Assembly: GCA_963663275.1 (NCBI GenBank)
Contig: OY760183.1
Coordinates: forward strand, 1,083,683-1,115,682
Reading direction: 5' to 3'
Length of the DNA stretch: 32,000 nt
From: Chloroflexota bacterium
GTDB lineage: Bacteria; Chloroflexota; UBA11872; VXOZ01
The notes under the pieces were generated by a model, which saw only the letters and a program-made list of their open reading frames with translations, made no database searches and was not told the origin of the DNA. Both the position numbers and the translations under genes were made by a program. Positions within the stretch are counted from its first letter, which is position 1; each line of letters starts with the position of its first letter. This document shows positions 1 through 32,000 of this stretch, one piece after another.

Positions 1-129
1 GGGGAGCCGGAGGATGAAGGTCAGTGGAGCGCCATGTTAACGGTGGTAGAGGCGCTCGCACGCGGCGATGAAGTAGCCTCCGCGATCAACCAGGCCTGCG
101 CTGTCCTCTATGAGAGCCAGCGGGCGTGA
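1..129 (+). CDS. 3' end (42 codons) of an unidentified CDS that starts upstream of the window
   Basis: Frame 1 is open from base 1 to TGA at 127-129 (...QWSAMLTVVEALARGDEVASAINQACAVLYESQRA*). Third positions are G/C-rich like neighbouring genes. Too short to assign a family. Confidence 0.3.
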   Translation, partial: GEPEDEGQWSAMLTVVEALARGDEVASAINQACAVLYESQRA

Positions 130-428
130 GGAGCGGCGCGGCAGCGGGCGGTGGGAGCGCGGAAGTGGTGGCGCGTATGGCCCGCGCTGCGGTCTGTCTT
201 CCTACAAATATAAGCGGCGGGCGTCAAGGCCCGATGGTGTCGCAGCGACGCCGTGCCGGAGCTGTTCACCCTTCGACCTCGCTCAGGGCGATCGGCTCCG
301 GCGCAGTCTTGGCGCTTTGGGACTTTTGCTTCCGTTCGTTGTGCGCGCGCGGCGGCTTGCGCGGGATTCGGCATGTGTGCTTAGCTAGAGACGGTACCAG
401 ACGCTAAGCAGAATTGAGGCTTTGTGGC

Positions 429-1892
429 ATGAACGTGGTTGTCATTTGCCTGGACACCATGCGCACGGACATGGTGCGTTCCTTGGGCGCGGACTTCATT
501 CGCACGCCGGTGCTGGATAACCTGGCCGCCGAAAGCGCGGTCTTCACCCAGGCGTACGGCTGCGCCTATCCTACGATTCCCGCGCGCCGGGCGCTCTTTA
601 CCGGCATGAACAGCTTTCCCTGGCGCTTTGGCTACGACACGCTTGGCTCCAGCCCTTCGCCGCGCGGCTGGCACAAGATCCCGCCGGAGCATACGCCGGT
701 GTCGGAACTGCTGGTGGAAGCGGGTGTCAATACCGGCTTCATCGCCGATACCTACCACATGTTCAAGGCCACCATGAACTTCACCCGGGGCTTCTGCTCC
801 TGGGACTTCGTGCGCGGCCAGGAGTTCGACCACTGGAAGACCCTGCCGCCCGGCGCGGTTGACCCCACGCAGTACACCGACGCCGCGCCGGATTCGCCCC
901 GCATGACCGGCATGGTGCAGTACCTCTGGAACCAGGGCGAGCGCCCCCGGGACGACGACTTCCAGGCGGCGCGCGTGTTCGCCAGTGCCATGGACTGGGT
1001 GGAGAACAACGCCGCCTACGGGCCGTTCTACCTCTACATCGATTCCTTCGATCCCCACGAGCCGTGGGACCCGCCGCTCCACTACGCCGACGCCTACTAC
1101 AGGGACGATTCGGTGAAAGACTACATCTGGCCGGTGGGCACGGAGGTGGAAGGGGAAGCGGCGCAAGAGCGCACCAAGGCCCTCTACTACGGCGAAGTGA
1201 CGTTCGTGGATACCTGGATCGGCCACTTCCTGGATAAGCTGGAGGCGCTCCACCTGCTGGACGATACGGTCATCATCTTTACGTCCGACCACGGCACCGA
1301 GTTGCTCGACCGCAACCGCTTCGGCAAGTCCGAAGACCACCTCCAGTGGTTCAACACCCGCATCAACATGTTCATCCGCCATCCGGACAAACAGCACGCG
1401 GGCAAGCGCCTGGACGCTTTCGTGCAGCATCAGGACGTGCCGCCTACTGTGCTGGACCTGTTCGGCGTGCCCTACCAGGGACTGGACGGCATGTCCATGT
1501 GGCCGCTGGTGACGGGCGAGCGGGCGAGCAACCGCGACTTCATCATCGCCGGCTGGGGGCAGCACGCTACGGTGCGCGACCACGATTACAACTACGTGGT
1601 GGACTTCGAGCAAGGCCCGCGCAAGACCGACAGCGGCGGCTTTACGGTGACGCAGGAAACTGCCGCCCTGCACGTGCAGGAAGAACTCTACAACCTGCGC
1701 GCCGACCCGCTGGAGACGACCAACGTGCTGGAAGGCGAACCGGCGGCGGCGGAGAAGTTGCGCTCCCGCTTGGAAGGCTTCCTGGACCAGCAGTTGCCGG
1801 CGCATCTGGACGACCGGGTGGATACCTACGAATACCCCCGGCGCGTGCACGCCAAGACGAACCCACAAATGCGGCGCATCGTCTCCGGCTGA
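429..1892 (+). CDS. Sulfatase-family (alkaline-phosphatase superfamily) hydrolase with Thr at the usual Cys/Ser nucleophile position
   Basis: ORF 414-1892; ATG at 429 is preceded by GAGG (415-418). N-terminal VVVICLDTMRTD strand, 12-mer sulfatase-type signature TIPARRALFTGM, and later IIFTSDHGTEL. The 544-aa antisense ORF 381-2015 is a GC shadow. Confidence 0.85.
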   Translation: MNVVVICLDTMRTDMVRSLGADFIRTPVLDNLAAESAVFTQAYGCAYPTIPARRALFTGMNSFPWRFGYDTLGSSPSPRGWHKIPPEHTPVSELLVEAGVNTGFIADTYHMFKATMNFTRGFCSWDFVRGQEFDHWKTLPPGAVDPTQYTDAAPDSPRMTGMVQYLWNQGERPRDDDFQAARVFASAMDWVENNAAYGPFYLYIDSFDPHEPWDPPLHYADAYYRDDSVKDYIWPVGTEVEGEAAQERTKALYYGEVTFVDTWIGHFLDKLEALHLLDDTVIIFTSDHGTELLDRNRFGKSEDHLQWFNTRINMFIRHPDKQHAGKRLDAFVQHQDVPPTVLDLFGVPYQGLDGMSMWPLVTGERASNRDFIIAGWGQHATVRDHDYNYVVDFEQGPRKTDSGGFTVTQETAALHVQEELYNLRADPLETTNVLEGEPAAAEKLRSRLEGFLDQQLPAHLDDRVDTYEYPRRVHAKTNPQMRRIVSG

Positions 1893-1955
1893 ACCTGGCC
1901 GCGCCCGCCTCCTTGCCGGTGACCCGTGCGCGACCATTACCGGTAGGCGGAAATT

Positions 1956-1993
1956 CCCCCTCTCCCCGGGGAGAGGGCCGGGGTGAGGGGGAC
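1956..1993. repeat. REP-like hairpin, family E (ccccctctcccc-nnn-ggagagggccggggtgagggggac)
   Basis: Hairpin ccctctcccc/ggggagaggg followed by ccggggtgaggg. The same element recurs at 26148-26186 and 26412-26450, with a partial copy at 26374-26398. Confidence 0.8.
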
Positions 1994-2047
1994 ATCGTTG
2001 TCGCATTGAACGCAATGAGAATGAAGCCTACGCTCGCTTCTCCCGTA

Positions 2048-2069
2048 GTGCAGGTTTGTAACCTGCGAC
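2048..2069. repeat. REP-like hairpin, family B (gcaggtt-tgt-aacctgc)
   Basis: 7-bp stem with 3-nt loop. The same hairpin occurs more than 10 times in 13203-14150. Confidence 0.85.
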
Positions 2070-2114
2070 TTACGCAAGGTCAATCCAGTCCGTTCTTGTT
2101 TACCTTGCTCCGGC

Positions 2115-2136
2115 GGGGGACAAGCCCCCGCGCTAC
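2115..2136. repeat. REP-like hairpin, family A (gggggacaagcccccgcgctac)
   Basis: Stem gcggggg/cccccgc with loop acaag and a gcgctac tail. At least 15 copies in the window, all intergenic (13167, 13399, 13514, 13629, 13749, 14233, 14316/15523, 18394, 29418, 29534, 31114, 31257 and others). Confidence 0.9.
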
Positions 2137-2166
2137 GCAAACGCGGCGGCGTTGCGCGCAGGCCCA

Positions 2167-3963
2167 CTAGTGGTAGCGGACTTCCACCGCGCTGGCGCCC
2201 GCGCCAAAGTCGGCTGCCGCCAGCGCATAGGCCGTCCCGGAAACGCTGCGCCGGGTGAGCGGCAGCGGCTCCCCGCCGCACTGTACCCCGGCAATCTCTC
2301 TGCCGTCGAACCGCGCGGGCAGGAGGAGCGTGCCGCCGGGCAGTCCGTCTCGCGCCTCGAGCGTCAGGCTCAAGATGCCGCCGTCCGCGTCCCACCGCTG
2401 TTCATGCAGCAGCGCGGCGCGCCGTTGTTCGTTGAACGCGCACCAGGCGTCGGTGCTGGGCATGGGCAGTTCGCATTGCGCCGCGTACTTCAGGACCGCC
2501 TCGAACCAGCCCGCCGTGCGGATGAACTGGCCGGTCTTCACCTTAATGCCGGTGGCGTAGATCGGGTGAAAGTAGAAGTGCGCCACGGTGTGGTAGCGTT
2601 CGATCGCGGCGTCGATGTACTCCTTGGAAACGGCGATGGCTTGCTCCTCGCTGAGCGGCGGCAGGAAACTCTTGTCCACCAGCACGTAGTCGTCGCAGAA
2701 GAGGGTCTCCTGCTCGAAAAGCTCGATGAATTCGCCGCGTTCGTCGATGAAACGCATGGGCAAGCCGCTGCCGGTCAGGTAGCCGTATTGCTGGTGGTCG
2801 CCGGCGCGGTAGTTGGTGTCCATGCGGAAACCGGCGTCGGCCAGCGCCTGGGCGGTTTCCGCCCAGCCCGGCCAGATGACGCAGTGGTGGCGGGTGGTCT
2901 TGGGCGGATAGCCGTAGCGATCCTCGAAGAGCGCCGCTTCCTCGAAAATGCGCTGGCGCATCTGCTCTACGGTCGGCTTGCCTGAGTGCCAGACGTGGGG
3001 TCCCGCCGAGTGGCCGCGCCGCCGGTAGTCGCGCTCCATCGCCGGGGTGAGGTGCTTCAGGTGCTCCTCCATCAGATAGACGGTGTACTCGCCGCCGTGG
3101 GCTTCCACCATATTGGTGTACCATTCCATCTGCGGGCGGGTCATGCCGTCGCTGTCGCCGTTGACGAGCACGATTGCCGGCGCGGCGTTGGGGTAGTGCC
3201 AGAGACGCGCCAGCGGGGCCTGTGGCGCGCTCGCCCACTCAAGGATGCGCACGAGCAGTCGCTGCTGCAGGTCGGCTTGGGGCAGGTCGAGCAGCGTGCG
3301 GTCGCGGTAGCCGACGAAGAGATCGCTGGGGCAAAACAGGCCGTCGCCGTCGGCATCGGGAGTGGGGCCGGTGCTGGCCTGCTCGCGGCGGCCCTGGTGA
3401 AAGAGGACGGTGGACGACGCCAGGTCATAGGTGAAGACGGCGAAACGCCCCGCGCCGTAGTTGCCGGTGACAATCGCCGGATATGGGAGCGCCCAGTCGC
3501 GTCCGCCCAGCCAGGCGAGCACGCGCTCGCGGCCGCCGTAATCAGCGTACACATCGGCCGCGCCGTGAAACTGCATGAAGTCGCCGAGCGCGGAGAACCA
3601 GAGGGGATGGTCTCGCTCCGGCGCGACGTAGGCTTCGTTGGCCGTGCGCCGCTGCTTGCCCTCGATGCCAAGTTCGGCTGCGGTCTCGGCGGAAGGACGC
3701 AGGAAGACCACCGGCGTGCCCCGCTCCAGCGCCGCCAGCGCCGCCGCTTCCGCGCCGGTATCCGCGCCGCAGGGCGCCACGATCACCGCCTGCCGCGCTT
3801 GGAGTGAATCCACAGTCAGCGGCGACTGCCGCGCGTTCCGCTCTTCCGCGCCGGTCAGCCCCTCGGCAAAGAGCATCTCCAACACGTAACGCCCAAACGG
3901 GGCTGTCTCAGGATCGTAACAGCACAACGGCGGCAGGAACGTATCGTGCTTCTTCGATGCCAT
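2167..3963 (-). CDS. Hypothetical 598-aa protein with a central NodB/polysaccharide-deacetylase-like motif pair
   Basis: Full-length ORF with G/C-rich third positions. AGGAGAG sits 9 nt upstream of the ATG at 3963. Motifs VLVNGDSDGMT and HSAGPHVWH resemble the NodB D-D and H-x-x-x-H metal motifs. The N-terminal ~250 aa and the C-terminal beta-rich ~100 aa are unassigned. Confidence 0.75.
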   Translation of the reverse strand: MASKKHDTFLPPLCCYDPETAPFGRYVLEMLFAEGLTGAEERNARQSPLTVDSLQARQAVIVAPCGADTGAEAAALAALERGTPVVFLRPSAETAAELGIEGKQRRTANEAYVAPERDHPLWFSALGDFMQFHGAADVYADYGGRERVLAWLGGRDWALPYPAIVTGNYGAGRFAVFTYDLASSTVLFHQGRREQASTGPTPDADGDGLFCPSDLFVGYRDRTLLDLPQADLQQRLLVRILEWASAPQAPLARLWHYPNAAPAIVLVNGDSDGMTRPQMEWYTNMVEAHGGEYTVYLMEEHLKHLTPAMERDYRRRGHSAGPHVWHSGKPTVEQMRQRIFEEAALFEDRYGYPPKTTRHHCVIWPGWAETAQALADAGFRMDTNYRAGDHQQYGYLTGSGLPMRFIDERGEFIELFEQETLFCDDYVLVDKSFLPPLSEEQAIAVSKEYIDAAIERYHTVAHFYFHPIYATGIKVKTGQFIRTAGWFEAVLKYAAQCELPMPSTDAWCAFNEQRRAALLHEQRWDADGGILSLTLEARDGLPGGTLLLPARFDGREIAGVQCGGEPLPLTRRSVSGTAYALAAADFGAGASAVEVRYH

Positions 3964-4190
3964 GCGGTTTGCCTCTCCTGGACGCGCTAAAGCGCCTCAC
4001 CATCTTGAGCCTTGGCGGTCAGGCTGCTGCACATAGCCAAACACGCCCCAGTGTCCGTCACCGAGGCGTGCAATAGATTCAACTCTAAGAAGATGAGCGT
4101 CTCGCCGAGCAGCCGCTGCTGCGAGCCGCGGCGCAAGACGCCTTGCCTGGAACCGCCGTGCCGCCCCCCTTGCCGCCAAGCGGTTCAGGG

Positions 4191-4394
4191 CTAGTCTTGT
4201 TCCGGTTTCCCTCTGGAAAAGTGGCCTTCAATCAGCCCCTCGATGCGCGCCAAGCGTTCGCCGAAGTCCGACATGCGCGATTCGAGCCTGGAGACCCGCG
4301 TATCGAGGCTGCGAATTTGCAGCATAATGAACCCGCCAACGGTGAACGCCGATAAGATGCTCGCCAGTACGGTGGCAATGGTGTCGTTTTCCAT
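4191..4394 (-). CDS. Small (67 aa) membrane-anchored coiled-coil protein: N-terminal TM helix plus heptad region
   Basis: ORF 4191-4400. The second ATG (4394) lies 8 nt downstream of AAGGAG (complement of 4403-4408). IATVLASILSAFTVGGFIMLQI is hydrophobic; it is followed by RSLDTRVSRLESRMSDFGERLARIEGLIEG. G+C is lower than in the flanking genes. Confidence 0.6.
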   Translation of the reverse strand: MENDTIATVLASILSAFTVGGFIMLQIRSLDTRVSRLESRMSDFGERLARIEGLIEGHFSRGKPEQD

Positions 4395-4628
4395 GGTCAT
4401 GTCTCCTTAGTCTAAGCATAGCTGCCAAGTGTATGATAGGTCAAGCTGCCTGACATCTGTGGCAAGAGCGTTCTACCACTCCTGTACCAAATGATAGTAC
4501 GTCTCGGGCCAATTGAACACTTGAGGCACACCCGCGTGTATTCTCCGAGGATCTCCAGTCAGCAGAAGCCCTCATGCCAGCAAATCCATGCGGCGCATAG
4601 ATAGCAAGCACCGTAGGCGTGCGGGTCG

Positions 4629-5423
4629 CTACAAGGGCCTCGCACCGACAGGAGGCAAGAACAGCGCCTGAATCAACCCATCCGGATCCGACCAGCGCGA
4701 CACTCTGGATAGAGATCCCACGAGACTAAAGTCACCATCCGTCCAAATGTCGTTGGTGTCGTCGAAGAGGGATACGAAGCCGAGCGGCTCGCTCCGCGCT
4801 ACCGGCCCTAAATCGTGCCAGGTGGCTACTACCCGGTCGGTTATCCTGCGCGCCGCGGAACGGTTGTTGGCGCTGAGCACATTGACTAACACGGTGCGTC
4901 TGCGGGCGCGAACCTGAAAATCCACATTCCACGTACGATTTGAAACCCCTGTCCGCCTGGAGGCGCGTTCGAACGGTACGTTGTGCTTTTCGAGATAGTC
5001 GGCCACCTGACCTGTAATCGATGGCGGCGTGCGCGTGCGAAAGGTGAGCCATATATCGGCAACTCTCGACGCTACCTGCGCAGCCTGGACAATTGCGGCA
5101 GCCAATTCGCTGGGATGGCAATGCGTTTCAATGACGCCATTCTGAAACTCAACACCGTGGGTTAGGCAAATGTCCGCAACGAGCCCGGTCTGCTTAGGTG
5201 AAAGGCGCATAGAGGGCGACTGCGTGTACAGCCAGCGCATGGTCTCCCCAAAGTCTGACACCAGTACCGAGTCACCCTCGAACGCCAGGAATACGTCGAT
5301 TGCGTCTCCGTCCGGGTAGAGGAACGGCGTGCCAACCTGGTCGTAGCCCTCCTCTTCCGTGTACGAAAAGAGGGCGCCAAGTTCGCGCTGTACTTGTGCG
5401 ATGTTCGTCAGAGCAACGTTCAT
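4629..5423 (-). CDS. Uncharacterised 264-aa protein resembling a DUF1828 + DUF1829 fusion
   Basis: ATG at 5423 lies 7 nt after the stop of the upstream gene, with GGAAGGG upstream. The N-terminal ...GTPFLYPDGDAIDVFLAFEGDSVLVSDFGET... and C-terminal ...RTWNVDFQVRARRRTVLVNVLSANN... segments match my recollection of DUF1828 and DUF1829. Codon usage is richer in A/T endings than in host genes. Confidence 0.7.
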   Translation of the reverse strand: MNVALTNIAQVQRELGALFSYTEEEGYDQVGTPFLYPDGDAIDVFLAFEGDSVLVSDFGETMRWLYTQSPSMRLSPKQTGLVADICLTHGVEFQNGVIETHCHPSELAAAIVQAAQVASRVADIWLTFRTRTPPSITGQVADYLEKHNVPFERASRRTGVSNRTWNVDFQVRARRRTVLVNVLSANNRSAARRITDRVVATWHDLGPVARSEPLGFVSLFDDTNDIWTDGDFSLVGSLSRVSRWSDPDGLIQALFLPPVGARPL

Positions 5424-5430
5424 TGCCGCA

Positions 5431-5859
5431 TTAGCCCTTCCGCAACTCTCCGTTGTGCTGTATGCGTGCCTCCACGCAGAACTCTCTCCAAACCGCCGCC
5501 GGGTCAGCAGCCGACGCCGTTATGTCGTCAGGCACGTAGGCTCTCTTATCTCTATAGCGTTCCGACCAGCTATGCTTATGCTTTCTGCCGATCCGTTCGC
5601 CTTGCGGATTACGATGTATCTTTCCCATGTCAAGGCCATAGATGCGGCCCTCCGTCCGCAAGATGAGCGCGTAAGACAACCTTTGCGTCCTTGGATTATA
5701 GCTGCCATGAATGAATAGCGGCCAACCTACCTCCGATTGTACGGCGGCTCTGAATGTCCAGGCGGGCAAGTGGCTGCTGTCCTCTTTCCAAGCAATATTC
5801 CCCTCAATTCGCTTCGAGGCATCACTCAAAATGGAGGAGAAATCGGCATCGCTCAGCAA
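5431..5859 (-). CDS. Uncharacterised 142-aa protein with an H-x-N-P-x-G...H-K-H motif (possible His-Me-finger-like site)
   Basis: The only long ORF here. TTG start at 5859 with GGTAGG 4 nt upstream; the first in-frame ATG is codon 78. Stop at 5431-5433. Motif GKIHRNPQGERIGRKHKHSW (5572-5616). Rare AGA/ATA/AAT/CAT codons are present. Confidence 0.6.
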   Translation of the reverse strand: MLSDADFSSILSDASKRIEGNIAWKEDSSHLPAWTFRAAVQSEVGWPLFIHGSYNPRTQRLSYALILRTEGRIYGLDMGKIHRNPQGERIGRKHKHSWSERYRDKRAYVPDDITASAADPAAVWREFCVEARIQHNGELRKG

Positions 5860-5976
5860 AATGCCTACCGTTCCATAGTATCAAAGCGGTACGAGGAAAA
5901 GCATCGTCCTGCGCCTTGCCCCTCTTGCCGCAAGGCTTGTCGACGGCGCCTATAGCCCCATGGATGAGCGAACGAT

Positions 5977-7299
5977 TCAGTTCACCGCAGCCAAAGACCG
6001 CAGTTCCGCCGCGTTTTCCTGCACTTTCACGAAAGCGTCGGCGATGTCGTCCATGTCCGCTTGCGTGCCCAGGAAGGCCGGGTGGCCCATCCAGAGGGTT
6101 TCCTCGCGGCAGAGGCGTTCGGCTTCCGGGCATTCCGTCCGGCGGTAGTCCATTGTGCGGCCGTAGTAGTGGCTGGTGAGCGGGAAGCCGCTGCGCAGCG
6201 AACCGTGCAGGGCGTCCTGGAAGAGCGGGTGCTTGTGCAGGGGGCGCACGTAGCCGGCGCTGCACGGGACGCCTTCCGCGGCCACGGCCTTGGCGACGAC
6301 CTCGCGCGGCGCGCCGCCGAAAGCCTCGGCGTTCATGTACTTGAAGATGAAGATGTGGAGCGCGTTGCGCTTGACGAACGGATCCACGCGCACGTTCGCC
6401 AGACCTTCGATTTCGGCCAGGCGCGACGCGAGGTAGGTGCAATTCTCATGCCGGCGGGCCGCCCATTCCTCCAGGTTGGGGAATTGCGAGTGCAGGATCG
6501 CGCCCATGATCTCCGACATGCGGTAGTTCCAGGAGAGCACCGGAAACTGCGTGTCCACCGGGTCGTTCAGGTGGTCGTCCGCCAGGTCCACGTGCGAGCG
6601 CCAGAAGTCGTGGGCGTAGACCGCGCGCTTGTAGATCTCCTCGTTGTTGGTGGTCACGCAGCCGCCCTCGCCGCTGGTCAGGTTCTTGCTGGCCTGAAAG
6701 CTCCAACCGGCCGCGTCGCCCAGCGACCCCAGCTTACCCTGGGCGTGCATGCCGCCGTGGGCGTGGGCGCAATCCTCCAGCACCAGCAAATCGTGCTTGC
6801 GCGCGATGGCGTTGATGGCGTCCATGTCGGCGGGCAGGCCGCCGAAGTGCACGGCAAAGATGGCGCGGGTTTTGTCGGTGATGTGGTCTTCGATGAGGGC
6901 GGGATTGAGGTTGTAGGTCTCCGGGTCGATGTCCACGAACACGGGCACGGCGCCCACCTGCAACGGCGCGCTGGCGGTGGCCATGAACGAATACGGCGGC
7001 ACGATGACTTCATCGCCAATTTCCACGCCGGCCGCCAGCACGGCCACCTCCAACGCCGCGGTGCCGCTGCTCACGCAGAGGCCGTAGTCGCAGTCGTGAT
7101 AGCGCGCGTACGCCTGCTCGAACTCCCCCGTGCGCGTGCCGTCGCGCCGCCGGTTCCAGCGCTGGCTGCGCAGCACGTCCGTCACCGCGTCAACCGTCTC
7201 ATCCCCTACCAGCGGCCAACTGCCAAAGGGCGTCCGGCGCAATTTCGGGCCGCCGTTGATAGCTAACTTTGCCACGGCGCAAGGCCTCGCTTTCTGCAT
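5977..7299 (-). CDS. DegT/DnrJ/EryC1/StrS-family PLP-dependent aminotransferase
   Basis: 440-aa ORF with the family-typical FQASKNLTSGEGGCVTT (PLP lysine) and LAINGGPKLR N-terminus. The antisense ORF 6061-7266 is a shadow. Confidence 0.9.
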   Translation of the reverse strand: MQKARPCAVAKLAINGGPKLRRTPFGSWPLVGDETVDAVTDVLRSQRWNRRRDGTRTGEFEQAYARYHDCDYGLCVSSGTAALEVAVLAAGVEIGDEVIVPPYSFMATASAPLQVGAVPVFVDIDPETYNLNPALIEDHITDKTRAIFAVHFGGLPADMDAINAIARKHDLLVLEDCAHAHGGMHAQGKLGSLGDAAGWSFQASKNLTSGEGGCVTTNNEEIYKRAVYAHDFWRSHVDLADDHLNDPVDTQFPVLSWNYRMSEIMGAILHSQFPNLEEWAARRHENCTYLASRLAEIEGLANVRVDPFVKRNALHIFIFKYMNAEAFGGAPREVVAKAVAAEGVPCSAGYVRPLHKHPLFQDALHGSLRSGFPLTSHYYGRTMDYRRTECPEAERLCREETLWMGHPAFLGTQADMDDIADAFVKVQENAAELRSLAAVN

Positions 7300-7436
7300 G
7301 TCTTATCGCTCGTTTTCGCCATCAGTGTGCACCTATAGTATCATGGCCAAAACAGTGCGCAAGGTAACAGCCGAACAGGAGCGTCGTCCAGAGAAAGGGC
7401 GTTCGCCAGGGCTTGAAGAAGAATCGTCGAGAGGTG

Positions 7437-7841
7437 ATGAAGGTGCGCGTTAAGCTGCCCCACAGGGAGTTGTCCGACGCTTTCGTGGCGTTGAGCCATG
7501 CAGCCGCCGAGGCTGAAGAAGAGGGCTTTCAAATACCCTCTGACTTAGCAGTAGTCAATGCGAAACGCCTGTTGCATGAGATGTACGCGATTGCGCCGCA
7601 ACGCTTCGAGGTCTACCCCACACCTGACGCCGAGATCGCTATTCGCGCTTTGGCTCCCGGTAGATCGGTCATAGTGCTGTGCGAATCGGATGGAGAAGCG
7701 TTGTGCTTGGCCAACCTCAACAATGGCCGCAGACGCAAGAGATTTGATTCCGTGGATGCCCTGCCGGACCGCTTCTTGAAGAGAGCCCTCTTGGACTTGA
7801 AATTGGGGATATCTAGTCCTCACGGAGCACATTGCCCATGA
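7437..7841 (+). CDS. Hypothetical protein (about 134 aa), orphan; its stop overlaps the start of the downstream MR/MLE gene
   Basis: ORF 7413-7841. ATG at 7437 follows GAGAGG, but the start is uncertain (TTG 7413, GTG 7443 are alternatives). TGA 7839-7841 overlaps ATG 7838-7840 of the next gene (ATGA). Lower G+C (35/60 at 7561-7620). No recognisable domain. Confidence 0.45.
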   Translation: MKVRVKLPHRELSDAFVALSHAAAEAEEEGFQIPSDLAVVNAKRLLHEMYAIAPQRFEVYPTPDAEIAIRALAPGRSVIVLCESDGEALCLANLNNGRRRKRFDSVDALPDRFLKRALLDLKLGISSPHGAHCP

Positions 7842-8977
7842 AAATCGTCGACATGCACGTCCGCGCCTTCACCTACCCCTCCCGCATCGTGCGGGATACC
7901 GAAGGCCACACCCATCCCGGCCCGGAGCATGAAGCCACCCAATCGCTGCTCACCGTTGTCGCGGACGACGGCGCGGTCGGCTATTGCTTTGGCGCGCCGA
8001 GCCCCGGCGTGTTGGAGGACGTCATCAAGCCCGCCATCATGGGCGAAGACCCCATGTACCGCGAGCGCATCTGGAAGACCCTGCACCACTGGCAGCGCAT
8101 GTCCCGCGATTTGACCGACCGGGCGCTGGGCGCGGTGGACATGGCGATTTGGGACCTGGTGGGCCGCGCCCTGGGGCAGCCGGTCTACAAGCTGCTGGGC
8201 GCGACCCGCGACAAAGTGCCGGCCTACGCCAGCACCATGTGCGGCGACGAAATCGCGGGCGGCCTGAGCACGCCGGAGGAGTACGGCGCGTTCGCACTGC
8301 AATGCAAGGAGCGCGGCTATCCGGCTTTCAAGCTGCACACCTGGATGCCGCCGATCGCCTGGGCGCCGGACCCGAAGATGGACATCGCCGCCTGCGCCGC
8401 CGTGCGCGAGGCCGTGGGCGCTGAGATGGACCTCATGCTCGACTGCTACCACTTCTACAGCCGCGCGGATGCGCTATACATCGGCCGGGCGTTGGAAGAC
8501 CTCGACTACTACTGGTTCGAGGAGCCGATGGACGAGTTCAGCACGTCATCGTACGTCTGGCTGGCCGACCAGCTTGACATTCCCGTGGTCGGGCCGGAAA
8601 CCGCCGACGGCAAGATGTACACCCGCGCCGAGTGGCTTGCCCGGGGCGCGGCCGACATCAGCCGGGGCGGCGTGAGCGACGTGGGCGGCATTACGCCCCT
8701 GATGAAGGTCGTCCACCTCTGCGAGGCGTTCAACGTGCAGATGGAGGTGCACGGCGGCGGCCCCGGCAACCTGCACGCCCTCTGCGCCATGAACTACCCG
8801 GGCAAGTACTACGAACGCGGCCTTCTGCACCCCCACATCGACTACGAGGAAGTGGAACCCTGGCTCAACCGCAAAACCGACCCCATGGACAACACGGGCA
8901 ACGTCCACGTCTCCCAAGAGCCGGGCCTCGGCTGGGACATCGATTGGGACTACATCGACGCCCACACGGTGACTTGA
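7838..8977 (+). CDS. Mandelate racemase/muconate lactonizing enzyme family protein (enolase superfamily; sugar-acid dehydratase/cycloisomerase-like)
   Basis: ORF 7832-8977; ATG at 7838 with GGAG 11 nt upstream. It has the N-terminal capping domain and barrel motifs FKLHTW, MLDCYHFY and YWFEEP typical of MR/MLE members. Confidence 0.88.
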   Translation: MKIVDMHVRAFTYPSRIVRDTEGHTHPGPEHEATQSLLTVVADDGAVGYCFGAPSPGVLEDVIKPAIMGEDPMYRERIWKTLHHWQRMSRDLTDRALGAVDMAIWDLVGRALGQPVYKLLGATRDKVPAYASTMCGDEIAGGLSTPEEYGAFALQCKERGYPAFKLHTWMPPIAWAPDPKMDIAACAAVREAVGAEMDLMLDCYHFYSRADALYIGRALEDLDYYWFEEPMDEFSTSSYVWLADQLDIPVVGPETADGKMYTRAEWLARGAADISRGGVSDVGGITPLMKVVHLCEAFNVQMEVHGGGPGNLHALCAMNYPGKYYERGLLHPHIDYEEVEPWLNRKTDPMDNTGNVHVSQEPGLGWDIDWDYIDAHTVT

Positions 8978-8989
8978 ACACCAGGCTCC

Positions 8990-9226
8990 CTATGGCAGGA
9001 GCTTTATCAAGCCGACGGTGAGACTGGTCGTGAGCGTGACGTTGACCAACACAATCGTCAGCGCCATTTTGTAGAGGTCGATCTTGCTGGCGAGGCGGTT
9101 TAGTTTCTCGTCAAGGTACTCCTTTGTCGCCGCTTCACCGTTCCTGACCGTGACAACCGCCTCCGCCTGGGCTTCATCGAATCCCGCCGCTATGAGGGAC
9201 TTCACCATCTTATGTGTGTCAGCCAT
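8990..9226 (-). CDS. DUF1640-like small protein with a C-terminal TM helix
   Basis: ORF 8990-9253. MADTHKMVKSLIAAGFDEAQAEAVV matches the DUF1640 N-terminal pattern. A coiled coil is followed by the hydrophobic tail ALTIVLVNVTLTTSLTVGLIKLL. The start could be 9226, 9241 or 9253. Lower G+C (32/60 at 9001-9060). Confidence 0.6.
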   Translation of the reverse strand: MADTHKMVKSLIAAGFDEAQAEAVVTVRNGEAATKEYLDEKLNRLASKIDLYKMALTIVLVNVTLTTSLTVGLIKLLP

Positions 9227-9364
9227 AGCAATCTCAGTCATCCGAAGATGCATTCTTGCTCAGTTTCCTCTATCAAAGCTACCCCAAATCGGCTCTTCAC
9301 CCCAGACATGCTTCGCAACGCCGCGTCACGCAGGTAGTACCGGAAGGGCGCGGTCACGCGCCAA

Positions 9365-11839
9365 CTAAGCAGGCTGCGGTGCCGGCGTGGGGGTAGGCGT
9401 AGGAATAGGCGTGGGGGTAGGCGTGGGGGTAGGCGTCGGTGTCGGCGTGGGACTGGCCGGACACGTTACCGAGATGGAGGTCGTGGTTTGTGGGCCCCAG
9501 GCGTCGCGATAGGTCTCACCATCGCCCTTTGCCACGCCGTTGACGTTGAACGTGAGCGTCTGGCCGCCTTGCGAGGCTGAGCACACGGTGGCCCCGTAGT
9601 CCTTCGAATAGGGTTGGCCCTTCTTGAAGTCTCCGGTCCGGCCGGTCTGGGTATTGAAGAGATTGCCGCTCGTCTTTACTTCCGCAACCCCGCTTGCGAG
9701 CGTTACCGTGAGCGTGACCGTTATCGCGTCCCCACTGGGACTGCTCGACAGGCTGAGCGAGGGCGAGGGCGGCAGCGCTAGCGTCGGGGTAGGCGTGGGC
9801 GTGGGCGGTGGCTCCCCAGGGCAGGTTACCGAGATGGTGGACGTGCTTGGCGAACTCCAAGCGTCACGGTAGATTACGCCGTCGCCATTCGCCACCACGT
9901 TGACGGTGAAGTCAAGCGTCTGGCCGGCTTGTCCGGATGAGCACACGTGTTCCGAAAAGCTTGCCGAATACGTGCCTTGGTTATTGCCCCGCGACCAGCC
10001 GCTCGTGAAGAGATTGCCGCTGAACCGTATCCCGTCAACCCCGTTCTCGAACGTCACCGACGCGATGACCATCATAGAGAGGCCGTTATTGGGGACGCTC
10101 GACGTAGTGCTGGAGAGGGACAGGGAAGGCGCGGATGGCAGCGGCAGTGTGGGCGTCGGCACGGGCGTTGGCGTGGCGCCGCCGGGGCAGGTTACCGAGA
10201 TGGTGGACGTGCCCTGCGGGCCCCAGGCGTCGCGATAGATCGCGCCGTCGCCCTTTGCCACGCCGTTGACGGCAAAGCTCAGCGTCTGGCCGCCTTGCGC
10301 GGCGGTGCAAACCTGGGCTGTGTAGTCTACGGAATACGGCTGACCCTTCAGGAAGTTCCCGGTCCGGCCGGTCTGGGTGTTGAAGAGGTTGCCGCTGGTC
10401 CGCGCTTCCGCTACCCCGTATGGAATCGTTACCGTGAGCGTAATCGTTATGTCGTTCTCATTGGGACTACTCGACAGGCTGAGTGAGGGCGACGGCGGCA
10501 GCGGCAATGTTGTGGGCGTAGGCGAACCACCCGGCGTTGGCGTGGTCTGCGGGACGGTCGGCGTGGTCTGCGGTACCGTTGGCGTGACTGATGGCGCCGG
10601 TGTTGGGCCTCCAGGCGTGGGCGTTGACCCAGGATCCACCGAGGGCGGCGGCGCGGGCCCCGTTCCAGGCGGGGGCGCCGGCAGCGCCGTGGTCGGGAAC
10701 GGACACGTCACGGTGACACCAATGTAATCGCTCCAGTCCGACCAGGCCTGCCGGTAGGTTTCACCGTCGCCAAACGCGCGCAGGCGCAGGAAGTGCGTAG
10801 CCGTCTCGCCGGCCTGGCTGGGCAGGCAGACCAAGGCGGACGTAGGCGGCGTCTGCTCGCTCGTCCACGTGTGGCTGCCGGCAATGCCGTCGGTTTCAAT
10901 CGAGGCCACGCCTTCCGGCCAGGAATAGCTCCACCGCACTTCCACCACGCCTTTGTCCGACCACGCGTTGTAGTTCTCCACGTGAATGCCGTAGTCAAGC
11001 GATACCGCCGGGACTGGCGGCGGCGGCAGCCCGCCGTCGGCCGGCGTCGGCGTCAGCGCGGGCGTGGGAATATGCCCCGACGCGTCGGGGCAGGACGCCG
11101 TGTGCGTGAGCAAGCGCAACTGGCCCGGGCCGGAGCGGTAGGTCACGCCATCGCCCGCGGAGGTGAGAATGACCGCAATCGCCAGCGACTGATCCGCGTC
11201 CGCCGGAGGGCAGACATAGGCATGGTAACTCTCGGCGTTGCCGTCGCTTTCCAGCAGCGAGAACGGCGCGCCGCCCGACCAGGATATGCTGCCGCTGGTG
11301 TCTGACGGCCACTGCACGGAAAAGACGACTTCGACGAGCAGGTCCTGCCGGCCGGAAGCGCCGCTGCCAATGCTCCCCGCGGGAGCGGGCGCTAACGGCA
11401 GTACGGGAGTCGGCGTTGCCTGGGGTTCCTGCGCGTCTGAATCGCTGTCTGGAACGTAATCAGGTTCCTGCGTGCCTGAATCGCTGCCGGCCACGTAATC
11501 GGGTTCCCACGGGAACCGCTCGCTATTCAGGCGCTGCTGGAGTCCATACGGGCCGTTGACCCAGGTGTAGTGGCCGTCGGTGAAGGCCGTATAGTTGTCG
11601 GACTTGCGCCAGACCATGAGCCCGCCGGTGGTGGACTGGGTGCTGTCGCCGTTGGCGCTATGCTGCTCGTTGCTCAAGCAGTCGCCCACAGTGTCATGGC
11701 CGATGAGGTCGCGCAGGGTCTTGAAACCAAGACGGAATTCGCAATCGGCAGCCGTTGCCGACGACACGACAAGCGCGGCAAACGCGAAACCAAGCAAAAT
11801 TCCGACAACAGAACGTCGTAGCCGGGCCGGCAGAAACAT
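9365..11839 (-). CDS. Secreted 824-aa repeat protein: signal peptide, N-terminal Cys-containing domain, five ~100-aa Cys-pair modules joined by Pro/Thr linkers, (PT)n tail
   Basis: ORF 9365-11890; the internal ATG at 11839 gives MFLPARLRRSVVGILLGFAFAALVVSSATA|ADCEF (signal-peptide-like). Modules each contain ...VC...GDG..YR.AW...TCP. The C-terminus is PTPTPTPTPTPTPIPTPTPTPAPQPA. Confidence 0.85.
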   Translation of the reverse strand: MFLPARLRRSVVGILLGFAFAALVVSSATAADCEFRLGFKTLRDLIGHDTVGDCLSNEQHSANGDSTQSTTGGLMVWRKSDNYTAFTDGHYTWVNGPYGLQQRLNSERFPWEPDYVAGSDSGTQEPDYVPDSDSDAQEPQATPTPVLPLAPAPAGSIGSGASGRQDLLVEVVFSVQWPSDTSGSISWSGGAPFSLLESDGNAESYHAYVCPPADADQSLAIAVILTSAGDGVTYRSGPGQLRLLTHTASCPDASGHIPTPALTPTPADGGLPPPPVPAVSLDYGIHVENYNAWSDKGVVEVRWSYSWPEGVASIETDGIAGSHTWTSEQTPPTSALVCLPSQAGETATHFLRLRAFGDGETYRQAWSDWSDYIGVTVTCPFPTTALPAPPPGTGPAPPPSVDPGSTPTPGGPTPAPSVTPTVPQTTPTVPQTTPTPGGSPTPTTLPLPPSPSLSLSSSPNENDITITLTVTIPYGVAEARTSGNLFNTQTGRTGNFLKGQPYSVDYTAQVCTAAQGGQTLSFAVNGVAKGDGAIYRDAWGPQGTSTISVTCPGGATPTPVPTPTLPLPSAPSLSLSSTTSSVPNNGLSMMVIASVTFENGVDGIRFSGNLFTSGWSRGNNQGTYSASFSEHVCSSGQAGQTLDFTVNVVANGDGVIYRDAWSSPSTSTISVTCPGEPPPTPTPTPTLALPPSPSLSLSSSPSGDAITVTLTVTLASGVAEVKTSGNLFNTQTGRTGDFKKGQPYSKDYGATVCSASQGGQTLTFNVNGVAKGDGETYRDAWGPQTTTSISVTCPASPTPTPTPTPTPTPTPIPTPTPTPAPQPA
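9440..10540. repeat. Intragenic tandem triplication (about 360-366 bp units) inside the secreted repeat protein gene
   Basis: The marker gttaccgagatgg recurs at 9465, 9825 and 10191 (spacing 360 and 366 bp). Units 1 and 3 encode nearly identical modules (NLFNTQTGRTG[D/N]F.KGQPYS.DY); the middle unit has diverged. Confidence 0.85.
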
Positions 11840-11970
11840 CGCCGTAATCTCTCTCACAACCGATTCCGATGCAGTATGGGCGGGAGGCATTGCGCCCCAT
11901 AGCGCATTACCGTGTGCGAAACTCTACCAAAATGCTAGCGAACTGTCTAGATTGAGAGAGCCGTCAGAGG

Positions 11971-12000
11971 CGTAGGGGCGGTTCGCGAACCGCCCCTACG
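11971..12000. repeat. Perfect 30-bp palindrome, REP family C (cgtaggggcggttcgcgaaccgcccctacg)
   Basis: Read directly; an identical copy lies at 31181-31209. It sits about 80 nt downstream of the oxidoreductase stop, so it may also act as a transcript-end hairpin. Confidence 0.9.
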
Positions 12001-12077
12001 GAAACCACAATACCTCAGGGCATTGAAGCACGGGAGCGCGTGTATCGAATAGTCGCGTGAAACCTGATCGTCAATTC

Positions 12078-13103
12078 CTACCACGACGTGAGGCCGGTGT
12101 AGAGGTCTGGCGGGATGCGCACGACTGCGCCGGTGCGGGTGGACTCTTCGCAGGCCAGGGCGACGGCGACGATGTAGCGTCCCCAGAGTCCGTCTACCGG
12201 CGGCGCGGTATCGGACTGGATGGCGTCTATCAGGCCGGACAGTTCCAGCGCGAAAGCGCCCGCATAGTCCTGCCCGGCGGCAATGGATTGCTCGACGTAT
12301 TCCGCGCCCGCGCTGAGCCAGAGGCGGTCGTCGCGGGTTTGCGCGCGCACGCTTGCCCGCGTGCCGATGAGTTCCACCTCGTTGCGCTCCGGCCCTTCTT
12401 GCGAATAGCCGGTGTGGTGCAGCGTGGCGTGGGCGCCGTTGGCGAAGTCCAGCCACGCCAGGCCGGTATCGTCGGCGTTCTGGCCGACCATCGGATTGCT
12501 CACCCAGGCGCGCACGGCGGTTATTGGGCTGCCGATGAGCCACGTGAGGCGGTCGAGCATGTGCACGCCGTTCATGTACCACATGCCGCCGCCGCCTTCC
12601 GCGCGGTTCAGAAACCAGGGCGGGCGGTTGGCCAGGTCGAACGTGCGGTACCAGGTGTCGGTGGCAAAGACGATGTTGCCTAGCTTTCCCTCTTGAATGA
12701 GCCGCTTGGCCGCCAGGCCGGCGGGTAGAAAATGCTCCGTGTGCGCCACCAGCAGTTTGACGCCGGCCTCCTCAGCAGCGGCGATGATGGCGTCGCAGTC
12801 GGCTATCGTCATCGCCATGGGCTTCTCCAAGAAGACGTGCTTGCCGGCCGCGCACGCGGCGAGCGTGACCTCCGTGTGCAGGTAGTGCGGCAGCCCGATC
12901 ATGACGATGTCCACCTGCGGATCCGCGAGGAGATCGGTGTGGCTGGCGTACGCGGCGCAGGGGTGCGCGCGCGTGAACTGCCGCCGCCGCTCTTCATCCG
13001 GCTCGGCAAGCGCCGCTAACTGTGCTTCCGGCACGGCGCCAATCGCCTGCGCGTGTCCGCCGCTCACCCGGCTCGCGCCGATGATGCCTACACCGTATGC
13101 CAT
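12078..13103 (-). CDS. Gfo/Idh/MocA-family NAD(P)-dependent oxidoreductase
   Basis: ORF 12078-13109; ATG at 13103 lies 8 nt downstream of AGGAG. Rossmann N-terminus VGIIGASRVSGGHAQAI and the family motif VFLEKPMA are present. Confidence 0.9.
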   Translation of the reverse strand: MAYGVGIIGASRVSGGHAQAIGAVPEAQLAALAEPDEERRRQFTRAHPCAAYASHTDLLADPQVDIVMIGLPHYLHTEVTLAACAAGKHVFLEKPMAMTIADCDAIIAAAEEAGVKLLVAHTEHFLPAGLAAKRLIQEGKLGNIVFATDTWYRTFDLANRPPWFLNRAEGGGGMWYMNGVHMLDRLTWLIGSPITAVRAWVSNPMVGQNADDTGLAWLDFANGAHATLHHTGYSQEGPERNEVELIGTRASVRAQTRDDRLWLSAGAEYVEQSIAAGQDYAGAFALELSGLIDAIQSDTAPPVDGLWGRYIVAVALACEESTRTGAVVRIPPDLYTGLTSW

Positions 13104-13166
13104 GTACACCGCTCCTCGCTATCTGCCATGCCGCATGTCAACCGCAACCTCGACACCGGCCCAATC

Positions 13167-13797
13167 GTAGCGCGGGGGCTTGTCCCCCGCCTCTTCGCGC
13201 CGGCGCAGGTTTGTAACCTGCGCTACCGGACATCTGGTTACAAACCTGCGGTATGGGACCTCTGGTTACGAACCTGCACAACCGGACACGTGGTTACAAA
13301 CCTGCGGTACGGGATCTCTGGTTTCGAACCTGGGCTACCGGATGCTCGGCGGCTATGATCCGATTCTCGTCAATCACCATCACGCCTGCCGCCAACACGT
13401 AGCGCGGGGGTTCATCCCCCGCCTCTTCGCACCGGCGCAGGTTACAAACCTGCGCTACCGGATACTTGCAAGACCCAATTCTCGTCTATCGCCACTACGC
13501 CCGCCGCCAACACGTAGCGCGGGGGCTTGTCCCCCGCCTCTTCACCCCGCCGCAGGTTACAAACCTGCGCTACCGGACACTTGCAAAACCCGATTCTCAT
13601 CTATCGCCACCACGCCTGCCGCCAACACGTAGCGCGGGGTCTTGTCCCCCGCCTCTTCGCACCAGCGCAGGTTATAAACCTGCGCTACCGGATGCTCGGC
13701 GGCCATGCCCCGATTCTCGTCAATCGCCATCACGCCTGCCGCCAACACGTAGCGCGGGGGTTCATCCCCCGCCTCTTCGCGGGCAAGCCGCTCTGGG
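13167..13797. repeat. Higher-order tandem array 1: composite REP units (family A + family B, reverse orientation) with 115-120 bp period
   Basis: Units start at 13167 (a long 232-bp first unit with extra family-B hairpins), 13399, 13514, 13629 and 13749 (truncated). The whole unit is conserved, with two alternating tail subtypes (tgctcggcgg... versus acttgcaa...). Confidence 0.9.
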
Positions 13798-13866
13798 CAC
13801 TGGCCTTCCACTCGCTGAGCCGCTTTGCCTTCAAGAGTCACCGGCCTGACCGCAAAGCCTACACTA

Positions 13867-14155
13867 CCGGGATACGTCACAGGTTACAAACCTGTGCTAC
13901 CTATGCCCCTGCCCAACGACATCGATGGGTTGCGCCACCGGCCGCGCGCCACGTTCCGGTAGCGCAGGTTTGTAACCTGCGACAACGGTTGCCCCTGGCT
14001 AGCGACATCGATGCGTTGCATTGCCGGCCGCGCGTCACGCTCCGGTAGCGCAGGTTTGTAACCTGCGACAACGGTTACCCCTGGCTACCGACATCGATGC
14101 GTTGCATTACCGGCCGCGCGCCACGTTCCGGTAGCGCAGGTTTGTAACCTGCGCA
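13867..14155. repeat. Higher-order tandem array 2: 86-89 bp units built around the family B hairpin (forward orientation)
   Basis: Units start at 13867, 13956 and 14042, plus a partial unit at 14128. Unit: ccggtagcgcaggtttgtaacctgcgacaacggtt.cccctggcta.cgacatcgatgcgttgcatt.ccggccgcgcg.cacg.t. Confidence 0.9.
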
Positions 14156-14232
14156 AGGGTGGGGTCGATGTGTGGGCGCCGTTTTATCATGCCAAGTCGC
14201 CGGTGATCGGTTTTCGCGCAACATACTTCGGC

Positions 14233-14295
14233 GGGGGACAAGCCCCCGCGCTACGCCTGTGAGACAGTATCGGGAAAGAGCCGCCGCGCTACGAC
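14233..14295. repeat. Extended family A unit (hairpin + cgcctgtgagacagtatcgggaaagagccgccgcgctacg)
   Basis: A near-identical extended unit is found at 15523-15585, on the far side of the IS. Confidence 0.8.
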
Positions 14296-14326
14296 GATGT
14301 TTCTTCTCAGTCAGGCGGGGGACAAG

Positions 14327-15526
14327 CCCCAATGCTGTCGCATTAACCGCTGAAGCGGAGTGCGCGGGGCAAGGAAGCGGCAAGCGTTCGCAGCCAGGAG
14401 ACGCGAGTGCTGCTAGCTGGACGTAGTTCCTCCAAGAGCTGTGCGAGCACGGCCACGATGCTGGCGACCACCAAGGTGAGCCAGACGGCGGCACGGCTGT
14501 ATCCAATGGGGCGGATTGCGCCCAACACATGCTTCAGCCAGCGAAAGAACAACTCGATCTGCCAGCGCTTGCGGTAGAGCCACACCACCTCTGGAGCGCT
14601 CAGGTCGTGACGGTCGGTGATGAAGTGGTGCGTTTTCCCCTGCGCCGTGCGGCTGACCACCAGGCGCATCTCTGCTAAGACCGCGCCGTTGCGGTTGTTG
14701 GCGCTGCCCAGCACGATCACCGCATCCCGCACCACCACGTCTCCTGCCGGCGTGCGCGCGCCGGTCACGGCACGCTCGCGCACCACGCAGTAGGCAGCCT
14801 GCGGGTGCAGGCGCGTCACGAAGTGCACACCTGCCTCCCGCATCTGCGCAAAGACCCGATGCGCGTAGTAGCCCAAGTCTAGCAAGAGCGTCCAGCCCTG
14901 CCACCGCGCCAGACCCCAACGCTTGAACGCCGTCACGTCATTCGCGTCCGCCAACGTCACCTGTAACCGCGTCGGCACCTGTGTGTCCACGGCATATGCC
15001 ATCTGCAGCCGTACTCCCGCCTCATGCCCTTGGTGCACGCTCCACGGACTACACGCCGCGCTCAGCGCCAGAAAACTGCCGTCCACCGCCACCACCCGCC
15101 GTACGTGCGCCGGCCCACGTGCTTGCACCTGCCGCGCCAACACCTCCCACGCCGCCGTAAAACACGCCAACGGCCGCGTCTGGGATGAACGTGCCAACTG
15201 ACTGTAACTTATGCCCGACGCTAAACCCAACCGCCGTCGCCACACCACATCACCCATCTGCAGCCCATGGCTTTGCCGCAGGCTCCCACTCCCACTCAGC
15301 ACGTGACCAAGCAGCATCCCCACATGCGCTCGCACCGAAAAATGCTTGCGATAGCGATCCGCTCCCCTCACCCGTGCTGCCGCCGTCAGCGCCGGCTCCA
15401 ACTCACGCCATAGCCGCCGTCCTACTCCTACCGTCTGTGCTACCATTAGCCAGGGCTCCTTTGTAAGATATATCGCTCATTACCTTACTAAAGTAGCCCC
15501 TTCACTTTAATGCGACAACATTGGGG
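14327..15526 (-). mobile_element. IS4-family insertion sequence (about 1.2 kb) inserted into a family A REP hairpin
   Basis: Terminal inverted repeats (cccc)aatgctgtcgcattaa at 14327-14346 and ttaatgcgacaacatt(gggg) at 15507-15526, with 1 mismatch. The flanks ...gcgggggacaagcccc and ggggacaagcccccgcgctac... rebuild one intact REP. A single DDE transposase ORF lies inside. Confidence 0.85.
14343..15446 (-). CDS. IS4-family DDE transposase
   Basis: 367-aa ORF. Candidate D (VVAVDGSF), D (LLLDLGYYA) and E within the YREK signature YRKRWQIELFFRWLK (Y-x2-R-x3-E-x6-K). The stop codon lies inside the left terminal repeat. Confidence 0.9.
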   Translation of the reverse strand: MVAQTVGVGRRLWRELEPALTAAARVRGADRYRKHFSVRAHVGMLLGHVLSGSGSLRQSHGLQMGDVVWRRRLGLASGISYSQLARSSQTRPLACFTAAWEVLARQVQARGPAHVRRVVAVDGSFLALSAACSPWSVHQGHEAGVRLQMAYAVDTQVPTRLQVTLADANDVTAFKRWGLARWQGWTLLLDLGYYAHRVFAQMREAGVHFVTRLHPQAAYCVVRERAVTGARTPAGDVVVRDAVIVLGSANNRNGAVLAEMRLVVSRTAQGKTHHFITDRHDLSAPEVVWLYRKRWQIELFFRWLKHVLGAIRPIGYSRAAVWLTLVVASIVAVLAQLLEELRPASSTRVSWLRTLAASLPRALRFSG

Positions 15527-15585
15527 ACAAGCCCCCGCGCTACGCCTGTGCGGCAGAATTGGGAAAAGGCCCCTGCGCTACGGGT
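15523..15585. repeat. Extended family A unit (right half of the REP split by the IS)
   Basis: ggggacaagcccccgcgctacgcctgtgcggcagaattgggaaaaggcccctgcgctacg aligns with 14233-14295. Confidence 0.8.
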
Positions 15586-15653
15586 TGCGAAATCATCCCA
15601 ATCTTGTACTGCAAGAGCGCACACGAACGGAATGCACGCGCTTCGCATAGAAA

Positions 15654-15689
15654 GAGAGGCCGTTTCCCGCGCCCAGGAAACGGCCTCTC
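15654..15689 (-). terminator. Intrinsic-terminator-like hairpin downstream of the yeeE/yeeD-like operon
   Basis: 14-bp GC-rich stem gagaggccgtttcc / ggaaacggcctctc with an 8-nt loop, 24 nt after the TAG at 15713-15715. On the minus-strand transcript it is followed by UUUCUAU. Confidence 0.65.
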
Positions 15690-15712
15690 CTCAATCTCAG
15701 GGGAACGGATCG

Positions 15713-16000
15713 CTATTCCGAAACGTTCAACGCCGCCAGTTGCTCCTGCAGATTGGCCAGGATGTCTTGCGGCTTGGCGACCTTCTCGGACTTGCGCAGT
15801 GTCAGCCGCCACTCCGAGTTGGCGGCGTCCTCGATGGTCGTCTCGTAGCCGTTCTTGGCCGCTTCCCACGGAATGGTGCCCAGGGCCGGCGCGTGGTCGG
15901 TGAGCACCTCCAGGTTCTCGTCGCCGTCCAGCTTCTTTAGCGCCTCGGCGGTTTTCATCATGGGATACGGGCAGATTTCACCGCGCACGTCGATTTTCAT
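15713..16000 (-). CDS. yeeD: TusA/YeeD-family sulfur-carrier protein
   Basis: 95 aa. The N-terminal KIDVRGEICPYPMMKTAEAL carries the C-P-x-P active-site motif of the TusA/SirA family. AGGAG lies 9 nt upstream. It sits directly downstream of a YeeE/YedE gene, as in the yeeE-yeeD pair. Confidence 0.85.
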   Translation of the reverse strand: MKIDVRGEICPYPMMKTAEALKKLDGDENLEVLTDHAPALGTIPWEAAKNGYETTIEDAANSEWRLTLRKSEKVAKPQDILANLQEQLAALNVSE

Positions 16001-16074
16001 AGTTGAGCGCTCCTTTCTCTCTCGAACATCATCCTAACACAGTTGCAAGGCTTCTCCACCGCAAAGCGCGCACG

Positions 16075-17331
16075 TCACGCCAGCCGTTTGATCACGCGCA
16101 CGCCCAGGTACGCGCCCGGCAGCAGGGAAAGGCCGAATATCCAGCCGTTCAGCCCCAGCGAGGGAATGGCGGAGAAGAACGCGCCGATGGTGCAGCCAAT
16201 CGCGATACCGGCGCCGTAGCCCATGAAGACGCCGCCGATGGCCGACTGCGCGTAGCGCCGCTTCAGCGGCGGGAAGCGCACTTTGAACTCGTTGGCCAGC
16301 AGCGCCGCCACCAGCGCGCCGATGATGAGACCGCCGTCCAGGAACAAGCCCTCGCTCGTCCACCACGAACCCGCGCCGACCGCGAGATTGCAGCCGGCGA
16401 GACCGTCCACCCCGAGCAGGGCCGGCGCTTGGATGCGCAAGAGGCCGCTCGCGATGCGGTCCGACCACGCGGAGAGTTCGCCGGTCACGCCCAGCGGGCG
16501 GGAGTAGACGTAGATGAAGACGTTGACCACCGCCAGGGCCAGCGCGCCGGCGGCAATCGGCCAGCCTTTCACGAACACCGTGTCGTATAGTTGCCGCAAC
16601 TTATCGCCAAACGTCAGCGGCGGCATCTCGCTCTTGCCGCCCAGGGCAAAGTTCGGCATGGGACCCGCGCGGTACTCCCACCAATAGCTCAGGAGCACGA
16701 TGCCGGCCAGCACCAGCAGCGTGAGCGCCACGCCGCCGCCGTAGCCCACCCATTTGGGCAGGAAGACCGTCGGCATGTGCTTGATGTGGTTCGTCCACCA
16801 CCAGTTCCAGGTGAGGGTTGAGAGATACAAGCCTGCCAGGATACCGCCCATCGACGCCCAAGAGGCCACATAGCCCTCGCCGATGCGGTACATGGTGCCC
16901 GAGACGCAGCCGCCGGCAATCACCATGCCAAACCCAAAGGCAATACCGCCTACCACCAGGTGCAGTCCGATGGGAATCACGTGCGCCGCGGCGGGCAGCG
17001 CGCCAAACGACGGCTCCGGTACCATCATCTGCATCACCAGCCAGAAGCCGATGGTGGCGACGCCGATGGCGACCGCCAACGCGCGCATGGTGCTGGGGTC
17101 GCGCATGAGGAAGATGTCGCGGAAGCCGGAGGCAAAGCACAACCGGCTGCGCTGCAGGATGACGCCAAACGCCAACCCAAAGAGCCACATCACGGCCAGC
17201 GTGGCGTTCACGACCGCCAGATACGTGAGGAAGAGCAGCACCGCCGCCACGACGCCGGCGCGCATGACGACCCGCGCCGTGAAACGCTGCCCCAATCCGG
17301 TTGCCTCGCGGGCTTCAACGCTTGTGCTCAT
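16075..17331 (-). CDS. yeeE: YeeE/YedE-family sulfur (thiosulfate) transport membrane protein
   Basis: 418-aa polytopic membrane ORF with internally duplicated halves and conserved Cys-containing stretches (RSRLCFASGF, GGCVSG, AIGCTIGAFF). GGAG lies 6 nt upstream of the ATG at 17331. Confidence 0.85.
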   Translation of the reverse strand: MSTSVEAREATGLGQRFTARVVMRAGVVAAVLLFLTYLAVVNATLAVMWLFGLAFGVILQRSRLCFASGFRDIFLMRDPSTMRALAVAIGVATIGFWLVMQMMVPEPSFGALPAAAHVIPIGLHLVVGGIAFGFGMVIAGGCVSGTMYRIGEGYVASWASMGGILAGLYLSTLTWNWWWTNHIKHMPTVFLPKWVGYGGGVALTLLVLAGIVLLSYWWEYRAGPMPNFALGGKSEMPPLTFGDKLRQLYDTVFVKGWPIAAGALALAVVNVFIYVYSRPLGVTGELSAWSDRIASGLLRIQAPALLGVDGLAGCNLAVGAGSWWTSEGLFLDGGLIIGALVAALLANEFKVRFPPLKRRYAQSAIGGVFMGYGAGIAIGCTIGAFFSAIPSLGLNGWIFGLSLLPGAYLGVRVIKRLA

Positions 17332-17378
17332 GGTTACTCCAAGACGAGACCGCTAATCCAGGAAATCTGTCCCACTCC

Positions 17379-17403
17379 GTCATTCCCGCGCTCGCGGGAA
17401 TCC
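17379..17403. repeat. REP-like hairpin, family G (gtcattcccgcgctcgcgggaatcc)
   Basis: Near-perfect palindrome attcccgcg..cgcgggaat within the predicted 5' leader of yeeE. Single copy in the window. Confidence 0.6.
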
Positions 17404-17475
17404 ATCTTTTTCCCACACGTACTCTCCATACAATAGAGTAACCAAACCCGCGCCACACACCCTCGCTTCTCTCCT

Positions 17476-17504
17476 ATTATGACTTAGTTGCTCCAATTTA
17501 TCAA
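17476..17504 (-). promoter_or_regulatory. Sigma70-like promoter for the yeeE-yeeD operon
   Basis: On the minus strand: TTGATA (17504-17499), a 17-nt spacer, then CATAAT (17481-17476), within an unusually AT-rich patch. It predicts a leader of about 138 nt. Confidence 0.45.
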
Positions 17505-17703
17505 GTATATGCCCGCCCGGGCCGGCGGCGCGGGCGTTCGTTTGACACTACCGCCCTACTCCCGCTAGCGTGGTGACGTTCACCGCCACGCTGGAAAGGC
17601 CGCGGCGGTACCGCGCTTGCCCGGCGGACGACGCTCCAACAACGCATCTGGCAAAGTGAGGCAAACCCGTGCTGAGACTACACATTCCCTTCCGGGAGCA
17701 GCC

Positions 17704-18381
17704 ATGAGACGCGGGTACGCAATGGCGCAGGCGCTCTGCCTCACGCTCTTTCCGCTGAGCTTTCTCCTGCTGAGCAACACGGGACTCCATCCCGGCTACG
17801 CCGGAACCGCGGCCGAGCAAATCCAGGGACTGGCGGCGGAAGCGGCCCGCTGGCGCTGGGTGCACCTGGGCATGGCCGGGGGCAGCCTGCTCGGTCTCGG
17901 CGGGCTTTTCGCGCTGCGGTCGTTGCTGCCGCGGCCCCATGTTGCCGTGCACGTTGTCACGGCGTTCGGTGTGGTGGGCGCGGCGCTGCTCACGGGGATC
18001 TTCACGCTGGAGGCAACGCTGATACCGGCGCTCGCGCTGGCGTGCGTGGAGGCCGCCGCGGCGTGCCTGGCGCCGGCAAACGCGGCGTTCGTGGAGCGAT
18101 TCGCCGACCTCGCGCTCAACCGGGTGCCGCTCTTGTTTCAGGGCGGGAGCGCTTTGCTGGCGTCCTATTTCGCGCTGGCCGCCATGGGCTTGCGCCGGCG
18201 GGCGCTGGCGGGCCGCGAGGCGCTGCCCCTGCTCGTCGGGACGGCTCTCGTCTTCCTCTACGGTCCCGGGTTGCACGGCGCGCCGGTGGGACTGCCCTTC
18301 TTTGGGTTTCTCGCCATGCTTGGCGGCGGCATGGCGCTCTCTATCCGTCTCTTGCGGGCGCCCCGCGTGTGCGCGGGATGA
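17704..18381 (+). CDS. Hypothetical polytopic membrane protein (about 225 aa)
   Basis: ORF 17617-18381; the internal ATG at 17704 gives MRRGYAMAQALCLTLFPLSFLLL.... There are several hydrophobic segments and G/C-rich third positions. No family recognised. Confidence 0.55.
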   Translation: MRRGYAMAQALCLTLFPLSFLLLSNTGLHPGYAGTAAEQIQGLAAEAARWRWVHLGMAGGSLLGLGGLFALRSLLPRPHVAVHVVTAFGVVGAALLTGIFTLEATLIPALALACVEAAAACLAPANAAFVERFADLALNRVPLLFQGGSALLASYFALAAMGLRRRALAGREALPLLVGTALVFLYGPGLHGAPVGLPFFGFLAMLGGGMALSIRLLRAPRVCAG

Positions 18382-18393
18382 CGTTGCTCAGGC

Positions 18394-18415
18394 GGGGGAC
18401 AAGCCCCCGCGCTAC
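18394..18415. repeat. REP family A copy
   Basis: gggggacaagcccccgcgctac, immediately after the membrane-protein stop. Confidence 0.85.
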
Positions 18416-18476
18416 GGGGCCGCTTGCGCGCGCCGCCCGCGGCTGCGCCGGTTGGAAACGCGGGCGGGAAGGGCAA

Positions 18477-18505
18477 TTGAGCGAGACGGCGGCCGCTGGT
18501 ACAAT
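18477..18505 (+). promoter_or_regulatory. Sigma70-like promoter upstream of tRNA-Pro
   Basis: TTGAGC (18477-18482), a 17-nt spacer, then TACAAT (18500-18505). It lies about 110 nt upstream of the tRNA 5' end. Confidence 0.4.
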
Positions 18506-18621
18506 AGGTGAGGTGTGACTCTGCCGGACGCGGCGCGCTTGCGGGCGGGCAACCGCTGCGGCGCGCGCGGCCTGTGCCTCGCGGAATTCGCGCGGCATGG
18601 GCGGGGAAACCGGCGGCAGAA

Positions 18622-18698
18622 CGGGGTGTGGCGCAGCCTGGTAGCGCGCTTGAATGGGGTTCAAGAGGTCCCCGGTTCAAATCCGGGCACCCCGACCA
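18622..18698 (+). tRNA. tRNA-Pro, anticodon GGG, with encoded CCA
   Basis: Manual cloverleaf: acceptor CGGGGTG/CACCCCG, D stem GCGC/GCGC, anticodon stem CTTGA/TCAAG with loop AT-GGG-GT, 5-nt variable loop, T stem CCCGG/CCGGG with loop TTCAAAT, discriminator A, CCA. Total 77 nt. Confidence 0.93.
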
Positions 18699-18793
18699 CA
18701 GACAGAACCAGCCTTCTTTCCCCTAGATGACCCTTGCATTCGCCTTCTTCCTAAAAGGCAGAAGGTTTGGATGGGGGATGAATCATCTCGAAA

Positions 18794-18861
18794 GTATGTT
18801 TCTATTGGTTGCAACAGTGCCTGGATTCCGGCTTTCGCCGGAATGACGGAGTTGTGCAAAG
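18794..18861. repeat. Repeat family F (..ttgcaacagtgcctggattccggctttcgccggaatgacggagttgtgcaaag)
   Basis: Hairpin attccggc-tttc-gccggaat. A second, diverged copy lies at 22911-22993. Confidence 0.7.
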
Positions 18862-18878
18862 TTCTCCAACCGCGCAAC

Positions 18879-19724
18879 TCAGACCGTTTGCAGCGGCACT
18901 ATCGTGTGGTCGGCCAGCGTCTCGTTCAGCGAGCCCGAGCGGTAGCCTTGCATGTCCAGGGCCACGTACTTGAAGCCGATCTCTTGCAGCGCCGTCACCG
19001 CTTGGGTGTGGGTGTCGTTCTGGAAGAGCCGGGGCAGGTCTTCCGGCGGCGCTTCGATGCGGGCAATGTCGCCGTGGTGGCGCACGCGCACCAGGCGGAA
19101 GCCCAGTTTATGCAGGAAGTGCTCGGCCTGGTCTACCTGGCGCAGCTTTTCCAGCGTCACGCGGCTGCCGTAGGGAATGCGCGAGGCCAGGCACGCGCCG
19201 CCGGGCTTATCCCACGTGGGCAGCCCCAGTTCCTTGGAAAGCTGCCGGATTTCGTGCTTCTGCAGTTCGGCTTCCACCAGCGGCGCGCGGGCGTCGAGCA
19301 TTTTCGCCGCCTCCATGCCCGGCCGGTGATCGCCCAGGTCGTCCATGATGCCGCCGTAGACGATCGTTTCGAATTCTTCCGCCTGGGCGATGAGTTGCAT
19401 CTCGGTGAAGAGTTCTTTCTTGCAGTAGAAGCAACGGTCCGGGTTGTTGACGGCGTACTCCTCTTTTTCAAGCTCGTGGGTTTCGATCAGGCGGTGCTCG
19501 ATGCCGATCTCCGCCGCATAACGCTTGGCTTCTTCAAGTTCCGTGGCCGGATAGGTCGGCGAGAGCGCCGTGAGCGCCACCGCGTCCCGGCCCAGCACGC
19601 CATGGGCAACCTTCGCCAGGAAGGTGCTGTCCACGCCGCCGGAGAAGGCGATGAGCGTGCGCCCCATGCCGCCGATGAGATGCTTCAGGTTGTCGTATTT
19701 TTCATCCAGCGCTACCACAGCCAT
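18879..19724 (-). CDS. larE: LarE-like PP-loop ATP-dependent sulfur transferase (TIGR00268-type), three-Cys variant
   Basis: ORF 18879-19766; ATG at 19724 lies 9 nt downstream of GGGAGG. PP-loop LIAFSGGVDSTF, CFYCKKELF, and GGACLASRIPYG (position of the LarE active-site Cys). The antisense 385-aa ORF 18654-19811 is a shadow. Confidence 0.85.
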   Translation of the reverse strand: MAVVALDEKYDNLKHLIGGMGRTLIAFSGGVDSTFLAKVAHGVLGRDAVALTALSPTYPATELEEAKRYAAEIGIEHRLIETHELEKEEYAVNNPDRCFYCKKELFTEMQLIAQAEEFETIVYGGIMDDLGDHRPGMEAAKMLDARAPLVEAELQKHEIRQLSKELGLPTWDKPGGACLASRIPYGSRVTLEKLRQVDQAEHFLHKLGFRLVRVRHHGDIARIEAPPEDLPRLFQNDTHTQAVTALQEIGFKYVALDMQGYRSGSLNETLADHTIVPLQTV

Positions 19725-19828
19725 CGGTCTAGCCTCCCGGGACATTCCTCGTTTTCCATCTATCAATTTGCCGGCATAAGCGGCCGGCGTTGTCGATGCG
19801 CCGCTGCGTGAGCCGGTACCACATAGTC

Positions 19829-19863
19829 ATTCTACGTGAATCGCGTCACAGTTGCGTCACAGT
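19829..19863 (-). promoter_or_regulatory. Putative larE promoter -10 (TAGAAT) with a tandem 11-bp direct repeat at the -35 region
   Basis: On the minus strand: TAGAAT (19834-19829). gcgtcacagt occurs twice at 19843-19852 and 19854-19863 (period 11 bp) immediately upstream. Confidence 0.3.
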
Positions 19864-19926
19864 GCGCCGCCAGCGTTTTGGCTAGCGCAAAGAAACGTGC
19901 GCATCGCGGCGCGCGCGGCGCGAGCT

Positions 19927-20478
19927 TTAGAATATGTCGACCGGATCCAACGTAAAGCCGCGCACCGTAGGCGAGGTGATTTCCTGCCCGGGGCCGTAGA
20001 CGCCCGCGACGGCAAAGCGGTGCTCTTCCAGCAGCAGCAGGGTCACGGTTCCGGCGTCCGGGTCTACCAGCCAGTACTCTTTCACGCCGTGCGCGGCGTA
20101 GAGCGCCCGCTTGAACGACCGGTCGCGGGCGGCGGTGGCGGGAGAAAGGATTTCAACAACCATGTCGGGCGCGCCCCGAACGTTTTCGCCGCCGCGCAGC
20201 ACGCGCTCGCGTTCTCTGGCAACGAAAACCAGGTCCGGCTGGACGACGTCGGTGTCCGACAGCACCACGTCGCAGGGCGCGGCAAAGACCTCTCCCAGGC
20301 CTCGCTCCCGCGCGAACACGTGCAAGAGCGCGCCCAGCCGCATGGCGACTCGCTGGTGGGAGAGGCGCGGCGCCGGCGCCACTACTAACGCTCCGTCCAA
20401 GAGTTCGTAGCGCTCATCGTCCGGCGTATCCCGATAGTCGTCATAGGTCAACTTGATTGCAGGCGTGGAACTCGCCAT
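19927..20478 (-). CDS. Uma2-family (DUF820) putative restriction-endonuclease-fold protein
   Basis: 183 aa with family-typical YELLDG, VVQPDLVFV, PDMVVEILSP and GVKEYWLVDP. AGGAAGG lies 5 nt upstream of the ATG at 20478. Confidence 0.9.
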   Translation of the reverse strand: MASSTPAIKLTYDDYRDTPDDERYELLDGALVVAPAPRLSHQRVAMRLGALLHVFARERGLGEVFAAPCDVVLSDTDVVQPDLVFVARERERVLRGGENVRGAPDMVVEILSPATAARDRSFKRALYAAHGVKEYWLVDPDAGTVTLLLLEEHRFAVAGVYGPGQEITSPTVRGFTLDPVDIF

Positions 20479-20682
20479 GTCTGCCTTCCTGCCTCGCTAG
20501 AGCGACCACGCGGTTGCGAGGGCCGCCGCAGCGGTTGTGGAGACACGTTACCGCCATTGTACGCTAAACGCGGCCGCGCGTCGCCGCCTGGATAGCGGAA
20601 GTCCGCGCATCTCCCAGGACGGCGGGGTTGCCGTGGATGCGCCGGAAGACTCCGGCGCGTACGCTTCAATCCCGCGGCTGCT

Positions 20683-21129
20683 TCACGTCGTATCCGGCAC
20701 AACGCGCAGGGTTGCGGCGGCGATCTCCCCTTGCCGTATCGTGTACCCGCACACGTCCGGCTCGTCCGGGTTCGCCAGCGAAATGACGATGTGCACGGCC
20801 CCCGGGTACCGTTCCGCCAGTTCGCCGTTGCCCAGATCGAACTCGGCCTCGGCTACGTCCGTCGCCGAGGGATAGGCGCGCGAGGCGACGTGGGAGTGGA
20901 ATATGCCCACGATCTGCCAATCCCGCTCGTATTCCACCGCGCGCACGATGCGCAGCAGATCGTTCGGATGGATGGTATAGCGGATCGGGCTGGCGGCGGC
21001 GTTCCGGGCGGGAAAGACCTCCAGCACCGTGCCGTCCGCGCCGCCCAACATGCCGCAGCCCTCGTTGGGCGCGGCCGCGCGCACGTGGGCGACCATCTCA
21101 TCTACCTGCGCTTGCGTAATCCGAAGCAT
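20683..21129 (-). CDS. JAMM/MPN+ (Mov34) metallopeptidase, Mec/CysO-hydrolase-like
   Basis: 148 aa. NEGCGMLGG (Glu) and GIFHSHVASRAYPSATD (H-x-H-x7-S-x2-D JAMM motif). Confidence 0.88.
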   Translation of the reverse strand: MLRITQAQVDEMVAHVRAAAPNEGCGMLGGADGTVLEVFPARNAAASPIRYTIHPNDLLRIVRAVEYERDWQIVGIFHSHVASRAYPSATDVAEAEFDLGNGELAERYPGAVHIVISLANPDEPDVCGYTIRQGEIAAATLRVVPDTT

Positions 21130-21266
21130 GGGCTATCCGCGCCTCATGACCGCGTGCTCGTCGCCGCGTTGCCGCATCTTCAGGTAGCGCGCGGCGGTGT
21201 GTGGCTGCGGGGCGCCGCAAGTGACACCCTTAACGAAGGCTGGGACTAGACCCACAGATTACGCTC

Positions 21267-22121
21267 TCAACCCGTGGCCACGTCCACCGTGCGTTCCACC
21301 GCCGGCATGCCGCAGAAGGCCTCGTAGTCGATCAATTCGGTAATCGTTGGGTTATCGCCGCACACCGGGCAACTGGGATCGCGCCGCAGTTTGACCTCGT
21401 GGAAACTCAGCGCCAGCGCGTCGAAGAGCAGCAGCCGGTTGGTCAGCGTATCGCCGATGCCCAGCAGCAGTTTGGCGGTTTCCACCGCCTGGATGGAGCC
21501 CACGATGCCGGGCAGCACGCCCAGCACGCCGGCCTCCGAGCAGGAGGGCGCCATTTCCGGCGGCGGCGGCTCCGGGTAGAGGCAGCGGTAGCAGCCCTTG
21601 CCGGGCTCGAAGACCGTCGCCTGCCCCTCGAACCGGAAGATGCTGCCGTGCACCACCGGTTTGTTCAGGAAGAGCGCCGCGTCGTTCACCAGGTAGCGCG
21701 TGGGGAAGTTATCCGTGCCGTCCACGATCACGTCGTAGTCGGCGAAGACCTCCATCACGTTATCCGAGTTGAGGTGGTCGGTGTGCGCCACCACGTTCAC
21801 GTCCGGGTTCACCTCGCGCAGGCGATCCTGGGCCGACGCTACTTTGGCGCGGCCCACGTCGGAGTGCCCGTGCAGAATCTGGCGCTGCAAGTTGCTCAGG
21901 TCCACCTCGTCGAAGTCCACGATGCCCAGGGTGCCCACGCCGGCCGCGGCCAGGTAGAGCGCGGCGGGCGAGCCCAGGCCGCCCGCGCCCAATAGCAGCA
22001 CCTTGGCGCTCATCAATTTGCGTTGTCCGATTGGGCCGACCTCAGAGAGGATGATGTGCCGGCTGTAACGCTGGACTTGCTCGGGTGTGAAAAGGCTGCG
22101 CCGCTTGGCGACGGTACTCAT
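21267..22121 (-). CDS. MoeB/ThiF-family E1-like adenylyltransferase
   Basis: 284 aa. RYSRHIIL, VLLLGAGGLGSPAALYLAAAGVG (nucleotide loop), DFDEVDLSNLQRQ, and two CxxC pairs (CYRC, CPVC). A perfect AGGAGG lies 5 nt upstream of the ATG at 22121. No rhodanese domain. Confidence 0.9.
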   Translation of the reverse strand: MSTVAKRRSLFTPEQVQRYSRHIILSEVGPIGQRKLMSAKVLLLGAGGLGSPAALYLAAAGVGTLGIVDFDEVDLSNLQRQILHGHSDVGRAKVASAQDRLREVNPDVNVVAHTDHLNSDNVMEVFADYDVIVDGTDNFPTRYLVNDAALFLNKPVVHGSIFRFEGQATVFEPGKGCYRCLYPEPPPPEMAPSCSEAGVLGVLPGIVGSIQAVETAKLLLGIGDTLTNRLLLFDALALSFHEVKLRRDPSCPVCGDNPTITELIDYEAFCGMPAVERTVDVATG

Positions 22122-22155
22122 GCGTTCCTCCTTCAGCTTATCGGTGTCGGCAAAA

Positions 22156-22593
22156 TCAAATGTAGTAGACGACGCGCTCCTGCCGTTCCTTTTCGCGCGC
22201 CGCCAGGTCGGCGATCGTATGGCGGCTCAGGACCGACTGCACCGCCGCTTGCACCTCGCTCCACACCTCCCGTTGCCCGCACCCCGGCACCAGCGCGCAG
22301 AACTCAGGGTTTTCCAGGCATTCCACCGGCGTGAACGGACCCTCCAGGGTGGAGACGATTAGTTCCATGGTAATCTGATCCGGCGGACGCGCCAGTTCGT
22401 GCCCGCCCTGCGGGCCGCGGGTGCTGCGCACGATGCCGGCCTTGCGCAGCGCGGTAAGGAGTTGGTCCAGGTAGGCTTCCGGTATGTGCTGCCGCCGGGC
22501 GATCGCCGCGCTCTGCACCAGGCCCTGGCCGTGGCGGTGCGCCAGATCGACCGCGGCGCGCACCGCGTAGTCCGCTTTCATCGATATTCGCAT
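22156..22593 (-). CDS. Rrf2-family transcriptional regulator (IscR/CymR-like) with a three-Cys cluster
   Basis: ORF 22156-22635; ATG at 22593 (MRISMKADYAVRAAVDL) with GGAAGAG upstream. Winged-helix N-terminus and C-x6-C-x5-C (VECLENPEFCALVPGC). Confidence 0.88.
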   Translation of the reverse strand: MRISMKADYAVRAAVDLAHRHGQGLVQSAAIARRQHIPEAYLDQLLTALRKAGIVRSTRGPQGGHELARPPDQITMELIVSTLEGPFTPVECLENPEFCALVPGCGQREVWSEVQAAVQSVLSRHTIADLAAREKERQERVVYYI

Positions 22594-22626
22594 GGCGTTG
22601 CTCTTCCGAGGGGCGCGTACCCAATT

Positions 22627-22679
22627 GTTAACCAAAGTTCTTTACTTAACATGATACTGCCTCGCCGCCAGTTGCGCAA
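22627..22679 (-). promoter_or_regulatory. Putative rrf2 promoter plus AT-rich imperfect palindrome (candidate Rrf2 operator)
   Basis: On the minus strand: TTGCGC (22679-22674), a 17-nt spacer, then TATCAT (22656-22651). Downstream lies a 24-bp imperfect palindrome, gttaaccaaa-gttc-tttacttaac (22627-22650, 8/10 arm matches), around the predicted transcription start. Confidence 0.4.
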
Positions 22680-22703
22680 GAGGAGGCCTTTGCAAAGCCC
22701 CTT

Positions 22704-22872
22704 CCCCATCGAGGGCTGACAAGGGTATGTAAACGTCATTCCGAGCGGAGCGAGGAATCTAGGGTGCTGGACTTGCGGGGCTATGCCTTAGATTCCTCTC
22801 TCCGTTACGCTCCGTTCGGAATGACACGTGAAGTCGGTTATAGGATGCATACCCTTGTCAGCCCATCGAGGG
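22704..22872. repeat. MITE-like palindromic element, family D (copy 1)
   Basis: Outer inverted repeats ggctgacaagggtatg / catacccttgtcagcc. Inner inverted arms gtcattccgagcggagcgaggaatctag / tagattcctctctccgttacgctccgttcggaatgac. The second copy lies at 26215-26361. Confidence 0.8.
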
Positions 22873-22910
22873 GAAAGGTTGGGATGGGGGTGAAAAGGCT
22901 TGAAATTAAG

Positions 22911-22993
22911 CCGTCTTTCGTTGCAAGTGCGGTCTGGACTCTGCGCCCGCGCACCGGAGGCGGGCTTTCGCCGGAGTGACAGAGTTGTGCAAA
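22911..22993. repeat. Repeat family F, diverged second copy
   Basis: ...ttgcaagtgcggtctggact...ggcgggctttcgccggagtgacagagttgtgcaaagg aligns with 18794-18861. Confidence 0.6.
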
Positions 22994-23122
22994 GGCCTCA
23001 ATGAGGGAGAGCGCCGCGCGCCGCCGCTCGGAAAGCGCGGTGCCCTGCCGCGCAAGTGTTCATGCGGCGGCGCGGGCGCCGGGGCGCGTTGGAGTCCGTC
23101 CGCGCCGCCGGCCCGCGCTGCT

Positions 23123-25048
23123 CTATTCGGCTTTGGCGGCGGCCGCGGCTTGTTCGGCCGGCTGGCCGTCCGCGGCGGCCTGAGCGGCGCCGTCCTGGGA
23201 GGGTTCAGTTTCGGCCGGCGGCGTGTCCTGCGCCGGCGCGCCTTTCACCCGGTCGACTAGGCGGCGCAACTGTTGATCGTCGGGCGCGACCGCCATGCCC
23301 GCCTCGCCGGCCGCCAGGGCCTCGGCCTCGTTGCCGGTTTCCAGGTGCGTCCAGACCAGCATCCGGTGGAGAAAGGCCTGCGCCGGGGTATCGTCGGCCT
23401 GCTTTGCCAGTTCGAGCGCCTGCTTGAACTGCTCCAGCGCGTCCGCGAACTTGCCGCGCTCGTAGCAGATGCGGCCCAGCACGGCCACCGGCAGGTGATT
23501 TTCCGGGTTATCCAGCACAAGCTGTTCCGCCACCATCGCCGCCCGCGTATGCTCGCCGGCTACGGCCAGTTGTTGGGCCAGGGCCAGCGCCACGTCCAGG
23601 TTGTCCGCATCCTGCCGCGCCGCCTGCTCCAGCGTCGCCAGCGCCTCCCGGTGTTCGCCTTGCAGCATGTGCTGGAAGGCCAGGGCCAAAGCGGCGGCAA
23701 CGGAGCCCGGCGCGGGCGCGGCGGGCGCGGCGGGCGTGGAGTCCGCTTGCGCCGAATCCGCTGCCGGGCTTGGGGCGGCGGGAGCCGCCGCTTCCCTGGC
23801 GTCTGCGTCCACGTCCGCGTCCCGTCGCTGCTCCGGCTGCGAGCGCTTGCGTCCGCCGCTATCCCGTTGAGCGGATGACCCTCGCGATTCCGCGCGGGCC
23901 GAGTCCGGCGCCCCGCGCGACTGGCGGGCGGGGGGCGACTGCCGGGAGCGCGCGCCGCGCCCCCGCTGGCCTTGCGGCTGGCCGTTGCTGCTCTTGGCGG
24001 CGCGTTCCAACTCCTGTTTGCGCGTTTGCACGTCCTTGAACCGGCCGTCCAGGCCGCTGCAGCGGGTATAGGCTTCCAGCGCCTTTTCCGATTCGCCCAG
24101 TTTCTCGTAGACCTGACCCAGGTCGTAGAACGCCTCCGGCTCGTCGTCCTCTTGGCGCACCACGTCTTCCAGTTCACGCGCCGCGTCGCCGAAGCGTCCC
24201 AACGCGGCCAGGGTGAGCGCCAGCCGGTGCCGGTAGCGTGCCTGGCGCGGCATCAAGCGCGCGGCCTGGGAGAAGTGGTTGAGCGCCTGCGATAGCTCGT
24301 TGCGCTCGTAGGCGCTGCGGCCCAGGCTGTACAGGCGGGCGGCGAGCATGTTCCGGTCCACGTGAGTATCCAGCGATTCACCCAGCGACCGTGACGGGGC
24401 CAGGGGCGCTTCCGGCGGCGCGCCCAGCGTCTGGTCCGACTTATCCTTCTCGTGCTCGATCACGTGGGAGAGCAGCAGCCCCAGATCGATGTAGCCGTCG
24501 GCCACCAACTTCAAGCCGGGATCGCTGCCCACGCCAAAGTTGCCCACCATCACCTGCACGCCCCGGTCCCGCAGGCGCGAGAATACCGGGATGAAGTCGC
24601 CGTCTCCGGTCAGCGCAAAGGCTTTATCGTAGAACCCCACGAAGTCGAGCATGTCCAGCGACATCTCGATGTCCAGGTTGCCCTTGTAGCCGCCGCCGGG
24701 GAGTTCTTTCGAGCGCTTGTGCACGACGCGAAAGCCGTGGGTCACCAGATAGTCGAGTTGCTGGCGAAAGCCCTCCACGCGCAGGTCCGTGCCGGTATAG
24801 TAATAAGCTCCCAGGAGCGTATCGTCTCCTCGGAGCTGGTCGCGCACCAGGTGCCACGGCACGCGCATGATGCCGATATCCCGGGCCTGGCGTTCGATGT
24901 TGGCCGCGTCGATGAAAATCATCAGTCGATGCGGCTTGGTTTGCAGCGGCGTGCCGATTGCGGATCTTTGCGATTCGAGCGGGTGCCCGCAGGCAACACA
25001 GATGAGGCTATTCCCCTTATTCAAACTTCCACACGTTGGACAATTCAT
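23123..25048 (-). CDS. Zn-ribbon + NYN/LabA-like (PIN-fold RNase) + TPR protein with an Arg/Ser/Gln-rich disordered insert
   Basis: ORF 23123-25135; ATG at 25048 gives MNCPTCGSLNKGNSLICVACGH (CxxC..CxxC). NYN motifs IFIDAANI, KGNLDIEM and LTGDGDFIPV. TPR-like helices lie on both sides of the tract GQPQGQRGRGARSRQSPPARQSRG.... Confidence 0.85.
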   Translation of the reverse strand: MNCPTCGSLNKGNSLICVACGHPLESQRSAIGTPLQTKPHRLMIFIDAANIERQARDIGIMRVPWHLVRDQLRGDDTLLGAYYYTGTDLRVEGFRQQLDYLVTHGFRVVHKRSKELPGGGYKGNLDIEMSLDMLDFVGFYDKAFALTGDGDFIPVFSRLRDRGVQVMVGNFGVGSDPGLKLVADGYIDLGLLLSHVIEHEKDKSDQTLGAPPEAPLAPSRSLGESLDTHVDRNMLAARLYSLGRSAYERNELSQALNHFSQAARLMPRQARYRHRLALTLAALGRFGDAARELEDVVRQEDDEPEAFYDLGQVYEKLGESEKALEAYTRCSGLDGRFKDVQTRKQELERAAKSSNGQPQGQRGRGARSRQSPPARQSRGAPDSARAESRGSSAQRDSGGRKRSQPEQRRDADVDADAREAAAPAAPSPAADSAQADSTPAAPAAPAPGSVAAALALAFQHMLQGEHREALATLEQAARQDADNLDVALALAQQLAVAGEHTRAAMVAEQLVLDNPENHLPVAVLGRICYERGKFADALEQFKQALELAKQADDTPAQAFLHRMLVWTHLETGNEAEALAAGEAGMAVAPDDQQLRRLVDRVKGAPAQDTPPAETEPSQDGAAQAAADGQPAEQAAAAAKAE

Positions 25049-25121
25049 TACAATACGTCGATCCTCACTCTTTCCAATTTGCTTCGCACTACCAAGGCCG
25101 CGTGTCCCGCGCGCCCTTTGC

Positions 25122-25130
25122 TGGTATGAT
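25122..25130 (+). promoter_or_regulatory. Possible extended -10 element (TGgTATGAT) for aroE, palindromic with a minus-strand TGgTATCAT
   Basis: ctggtatgataccac at 25121-25135 is a near-palindrome that reads as TG-n-TATGAT on the plus strand and TG-n-TATCAT on the minus strand. It lies between the divergent aroE and NYN genes. No good -35 exists on either side. Confidence 0.25.
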
Positions 25131-25263
25131 ACCACAGCCTACGCAATGCAATCGTCTGGCGGGGGACGGGCGCCTGCGCGACCTGGCTGGGCGCGGGGCC
25201 GTTTTCTCCCATTGCGGGCCGCGCGCCGGGGCCGGCGCGCCACGCAGCCGCCAAGGAGCATCT

Positions 25264-26133
25264 ATGACCGCGGCGCAGAACACGCGCAAGGTTGGCGTCA
25301 CCGGCTATCCCCTGACGCACACCATTTCGCCCGCATTCCAGCAACCGGCGTTCGACCGCTACGGCATTCCCGCGTCCTACCGGCCGTATCCGGTGACGGC
25401 GGCGGCGTTGCCGGCCTTCATCGCCTCGCTGCGGGAACCGGCGTGGCTCGGCCTGAACGTGACCATTCCCCACAAAGAGGCGGTTGCCGCCCTGGTTGAC
25501 CGCTGCACCGCCACGGCGCAGACCATCGGCGCGGTGAACACGCTCTTCAAAGAGGATGGGAAACTCGTTGGCGACAATACCGACGCCCGCGGCTTCCTGA
25601 CCGCGCTGCGTGAAGACGGCGCGACCGATCCCGCCGGTACCCGCGTGCTCGTGTTGGGCGCGGGCGGCGCGGGACGCGCCGTGCTGGCGGCCCTGGCCCA
25701 GGCCGGCGCGGAGCGGGTTACACTCGCGAACCGCCACCGGGAGCGCGCCGAAAACCTGCTGGCGGCGCTGGCGGATGCGTTGCGCGCGCGGGATACGTCC
25801 GTGGTGGACTGGGATAGCGCGGCTCTGCGCCAGGCGGCCGCCAACGCCGACATCATCGTGAACTCCACCGCCGTGGGCATGGCAAGCGGGCCGGCGCCGC
25901 AGCTTTCACCCCTGCCGCCGGACGTGTTCCACGGCGGCCAGGTGGTTTTCGATCTGGTCTACACGCCGCGACTCACGCCGCTGCTCCGCCGCGCGCGGGC
26001 CGGCGGGGCGCGCGCGCTGGACGGCCTGCCCATGCTGGTCTATCAAGGCGCCGCCGCTTTCGAACGCTGGACAGGAAAGCCCGCGCCCCTTAAACTGATG
26101 AAGGCCAAGGCACTGGCCGCACTTGGCGCATGA
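25264..26133 (+). CDS. aroE: Shikimate 5-dehydrogenase
   Basis: ORF 25036-26133; ATG at 25264 lies 5 nt after AAGGAG (25253-25258). Motifs GYPLTHTISP, LNVTIPHKE, GAVNT, GDNTDARGF and VLGAGGAGRAV. Confidence 0.92.
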   Translation: MTAAQNTRKVGVTGYPLTHTISPAFQQPAFDRYGIPASYRPYPVTAAALPAFIASLREPAWLGLNVTIPHKEAVAALVDRCTATAQTIGAVNTLFKEDGKLVGDNTDARGFLTALREDGATDPAGTRVLVLGAGGAGRAVLAALAQAGAERVTLANRHRERAENLLAALADALRARDTSVVDWDSAALRQAAANADIIVNSTAVGMASGPAPQLSPLPPDVFHGGQVVFDLVYTPRLTPLLRRARAGGARALDGLPMLVYQGAAAFERWTGKPAPLKLMKAKALAALGA

Positions 26134-26147
26134 ATCCCAGCCAATGG

Positions 26148-26186
26148 CCCCCTCTCCCTCAGGGAGAGGGCCGGGGTGAGGGATGA
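26148..26186. repeat. REP family E copy
   Basis: ccccctctccctcagggagagggccggggtgaggg, directly after the aroE stop. Confidence 0.8.
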
Positions 26187-26214
26187 ACCGTTGCCAATTG
26201 CTCCCTCTCCCCGT

Positions 26215-26361
26215 TTTGGCAGGGGTATGGAAATGTCATTCCGAGCGGAGCGAAGCGGAGAGAGGAATCTAAGGAATGGCCCGGCAATTTCAGCATTCTA
26301 GATTCCTCGCTCCGCTCGGAATGACACGTGGAGTAGGCTATAGAGTGCATACCCCTGTCAA
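26215..26361. repeat. MITE-like palindromic element, family D (copy 2)
   Basis: Outer repeats ttggcaggggtatg / catacccctgtcaa (13/14). Inner arms gtcattccgagcggagcgaagcggagagaggaatctaagg / tctagattcctcgctccgctcggaatgac. Confidence 0.8.
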
Positions 26362-26411
26362 CACTTCTCGTAGCAGAGGGCCGGGGTGAGAGGATGAATC
26401 CCCGTCAATTA

Positions 26412-26450
26412 CCCCCTCTCCCCGTGGGAGAGGGCCGGGGTGAGGGGGAC
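26412..26450. repeat. REP family E copy
   Basis: ccccctctccccgtgggagagggccggggtgagggggac; a partial copy lies at 26374-26398. Confidence 0.8.
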
Positions 26451-26584
26451 ACGCGGCCGCCGGTGGCTGTTGACGATCATTACACCCGCCTTGCCGCGCC
26501 CGCTCTCTGACCGAAGAGCAAGCCCGCGACCATCGTGTCCGCCGGCCGGCGGCAATTCACCAGACTTAGAGGCAAGAAACCACC

Positions 26585-27760
26585 GTGTTACGTGTACTGA
26601 AGATTCTCACCGCCGGTGAGTCGCACGGGCAGGCGCTCGTGACCATCGTGGAGGGTATGCCGTCCGGCTTGCCGATCTCCGCGGACGAAATCGGCCGCCA
26701 CATGACCCGCCGCCAGCAGGGCCACGGGCGCGGCCGCCGCCAGCAGATCGAGAAAGACGCCGCCCAGATTCTCTCCGGCGTGCGCCACGGCCGCAGCATC
26801 GGCAGTCCCATCGCCATGCTGGTCGGCAACAAGGACTGGGAAAACTGGCAGGAGATCATGGCGGTGGAGCCGGTGGAGAAGCCGGTAAAGAAGGTGACGC
26901 ACCTGCGCCCCGGCCACGCCGACCTGGTGGGTGTCCTAAAGTACGGCGTGGACGACATTCGCCCCATTCTGGAACGCTCCAGCGCCCGGGAGACGGCGGC
27001 GCGCCTGGCGGCCTCGGGCGTCTGCCGCGCCTTGCTCAGCCACTTTGGCATCCGCATCGCCAGCTACGTTTCCGTGCTCGGGCCGATCGAGATCGACGGC
27101 GCGTACGAGGTCACCCAGCATCCCGAAGCCGTCGATTGGGATGCGCTGGAGGAAGACCCGCTCCGCTGCCCCGACCCGGAGGCAAGCAAGCGGATGGTGG
27201 CGCTGATCGACGAGATGAAGGCGGCCGGCGATAGCCTGGGCGGGGTCTACGACGTGGTGGCGTGGGGTCTGCCCATCGGCCTGGGCAGCCACGTCTTCTG
27301 GGACCGGCGCTTGGATTCACGCCTGGCGGCGGCGATACTCTCTATCAACGCCACCAAAGGGGTAGAATTCGGCCCGGCGTTCCAGAACGCGCGTTTGCAG
27401 GGCTCACAGGTGCAGGACCAGATTCGCTTCGAGCAAGGCCGGGGCTTCTCACGCCTGAGCAACCGCGCCGGCGGGCTGGAGGCGGGCATCAGCAACGGCG
27501 AACCGCTGCTGGTGCGCGGCGCGCTCAAGCCGATTTCCACCATCCGCAGCCCGTTGCCCTCCGTAGACCTGGCCACCCTGGAACCGGCCCAAGCCCACTA
27601 CGAGCGCGCCGACACCACCGCCGTGCCGGCCGCGGGCGTGATTGGCGAGGCCATGGTGGCGATGGTGCTGGCCGACGCGTTTCTGGAGAAATTCGGCGGC
27701 GACAGCCTGGCCGAGGTGGAACGCAACTACCGGGGCTACATGGAAGGGCTGCCACAATAG
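26585..27760 (+). CDS. aroC: Chorismate synthase
   Basis: 391 aa from GTG 26585. LTAGESHG, RRQQGHGRGRRQ and HLRPGHAD motifs. Stop TAG at 27758-27760. Confidence 0.93.
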   Translation: MLRVLKILTAGESHGQALVTIVEGMPSGLPISADEIGRHMTRRQQGHGRGRRQQIEKDAAQILSGVRHGRSIGSPIAMLVGNKDWENWQEIMAVEPVEKPVKKVTHLRPGHADLVGVLKYGVDDIRPILERSSARETAARLAASGVCRALLSHFGIRIASYVSVLGPIEIDGAYEVTQHPEAVDWDALEEDPLRCPDPEASKRMVALIDEMKAAGDSLGGVYDVVAWGLPIGLGSHVFWDRRLDSRLAAAILSINATKGVEFGPAFQNARLQGSQVQDQIRFEQGRGFSRLSNRAGGLEAGISNGEPLLVRGALKPISTIRSPLPSVDLATLEPAQAHYERADTTAVPAAGVIGEAMVAMVLADAFLEKFGGDSLAEVERNYRGYMEGLPQ

Positions 27761-28278
27761 AGAGTGTAGTACTCATCGGCCTTTCGGGCACGGGCAAGTC
27801 CTCCGTCGGCAGGCTGTTGGCGCGCCGGCTGCGCTGGCGCTTCAGCGACAGCGACAGCGAAATCGAACGGCGGGAAGAGCGGCGCATTACGCGCATCTTC
27901 CAGGCGGAAGGCGAAGCGTACTTCCGCGACCTGGAGCGGCGCGTGGTGCGCGAACTCTGCGCCCAACGGCATCACGTGGTCAGCACCGGCGGCGGGGCCG
28001 CGCTGGATCCGGAAAACCGCGCCGCGATGCGGGACGGCAACCTGGTGATCTGGCTGCGCGCCGACCCGGAAACTATCTTCAATCGCCTCAAGTGGAGCGT
28101 GCACACCCGCCCGCTGCTGAAAGACCCCGACCCCTTGGCAAAGATCCGCGCCATGGCGGCGGAACGGCACGACCGCTACGACCAGGCCTGCCACGCGGCG
28201 GTGGCGACGGACGGCAAGAGTCACGAGGCGGCGGCGGAACTTCTCTGGGAACAGGTGCAAGCGTGGAAGAAACGCTGA
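27757..28278 (+). CDS. aroK: Shikimate kinase (5' boundary uncertain: no canonical start codon)
   Basis: In the frame of ORF 27262-28278: VVLIGLSGTGKSSVGRLLA (P-loop), DSDSEIE, GEAYFRDLE and STGGGA. The P-loop strand begins 3 codons after the aroC stop. The only in-frame candidate just upstream is ATA at 27757, overlapping the aroC TAG. Confidence 0.85.
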   Translation: MESVVLIGLSGTGKSSVGRLLARRLRWRFSDSDSEIERREERRITRIFQAEGEAYFRDLERRVVRELCAQRHHVVSTGGGAALDPENRAAMRDGNLVIWLRADPETIFNRLKWSVHTRPLLKDPDPLAKIRAMAAERHDRYDQACHAAVATDGKSHEAAAELLWEQVQAWKKR

Positions 28279-29312
28279 TCGGCCGCGACGTCCTGCCCGA
28301 CGTGTCCGGCGCTTTGGCGCGCCACGGCATCGACGGACGGCTCTTCATCATCGCCGACGCGCGTGTGGCGGAGCGCACGGAGAATGCGCTGGCGCGGACA
28401 CTGGCGGCAAACGGCCACGACGTAGCCACGTACCTGGTGCCCTCCGGCGAGGAGAGCAAGAACCTGCGCCAGGCCGAGCGCATCTACCACTGGCTGGCGG
28501 AACAGCGGGCCGAACGTAAGGAGGCGATCCTGGCGTTTGGCGGCGGCGTGGTGGGCGATCTGGCCGGATTCGTGGCCGCCACCTACCTGCGCGGCATGAC
28601 CTTAGTGCAAGTTCCCACTACGCTGGTGGCGCAGATCGACAGCAGCATCGGCGGCAAGGTGGCGGTGGACCTGCCGGAAGGCAAGAACCTGGTCGGCGCA
28701 TTCTACCCGTCGCTGCTGACGTGCATCGACACCCGCTTCCTGGAAACGCTCGCCCCGCGCGACCTGCTGGCCGGTTGGGCGGAGGTCATCAAGACGGCGC
28801 TGCTCTTCGACGCGCCGCTCTTCGGCGAAATCGCGGCCAGAGGCCCGGCCGACCTGACGCCGGAGTTCCTGCTGGAGGTGGTGCCCCGCTGCGTGCGCTG
28901 GAAGCAGAAGGTGGTGGCGGAAGACCCCAAAGAGCAGGGCATCCGCGCGCTGCTCAACTACGGCCATACCATCGGCCACGCCCTGGAAGCGGCCACCGGC
29001 TACCGCACCTACCTCCACGGCGAGGCGGTTGCCGTCGGCATGAACGGCGCGGCCACTATCGCCCGCCGCTTGGGTCTGCTGGAAGAGGCGGCCTTCGCGG
29101 AACAGCAGCGCGTTATCGCCCAATATTCGCTGCCGCTCCAATACACCGGGGCGGATCCCGCCGCCGTGCACGACGCGATCGCGCTGGACAAGAAGAACCG
29201 CCAGGGCCGCGTGCGCTGGATTCTGCTGGAAGCAACCGGCGCGCCGCTCATGGAAAGCGCCGTGCCGCGGGCGCTCGTGCGCGAGGTGCTGGAAGACCTG
29301 CGGGCAAGCTGA
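28263..29312 (+). CDS. aroB: 3-dehydroquinate synthase
   Basis: In the frame of ORF 27642-29312; GTG at 28263 overlaps the aroK end by 16 nt. Motifs FGGGVVGDLAGF, VQVPTTLVAQIDSSIGGKVAV and NYGHTIGHALE. Confidence 0.9.
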   Translation: MEETLIGRDVLPDVSGALARHGIDGRLFIIADARVAERTENALARTLAANGHDVATYLVPSGEESKNLRQAERIYHWLAEQRAERKEAILAFGGGVVGDLAGFVAATYLRGMTLVQVPTTLVAQIDSSIGGKVAVDLPEGKNLVGAFYPSLLTCIDTRFLETLAPRDLLAGWAEVIKTALLFDAPLFGEIAARGPADLTPEFLLEVVPRCVRWKQKVVAEDPKEQGIRALLNYGHTIGHALEAATGYRTYLHGEAVAVGMNGAATIARRLGLLEEAAFAEQQRVIAQYSLPLQYTGADPAAVHDAIALDKKNRQGRVRWILLEATGAPLMESAVPRALVREVLEDLRAS

Positions 29313-29360
29313 GCAACCACGTTGTTCGCCACAAATGACACGCGGCTCTCTCTTGCCAAC

Positions 29361-29555
29361 CCGTAAGGGCAAGTGTACCCGTAGGGGCAGGCCTCGTGCC
29401 TGCCCGTGTCAAGAGGCGGGGGACAAGCCCCCGTGCTACGGCTTACCGGAAAGGGCAGGTTTACCCGTAGGGGCACGACATGTCGTGCCCCTACTTGTTG
29501 ACAAGCCCCCGCGCTACGACGATGCGACCGGGCGGGGGACAAGCCCCCGCGCTAC
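29361..29555. repeat. Cluster of REP elements (two family C variants plus three family A copies)
   Basis: gtaggggcaggcctcgtgcctgcccgtg (29381-29408). gggggacaagcccccgtgctac (29418-29439). Perfect 28-bp palindrome gtaggggcacgacatgtcgtgcccctac (29467-29494). Degenerate A copy (29495-29517). A copy (29534-29555). Confidence 0.85.
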
Positions 29556-29671
29556 CAGGAGAAGACAAACAGGGCGGCGTGGAGAGCCGGTCGGAGTGCC
29601 GCCACCGGGGTTAGCTGGTAGAATAGAGACCGTAATTCCCCTTTCGGATTCTTTGCACACCGAGGAAAGCA

Positions 29672-30007
29672 ATGGCACAGTTCATCTTCTTCTATCGCGC
29701 TACGCCGGCGGCCATGCAGCGCATGGGCAGCGCCTCGCCGGAGCAGCAGCAGGCGCACATGGCCAAGTGGCAGGCGTGGACGCGGCAGAACGCGGAGGCG
29801 CTGGTGAACGCCGGCACGCCCGTGAGCGGCGGGCAGGTCCTGACCGCCGAAGGCGCCGGCGGCGTAGACGGCACGATGATGGGCTACGCCATCGTGGAAG
29901 CCGAAAACATGGACGCGGCCCAGGCGATACTGAAGACCGACCCGTTCCTCAGCCAGGGCGAGGGCTGTTCCATCGAGGTCTACGAGTGCATGTCCATGCC
30001 GTCGTAG
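29672..30007 (+). CDS. YciI-like / dimeric alpha-beta-barrel family small protein
   Basis: 111 aa; GAGGAAAG lies 3 nt upstream of the ATG. The pattern ...MGYAIVEAENMDAAQAILKTDPFL...SIEVYEC resembles YCII-related domain proteins. Confidence 0.55.
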   Translation: MAQFIFFYRATPAAMQRMGSASPEQQQAHMAKWQAWTRQNAEALVNAGTPVSGGQVLTAEGAGGVDGTMMGYAIVEAENMDAAQAILKTDPFLSQGEGCSIEVYECMSMPS

Positions 30008-30059
30008 GCGTCGCGCGGGCTCCGGCGCATTGCCGGCCGCAGCAGACGTGAGGAAGATT

Positions 30060-31040
30060 ATGGAATACCGGCAGCTTGGCGCAACCGGCGTGCGCGTCTC
30101 CACCATTGCCTACGGCACCTTCCCGCTGGGCACGTACAGCGATACCCAGGCGGGCGCGCGCATGATCCACGCCGCCATGGAGCGCGGCGTAAACTTCATC
30201 GATACGGCCAACGTCTACTTCAAGGGCCGCTCGGAGGAGATCGTGGGCGCGGCGCTGCAGGGGCGGCGGCACGAGGTCGTGCTCGCCAGCAAGTTCGGCC
30301 ATCCGATGGGCGCGGGCCCCAACGAAAGAGGCTCCTCGCGCTACCATATCTACCGGGAGGTCGAAGGGTCGTTGCGGCGTCTGGGCACCGACTATCTCGA
30401 CGTCTATTACATCCACATTCCGGACCCCACCACGCCTTTGGAAGAAACGATCCGCGCGCTGGACGACCTGGTACGGCAAGGCAAAGTGCGCTACACTGGC
30501 ACGTCCCACTTCGGCGGTTGGCAGATCGCGCGCGGGCTGTGGCTGGCGGAGCGCCACCGGCTGACGCCCTGGGTGGTGGAGCAGCCGCGCTACTGCCTGA
30601 TCGACCGGGCCATCGAGCAGGAGGTGGTTCCCATGGCGCAGGCGCTGGGTATCGGCATCGTGGCGCACAGCCCGCTGGGCGGCGGCTTCCTTACCGGCAA
30701 GTACAAACCGGGCGAACCGCCCCCGCCGGATTCCCGCTTTGCCGCGCGCCCGGACGGCATTTCGTCGCTGCCCCGGCACTACGACCTGATGCTGACGGAA
30801 CCCAACCTGGCCGTGGTCGAAACGCTGCGGTCGCTCGCGCAGGCGTACCAAACCACGCCCAGCGCCATTGCCCTGGCGTGGGTGCTGGCCCAGCCGTTCG
30901 TTTCCTCGGCCATCATCGGCCCCAAGAATCCTTTCCAACTCCAGGACAATCTGGCAGCCGCGCAGGTGGCGCTCAGCCCGGCGGACGTGGCGCTCCTGGA
31001 CGACGTTTCGGATTTTGCCCGGGGTCTGGTGCGCACCTAG
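30060..31040 (+). CDS. Aldo/keto reductase
   Basis: ORF 30030-31040; ATG at 30060 follows GAGGAAG. Motifs MEYRQLGATGVRVS, GVNFIDTANVY, LASKFG, LDVYYIHIPD and YTGTSHF. The antisense ORF 29949-31073 is a shadow. Confidence 0.92.
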   Translation: MEYRQLGATGVRVSTIAYGTFPLGTYSDTQAGARMIHAAMERGVNFIDTANVYFKGRSEEIVGAALQGRRHEVVLASKFGHPMGAGPNERGSSRYHIYREVEGSLRRLGTDYLDVYYIHIPDPTTPLEETIRALDDLVRQGKVRYTGTSHFGGWQIARGLWLAERHRLTPWVVEQPRYCLIDRAIEQEVVPMAQALGIGIVAHSPLGGGFLTGKYKPGEPPPPDSRFAARPDGISSLPRHYDLMLTEPNLAVVETLRSLAQAYQTTPSAIALAWVLAQPFVSSAIIGPKNPFQLQDNLAAAQVALSPADVALLDDVSDFARGLVRT

Positions 31041-31113
31041 CGCGCCTGTGCGTGAGACGGCCGCCAGGAACAATGCCGGTGACGTTCGTTGAATTTCGTT
31101 CTCGCCAAGAGGC

Positions 31114-31278
31114 GGGGCACAAGCCCCCGCGCTACGGCTTGAACTGGATTACCACAAGGGCGGGGAAGGCTACCGGTCCCCGTAGGGGCGGTTCGCGAAC
31201 CGCCCCTACCGCGTGGTGCGATGCGGGGGGCAAGTTCTCGCGCTGCGGTGCGATGCGGGGGACAAGCCCCCGCGCTAC
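31114..31278. repeat. Cluster of REP elements (family A x3 including one degenerate copy, family C x1)
   Basis: ggggcacaagcccccgcgctac (31114-31135). cgtaggggcggttcgcgaaccgcccctac (31181-31209). Degenerate ggggggcaagttctcgcgctgcgg (31225-31248). gggggacaagcccccgcgctac (31257-31278). Confidence 0.85.
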
Positions 31279-31287
31279 GGTGATGGG

Positions 31288-32000
31288 TTATCCTGAGGCT
31301 TGATCGAAGGCATCGCTGAAGAAGGCGGCCACGCGGTCCACGTAGGGCGCGCCCACCGTGGCGTGGGAGCGGCCGTGGCCGGCGTCGGGCACGATCCAGA
31401 TCTCCTTCGGCCCGGCGGCGGCTAGGTAGAGTTGGTAGGCGTCCTGCACGTAGACCACGTCATCTTCCGTGCCGTGAATGATAAGCAGCGGGCACGGGGC
31501 GGTCCGCGCGACGCGCGTCAACGGCTGCACCGCATTGAGCACCTCATCGCGTCTTTCACCGGCAAAGCGGCTGGCAAACCAGACCGTGGGCGCGCGAAAG
31601 ATCGAGGGCGGCAGACCGGCGATGCGCCGGAAGCCGTGGTCGATGGCGCCTCGCAGCGTGGCAAACGCGCTATCGGTCACCAGGGCGCGCACGCCGAGGC
31701 TTGGCTCGAGCGTAAGCAGCGCCGTGGCCCCGCCCATGGAGACGCCGTACACGCCGATGCGGTCCGGGTCCACGTCCGGCCGTGACCGGAGATAGGCCAA
31801 CGCTCCTCGCAGGTCGCTCTGCTCCCGCAATCCCAACGTGGTCGCTTCGCCTTCGCTCGCCCCGCAGCCGCGAAAGTCCAGCAGCAGGCTCTGGAAGCCC
31901 CGTTGGTAGAGGTCGTACGCCAGGTGCACCAGGCCGAAGTGGTTCGTGCCGAAGCCGTGCAGCAGCAGCACCGTGCCCGGGGGCCGCGGATGCGCCAGAA
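31288..32000 (-). CDS. Alpha/beta-fold hydrolase (partial; N-terminus beyond the window end)
   Basis: The frame stays open to base 32000 (...PRPPGTVLLLHGFG). Nucleophile elbow GVSMGG, HGTEDDVV, and DAGHG near the C-terminus. Stop TAA at 31288-31290. Confidence 0.85.
   Translation of the reverse strand, partial: LAHPRPPGTVLLLHGFGTNHFGLVHLAYDLYQRGFQSLLLDFRGCGASEGEATTLGLREQSDLRGALAYLRSRPDVDPDRIGVYGVSMGGATALLTLEPSLGVRALVTDSAFATLRGAIDHGFRRIAGLPPSIFRAPTVWFASRFAGERRDEVLNAVQPLTRVARTAPCPLLIIHGTEDDVVYVQDAYQLYLAAAGPKEIWIVPDAGHGRSHATVGAPYVDRVAAFFSDAFDQASG

Follow-up and report, generated by a model that had tools for sequence, protein, structure and literature searches.

PDC-M systems are multi-gene phage-defence candidates drawn from genes embedded in BREX, DISARM and type I restriction-modification (R-M) loci (Payne et al. 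2024, bioRxiv 10.1101/2024.01.29.577857). One of them, PDC-M24, was predicted by "guilt-by-embedding" in R-M loci and is entered as CAS_00098 (count 153) in the cassette table of the same work (10.1101/2024.01.29.577857). No experimental report on defence by PDC-M24 was found in the literature searched; in one study, four of the eight PADLOC candidates tested, i.e. about half, were protective. A cassette that likewise resides within a type I R-M locus is PrrC of EcoprrI, a single protein combining an ABC-ATPase with an anticodon nuclease, which is always linked to an R-M locus that silences it (PMC3458546). Two further kinds of system are relevant for comparison, namely the CRISPR ancillary proteins Can2, Card1 and Cdn1, in which an N-terminal sensor precedes a C-terminal nuclease of the restriction-endonuclease fold, and HipAD / DS-6, a two-gene defence system validated by DefensePredictor whose DS-6B component consists of DUF3037 and DUF1829 (PMC13092281).

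The locus described here lies in a stretch of Chloroflexota DNA that was analysed over its full 32 kb and is referred to as the window. Two neighbouring genes of the window resemble PDC-M24, as they match both PDC-M24 HMMs over nearly the full length and follow the A-then-B adjacency, and embedding in R-M loci recurs among the homologous loci sampled. The window's copy differs in standing alone on the chromosome, in a metabolic cluster and with R-M neighbours absent, and PDC-M24 is itself a prediction. The likeness to PrrC is one of genomic placement only, homologous pairs being inserted between R-M subunit genes; whereas PrrC is one protein, the pair comprises two, with DUF6978 and DUF1828/nuclease-like folds, and it has no sequence or domain similarity to PrrC, PADLOC, Pfam and NCBIfam giving no match to PrrC-type domains. 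Foldseek aligns 164–241 columns of gene 2 with Can2/Card1/Cdn1, whose order of sensor and nuclease fold it may share, but the N-terminus of gene 2 is a weakly YbjN-like DUF1828 domain and not CARF, the TM-scores are about 0.3, and a profile-vs-PDB search found no sequence similarity between them. Unlike HipAD / DS-6, the pair has neither a detectable DUF1829 nor a HipA-like kinase.

Should PDC-M24 be validated, it would constitute a defence family of two proteins, the smaller of which lacks a structural or functional analogue, and the second cassette after PrrC that lives inside type I R-M operons. To this the window adds a PDC-M24 that occurs by itself in Chloroflexota and has been passed on stably at a single site, one with a clear empty state as well as alternative cargo states, and predicted structures of both subunits, with a restriction-endonuclease-like C-terminus in B and a confident fold without a solved relative in A.

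A PDC-M24 gene pair within a metabolic gene cluster

The sequence-only reading had pointed to an islet of three minus-strand genes with low G+C content and many rare codons, and had regarded it as an uncharacterised defence or toxin module. The three open reading frames are real and were located on the minus strand at 5431–5859, 4629–5423 and 4191–4400 by ORF calling. The region 4191–5976 has a G+C content of 56.6% compared to 65.1% for the whole window and is about the lowest-GC 1.8-kb stretch of the 32 kb, equally low windows making up 0.1%; the dip is thus genuine, and all six 60-nt G+C counts given in that reading are exact. Its codon claim holds as well. GC3 is 0.64 in gene 1 and 0.68 in gene 2 against 0.86–0.90 in four flanking genes, AGA codons occur at 19.7 per 1000 (0.5 in the flanks), ATA codons at 12.3 per 1000 (0 in the flanks), and the share of A/T-ending codons is 34% as opposed to 12%. 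The flanking genes encode a DegT protein, a sulfatase, an enolase-family enzyme and a 598-aa protein without assigned function (Pfam, PADLOC), and a PADLOC search of the window's flanks gave no match, so that neither an R-M gene nor another defence gene was found next to the pair.

Gene 1 (5431–5859, minus strand, 142 aa), the A subunit, had been left without a family. It belongs to DUF6978 (Pfam, E 4e-13, 50.2 bits against a gathering cut-off of 29.6) and matches the PDC-M24A HMM PDLC04533 with an E-value of 3.1e-64, residues 1–140 aligning with positions 1–140 of 151. As originally noted, it starts at TTG and has no early ATG, its first internal methionine being residue 78; since the homologues align from residue 1, the TTG start is supported. 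Gene 2 (4629–5423, minus strand, 264 aa), the B subunit, consists of DUF1828 and a C-terminal domain not assigned to a family and matches the PDC-M24B HMM PDLC04540 (E 3.5e-80, residues 9–255, HMM 6–254 of 256). The previously suggested fusion of DUF1828 and DUF1829 stands in its first half, DUF1828 being found at residues 32–121 (Pfam, E 1e-11, 45.4 bits, cut-off 22), and falls in its second, as a DUF1829 (PF08862-type) profile gave no match in gene 2 at E<=0.1 or in any of 42 family members (gene 2 and 41 homologues) at E<=5.

The stop codon of gene 1 lies 7 nt ahead of the ATG of gene 2, just as had been read from the letters. With matches to the A and the B HMM in adjacent genes on the same strand, A being upstream, genes 1 and 2 are, judged by sequence, almost certainly members of the PDC-M24 family. 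The embedding in BREX, DISARM or type I R-M loci on which the prediction of PDC-M24 was based, and which is not required of its members, is not seen at the window's copy. The idea of a defence module is therefore borne out insofar as the pair matches a phage-defence candidate in PADLOC, and has to be given up insofar as the module was thought unrecognised: the pair is a new member of an already catalogued candidate family.

Predicted structures of the two subunits

The AlphaFold2 model of protein A is small, beta-rich and confident (pLDDT 95.6). Its family shares the motif GRIYGLD...H.NP...KHKH.W in the homologue alignment, with a conserved histidine cluster (H82, H94 and H96, plus C128). A comparison of the fold with the PDB gave nothing meaningful, the top match being a CdiI immunity protein at an E-value of 0.3, and a profile-vs-PDB sequence search was empty, so that a solved relative was not found; neither the model nor the PDB fold search revealed a recognisable DNA-binding fold. 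The BFVD search returned one match, an uncharacterised phage protein, and with the PDB searches empty no functional analogue of A emerged. Domain fusions were also considered as a functional clue and dropped, because the 587 DUF6978 representatives are nearly all stand-alone proteins of about 150 aa.

Protein B was modelled with a pLDDT of 85. Its DUF1828 domain extends over about residues 20–130 and contains a cluster of invariant acidic residues (D38, D40, D43, D57 and E60); for this N-terminal half Foldseek lists YbjN, DR_1245 and RPA0323. The C-terminal domain (about residues 135–255) is predicted to adopt a restriction-endonuclease-like alpha/beta core fold. Foldseek relates it to Bax1 (8gy8, 5.9e-4), AF1548 (1y88, 8e-4; probability 1.00, rmsd 4.3 over 126 columns), Can2/Card1/Cdn1, the R2 RLE domain and BstEII, with probabilities of 0.97–1.0 for nucleases of the PD-(D/E)xK fold and low TM-scores of 0.27–0.46. 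A profile-vs-PDB sequence search with gene 2 was empty. Strand 2 of the prediction contains the invariant D168, strand 3 (LVxVLS) contains no acidic or lysine residue, and further invariant acidic residues (D204, D221, D222 and D225) are located elsewhere. A canonical D...(D/E)xK catalytic motif is hence not evident from the invariant residues and the model, and the C-terminal domain of B may be non-catalytic.

Gene 3 is an independent neighbour

The third gene of the supposed islet (4191–4394, minus strand, 67 aa) has the N-terminal hydrophobic TM helix, the heptad-like coiled-coil region (as read from the sequence) and the AAGGAG site originally ascribed to it. ORF calling extended it to 4191–4400 (69 aa), and the start at 4394 that had been proposed before is supported by the homologues called as 67 aa. 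Ten homologues were found, the six closest being 79–99% identical and five of these six called at 67 aa. A dN/dS of 0.03–0.08 shows that gene 3 is a real gene, and it has a sigma-70-like promoter of its own within 4415–4444 (TTGACC-18-TATGCT, minus strand), which is kept in the related locus L099. In L099 and L100 gene 3 lies between DegT and the 598-aa gene with the pair missing, and at four unrelated loci (L096–98 and L101) it is likewise found without the pair; conversely, a counterpart of gene 3 is absent beside the pair in all 86 other pair-carrying loci. The three-gene islet thus dissolves into two independent cassettes. By this comparison of loci, gene 3 is an independent small membrane-protein gene that stands beside the pair by chance, and it should not be bundled with the pair in annotation.

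The locus in related Chloroflexota

Six related Chloroflexota contigs carry the pair between DegT and the 598-aa gene, as in the window. A metagenome scan with the 598-aa protein returned one locus, that of a more distant relative (L088), in which the site is empty and only 26 nt separate DegT from the 598-aa gene. The pair is also absent from the same site in L099 and L100; in L099, blastn finds no counterpart of window positions 5978–4462. In the six carriers the GC3 of the pair is low like that in the window and not host-like, and no gene 3 accompanies their pairs. Both genes are under purifying selection relative to these relatives (dN/dS 0.14–0.23 overall; 0.17–0.22 for gene 1 and 0.14–0.23 for gene 2). 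The description of the islet as compositionally foreign therefore applies to its atypical composition and not to a recent arrival, as the six relatives share the site, the low GC3 and the purifying selection. The dS of the pair is higher than that of the flanking genes in L003 (0.81, flanks 0.30–0.48) and in L086 (1.6, flanks 0.53–0.79), and the divergence over which the pair has stayed at this one chromosomal site is considerable (dS 0.3–1.6). The sequence comparison shows presence/absence polymorphism and allele turnover of the pair at the DegT/598-aa locus, and on the same grounds we regard the pair as an old insertion into a variable intergenic spot, immediately behind the stop codon of DegT.

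Homologous loci in other phyla

Of 79 loci that were compared, spread over about 15 phyla, 65 have a gene 1 homologue immediately ahead of a gene 2 homologue on the same strand, which confirms that the two genes occur together beyond this lineage; the distribution over the phyla is patchy. Neighbours were counted in those 53 loci whose flanks were complete. In 20 of them a type I hsdS gene is present within three ORFs upstream of the pair, and in 20 an HsdR-like gene just downstream; ten have both, and 33 show no hsdS nearby. Of 184 neighbouring ORFs, PADLOC identified at least 20 as type I specificity subunits, at least 11 as methyltransferases and at least 8 as restriction subunits. As the iterative HsdM profile drifted into HsdS sequences, the conclusions rest on these tallies together with the counts for HsdS and HsdR. 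Other neighbours match the IetA and pAgo/SIR2 models. An association with defence genes, considered at the outset, is thus found in other phyla as a strong link to type I R-M.

In four loci (L006, L011, L014 and L075) B occurs without A, and its upstream partner is an RmrA/CapP-like protein, which from CapP we take to be an HTH-ImmA-type regulator. This exchange suggests that B is the core effector and A a replaceable control element. From plasmids and phages the family is nearly absent: tblastn gave 0 matches in a plasmid collection and 0 in a phage collection, and IMG/VR contains seven loci.

Possible function of the pair

We lean, if by a little, towards the pair being a stand-alone two-gene cassette of the PDC-M24 type, i.e. 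a candidate anti-phage (conflict) system, that was inserted long ago behind DegT. That the PDC-M24 family defends against phages or mobile elements at all has about an even chance of being correct, and the assignment of B as a nuclease-like effector and A as its regulator is doubtful. Under this assignment, the DUF1828 domain of the effector B, weakly YbjN/chaperone-like and bearing the invariant acidic cluster, would sense a protein or ligand, and the C-terminal nuclease-fold domain would bind or cut nucleic acid; A would be a partner translated together with B, probably one that binds metal, and would either hold B in check or set it off. The PrrC-like placement of the R-M-embedded copies suggests by analogy that they act as a 'guard of the restriction enzyme'; like PrrC, they may be triggered when a phage interferes with the type I enzyme. 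The window's pair would have to act outside an R-M context. A more far-reaching version is possible, though we would not expect it to hold in full: PDC-M24 would be a genuine defence system and its two proteins would form a new effector pair, A contributing a hitherto undescribed fold with a histidine cluster and B joining DUF1828 to a degenerate restriction-endonuclease fold. In many bacteria it would serve as a PrrC-style backup that comes into play once a phage has disabled the type I enzyme, and in this Chloroflexota lineage it would have been retained on its own, with allele turnover at a fixed chromosomal hotspot.

The compact layout with its 7-nt junction and the small gene first, the patchy spread over phyla, the swap of A for a regulator in A-less loci and the turnover of alleles would also suit a toxin–antitoxin or addiction module, in which A neutralises B and the cassette persists by post-segregational killing, stabilising its surroundings (R-M loci, this hotspot) with no direct anti-phage role. 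We consider this unlikely, as neither protein matches a toxin or antitoxin family (Pfam, NCBIfam, PADLOC), A has no recognisable DNA-binding fold, and the pair, very rare on the plasmids and phages that favour addiction modules, has been inherited vertically at a single chromosomal site over the divergence given above, with both genes under purifying selection. Such a role and defence are compatible and not mutually exclusive. A lower probability still attaches to the pair serving type I R-M as an accessory, e.g. in regulation, assembly or restriction alleviation, instead of being a defence system of its own, with the window's copy as an orphan whose partner is elsewhere or lost. The slot between hsdS and hsdR on the same strand, occupied in 10 to 20 of the 53 loci, is what speaks for it; however, the 33 loci without nearby hsdS do not fit, and known occupants of this slot, PrrC among them, are defence effectors in their own right (PMC3458546). 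Moreover, both genes are intact throughout the Chloroflexota clade, with a dN/dS of about 0.2 and adjacent R-M genes absent, which argues for a function independent of R-M.

A housekeeping or pathway function connected with the sugar-modification and sulfatase cluster around the pair would account for the conserved position between DegT and the 598-aa gene in six relatives and for the purifying selection, but is very improbable: in L088 and L099/L100 the cluster is there but the pair is not, the pair's neighbours in other phyla are R-M genes and not this pathway, and its codon usage is sharply unlike that of the flanks in every relative. That gene 3 acts with the pair as a membrane effector or third component is scarcely credible, adjacency, shared strand and below-average G+C notwithstanding, given its absence from the other pair loci, its occurrence without the pair at the same and at unrelated sites, and its own promoter. 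The candidate defence cassette is accordingly taken to comprise genes 1 and 2.

Borders and cargo of the insertion site

Two similar strings at the edges (5919–5934 and 4164–4179, 13 of 16 positions matching), remarked upon in the sequence-only reading, were rejected as att-like sites because they are at chance level (shuffles gave a mean of 0.66 matches, with two or more in 13 of 100), the upstream copy is not kept in L001 and the downstream copy is part of the gene 3 cassette. Insertion linked to a tRNA or an integrase was also rejected, as the two predicted tRNAs (10596 and 18622) are far off and the sole transposase (14343–15446) is 8 kb away. The spacer that separates gene 1 from the stop codon of DegT (5860–5976, minus strand) contains a conserved block, TGATACTATGGAACGGTAGG, at about 5883–5864, which is kept in L001 (GATACTATGGAGCGGTAG), L086 (GATACAATGGAGTGGTAG) and L003. 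The block could comprise a putative extended -10 box and, 4 nt ahead of the TTG, a GGTAGG resembling a Shine-Dalgarno sequence; a simple consensus promoter scan did not call it. Behind gene 2, alignments with L001, L085 and L099 delimit a non-coding 3′ tail of the pair cassette (4462–4628, minus strand), the proximal part of which is common only to pair-carrying loci and the distal part of which is also present in the pair-less L099.

The same hotspot also holds non-defence cargo in the form of secreted-protein paralogues. Extra genes found there in relatives (276 aa and 636 aa) were considered as defence genes and rejected; they encode proteins with signal peptides, and these are paralogous to the N-terminal part of the 841-aa protein of the window.

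Genes 1 and 2 belong to a catalogued family of defence candidates

Gene 1 (5431-5859, minus strand, 142 aa, TTG start), gene 2 (4629-5423, minus strand, 264 aa) and gene 3 (minus strand, 4191-4400 or 4191-4394, 69 or 67 aa) were all present as described in the sequence-only reading, with 7 nt between the stop of gene 1 and the ATG of gene 2. The six G+C counts made there by hand were exact on recount, and the islet (4191-5976) has a G+C content of 56.6% compared to 65.1% for the window, being essentially the lowest-G+C 1.8-kb stretch of the 32 kb. Genes 1 and 2 have GC3 values of 0.64 and 0.68, versus 0.86-0.90 for the sulfatase, 598-aa, DegT and enolase-family genes, and codon counts bore out the excess of rare and A/T-ending codons over the flanks (AGA, 19.7 versus 0.5 per 1000 codons; ATA, 12.3 versus 0 per 1000; A/T-ending codons, 34% versus 12%). 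The weakly similar strings noted at both edges agree in 13 of their 16 positions, which is within chance by shuffling (n = 100; mean 0.66 matches, two or more in 13 of 100 shuffles).

Gene 1, for which no family had been recognised, matches Pfam DUF6978 (E 4e-13). The proposed DUF1828-DUF1829 fusion in gene 2 held for DUF1828 (residues 32-121, E 1e-11) but not for DUF1829, which was found neither in gene 2 nor in 41 homologues at E ≤ 5. NCBIfam contains no model for either protein, and matches in PHROGs were to families of unknown function only. In PADLOC, gene 1 matches PDC-M24A (E 3.1e-64) and gene 2 PDC-M24B (E 3.5e-80) over almost the full length, and the pair almost certainly belongs to this family. 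The PDC-M systems are multi-gene "phage defence candidates" that Payne et al. (bioRxiv 10.1101/2024.01.29.577857) selected because their homologues are embedded in BREX, DISARM or type I restriction-modification loci; the authors describe their 145 candidates as untested. PDC-M24 is their cassette CAS_00098 (count 153 in the cassette table), and the table also holds a second partner family of B (FAM_01408>>FAM_00065, count 15). A literature search retrieved no paper naming PDC-M24 in its text, and it was not among the eight PADLOC candidates that one study tested. Since the family is already catalogued, the copy in the window is a further member of it. The sequence-only reading was largely accurate in observation and right in direction.

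The pair recurs across phyla, often beside restriction-modification genes

For gene 2, 526 homologue clusters were detected, as well as 421 stretches in species-representative genomes. Among the latter, the closest is a Chloroflexota MAG with 71% identity, all others being at about 50% and spanning Acidobacteriota, Latescibacterota, Proteobacteria, Nitrospirota, Chlorobiota, Planctomycetota, Spirochaetota, Dehalococcoidia and more. DUF6978 comprises 587 representatives at 50% identity, nearly all of them stand-alone proteins of about 150 aa. The subfamily was absent from plasmid and isolated-phage collections and is rare in IMG/VR (7 loci). A gene 1 homologue lies directly upstream of gene 2 on the same strand in 65 of 79 loci; in six loci from long-read MAGs (L012, L015, L023, L026, L041 and L043) it is split over two frames, which would mean pseudogenes or else indels of the assembly. 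In loci lacking gene 1, B is directly preceded in four loci (L006, L011, L014 and L075, at about 8300-9970) by an RmrA/CapP-like protein of about 386 aa replacing the DUF6978 partner, which is a likely HTH-ImmA-type regulator by its resemblance to CapP, and in one locus by an IetA homologue.

For the 53 loci whose flanks are complete, we surveyed the three nearest ORFs per side. The 184 ORFs scanned include, by PADLOC, at least 20 specificity, at least 11 methyltransferase and at least 8 restriction subunits of type I systems. In 20 of 53 loci an hsdS gene precedes the pair in the same orientation, and in 20 of 53 an HsdR-like gene lies downstream, ten loci having both. The survey hence reproduces the restriction-modification embedding, with the pair in an hsdS-[x]-hsdR slot. 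PrrC occupies the same kind of slot, between hsdS and hsdR. Its linkage to a restriction-modification locus has been described (PMC3458546), and the PDC-M24 homologues resemble it in this placement.

The pair is an insertion at a variable site

In related contigs, genes 1 and 2 lie directly between the DegT and 598-aa genes in L001 (gene 2 81% identical) and in L086 and L087 (66%). In L085 (77%) a 636-aa gene stands between DegT and the pair, which is followed by the 598-aa gene, and in L003 (71%) a 276-aa gene takes that place and a 594-aa gene follows the pair. In L084 (88%) they are followed by a fragment joining the N-terminus of the 598-aa protein to the C-terminus of DegT, a 276-aa gene and the 598-aa gene. 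The extra 276-aa and 636-aa genes encode signal-peptide paralogues of the 841-aa protein of the window. The pair is absent from L088, where nothing but 26 nt separates DegT from the 598-aa gene (75% and 63% identical to the window proteins, respectively), and from L099 and L100, which carry gene 3 only at this site. Since L099 and L100 are about as divergent from the window as the pair-bearing contigs (DegT 87%) and blastn found no counterpart of 5978-4462 in them, the pair is an insertion of about 1.5 kb right after the DegT stop, old enough to be shared clade-wide, yet polymorphic inside the clade. The sequence-only reading had held host-like composition of the same genes in relatives to speak against its proposal; the pair is indeed conserved in relatives, but its GC3 stays low (0.54-0.62 versus 0.81-0.83 for the flanks in L001; 0.61-0.65 versus 0.86-0.87 in L003). 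The site is a general hotspot rather than a defence island.

At least six states of this site (window 3964-5976) occur among these contigs and the window: empty, gene 3 only, pair only, pair with gene 3, secreted-protein paralogue with pair, and the L084 tandem, in which the fused fragment sits between two different cargos.

Comparison with relatives gave dN/dS values of 0.17-0.22 for gene 1 and 0.14-0.23 for gene 2 (DegT, 0.11-0.13; 598-aa gene, 0.15-0.19), and selection maintains both genes. While dS of the pair equals that of the flanks for L001 and L085 (about 0.6), it exceeds it for L003 (0.81 versus 0.30-0.48) and L086 (1.6 versus 0.53-0.79), and hence the pair alleles are older than the flanking genes or were exchanged independently of them. 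This pattern fits a conflict gene without proving one.

Predicted structures of both proteins

The AlphaFold2 model of the gene 1 protein, for which 39 sequences were used, has very high confidence (pLDDT 95.6) and places a mostly antiparallel beta core between an N- and a C-terminal helix. Neither fold (best E 0.3) nor profile gave a significant match to solved structures, and in BFVD a single protein, an uncharacterised one from a siphovirus, matched well (TM 0.62). Conserved residues (among them GRIYGLD, H82-x-N84-P85, W98, C128, H135 and the invariant H94 and H96 of a KHKH motif) probably form a metal site, a reading that a preprint mentions in passing for DUF6978.

The model of the gene 2 protein (pLDDT 85) has two domains. 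Structure searches relate its C-terminal half to restriction-endonuclease-fold proteins, namely Bax1 (E 5.9e-4) and AF1548 (E 8e-4, rmsd 4.3 Å, 126 columns), with further matches to Can2/Card1/Cdn1, the R2 restriction-like endonuclease domain and BstEII. No canonical D...(D/E)xK motif stands out: predicted strand 2 has the invariant D168, but predicted strand 3 reads LVxVLS. The N-terminal half, for which there were weak matches to YbjN, DR_1245 and RPA0323 (E 0.014-0.055), carries an invariant acidic cluster (D38, D40, D43, D57, E60).

Function of the pair and its alternatives

Gene 3 is a real gene, with six close homologues (79-99% identity, five called at 67 aa), a dN/dS of 0.03-0.08 at a dS of about 1 and its own predicted promoter (TTGACC-18-TATGCT), which is conserved in L099. 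The three genes had been proposed to form one module. The distribution of gene 3 contradicts this: it occurs without the pair in L099 and L100 and at unrelated loci (L096-L098, L101), and was found in no other pair-bearing locus. A housekeeping role linked to the surrounding pathway is likewise contradicted, both by the empty and alternative states of the site in relatives and by the neighbours of the pair in other phyla.

Genes 1 and 2 are best read as a stand-alone PDC-M24-type cassette, with defence or conflict as the likeliest function; a real role in defence we consider evenly balanced. B would act as a sensor-effector combining the DUF1828 and nuclease-fold domains, and A as a co-translated, probably metal-binding control subunit. 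We hold this division of labour to be rather doubtful; its main hint is that some loci swap A for the HTH-ImmA regulator. As rivals, the pair could be a pure toxin-antitoxin or addiction module, or an accessory of restriction-modification systems that is an orphan in this genome. The cassette, whose two subunits are structurally uncharacterised, is a reasonable target for validation.

Other features of the window

The only other defence-type matches in the window lie 14-18 kb from the pair: a Uma2-family putative restriction endonuclease (19927-20478, minus strand; Pfam E 6e-37), matching the PADLOC single-gene candidate PDC-S03 (E 8.5e-38), and a 670-aa protein (23123-25135, minus strand) with an N-terminal NYN ribonuclease domain and long TPR arrays, a weak PADLOC NYN/TPR match.

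An ORF at 7413-7841 (plus strand, 142 aa, GC3 0.64) without a family match shares 10 nt with the start of the enolase-family gene. Its position is the same in all relatives, but its sequence evolves rapidly, at 66-74% identity versus 91-94% for the neighbouring enzyme. The 87-aa protein at 8990-9253 (minus strand) combines a coiled coil with a C-terminal TM helix and shows a weak CCDC90-like/DUF1640 match (E 4e-6, under the Pfam cut-off). Its N-terminus resembles a 116-aa gene beside the gene 3 homologues in L096-L098, which points to a family of small membrane proteins with coiled coils, scattered through the lineage. A DDE_Tnp_1 (IS4-type) transposase gene (14343-15446, minus strand) adjoins a G+C dip at about 15400-15800. 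The tRNA-Leu(CAG) called by ARAGORN at 10596-10683 (plus strand) lies within and antisense to the ORF of the 841-aa PT-rich secreted protein and is probably spurious; the tRNA-Pro(GGG) at 18622-18698 lies in another G+C dip.

Follow-up and report, generated by a model that had tools for sequence, protein, structure and literature searches.

The window, that is, the whole 32-kb stretch of Chloroflexota DNA that was analysed, contains a repeat cluster that occupies the spacer between two genes of the minus strand. The upstream neighbour is a tusA-like gene (15713–16000; Pfam TusA), whose synteny is retained in the related loci L110, L112, L113, and L114. On the other side lies the gene for a GFO/IDH/MocA oxidoreductase (12078–13103; Pfam GFO_IDH_MocA; protein P0001 is 100% identical to its product), the start codon of which is 64 nt from the first repeat hairpin. 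The surrounding genes are housekeeping genes, belonging to the shikimate pathway, ThiF/JAB/Rrf2, and YeeE/TusA. Directly after tusA, comparison revealed a terminator-like hairpin (15654–15689, minus strand) that is present in all five genomes. This hairpin may act as a terminator; a promoter/terminator scan of the region found nothing and did not flag it.

Positions 13137–14160 of the window are non-coding and consist of tandem arrays built on two hairpins, designated A and B. TRF detected one array at 13360–13780 (period 115, 3.6 copies, 86% matches, score 608), a second at 13904–14160 (period 86, 3.0 copies, 90% matches, score 416), and a third at 13208–13342 (periods 28 and 56, 4.6 copies). 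The first two are the tandem arrays of REP-like hairpins described in the original prediction, which had also held that the block contains no credible CDS. The ORFs inside or crossing the arrays had no Pfam match, and their GC3 values (0.54–0.70) lay below those of real genes (0.76–0.90), indicating that the block is indeed non-coding. The repeats do not stop at 14155, as had been proposed; they run on through 14231–14292 and an A hairpin split by an IS, as far as 15581. Without the IS, the cluster measures ~1.2 kb and includes 14 recognisable A/B REPs.

Hairpin A has the sequence GTAGCGCGGGGGCTTGTCCCCCGC, also written GCGGGGGCTTGTCCCCCGC, with the layout GTAGCGC-GGGGG-CTTGT-CCCCC-GC, and forms a 7-bp GC stem with a 5-nt loop. 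Hairpin B (GGTAGCGCAGGTTTGTAACCTGCG, also written GCGCAGGTTACAAACCTGCGC; layout GGTAGCGC-AGGTT-TGT-AACCT-GCG) forms a 9-bp stem with a 3-nt loop, and both hairpins appeared in every predicted fold. As in RAYT-type REPs, both are tagged with GTAG on the 5' side: GTAGCGC opens nearly all full A and B copies, the exceptions being GTAGTGC at 2045 and GTAGCAC at 13900 and 29439. In the 32-kb window, 14 A-like copies were counted where chance would give 0.03, spread over five intergenic regions of the ORF map; for B, there were 13 strand-specific matches, located at 10 sites, and the expectation was 0.00. In a species-representative genome collection, more than 108 stretches contained the exact 24-mer of A, almost all of them from Chloroflexota MAGs and none from the window's own genome. 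The best nucleotide matches were OZ244814.1 and OZ253463.1 (76–88% identical), and a plasmid collection yielded no match to the region.

Neighbouring A and B copies were oriented head-to-head in 21 of 31 pairs, and B is the usual head-to-head partner of A. In the stems of both hairpins some compensatory pairs were observed and about as many broken ones, among copies that had been chosen by similarity. The cores of A and B lack mutual complementarity, pairing being limited to the outer 7 bp (GTAGCGC/GCGCTAC). Since the two cores are unable to pair, and each hairpin folds separately, the doublet does not qualify as a classical REPIN, and this class was rejected.

Array 1 (13137–13780; detected by TRF and as a five-copy in-register repeat family, D1, with unit identities of 0.75–0.90) contains four A/B dimers in head-to-head orientation and five A hairpins in total. 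Its units are ordered as a tail of 55–60 nt, A, a 12–13 nt linker (CTCTTCGCACCG), and inverted B, with periods of 115–120 bp after the first unit. A points rightward and B leftward, so that the GTAG tags face outward, an arrangement that corresponds to the head-to-head dimer of Di Nocera et al. (PMC3733652). The GTAG-tagged A copies lie on the plus strand at 13167–13190, 13399–13422, 13514–13537, 13629–13652, and 13749–13772, and their GTAG tags begin at exactly the five unit starts given in the original prediction. B copies facing A, with GTAG on the minus strand, are located at 13435–13458, 13550–13573, and 13665–13688. Two further minus-strand copies are altered: that at 13203–13226 has its loop flipped, and that at 13877–13900 carries a compensatory stem change, with CTAC on its 3' side. 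The latter is the partner of the last A (13749), with which it forms a dimer across a 105-nt spacer.

The tails of array 1 had been assigned to two subtypes in the order type 1, type 2, type 2, type 1, and the identities agree with this: the type-1 tails (13343–13398 and 13693–13748) are 93% identical and the type-2 tails (13459–13513 and 13574–13628) 89% identical. The unit starts and the tail order had been described correctly. One feature was overlooked, a 28-bp sub-array of degenerate half-B hairpins within the first unit, in the 232 bp that separate unit 1 from unit 2 (13208–13342; TRF periods 28 and 56; repeat families D3 and D5).

Array 2 (13904–14160, plus strand; TRF and repeat family D4, 84–88% identity) comprises three 86-bp units, each consisting of a locus-specific spacer of 59–63 nt and a B in the orientation opposite to that of the array-1 B copies, with GTAG tags starting at 13959, 14045, and 14131. 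An earlier start at 13867 had been proposed; the B at 13877–13900 has the array-1 orientation and falls outside array 2, and the three spacer-plus-B units remain. Beyond them, on the plus strand, 14123–14292 contains B, a 77-nt spacer, an inverted A (14231–14254), a degenerate 17-mer resembling an IS end, and a degenerate half-A termed 'C' (14272–14292). The 'C' element is probably a scar.

The A hairpin at the end of the cluster is split by an IS4-family IS of 1192 bp (14331–15522, minus strand; Pfam DDE_Tnp_1). Its transposase gene (14343–15446) scored 155.9 bits against NCBIfam NF033592, above the cut-off of 115, and its inverted repeats are AATGCTGTCGCATTAA and TTAATGCGACAACATT. The left half of the split A, read from the sequence, occupies 14314–14330 on the minus strand, of which 14318–14330 is one copy of the target duplication. 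The right part (15523–15581, minus strand) contains the other copy (15523–15535), with CGCGCTAC extending to 15543, and a second 'C' at 15561–15581. The 13-bp target duplication, GGGGACAAGCCCC, present on both sides of the IS, is the hairpin core of A. Across the window and the sampled loci, the terminal motif of the IS was found beside a half-A in all 14 of its occurrences, and the view that this IS would seek the REP A hairpin is supported.

In several genomes the same IS ends bound a ~160-bp element flanked by the duplicated A core. Its layout is left repeat, ~45 nt, B, a 44-nt spacer, inverted A, one G, and right repeat; in L058, both repeats and a GGGGACAAGCCC duplication are present. At these other loci the element possesses the two hallmarks of a MITE, terminal inverted repeats matching those of an IS and a target duplication, and the array units carry no such repeats. 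The window contains a separate MITE-like composite at 1989–2156 on the plus strand (nhmmer, E=5.6e-28), made up of a diverged left end, B, a 45-nt spacer, and inverted A. The original prediction had listed a B–A pair at 2048–2136; the pair is real, lies at 2045–2136, and belongs to this ~170-bp composite.

A profile of the composite matched each array-1 dimer with E values of ~1e-10 to 1e-12; the array-1 dimers are B–A doublets in which the 44-nt spacer of the composite is cut to 12 nt. The stretch 14123–14284 matched positions 61–190 of the same profile (nhmmer, E=1e-18), and 14123–14292 as a whole resembles the right part of the MITE-like composite. Homology of the array tails and spacers themselves to the composite was considered and dropped: aligned with the composite left arm, the array-2 spacer scored 17, which is not significant against shuffles with a mean of 12.2, a standard deviation of 2.1, and a maximum of 21. 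The link between array 2 and the composite is therefore confined to B and the match of 14123–14292.

We then examined the association of hairpin A with RAYT transposases. A regular expression for the HUH/Tyr pattern and E. coli RayT, run on ORFs of at least 80 aa, detected no RAYT. A three-sequence profile, combining E. coli RayT with two homologues from Chloroflexota plasmids and run on ORFs of at least 50 aa, identified a RAYT gene at 7371–7865 of the related locus L040; in the window itself, neither the HUH/Tyr pattern, E. coli RayT, nor this profile found one. Among the best 120 of 145 matches, no RAYT homologue could be assigned to the home genome.

The L040 gene scored 94.6 bits against NCBIfam NF047646, 'REP-associated tyrosine transposase' (cut-off 80), and 37.7 bits against Pfam Y1_Tnp, and it matched the E. 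coli TnpA-REP structure PDB 4ER8 with E = 1.8e-6. It contains the HUH (NHAHL) and YxxxNP motifs, is interrupted by an in-frame TGA, and is bracketed by inverted A copies with GTAG outward. The idea that this TGA is a conserved feature was abandoned: homologues have Trp in its place, and the proteins of 102 aa represent alternative start calls.

L117 contains an intact 165-aa RAYT homologue (P0243, 72% identical). Upstream of it, A occurs three times in tandem (period 116, 2.3 copies); downstream, a 208-bp tandem duplication encloses two inverted A copies along with the final ~90 nt of the RAYT ORF. These duplications indicate that A and its neighbouring DNA have been duplicated in tandem even at the REPtron. 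The L117 RAYT is situated upstream of a GFO/IDH/MocA gene, and a RAYT–oxidoreductase linkage was considered. The L117 oxidoreductase is only 30% identical to that of the window and is therefore a paralogue, the adjacency being coincidental. On the unrelated Chloroflexota plasmid CP069395.1, a RAYT gene is followed by three tandem head-to-head REP dimers with their flank (period ~141 bp); these hairpins differ from A and B, and the design is the same.

In L040 and L117, two related genomes, A is thus the REP that lies on either side of the RAYT tyrosine transposase gene. The search for a RAYT-type Y1 transposase, suggested by the original prediction, accordingly returned genes with flanking inverted A copies in these two genomes and none in the window. 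A and B display the features of REPs: both are short, dispersed palindromes with a GTAG tag, and A in addition has a high extragenic copy number and, in L040 and L117, a REPtron. The earlier assignment of the hairpins to REP/BIME-type elements is justified by the GTAG tags, the dispersal, and the A copies flanking a RAYT gene in related genomes.

To place the cluster in context, the tusA-to-oxidoreductase spacer was compared in four relatives, whose oxidoreductases are 79–85% identical to that of the window, the nearest orthologue being 85% identical at the protein level. The spacer measures 395 bp in L114, with no REP; 278 bp in L113, with one A; 502 bp in L110, with A, B, an IS-end motif, and a half-A; and 710 bp in L112, with one A and two to three inverted A copies. 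The REP content of the orthologous spacer thus ranges from zero to four across these species, and the window spacer, at 2609 bp, holds the full cluster. In four of the five genomes an A is located 150–170 nt past the tusA stop, just beyond the terminator-like hairpin, and the IS-split A of the window, ~170 nt downstream of tusA, is this ancestral A. The 115-bp and 86-bp arrays were absent from all four orthologous spacers, a pattern that speaks for rapid growth specific to this lineage and against a conserved function. When metagenomes were scanned for the tail/A junction, with the aim of finding other strains, there were zero matches.

Outside this locus, neither the array-1 tails nor the array-2 spacers had a match in the window or in the related loci (~0.87 Mb); dispersal is confined to the cores of A and B. 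In family D1, each tail ends in 30 nt that can be aligned, in register, to the unique flank at 13137–13166, with 20 of 30 identities as counted by eye (tail end GTCAATCGCCATCACGCCTGCCGCCAACAC, flank GTCAACCGCAACCTCGACACCGGCCCAATC). This likeness indicates that the duplicated unit carried flanking DNA along. As the tails and spacers are unique to the locus and part of the tail is derived from the flank, the arrays arose by local duplication. Units differ by 10–25%, the type-1 stretches being 93% and the type-2 units ~90% identical, and the a-b-b'-a' pattern together with these identities points to several rounds of duplication followed by divergence.

Taken together, the block is a REP/BIME-type pile-up of exceptional size and represents no new element class or mechanism. 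Our preferred reading, to which we assign a probability of roughly 80%, is that it is a BIME-2-like GTAG REP cluster that grew stepwise in a spacer originally holding a single REP. In the first step, the IS, and probably also its ~160-bp non-autonomous derivative carrying B and A, would have inserted into an A hairpin. The A/B dimer and adjacent DNA would then have been duplicated in tandem, through RAYT cleavage and strand transfer or through replication slippage. Finally, unequal recombination would have enlarged the array, and the copies would have diverged by 10–25%. We regard the cluster as most probably selfish or neutral DNA; if it affects the transcripts of tusA and the oxidoreductase gene, this would be a by-product. 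Against this reading count the negative RAYT searches of the window and the size of the cluster, which is far larger than the others sampled and is not specifically predicted by neutral growth.

A more elaborate version, which we consider possible and hold only tentatively, is that growth feeds itself. The IS4-family IS and its ~160-bp derivative would hit A, RAYT or recombination would then duplicate the products, and the window would be a runaway case. As the derivative brings with it a fresh A, its own target, along with B, each insertion would make new targets. A hairpin-specific IS accompanied by a short derivative that carries the target suggests such self-reinforcing growth of clusters. 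The 24-nt A is also present in MAGs of Poribacteria, Deltaproteobacteria, Nitrospirae, and LCP-89, which, if growth is self-seeding, would imply horizontal spread.

The original prediction had offered two causes for the amplification, an active amplification process or a functional locus. The first is retained in the form of local tandem duplication together with a hairpin-targeting IS; the second is not, given that the arrays are absent from four orthologous spacers and match no RNA family. In its functional form, the arrays would be a cis-element, either a structured leader or 3' UTR stabilising, terminating, or tuning the tusA and oxidoreductase transcripts or a protein-binding platform. 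The cluster does lie between two co-oriented genes, so that read-through RNA would hold many stable hairpins, one B copy has a compensatory stem change, and PMC3733652 and bioRxiv 10.64898/2026.03.23.713779 report that REPs influence mRNA decay and termination.

Against this, a search of Rfam gave nothing at gathering thresholds, and at E<=1 just chance matches on inverted repeats. Apart from the local hairpins, the units were hardly more stable than shuffled sequence: compared with shuffles, units of array 1 and array 2 had fold z-scores of −1.5, −3.1, +0.2, and −0.7, array 2 being at chance; four of the five folded stretches were no better than z ~−3, and only the 28-bp sub-array stood out (z −3.49, with no shuffle equally stable). 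In the 1.16-kb fold, long-range pairing is accounted for by the inverted copies of B and A. Moreover, none of the four orthologous spacers contains the arrays, one of them being devoid of REPs, and a conserved terminator-like hairpin already precedes the cluster. A functional role for the arrays is therefore unsupported, and we regard a cis-element as improbable.

Stepwise local growth was also weighed against the independent insertion of each unit, as a ~115- or 86-bp composite mobile element of REPIN or MITE type, into a hot spot. A mobile B+A composite that targets A hairpins does exist, and in several relatives the spacer is a hot spot for insertion. Nevertheless, within the window and the ~0.87 Mb of related loci the tails and spacers are confined to this locus, the register of the units is strict, the tail is related by descent to the unique flank beside it, and the units are not bordered by inverted repeats or target duplications, which makes independent insertion very unlikely.

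Least credible of all, to the point of being nearly negligible, are a CRISPR-like array (array 2 is a regular 27-nt palindromic repeat with ~59-nt spacers, but these are 84–88% identical to each other and the window has no cas gene or cas domain, so this class was rejected), a repeat-protein gene (long ORFs span the region, but without coding GC3 bias or Pfam match), and an assembly artefact (units diverge by 10–25%, unlike the collapsed or inflated assembly of identical repeats, and the 100% identical protein P0001 sits on a 3.53-Mb contig of 3,531,182 bp).

The preferred reading, stepwise growth of a BIME-2-like cluster, has close parallels in known systems. E. coli BIME-2 consists of tandem y/z2 pairs of two REP types, with short and flanking linkers, in copy numbers that vary between strains, and TnpA-REP is able to make such tandem copies in vitro (PMC3333891). 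As in BIME-2 (Bachellier; Ton-Hoang et al. 2012), array 1 alternates two GTAG REP types joined by a short linker and repeats the pair in tandem with a longer flank, and its content differs between genomes. Unlike BIME-2, it has unrelated hairpin sequences, belongs to another phylum, and has longer (55–60 nt), locus-specific tails, and the window cluster also contains an IS and MITE-like pieces. At the E. coli rayT locus (L109), TRF reported a 101-bp period with 2.0 copies.

A and B resemble the GTAG REP superfamily (Di Nocera et al. 2013) in having GTAG at one end of a short GC-rich palindrome and in the preference for head-to-head dimers. For GTAG REPs, tandem dimers with flanking DNA have been reported, including in a Chloroflexi species, and the GTAG-23 elements of Thermomicrobium roseum are clustered in large blocks (PMC3733652). 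Compared by description rather than by sequence, A differs from GTAG-23 in being dispersed, whereas GTAG-23 is confined to a few loci. In P. fluorescens SBW25, REPIN clusters arranged as ordered tandem repeats together with their flanks have been described, as have clusters of twelve REPs (Bertels & Rainey 2011, PMC3116915). The largest SBW25 REPIN cluster comprises four REPINs and one REP over >700 bp, and the clusters adjoin RAYT genes (PMC3116915). The window cluster shares with these the ordered tandem REP doublets with flanking sequence, and differs in that A and B represent two distinct REPs.

Such amplification had been called unusual even for REP/BIME-type elements. In kind it is not: besides the published precedents, TRF found 16 A-containing tandem arrays in the window and ~0.87 Mb of sampled loci, the window's included, with periods of 32–284 bp and 1.8–4.8 copies. 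In size it is, with 14 A/B REPs over 1.3 kb in the window cluster compared with a maximum of six in ~115 comparison loci.

The IS likewise has known counterparts. REP-targeting ISs span five families, including the IS4 family with ISRm22 (Tobes & Pareja 2006, PMC1525189), and comprise IS1397, ISKpn1, IS621, ISPpu9/10, and ISRm22 (PMC1525189). Like these, the window IS has its ends, in all sampled cases, in a REP hairpin, and it belongs to the IS4 family, as does ISRm22. It differs in that its 13-bp duplication covers the whole hairpin core and in that its short derivative carries its own target A together with B.

These results extend the REP/RAYT/BIME picture, drawn mainly from enterobacteria and pseudomonads, to uncultured Chloroflexota. 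A single spacer provides a natural series, from none through one and few REPs to a 1.2-kb cluster, which shows cluster building by tandem duplication carrying the flank and by hairpin-specific IS insertion. The locus is recombination-prone and difficult to assemble, and the REP, IS, and MITE-like consensus sequences are usable for masking or as markers in these MAGs.

The comparison locus L117, one of two that carry a gene for a REP-associated tyrosine transposase (RAYT), shows that coding DNA adjoining a REP can be copied by the duplication process: a 208-bp tandem duplication at positions 3406-3823 takes in the 3'-terminal part of the RAYT coding region together with the downstream inverted copy of the REP A hairpin. 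The RAYT gene of the other locus, L040, contains an in-frame TGA at 7554-7556, at a position occupied by Trp in all homologues (AQRQV-W-KLG); the gene is a pseudogene, or else the TGA stems from a sequencing error.

Neighbouring A copies in the sample were most commonly arranged head-to-tail (32 of 44 pairs), and another intergenic region of the window (31215-31282) holds a small pair of this kind, with 2.1 copies at a period of 32. Two variants of the accompanying REP B hairpin were observed within the repeat cluster. In the first B (window 13203-13223) of array 1, the tandem A/B array, the 3-nt loop is flipped relative to the CTAC tag, reading TGT in place of ACA, as if it had been inverted within the palindrome. 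In the B hairpin at window 13877-13897, one stem pair has changed from G:C to A:T in a compensatory manner. At window 29380-29560, an A copy is broken after GTAGCGCGGGGGCTTGTC by an insert of about 75 bp carrying a second GTAG-tagged family, comprising the perfect palindrome GTAGGGGCACGACATGTCGTGCCCCTAC and its relative GGGCAGGCACGAGGCCTGCCCCTAC; the genome therefore contains at least one additional REP family.

REP A (24 nt), in the same form or as close local variants, was also found in MAGs of other phyla: Poribacteria (L025, OZ251518.1), Deltaproteobacteria (L007, L103), Anaeromyxobacteraceae (L011, L044), Nitrospirae (L048) and LCP-89 (L051). The Poribacteria block, with a GC content of 53%, holds five CCTGT-loop copies and two sister-family copies, and A is arranged as head-to-head dimers in the Deltaproteobacteria blocks. 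This distribution could reflect horizontal spread of a REP/RAYT system or mis-binned contigs.

Directly 3' of the tusA-like gene that borders the cluster-bearing spacer, all five genomes (window 15654-15689, and the orthologous loci L110, L112, L113 and L114) have a GC-rich hairpin with a T-rich run after it. This hairpin, on which a simple scan tool made no call, is probably the operon terminator.

An 841-aa ORF lies on the minus strand at window 9365-11890, with no match in Pfam; its position is occupied by other genes or by none in the orthologous loci L110 and L112. Its codon-position GC (0.59/0.61/0.77) is atypical, and it contains 12-bp and 21-bp tandem repeats.
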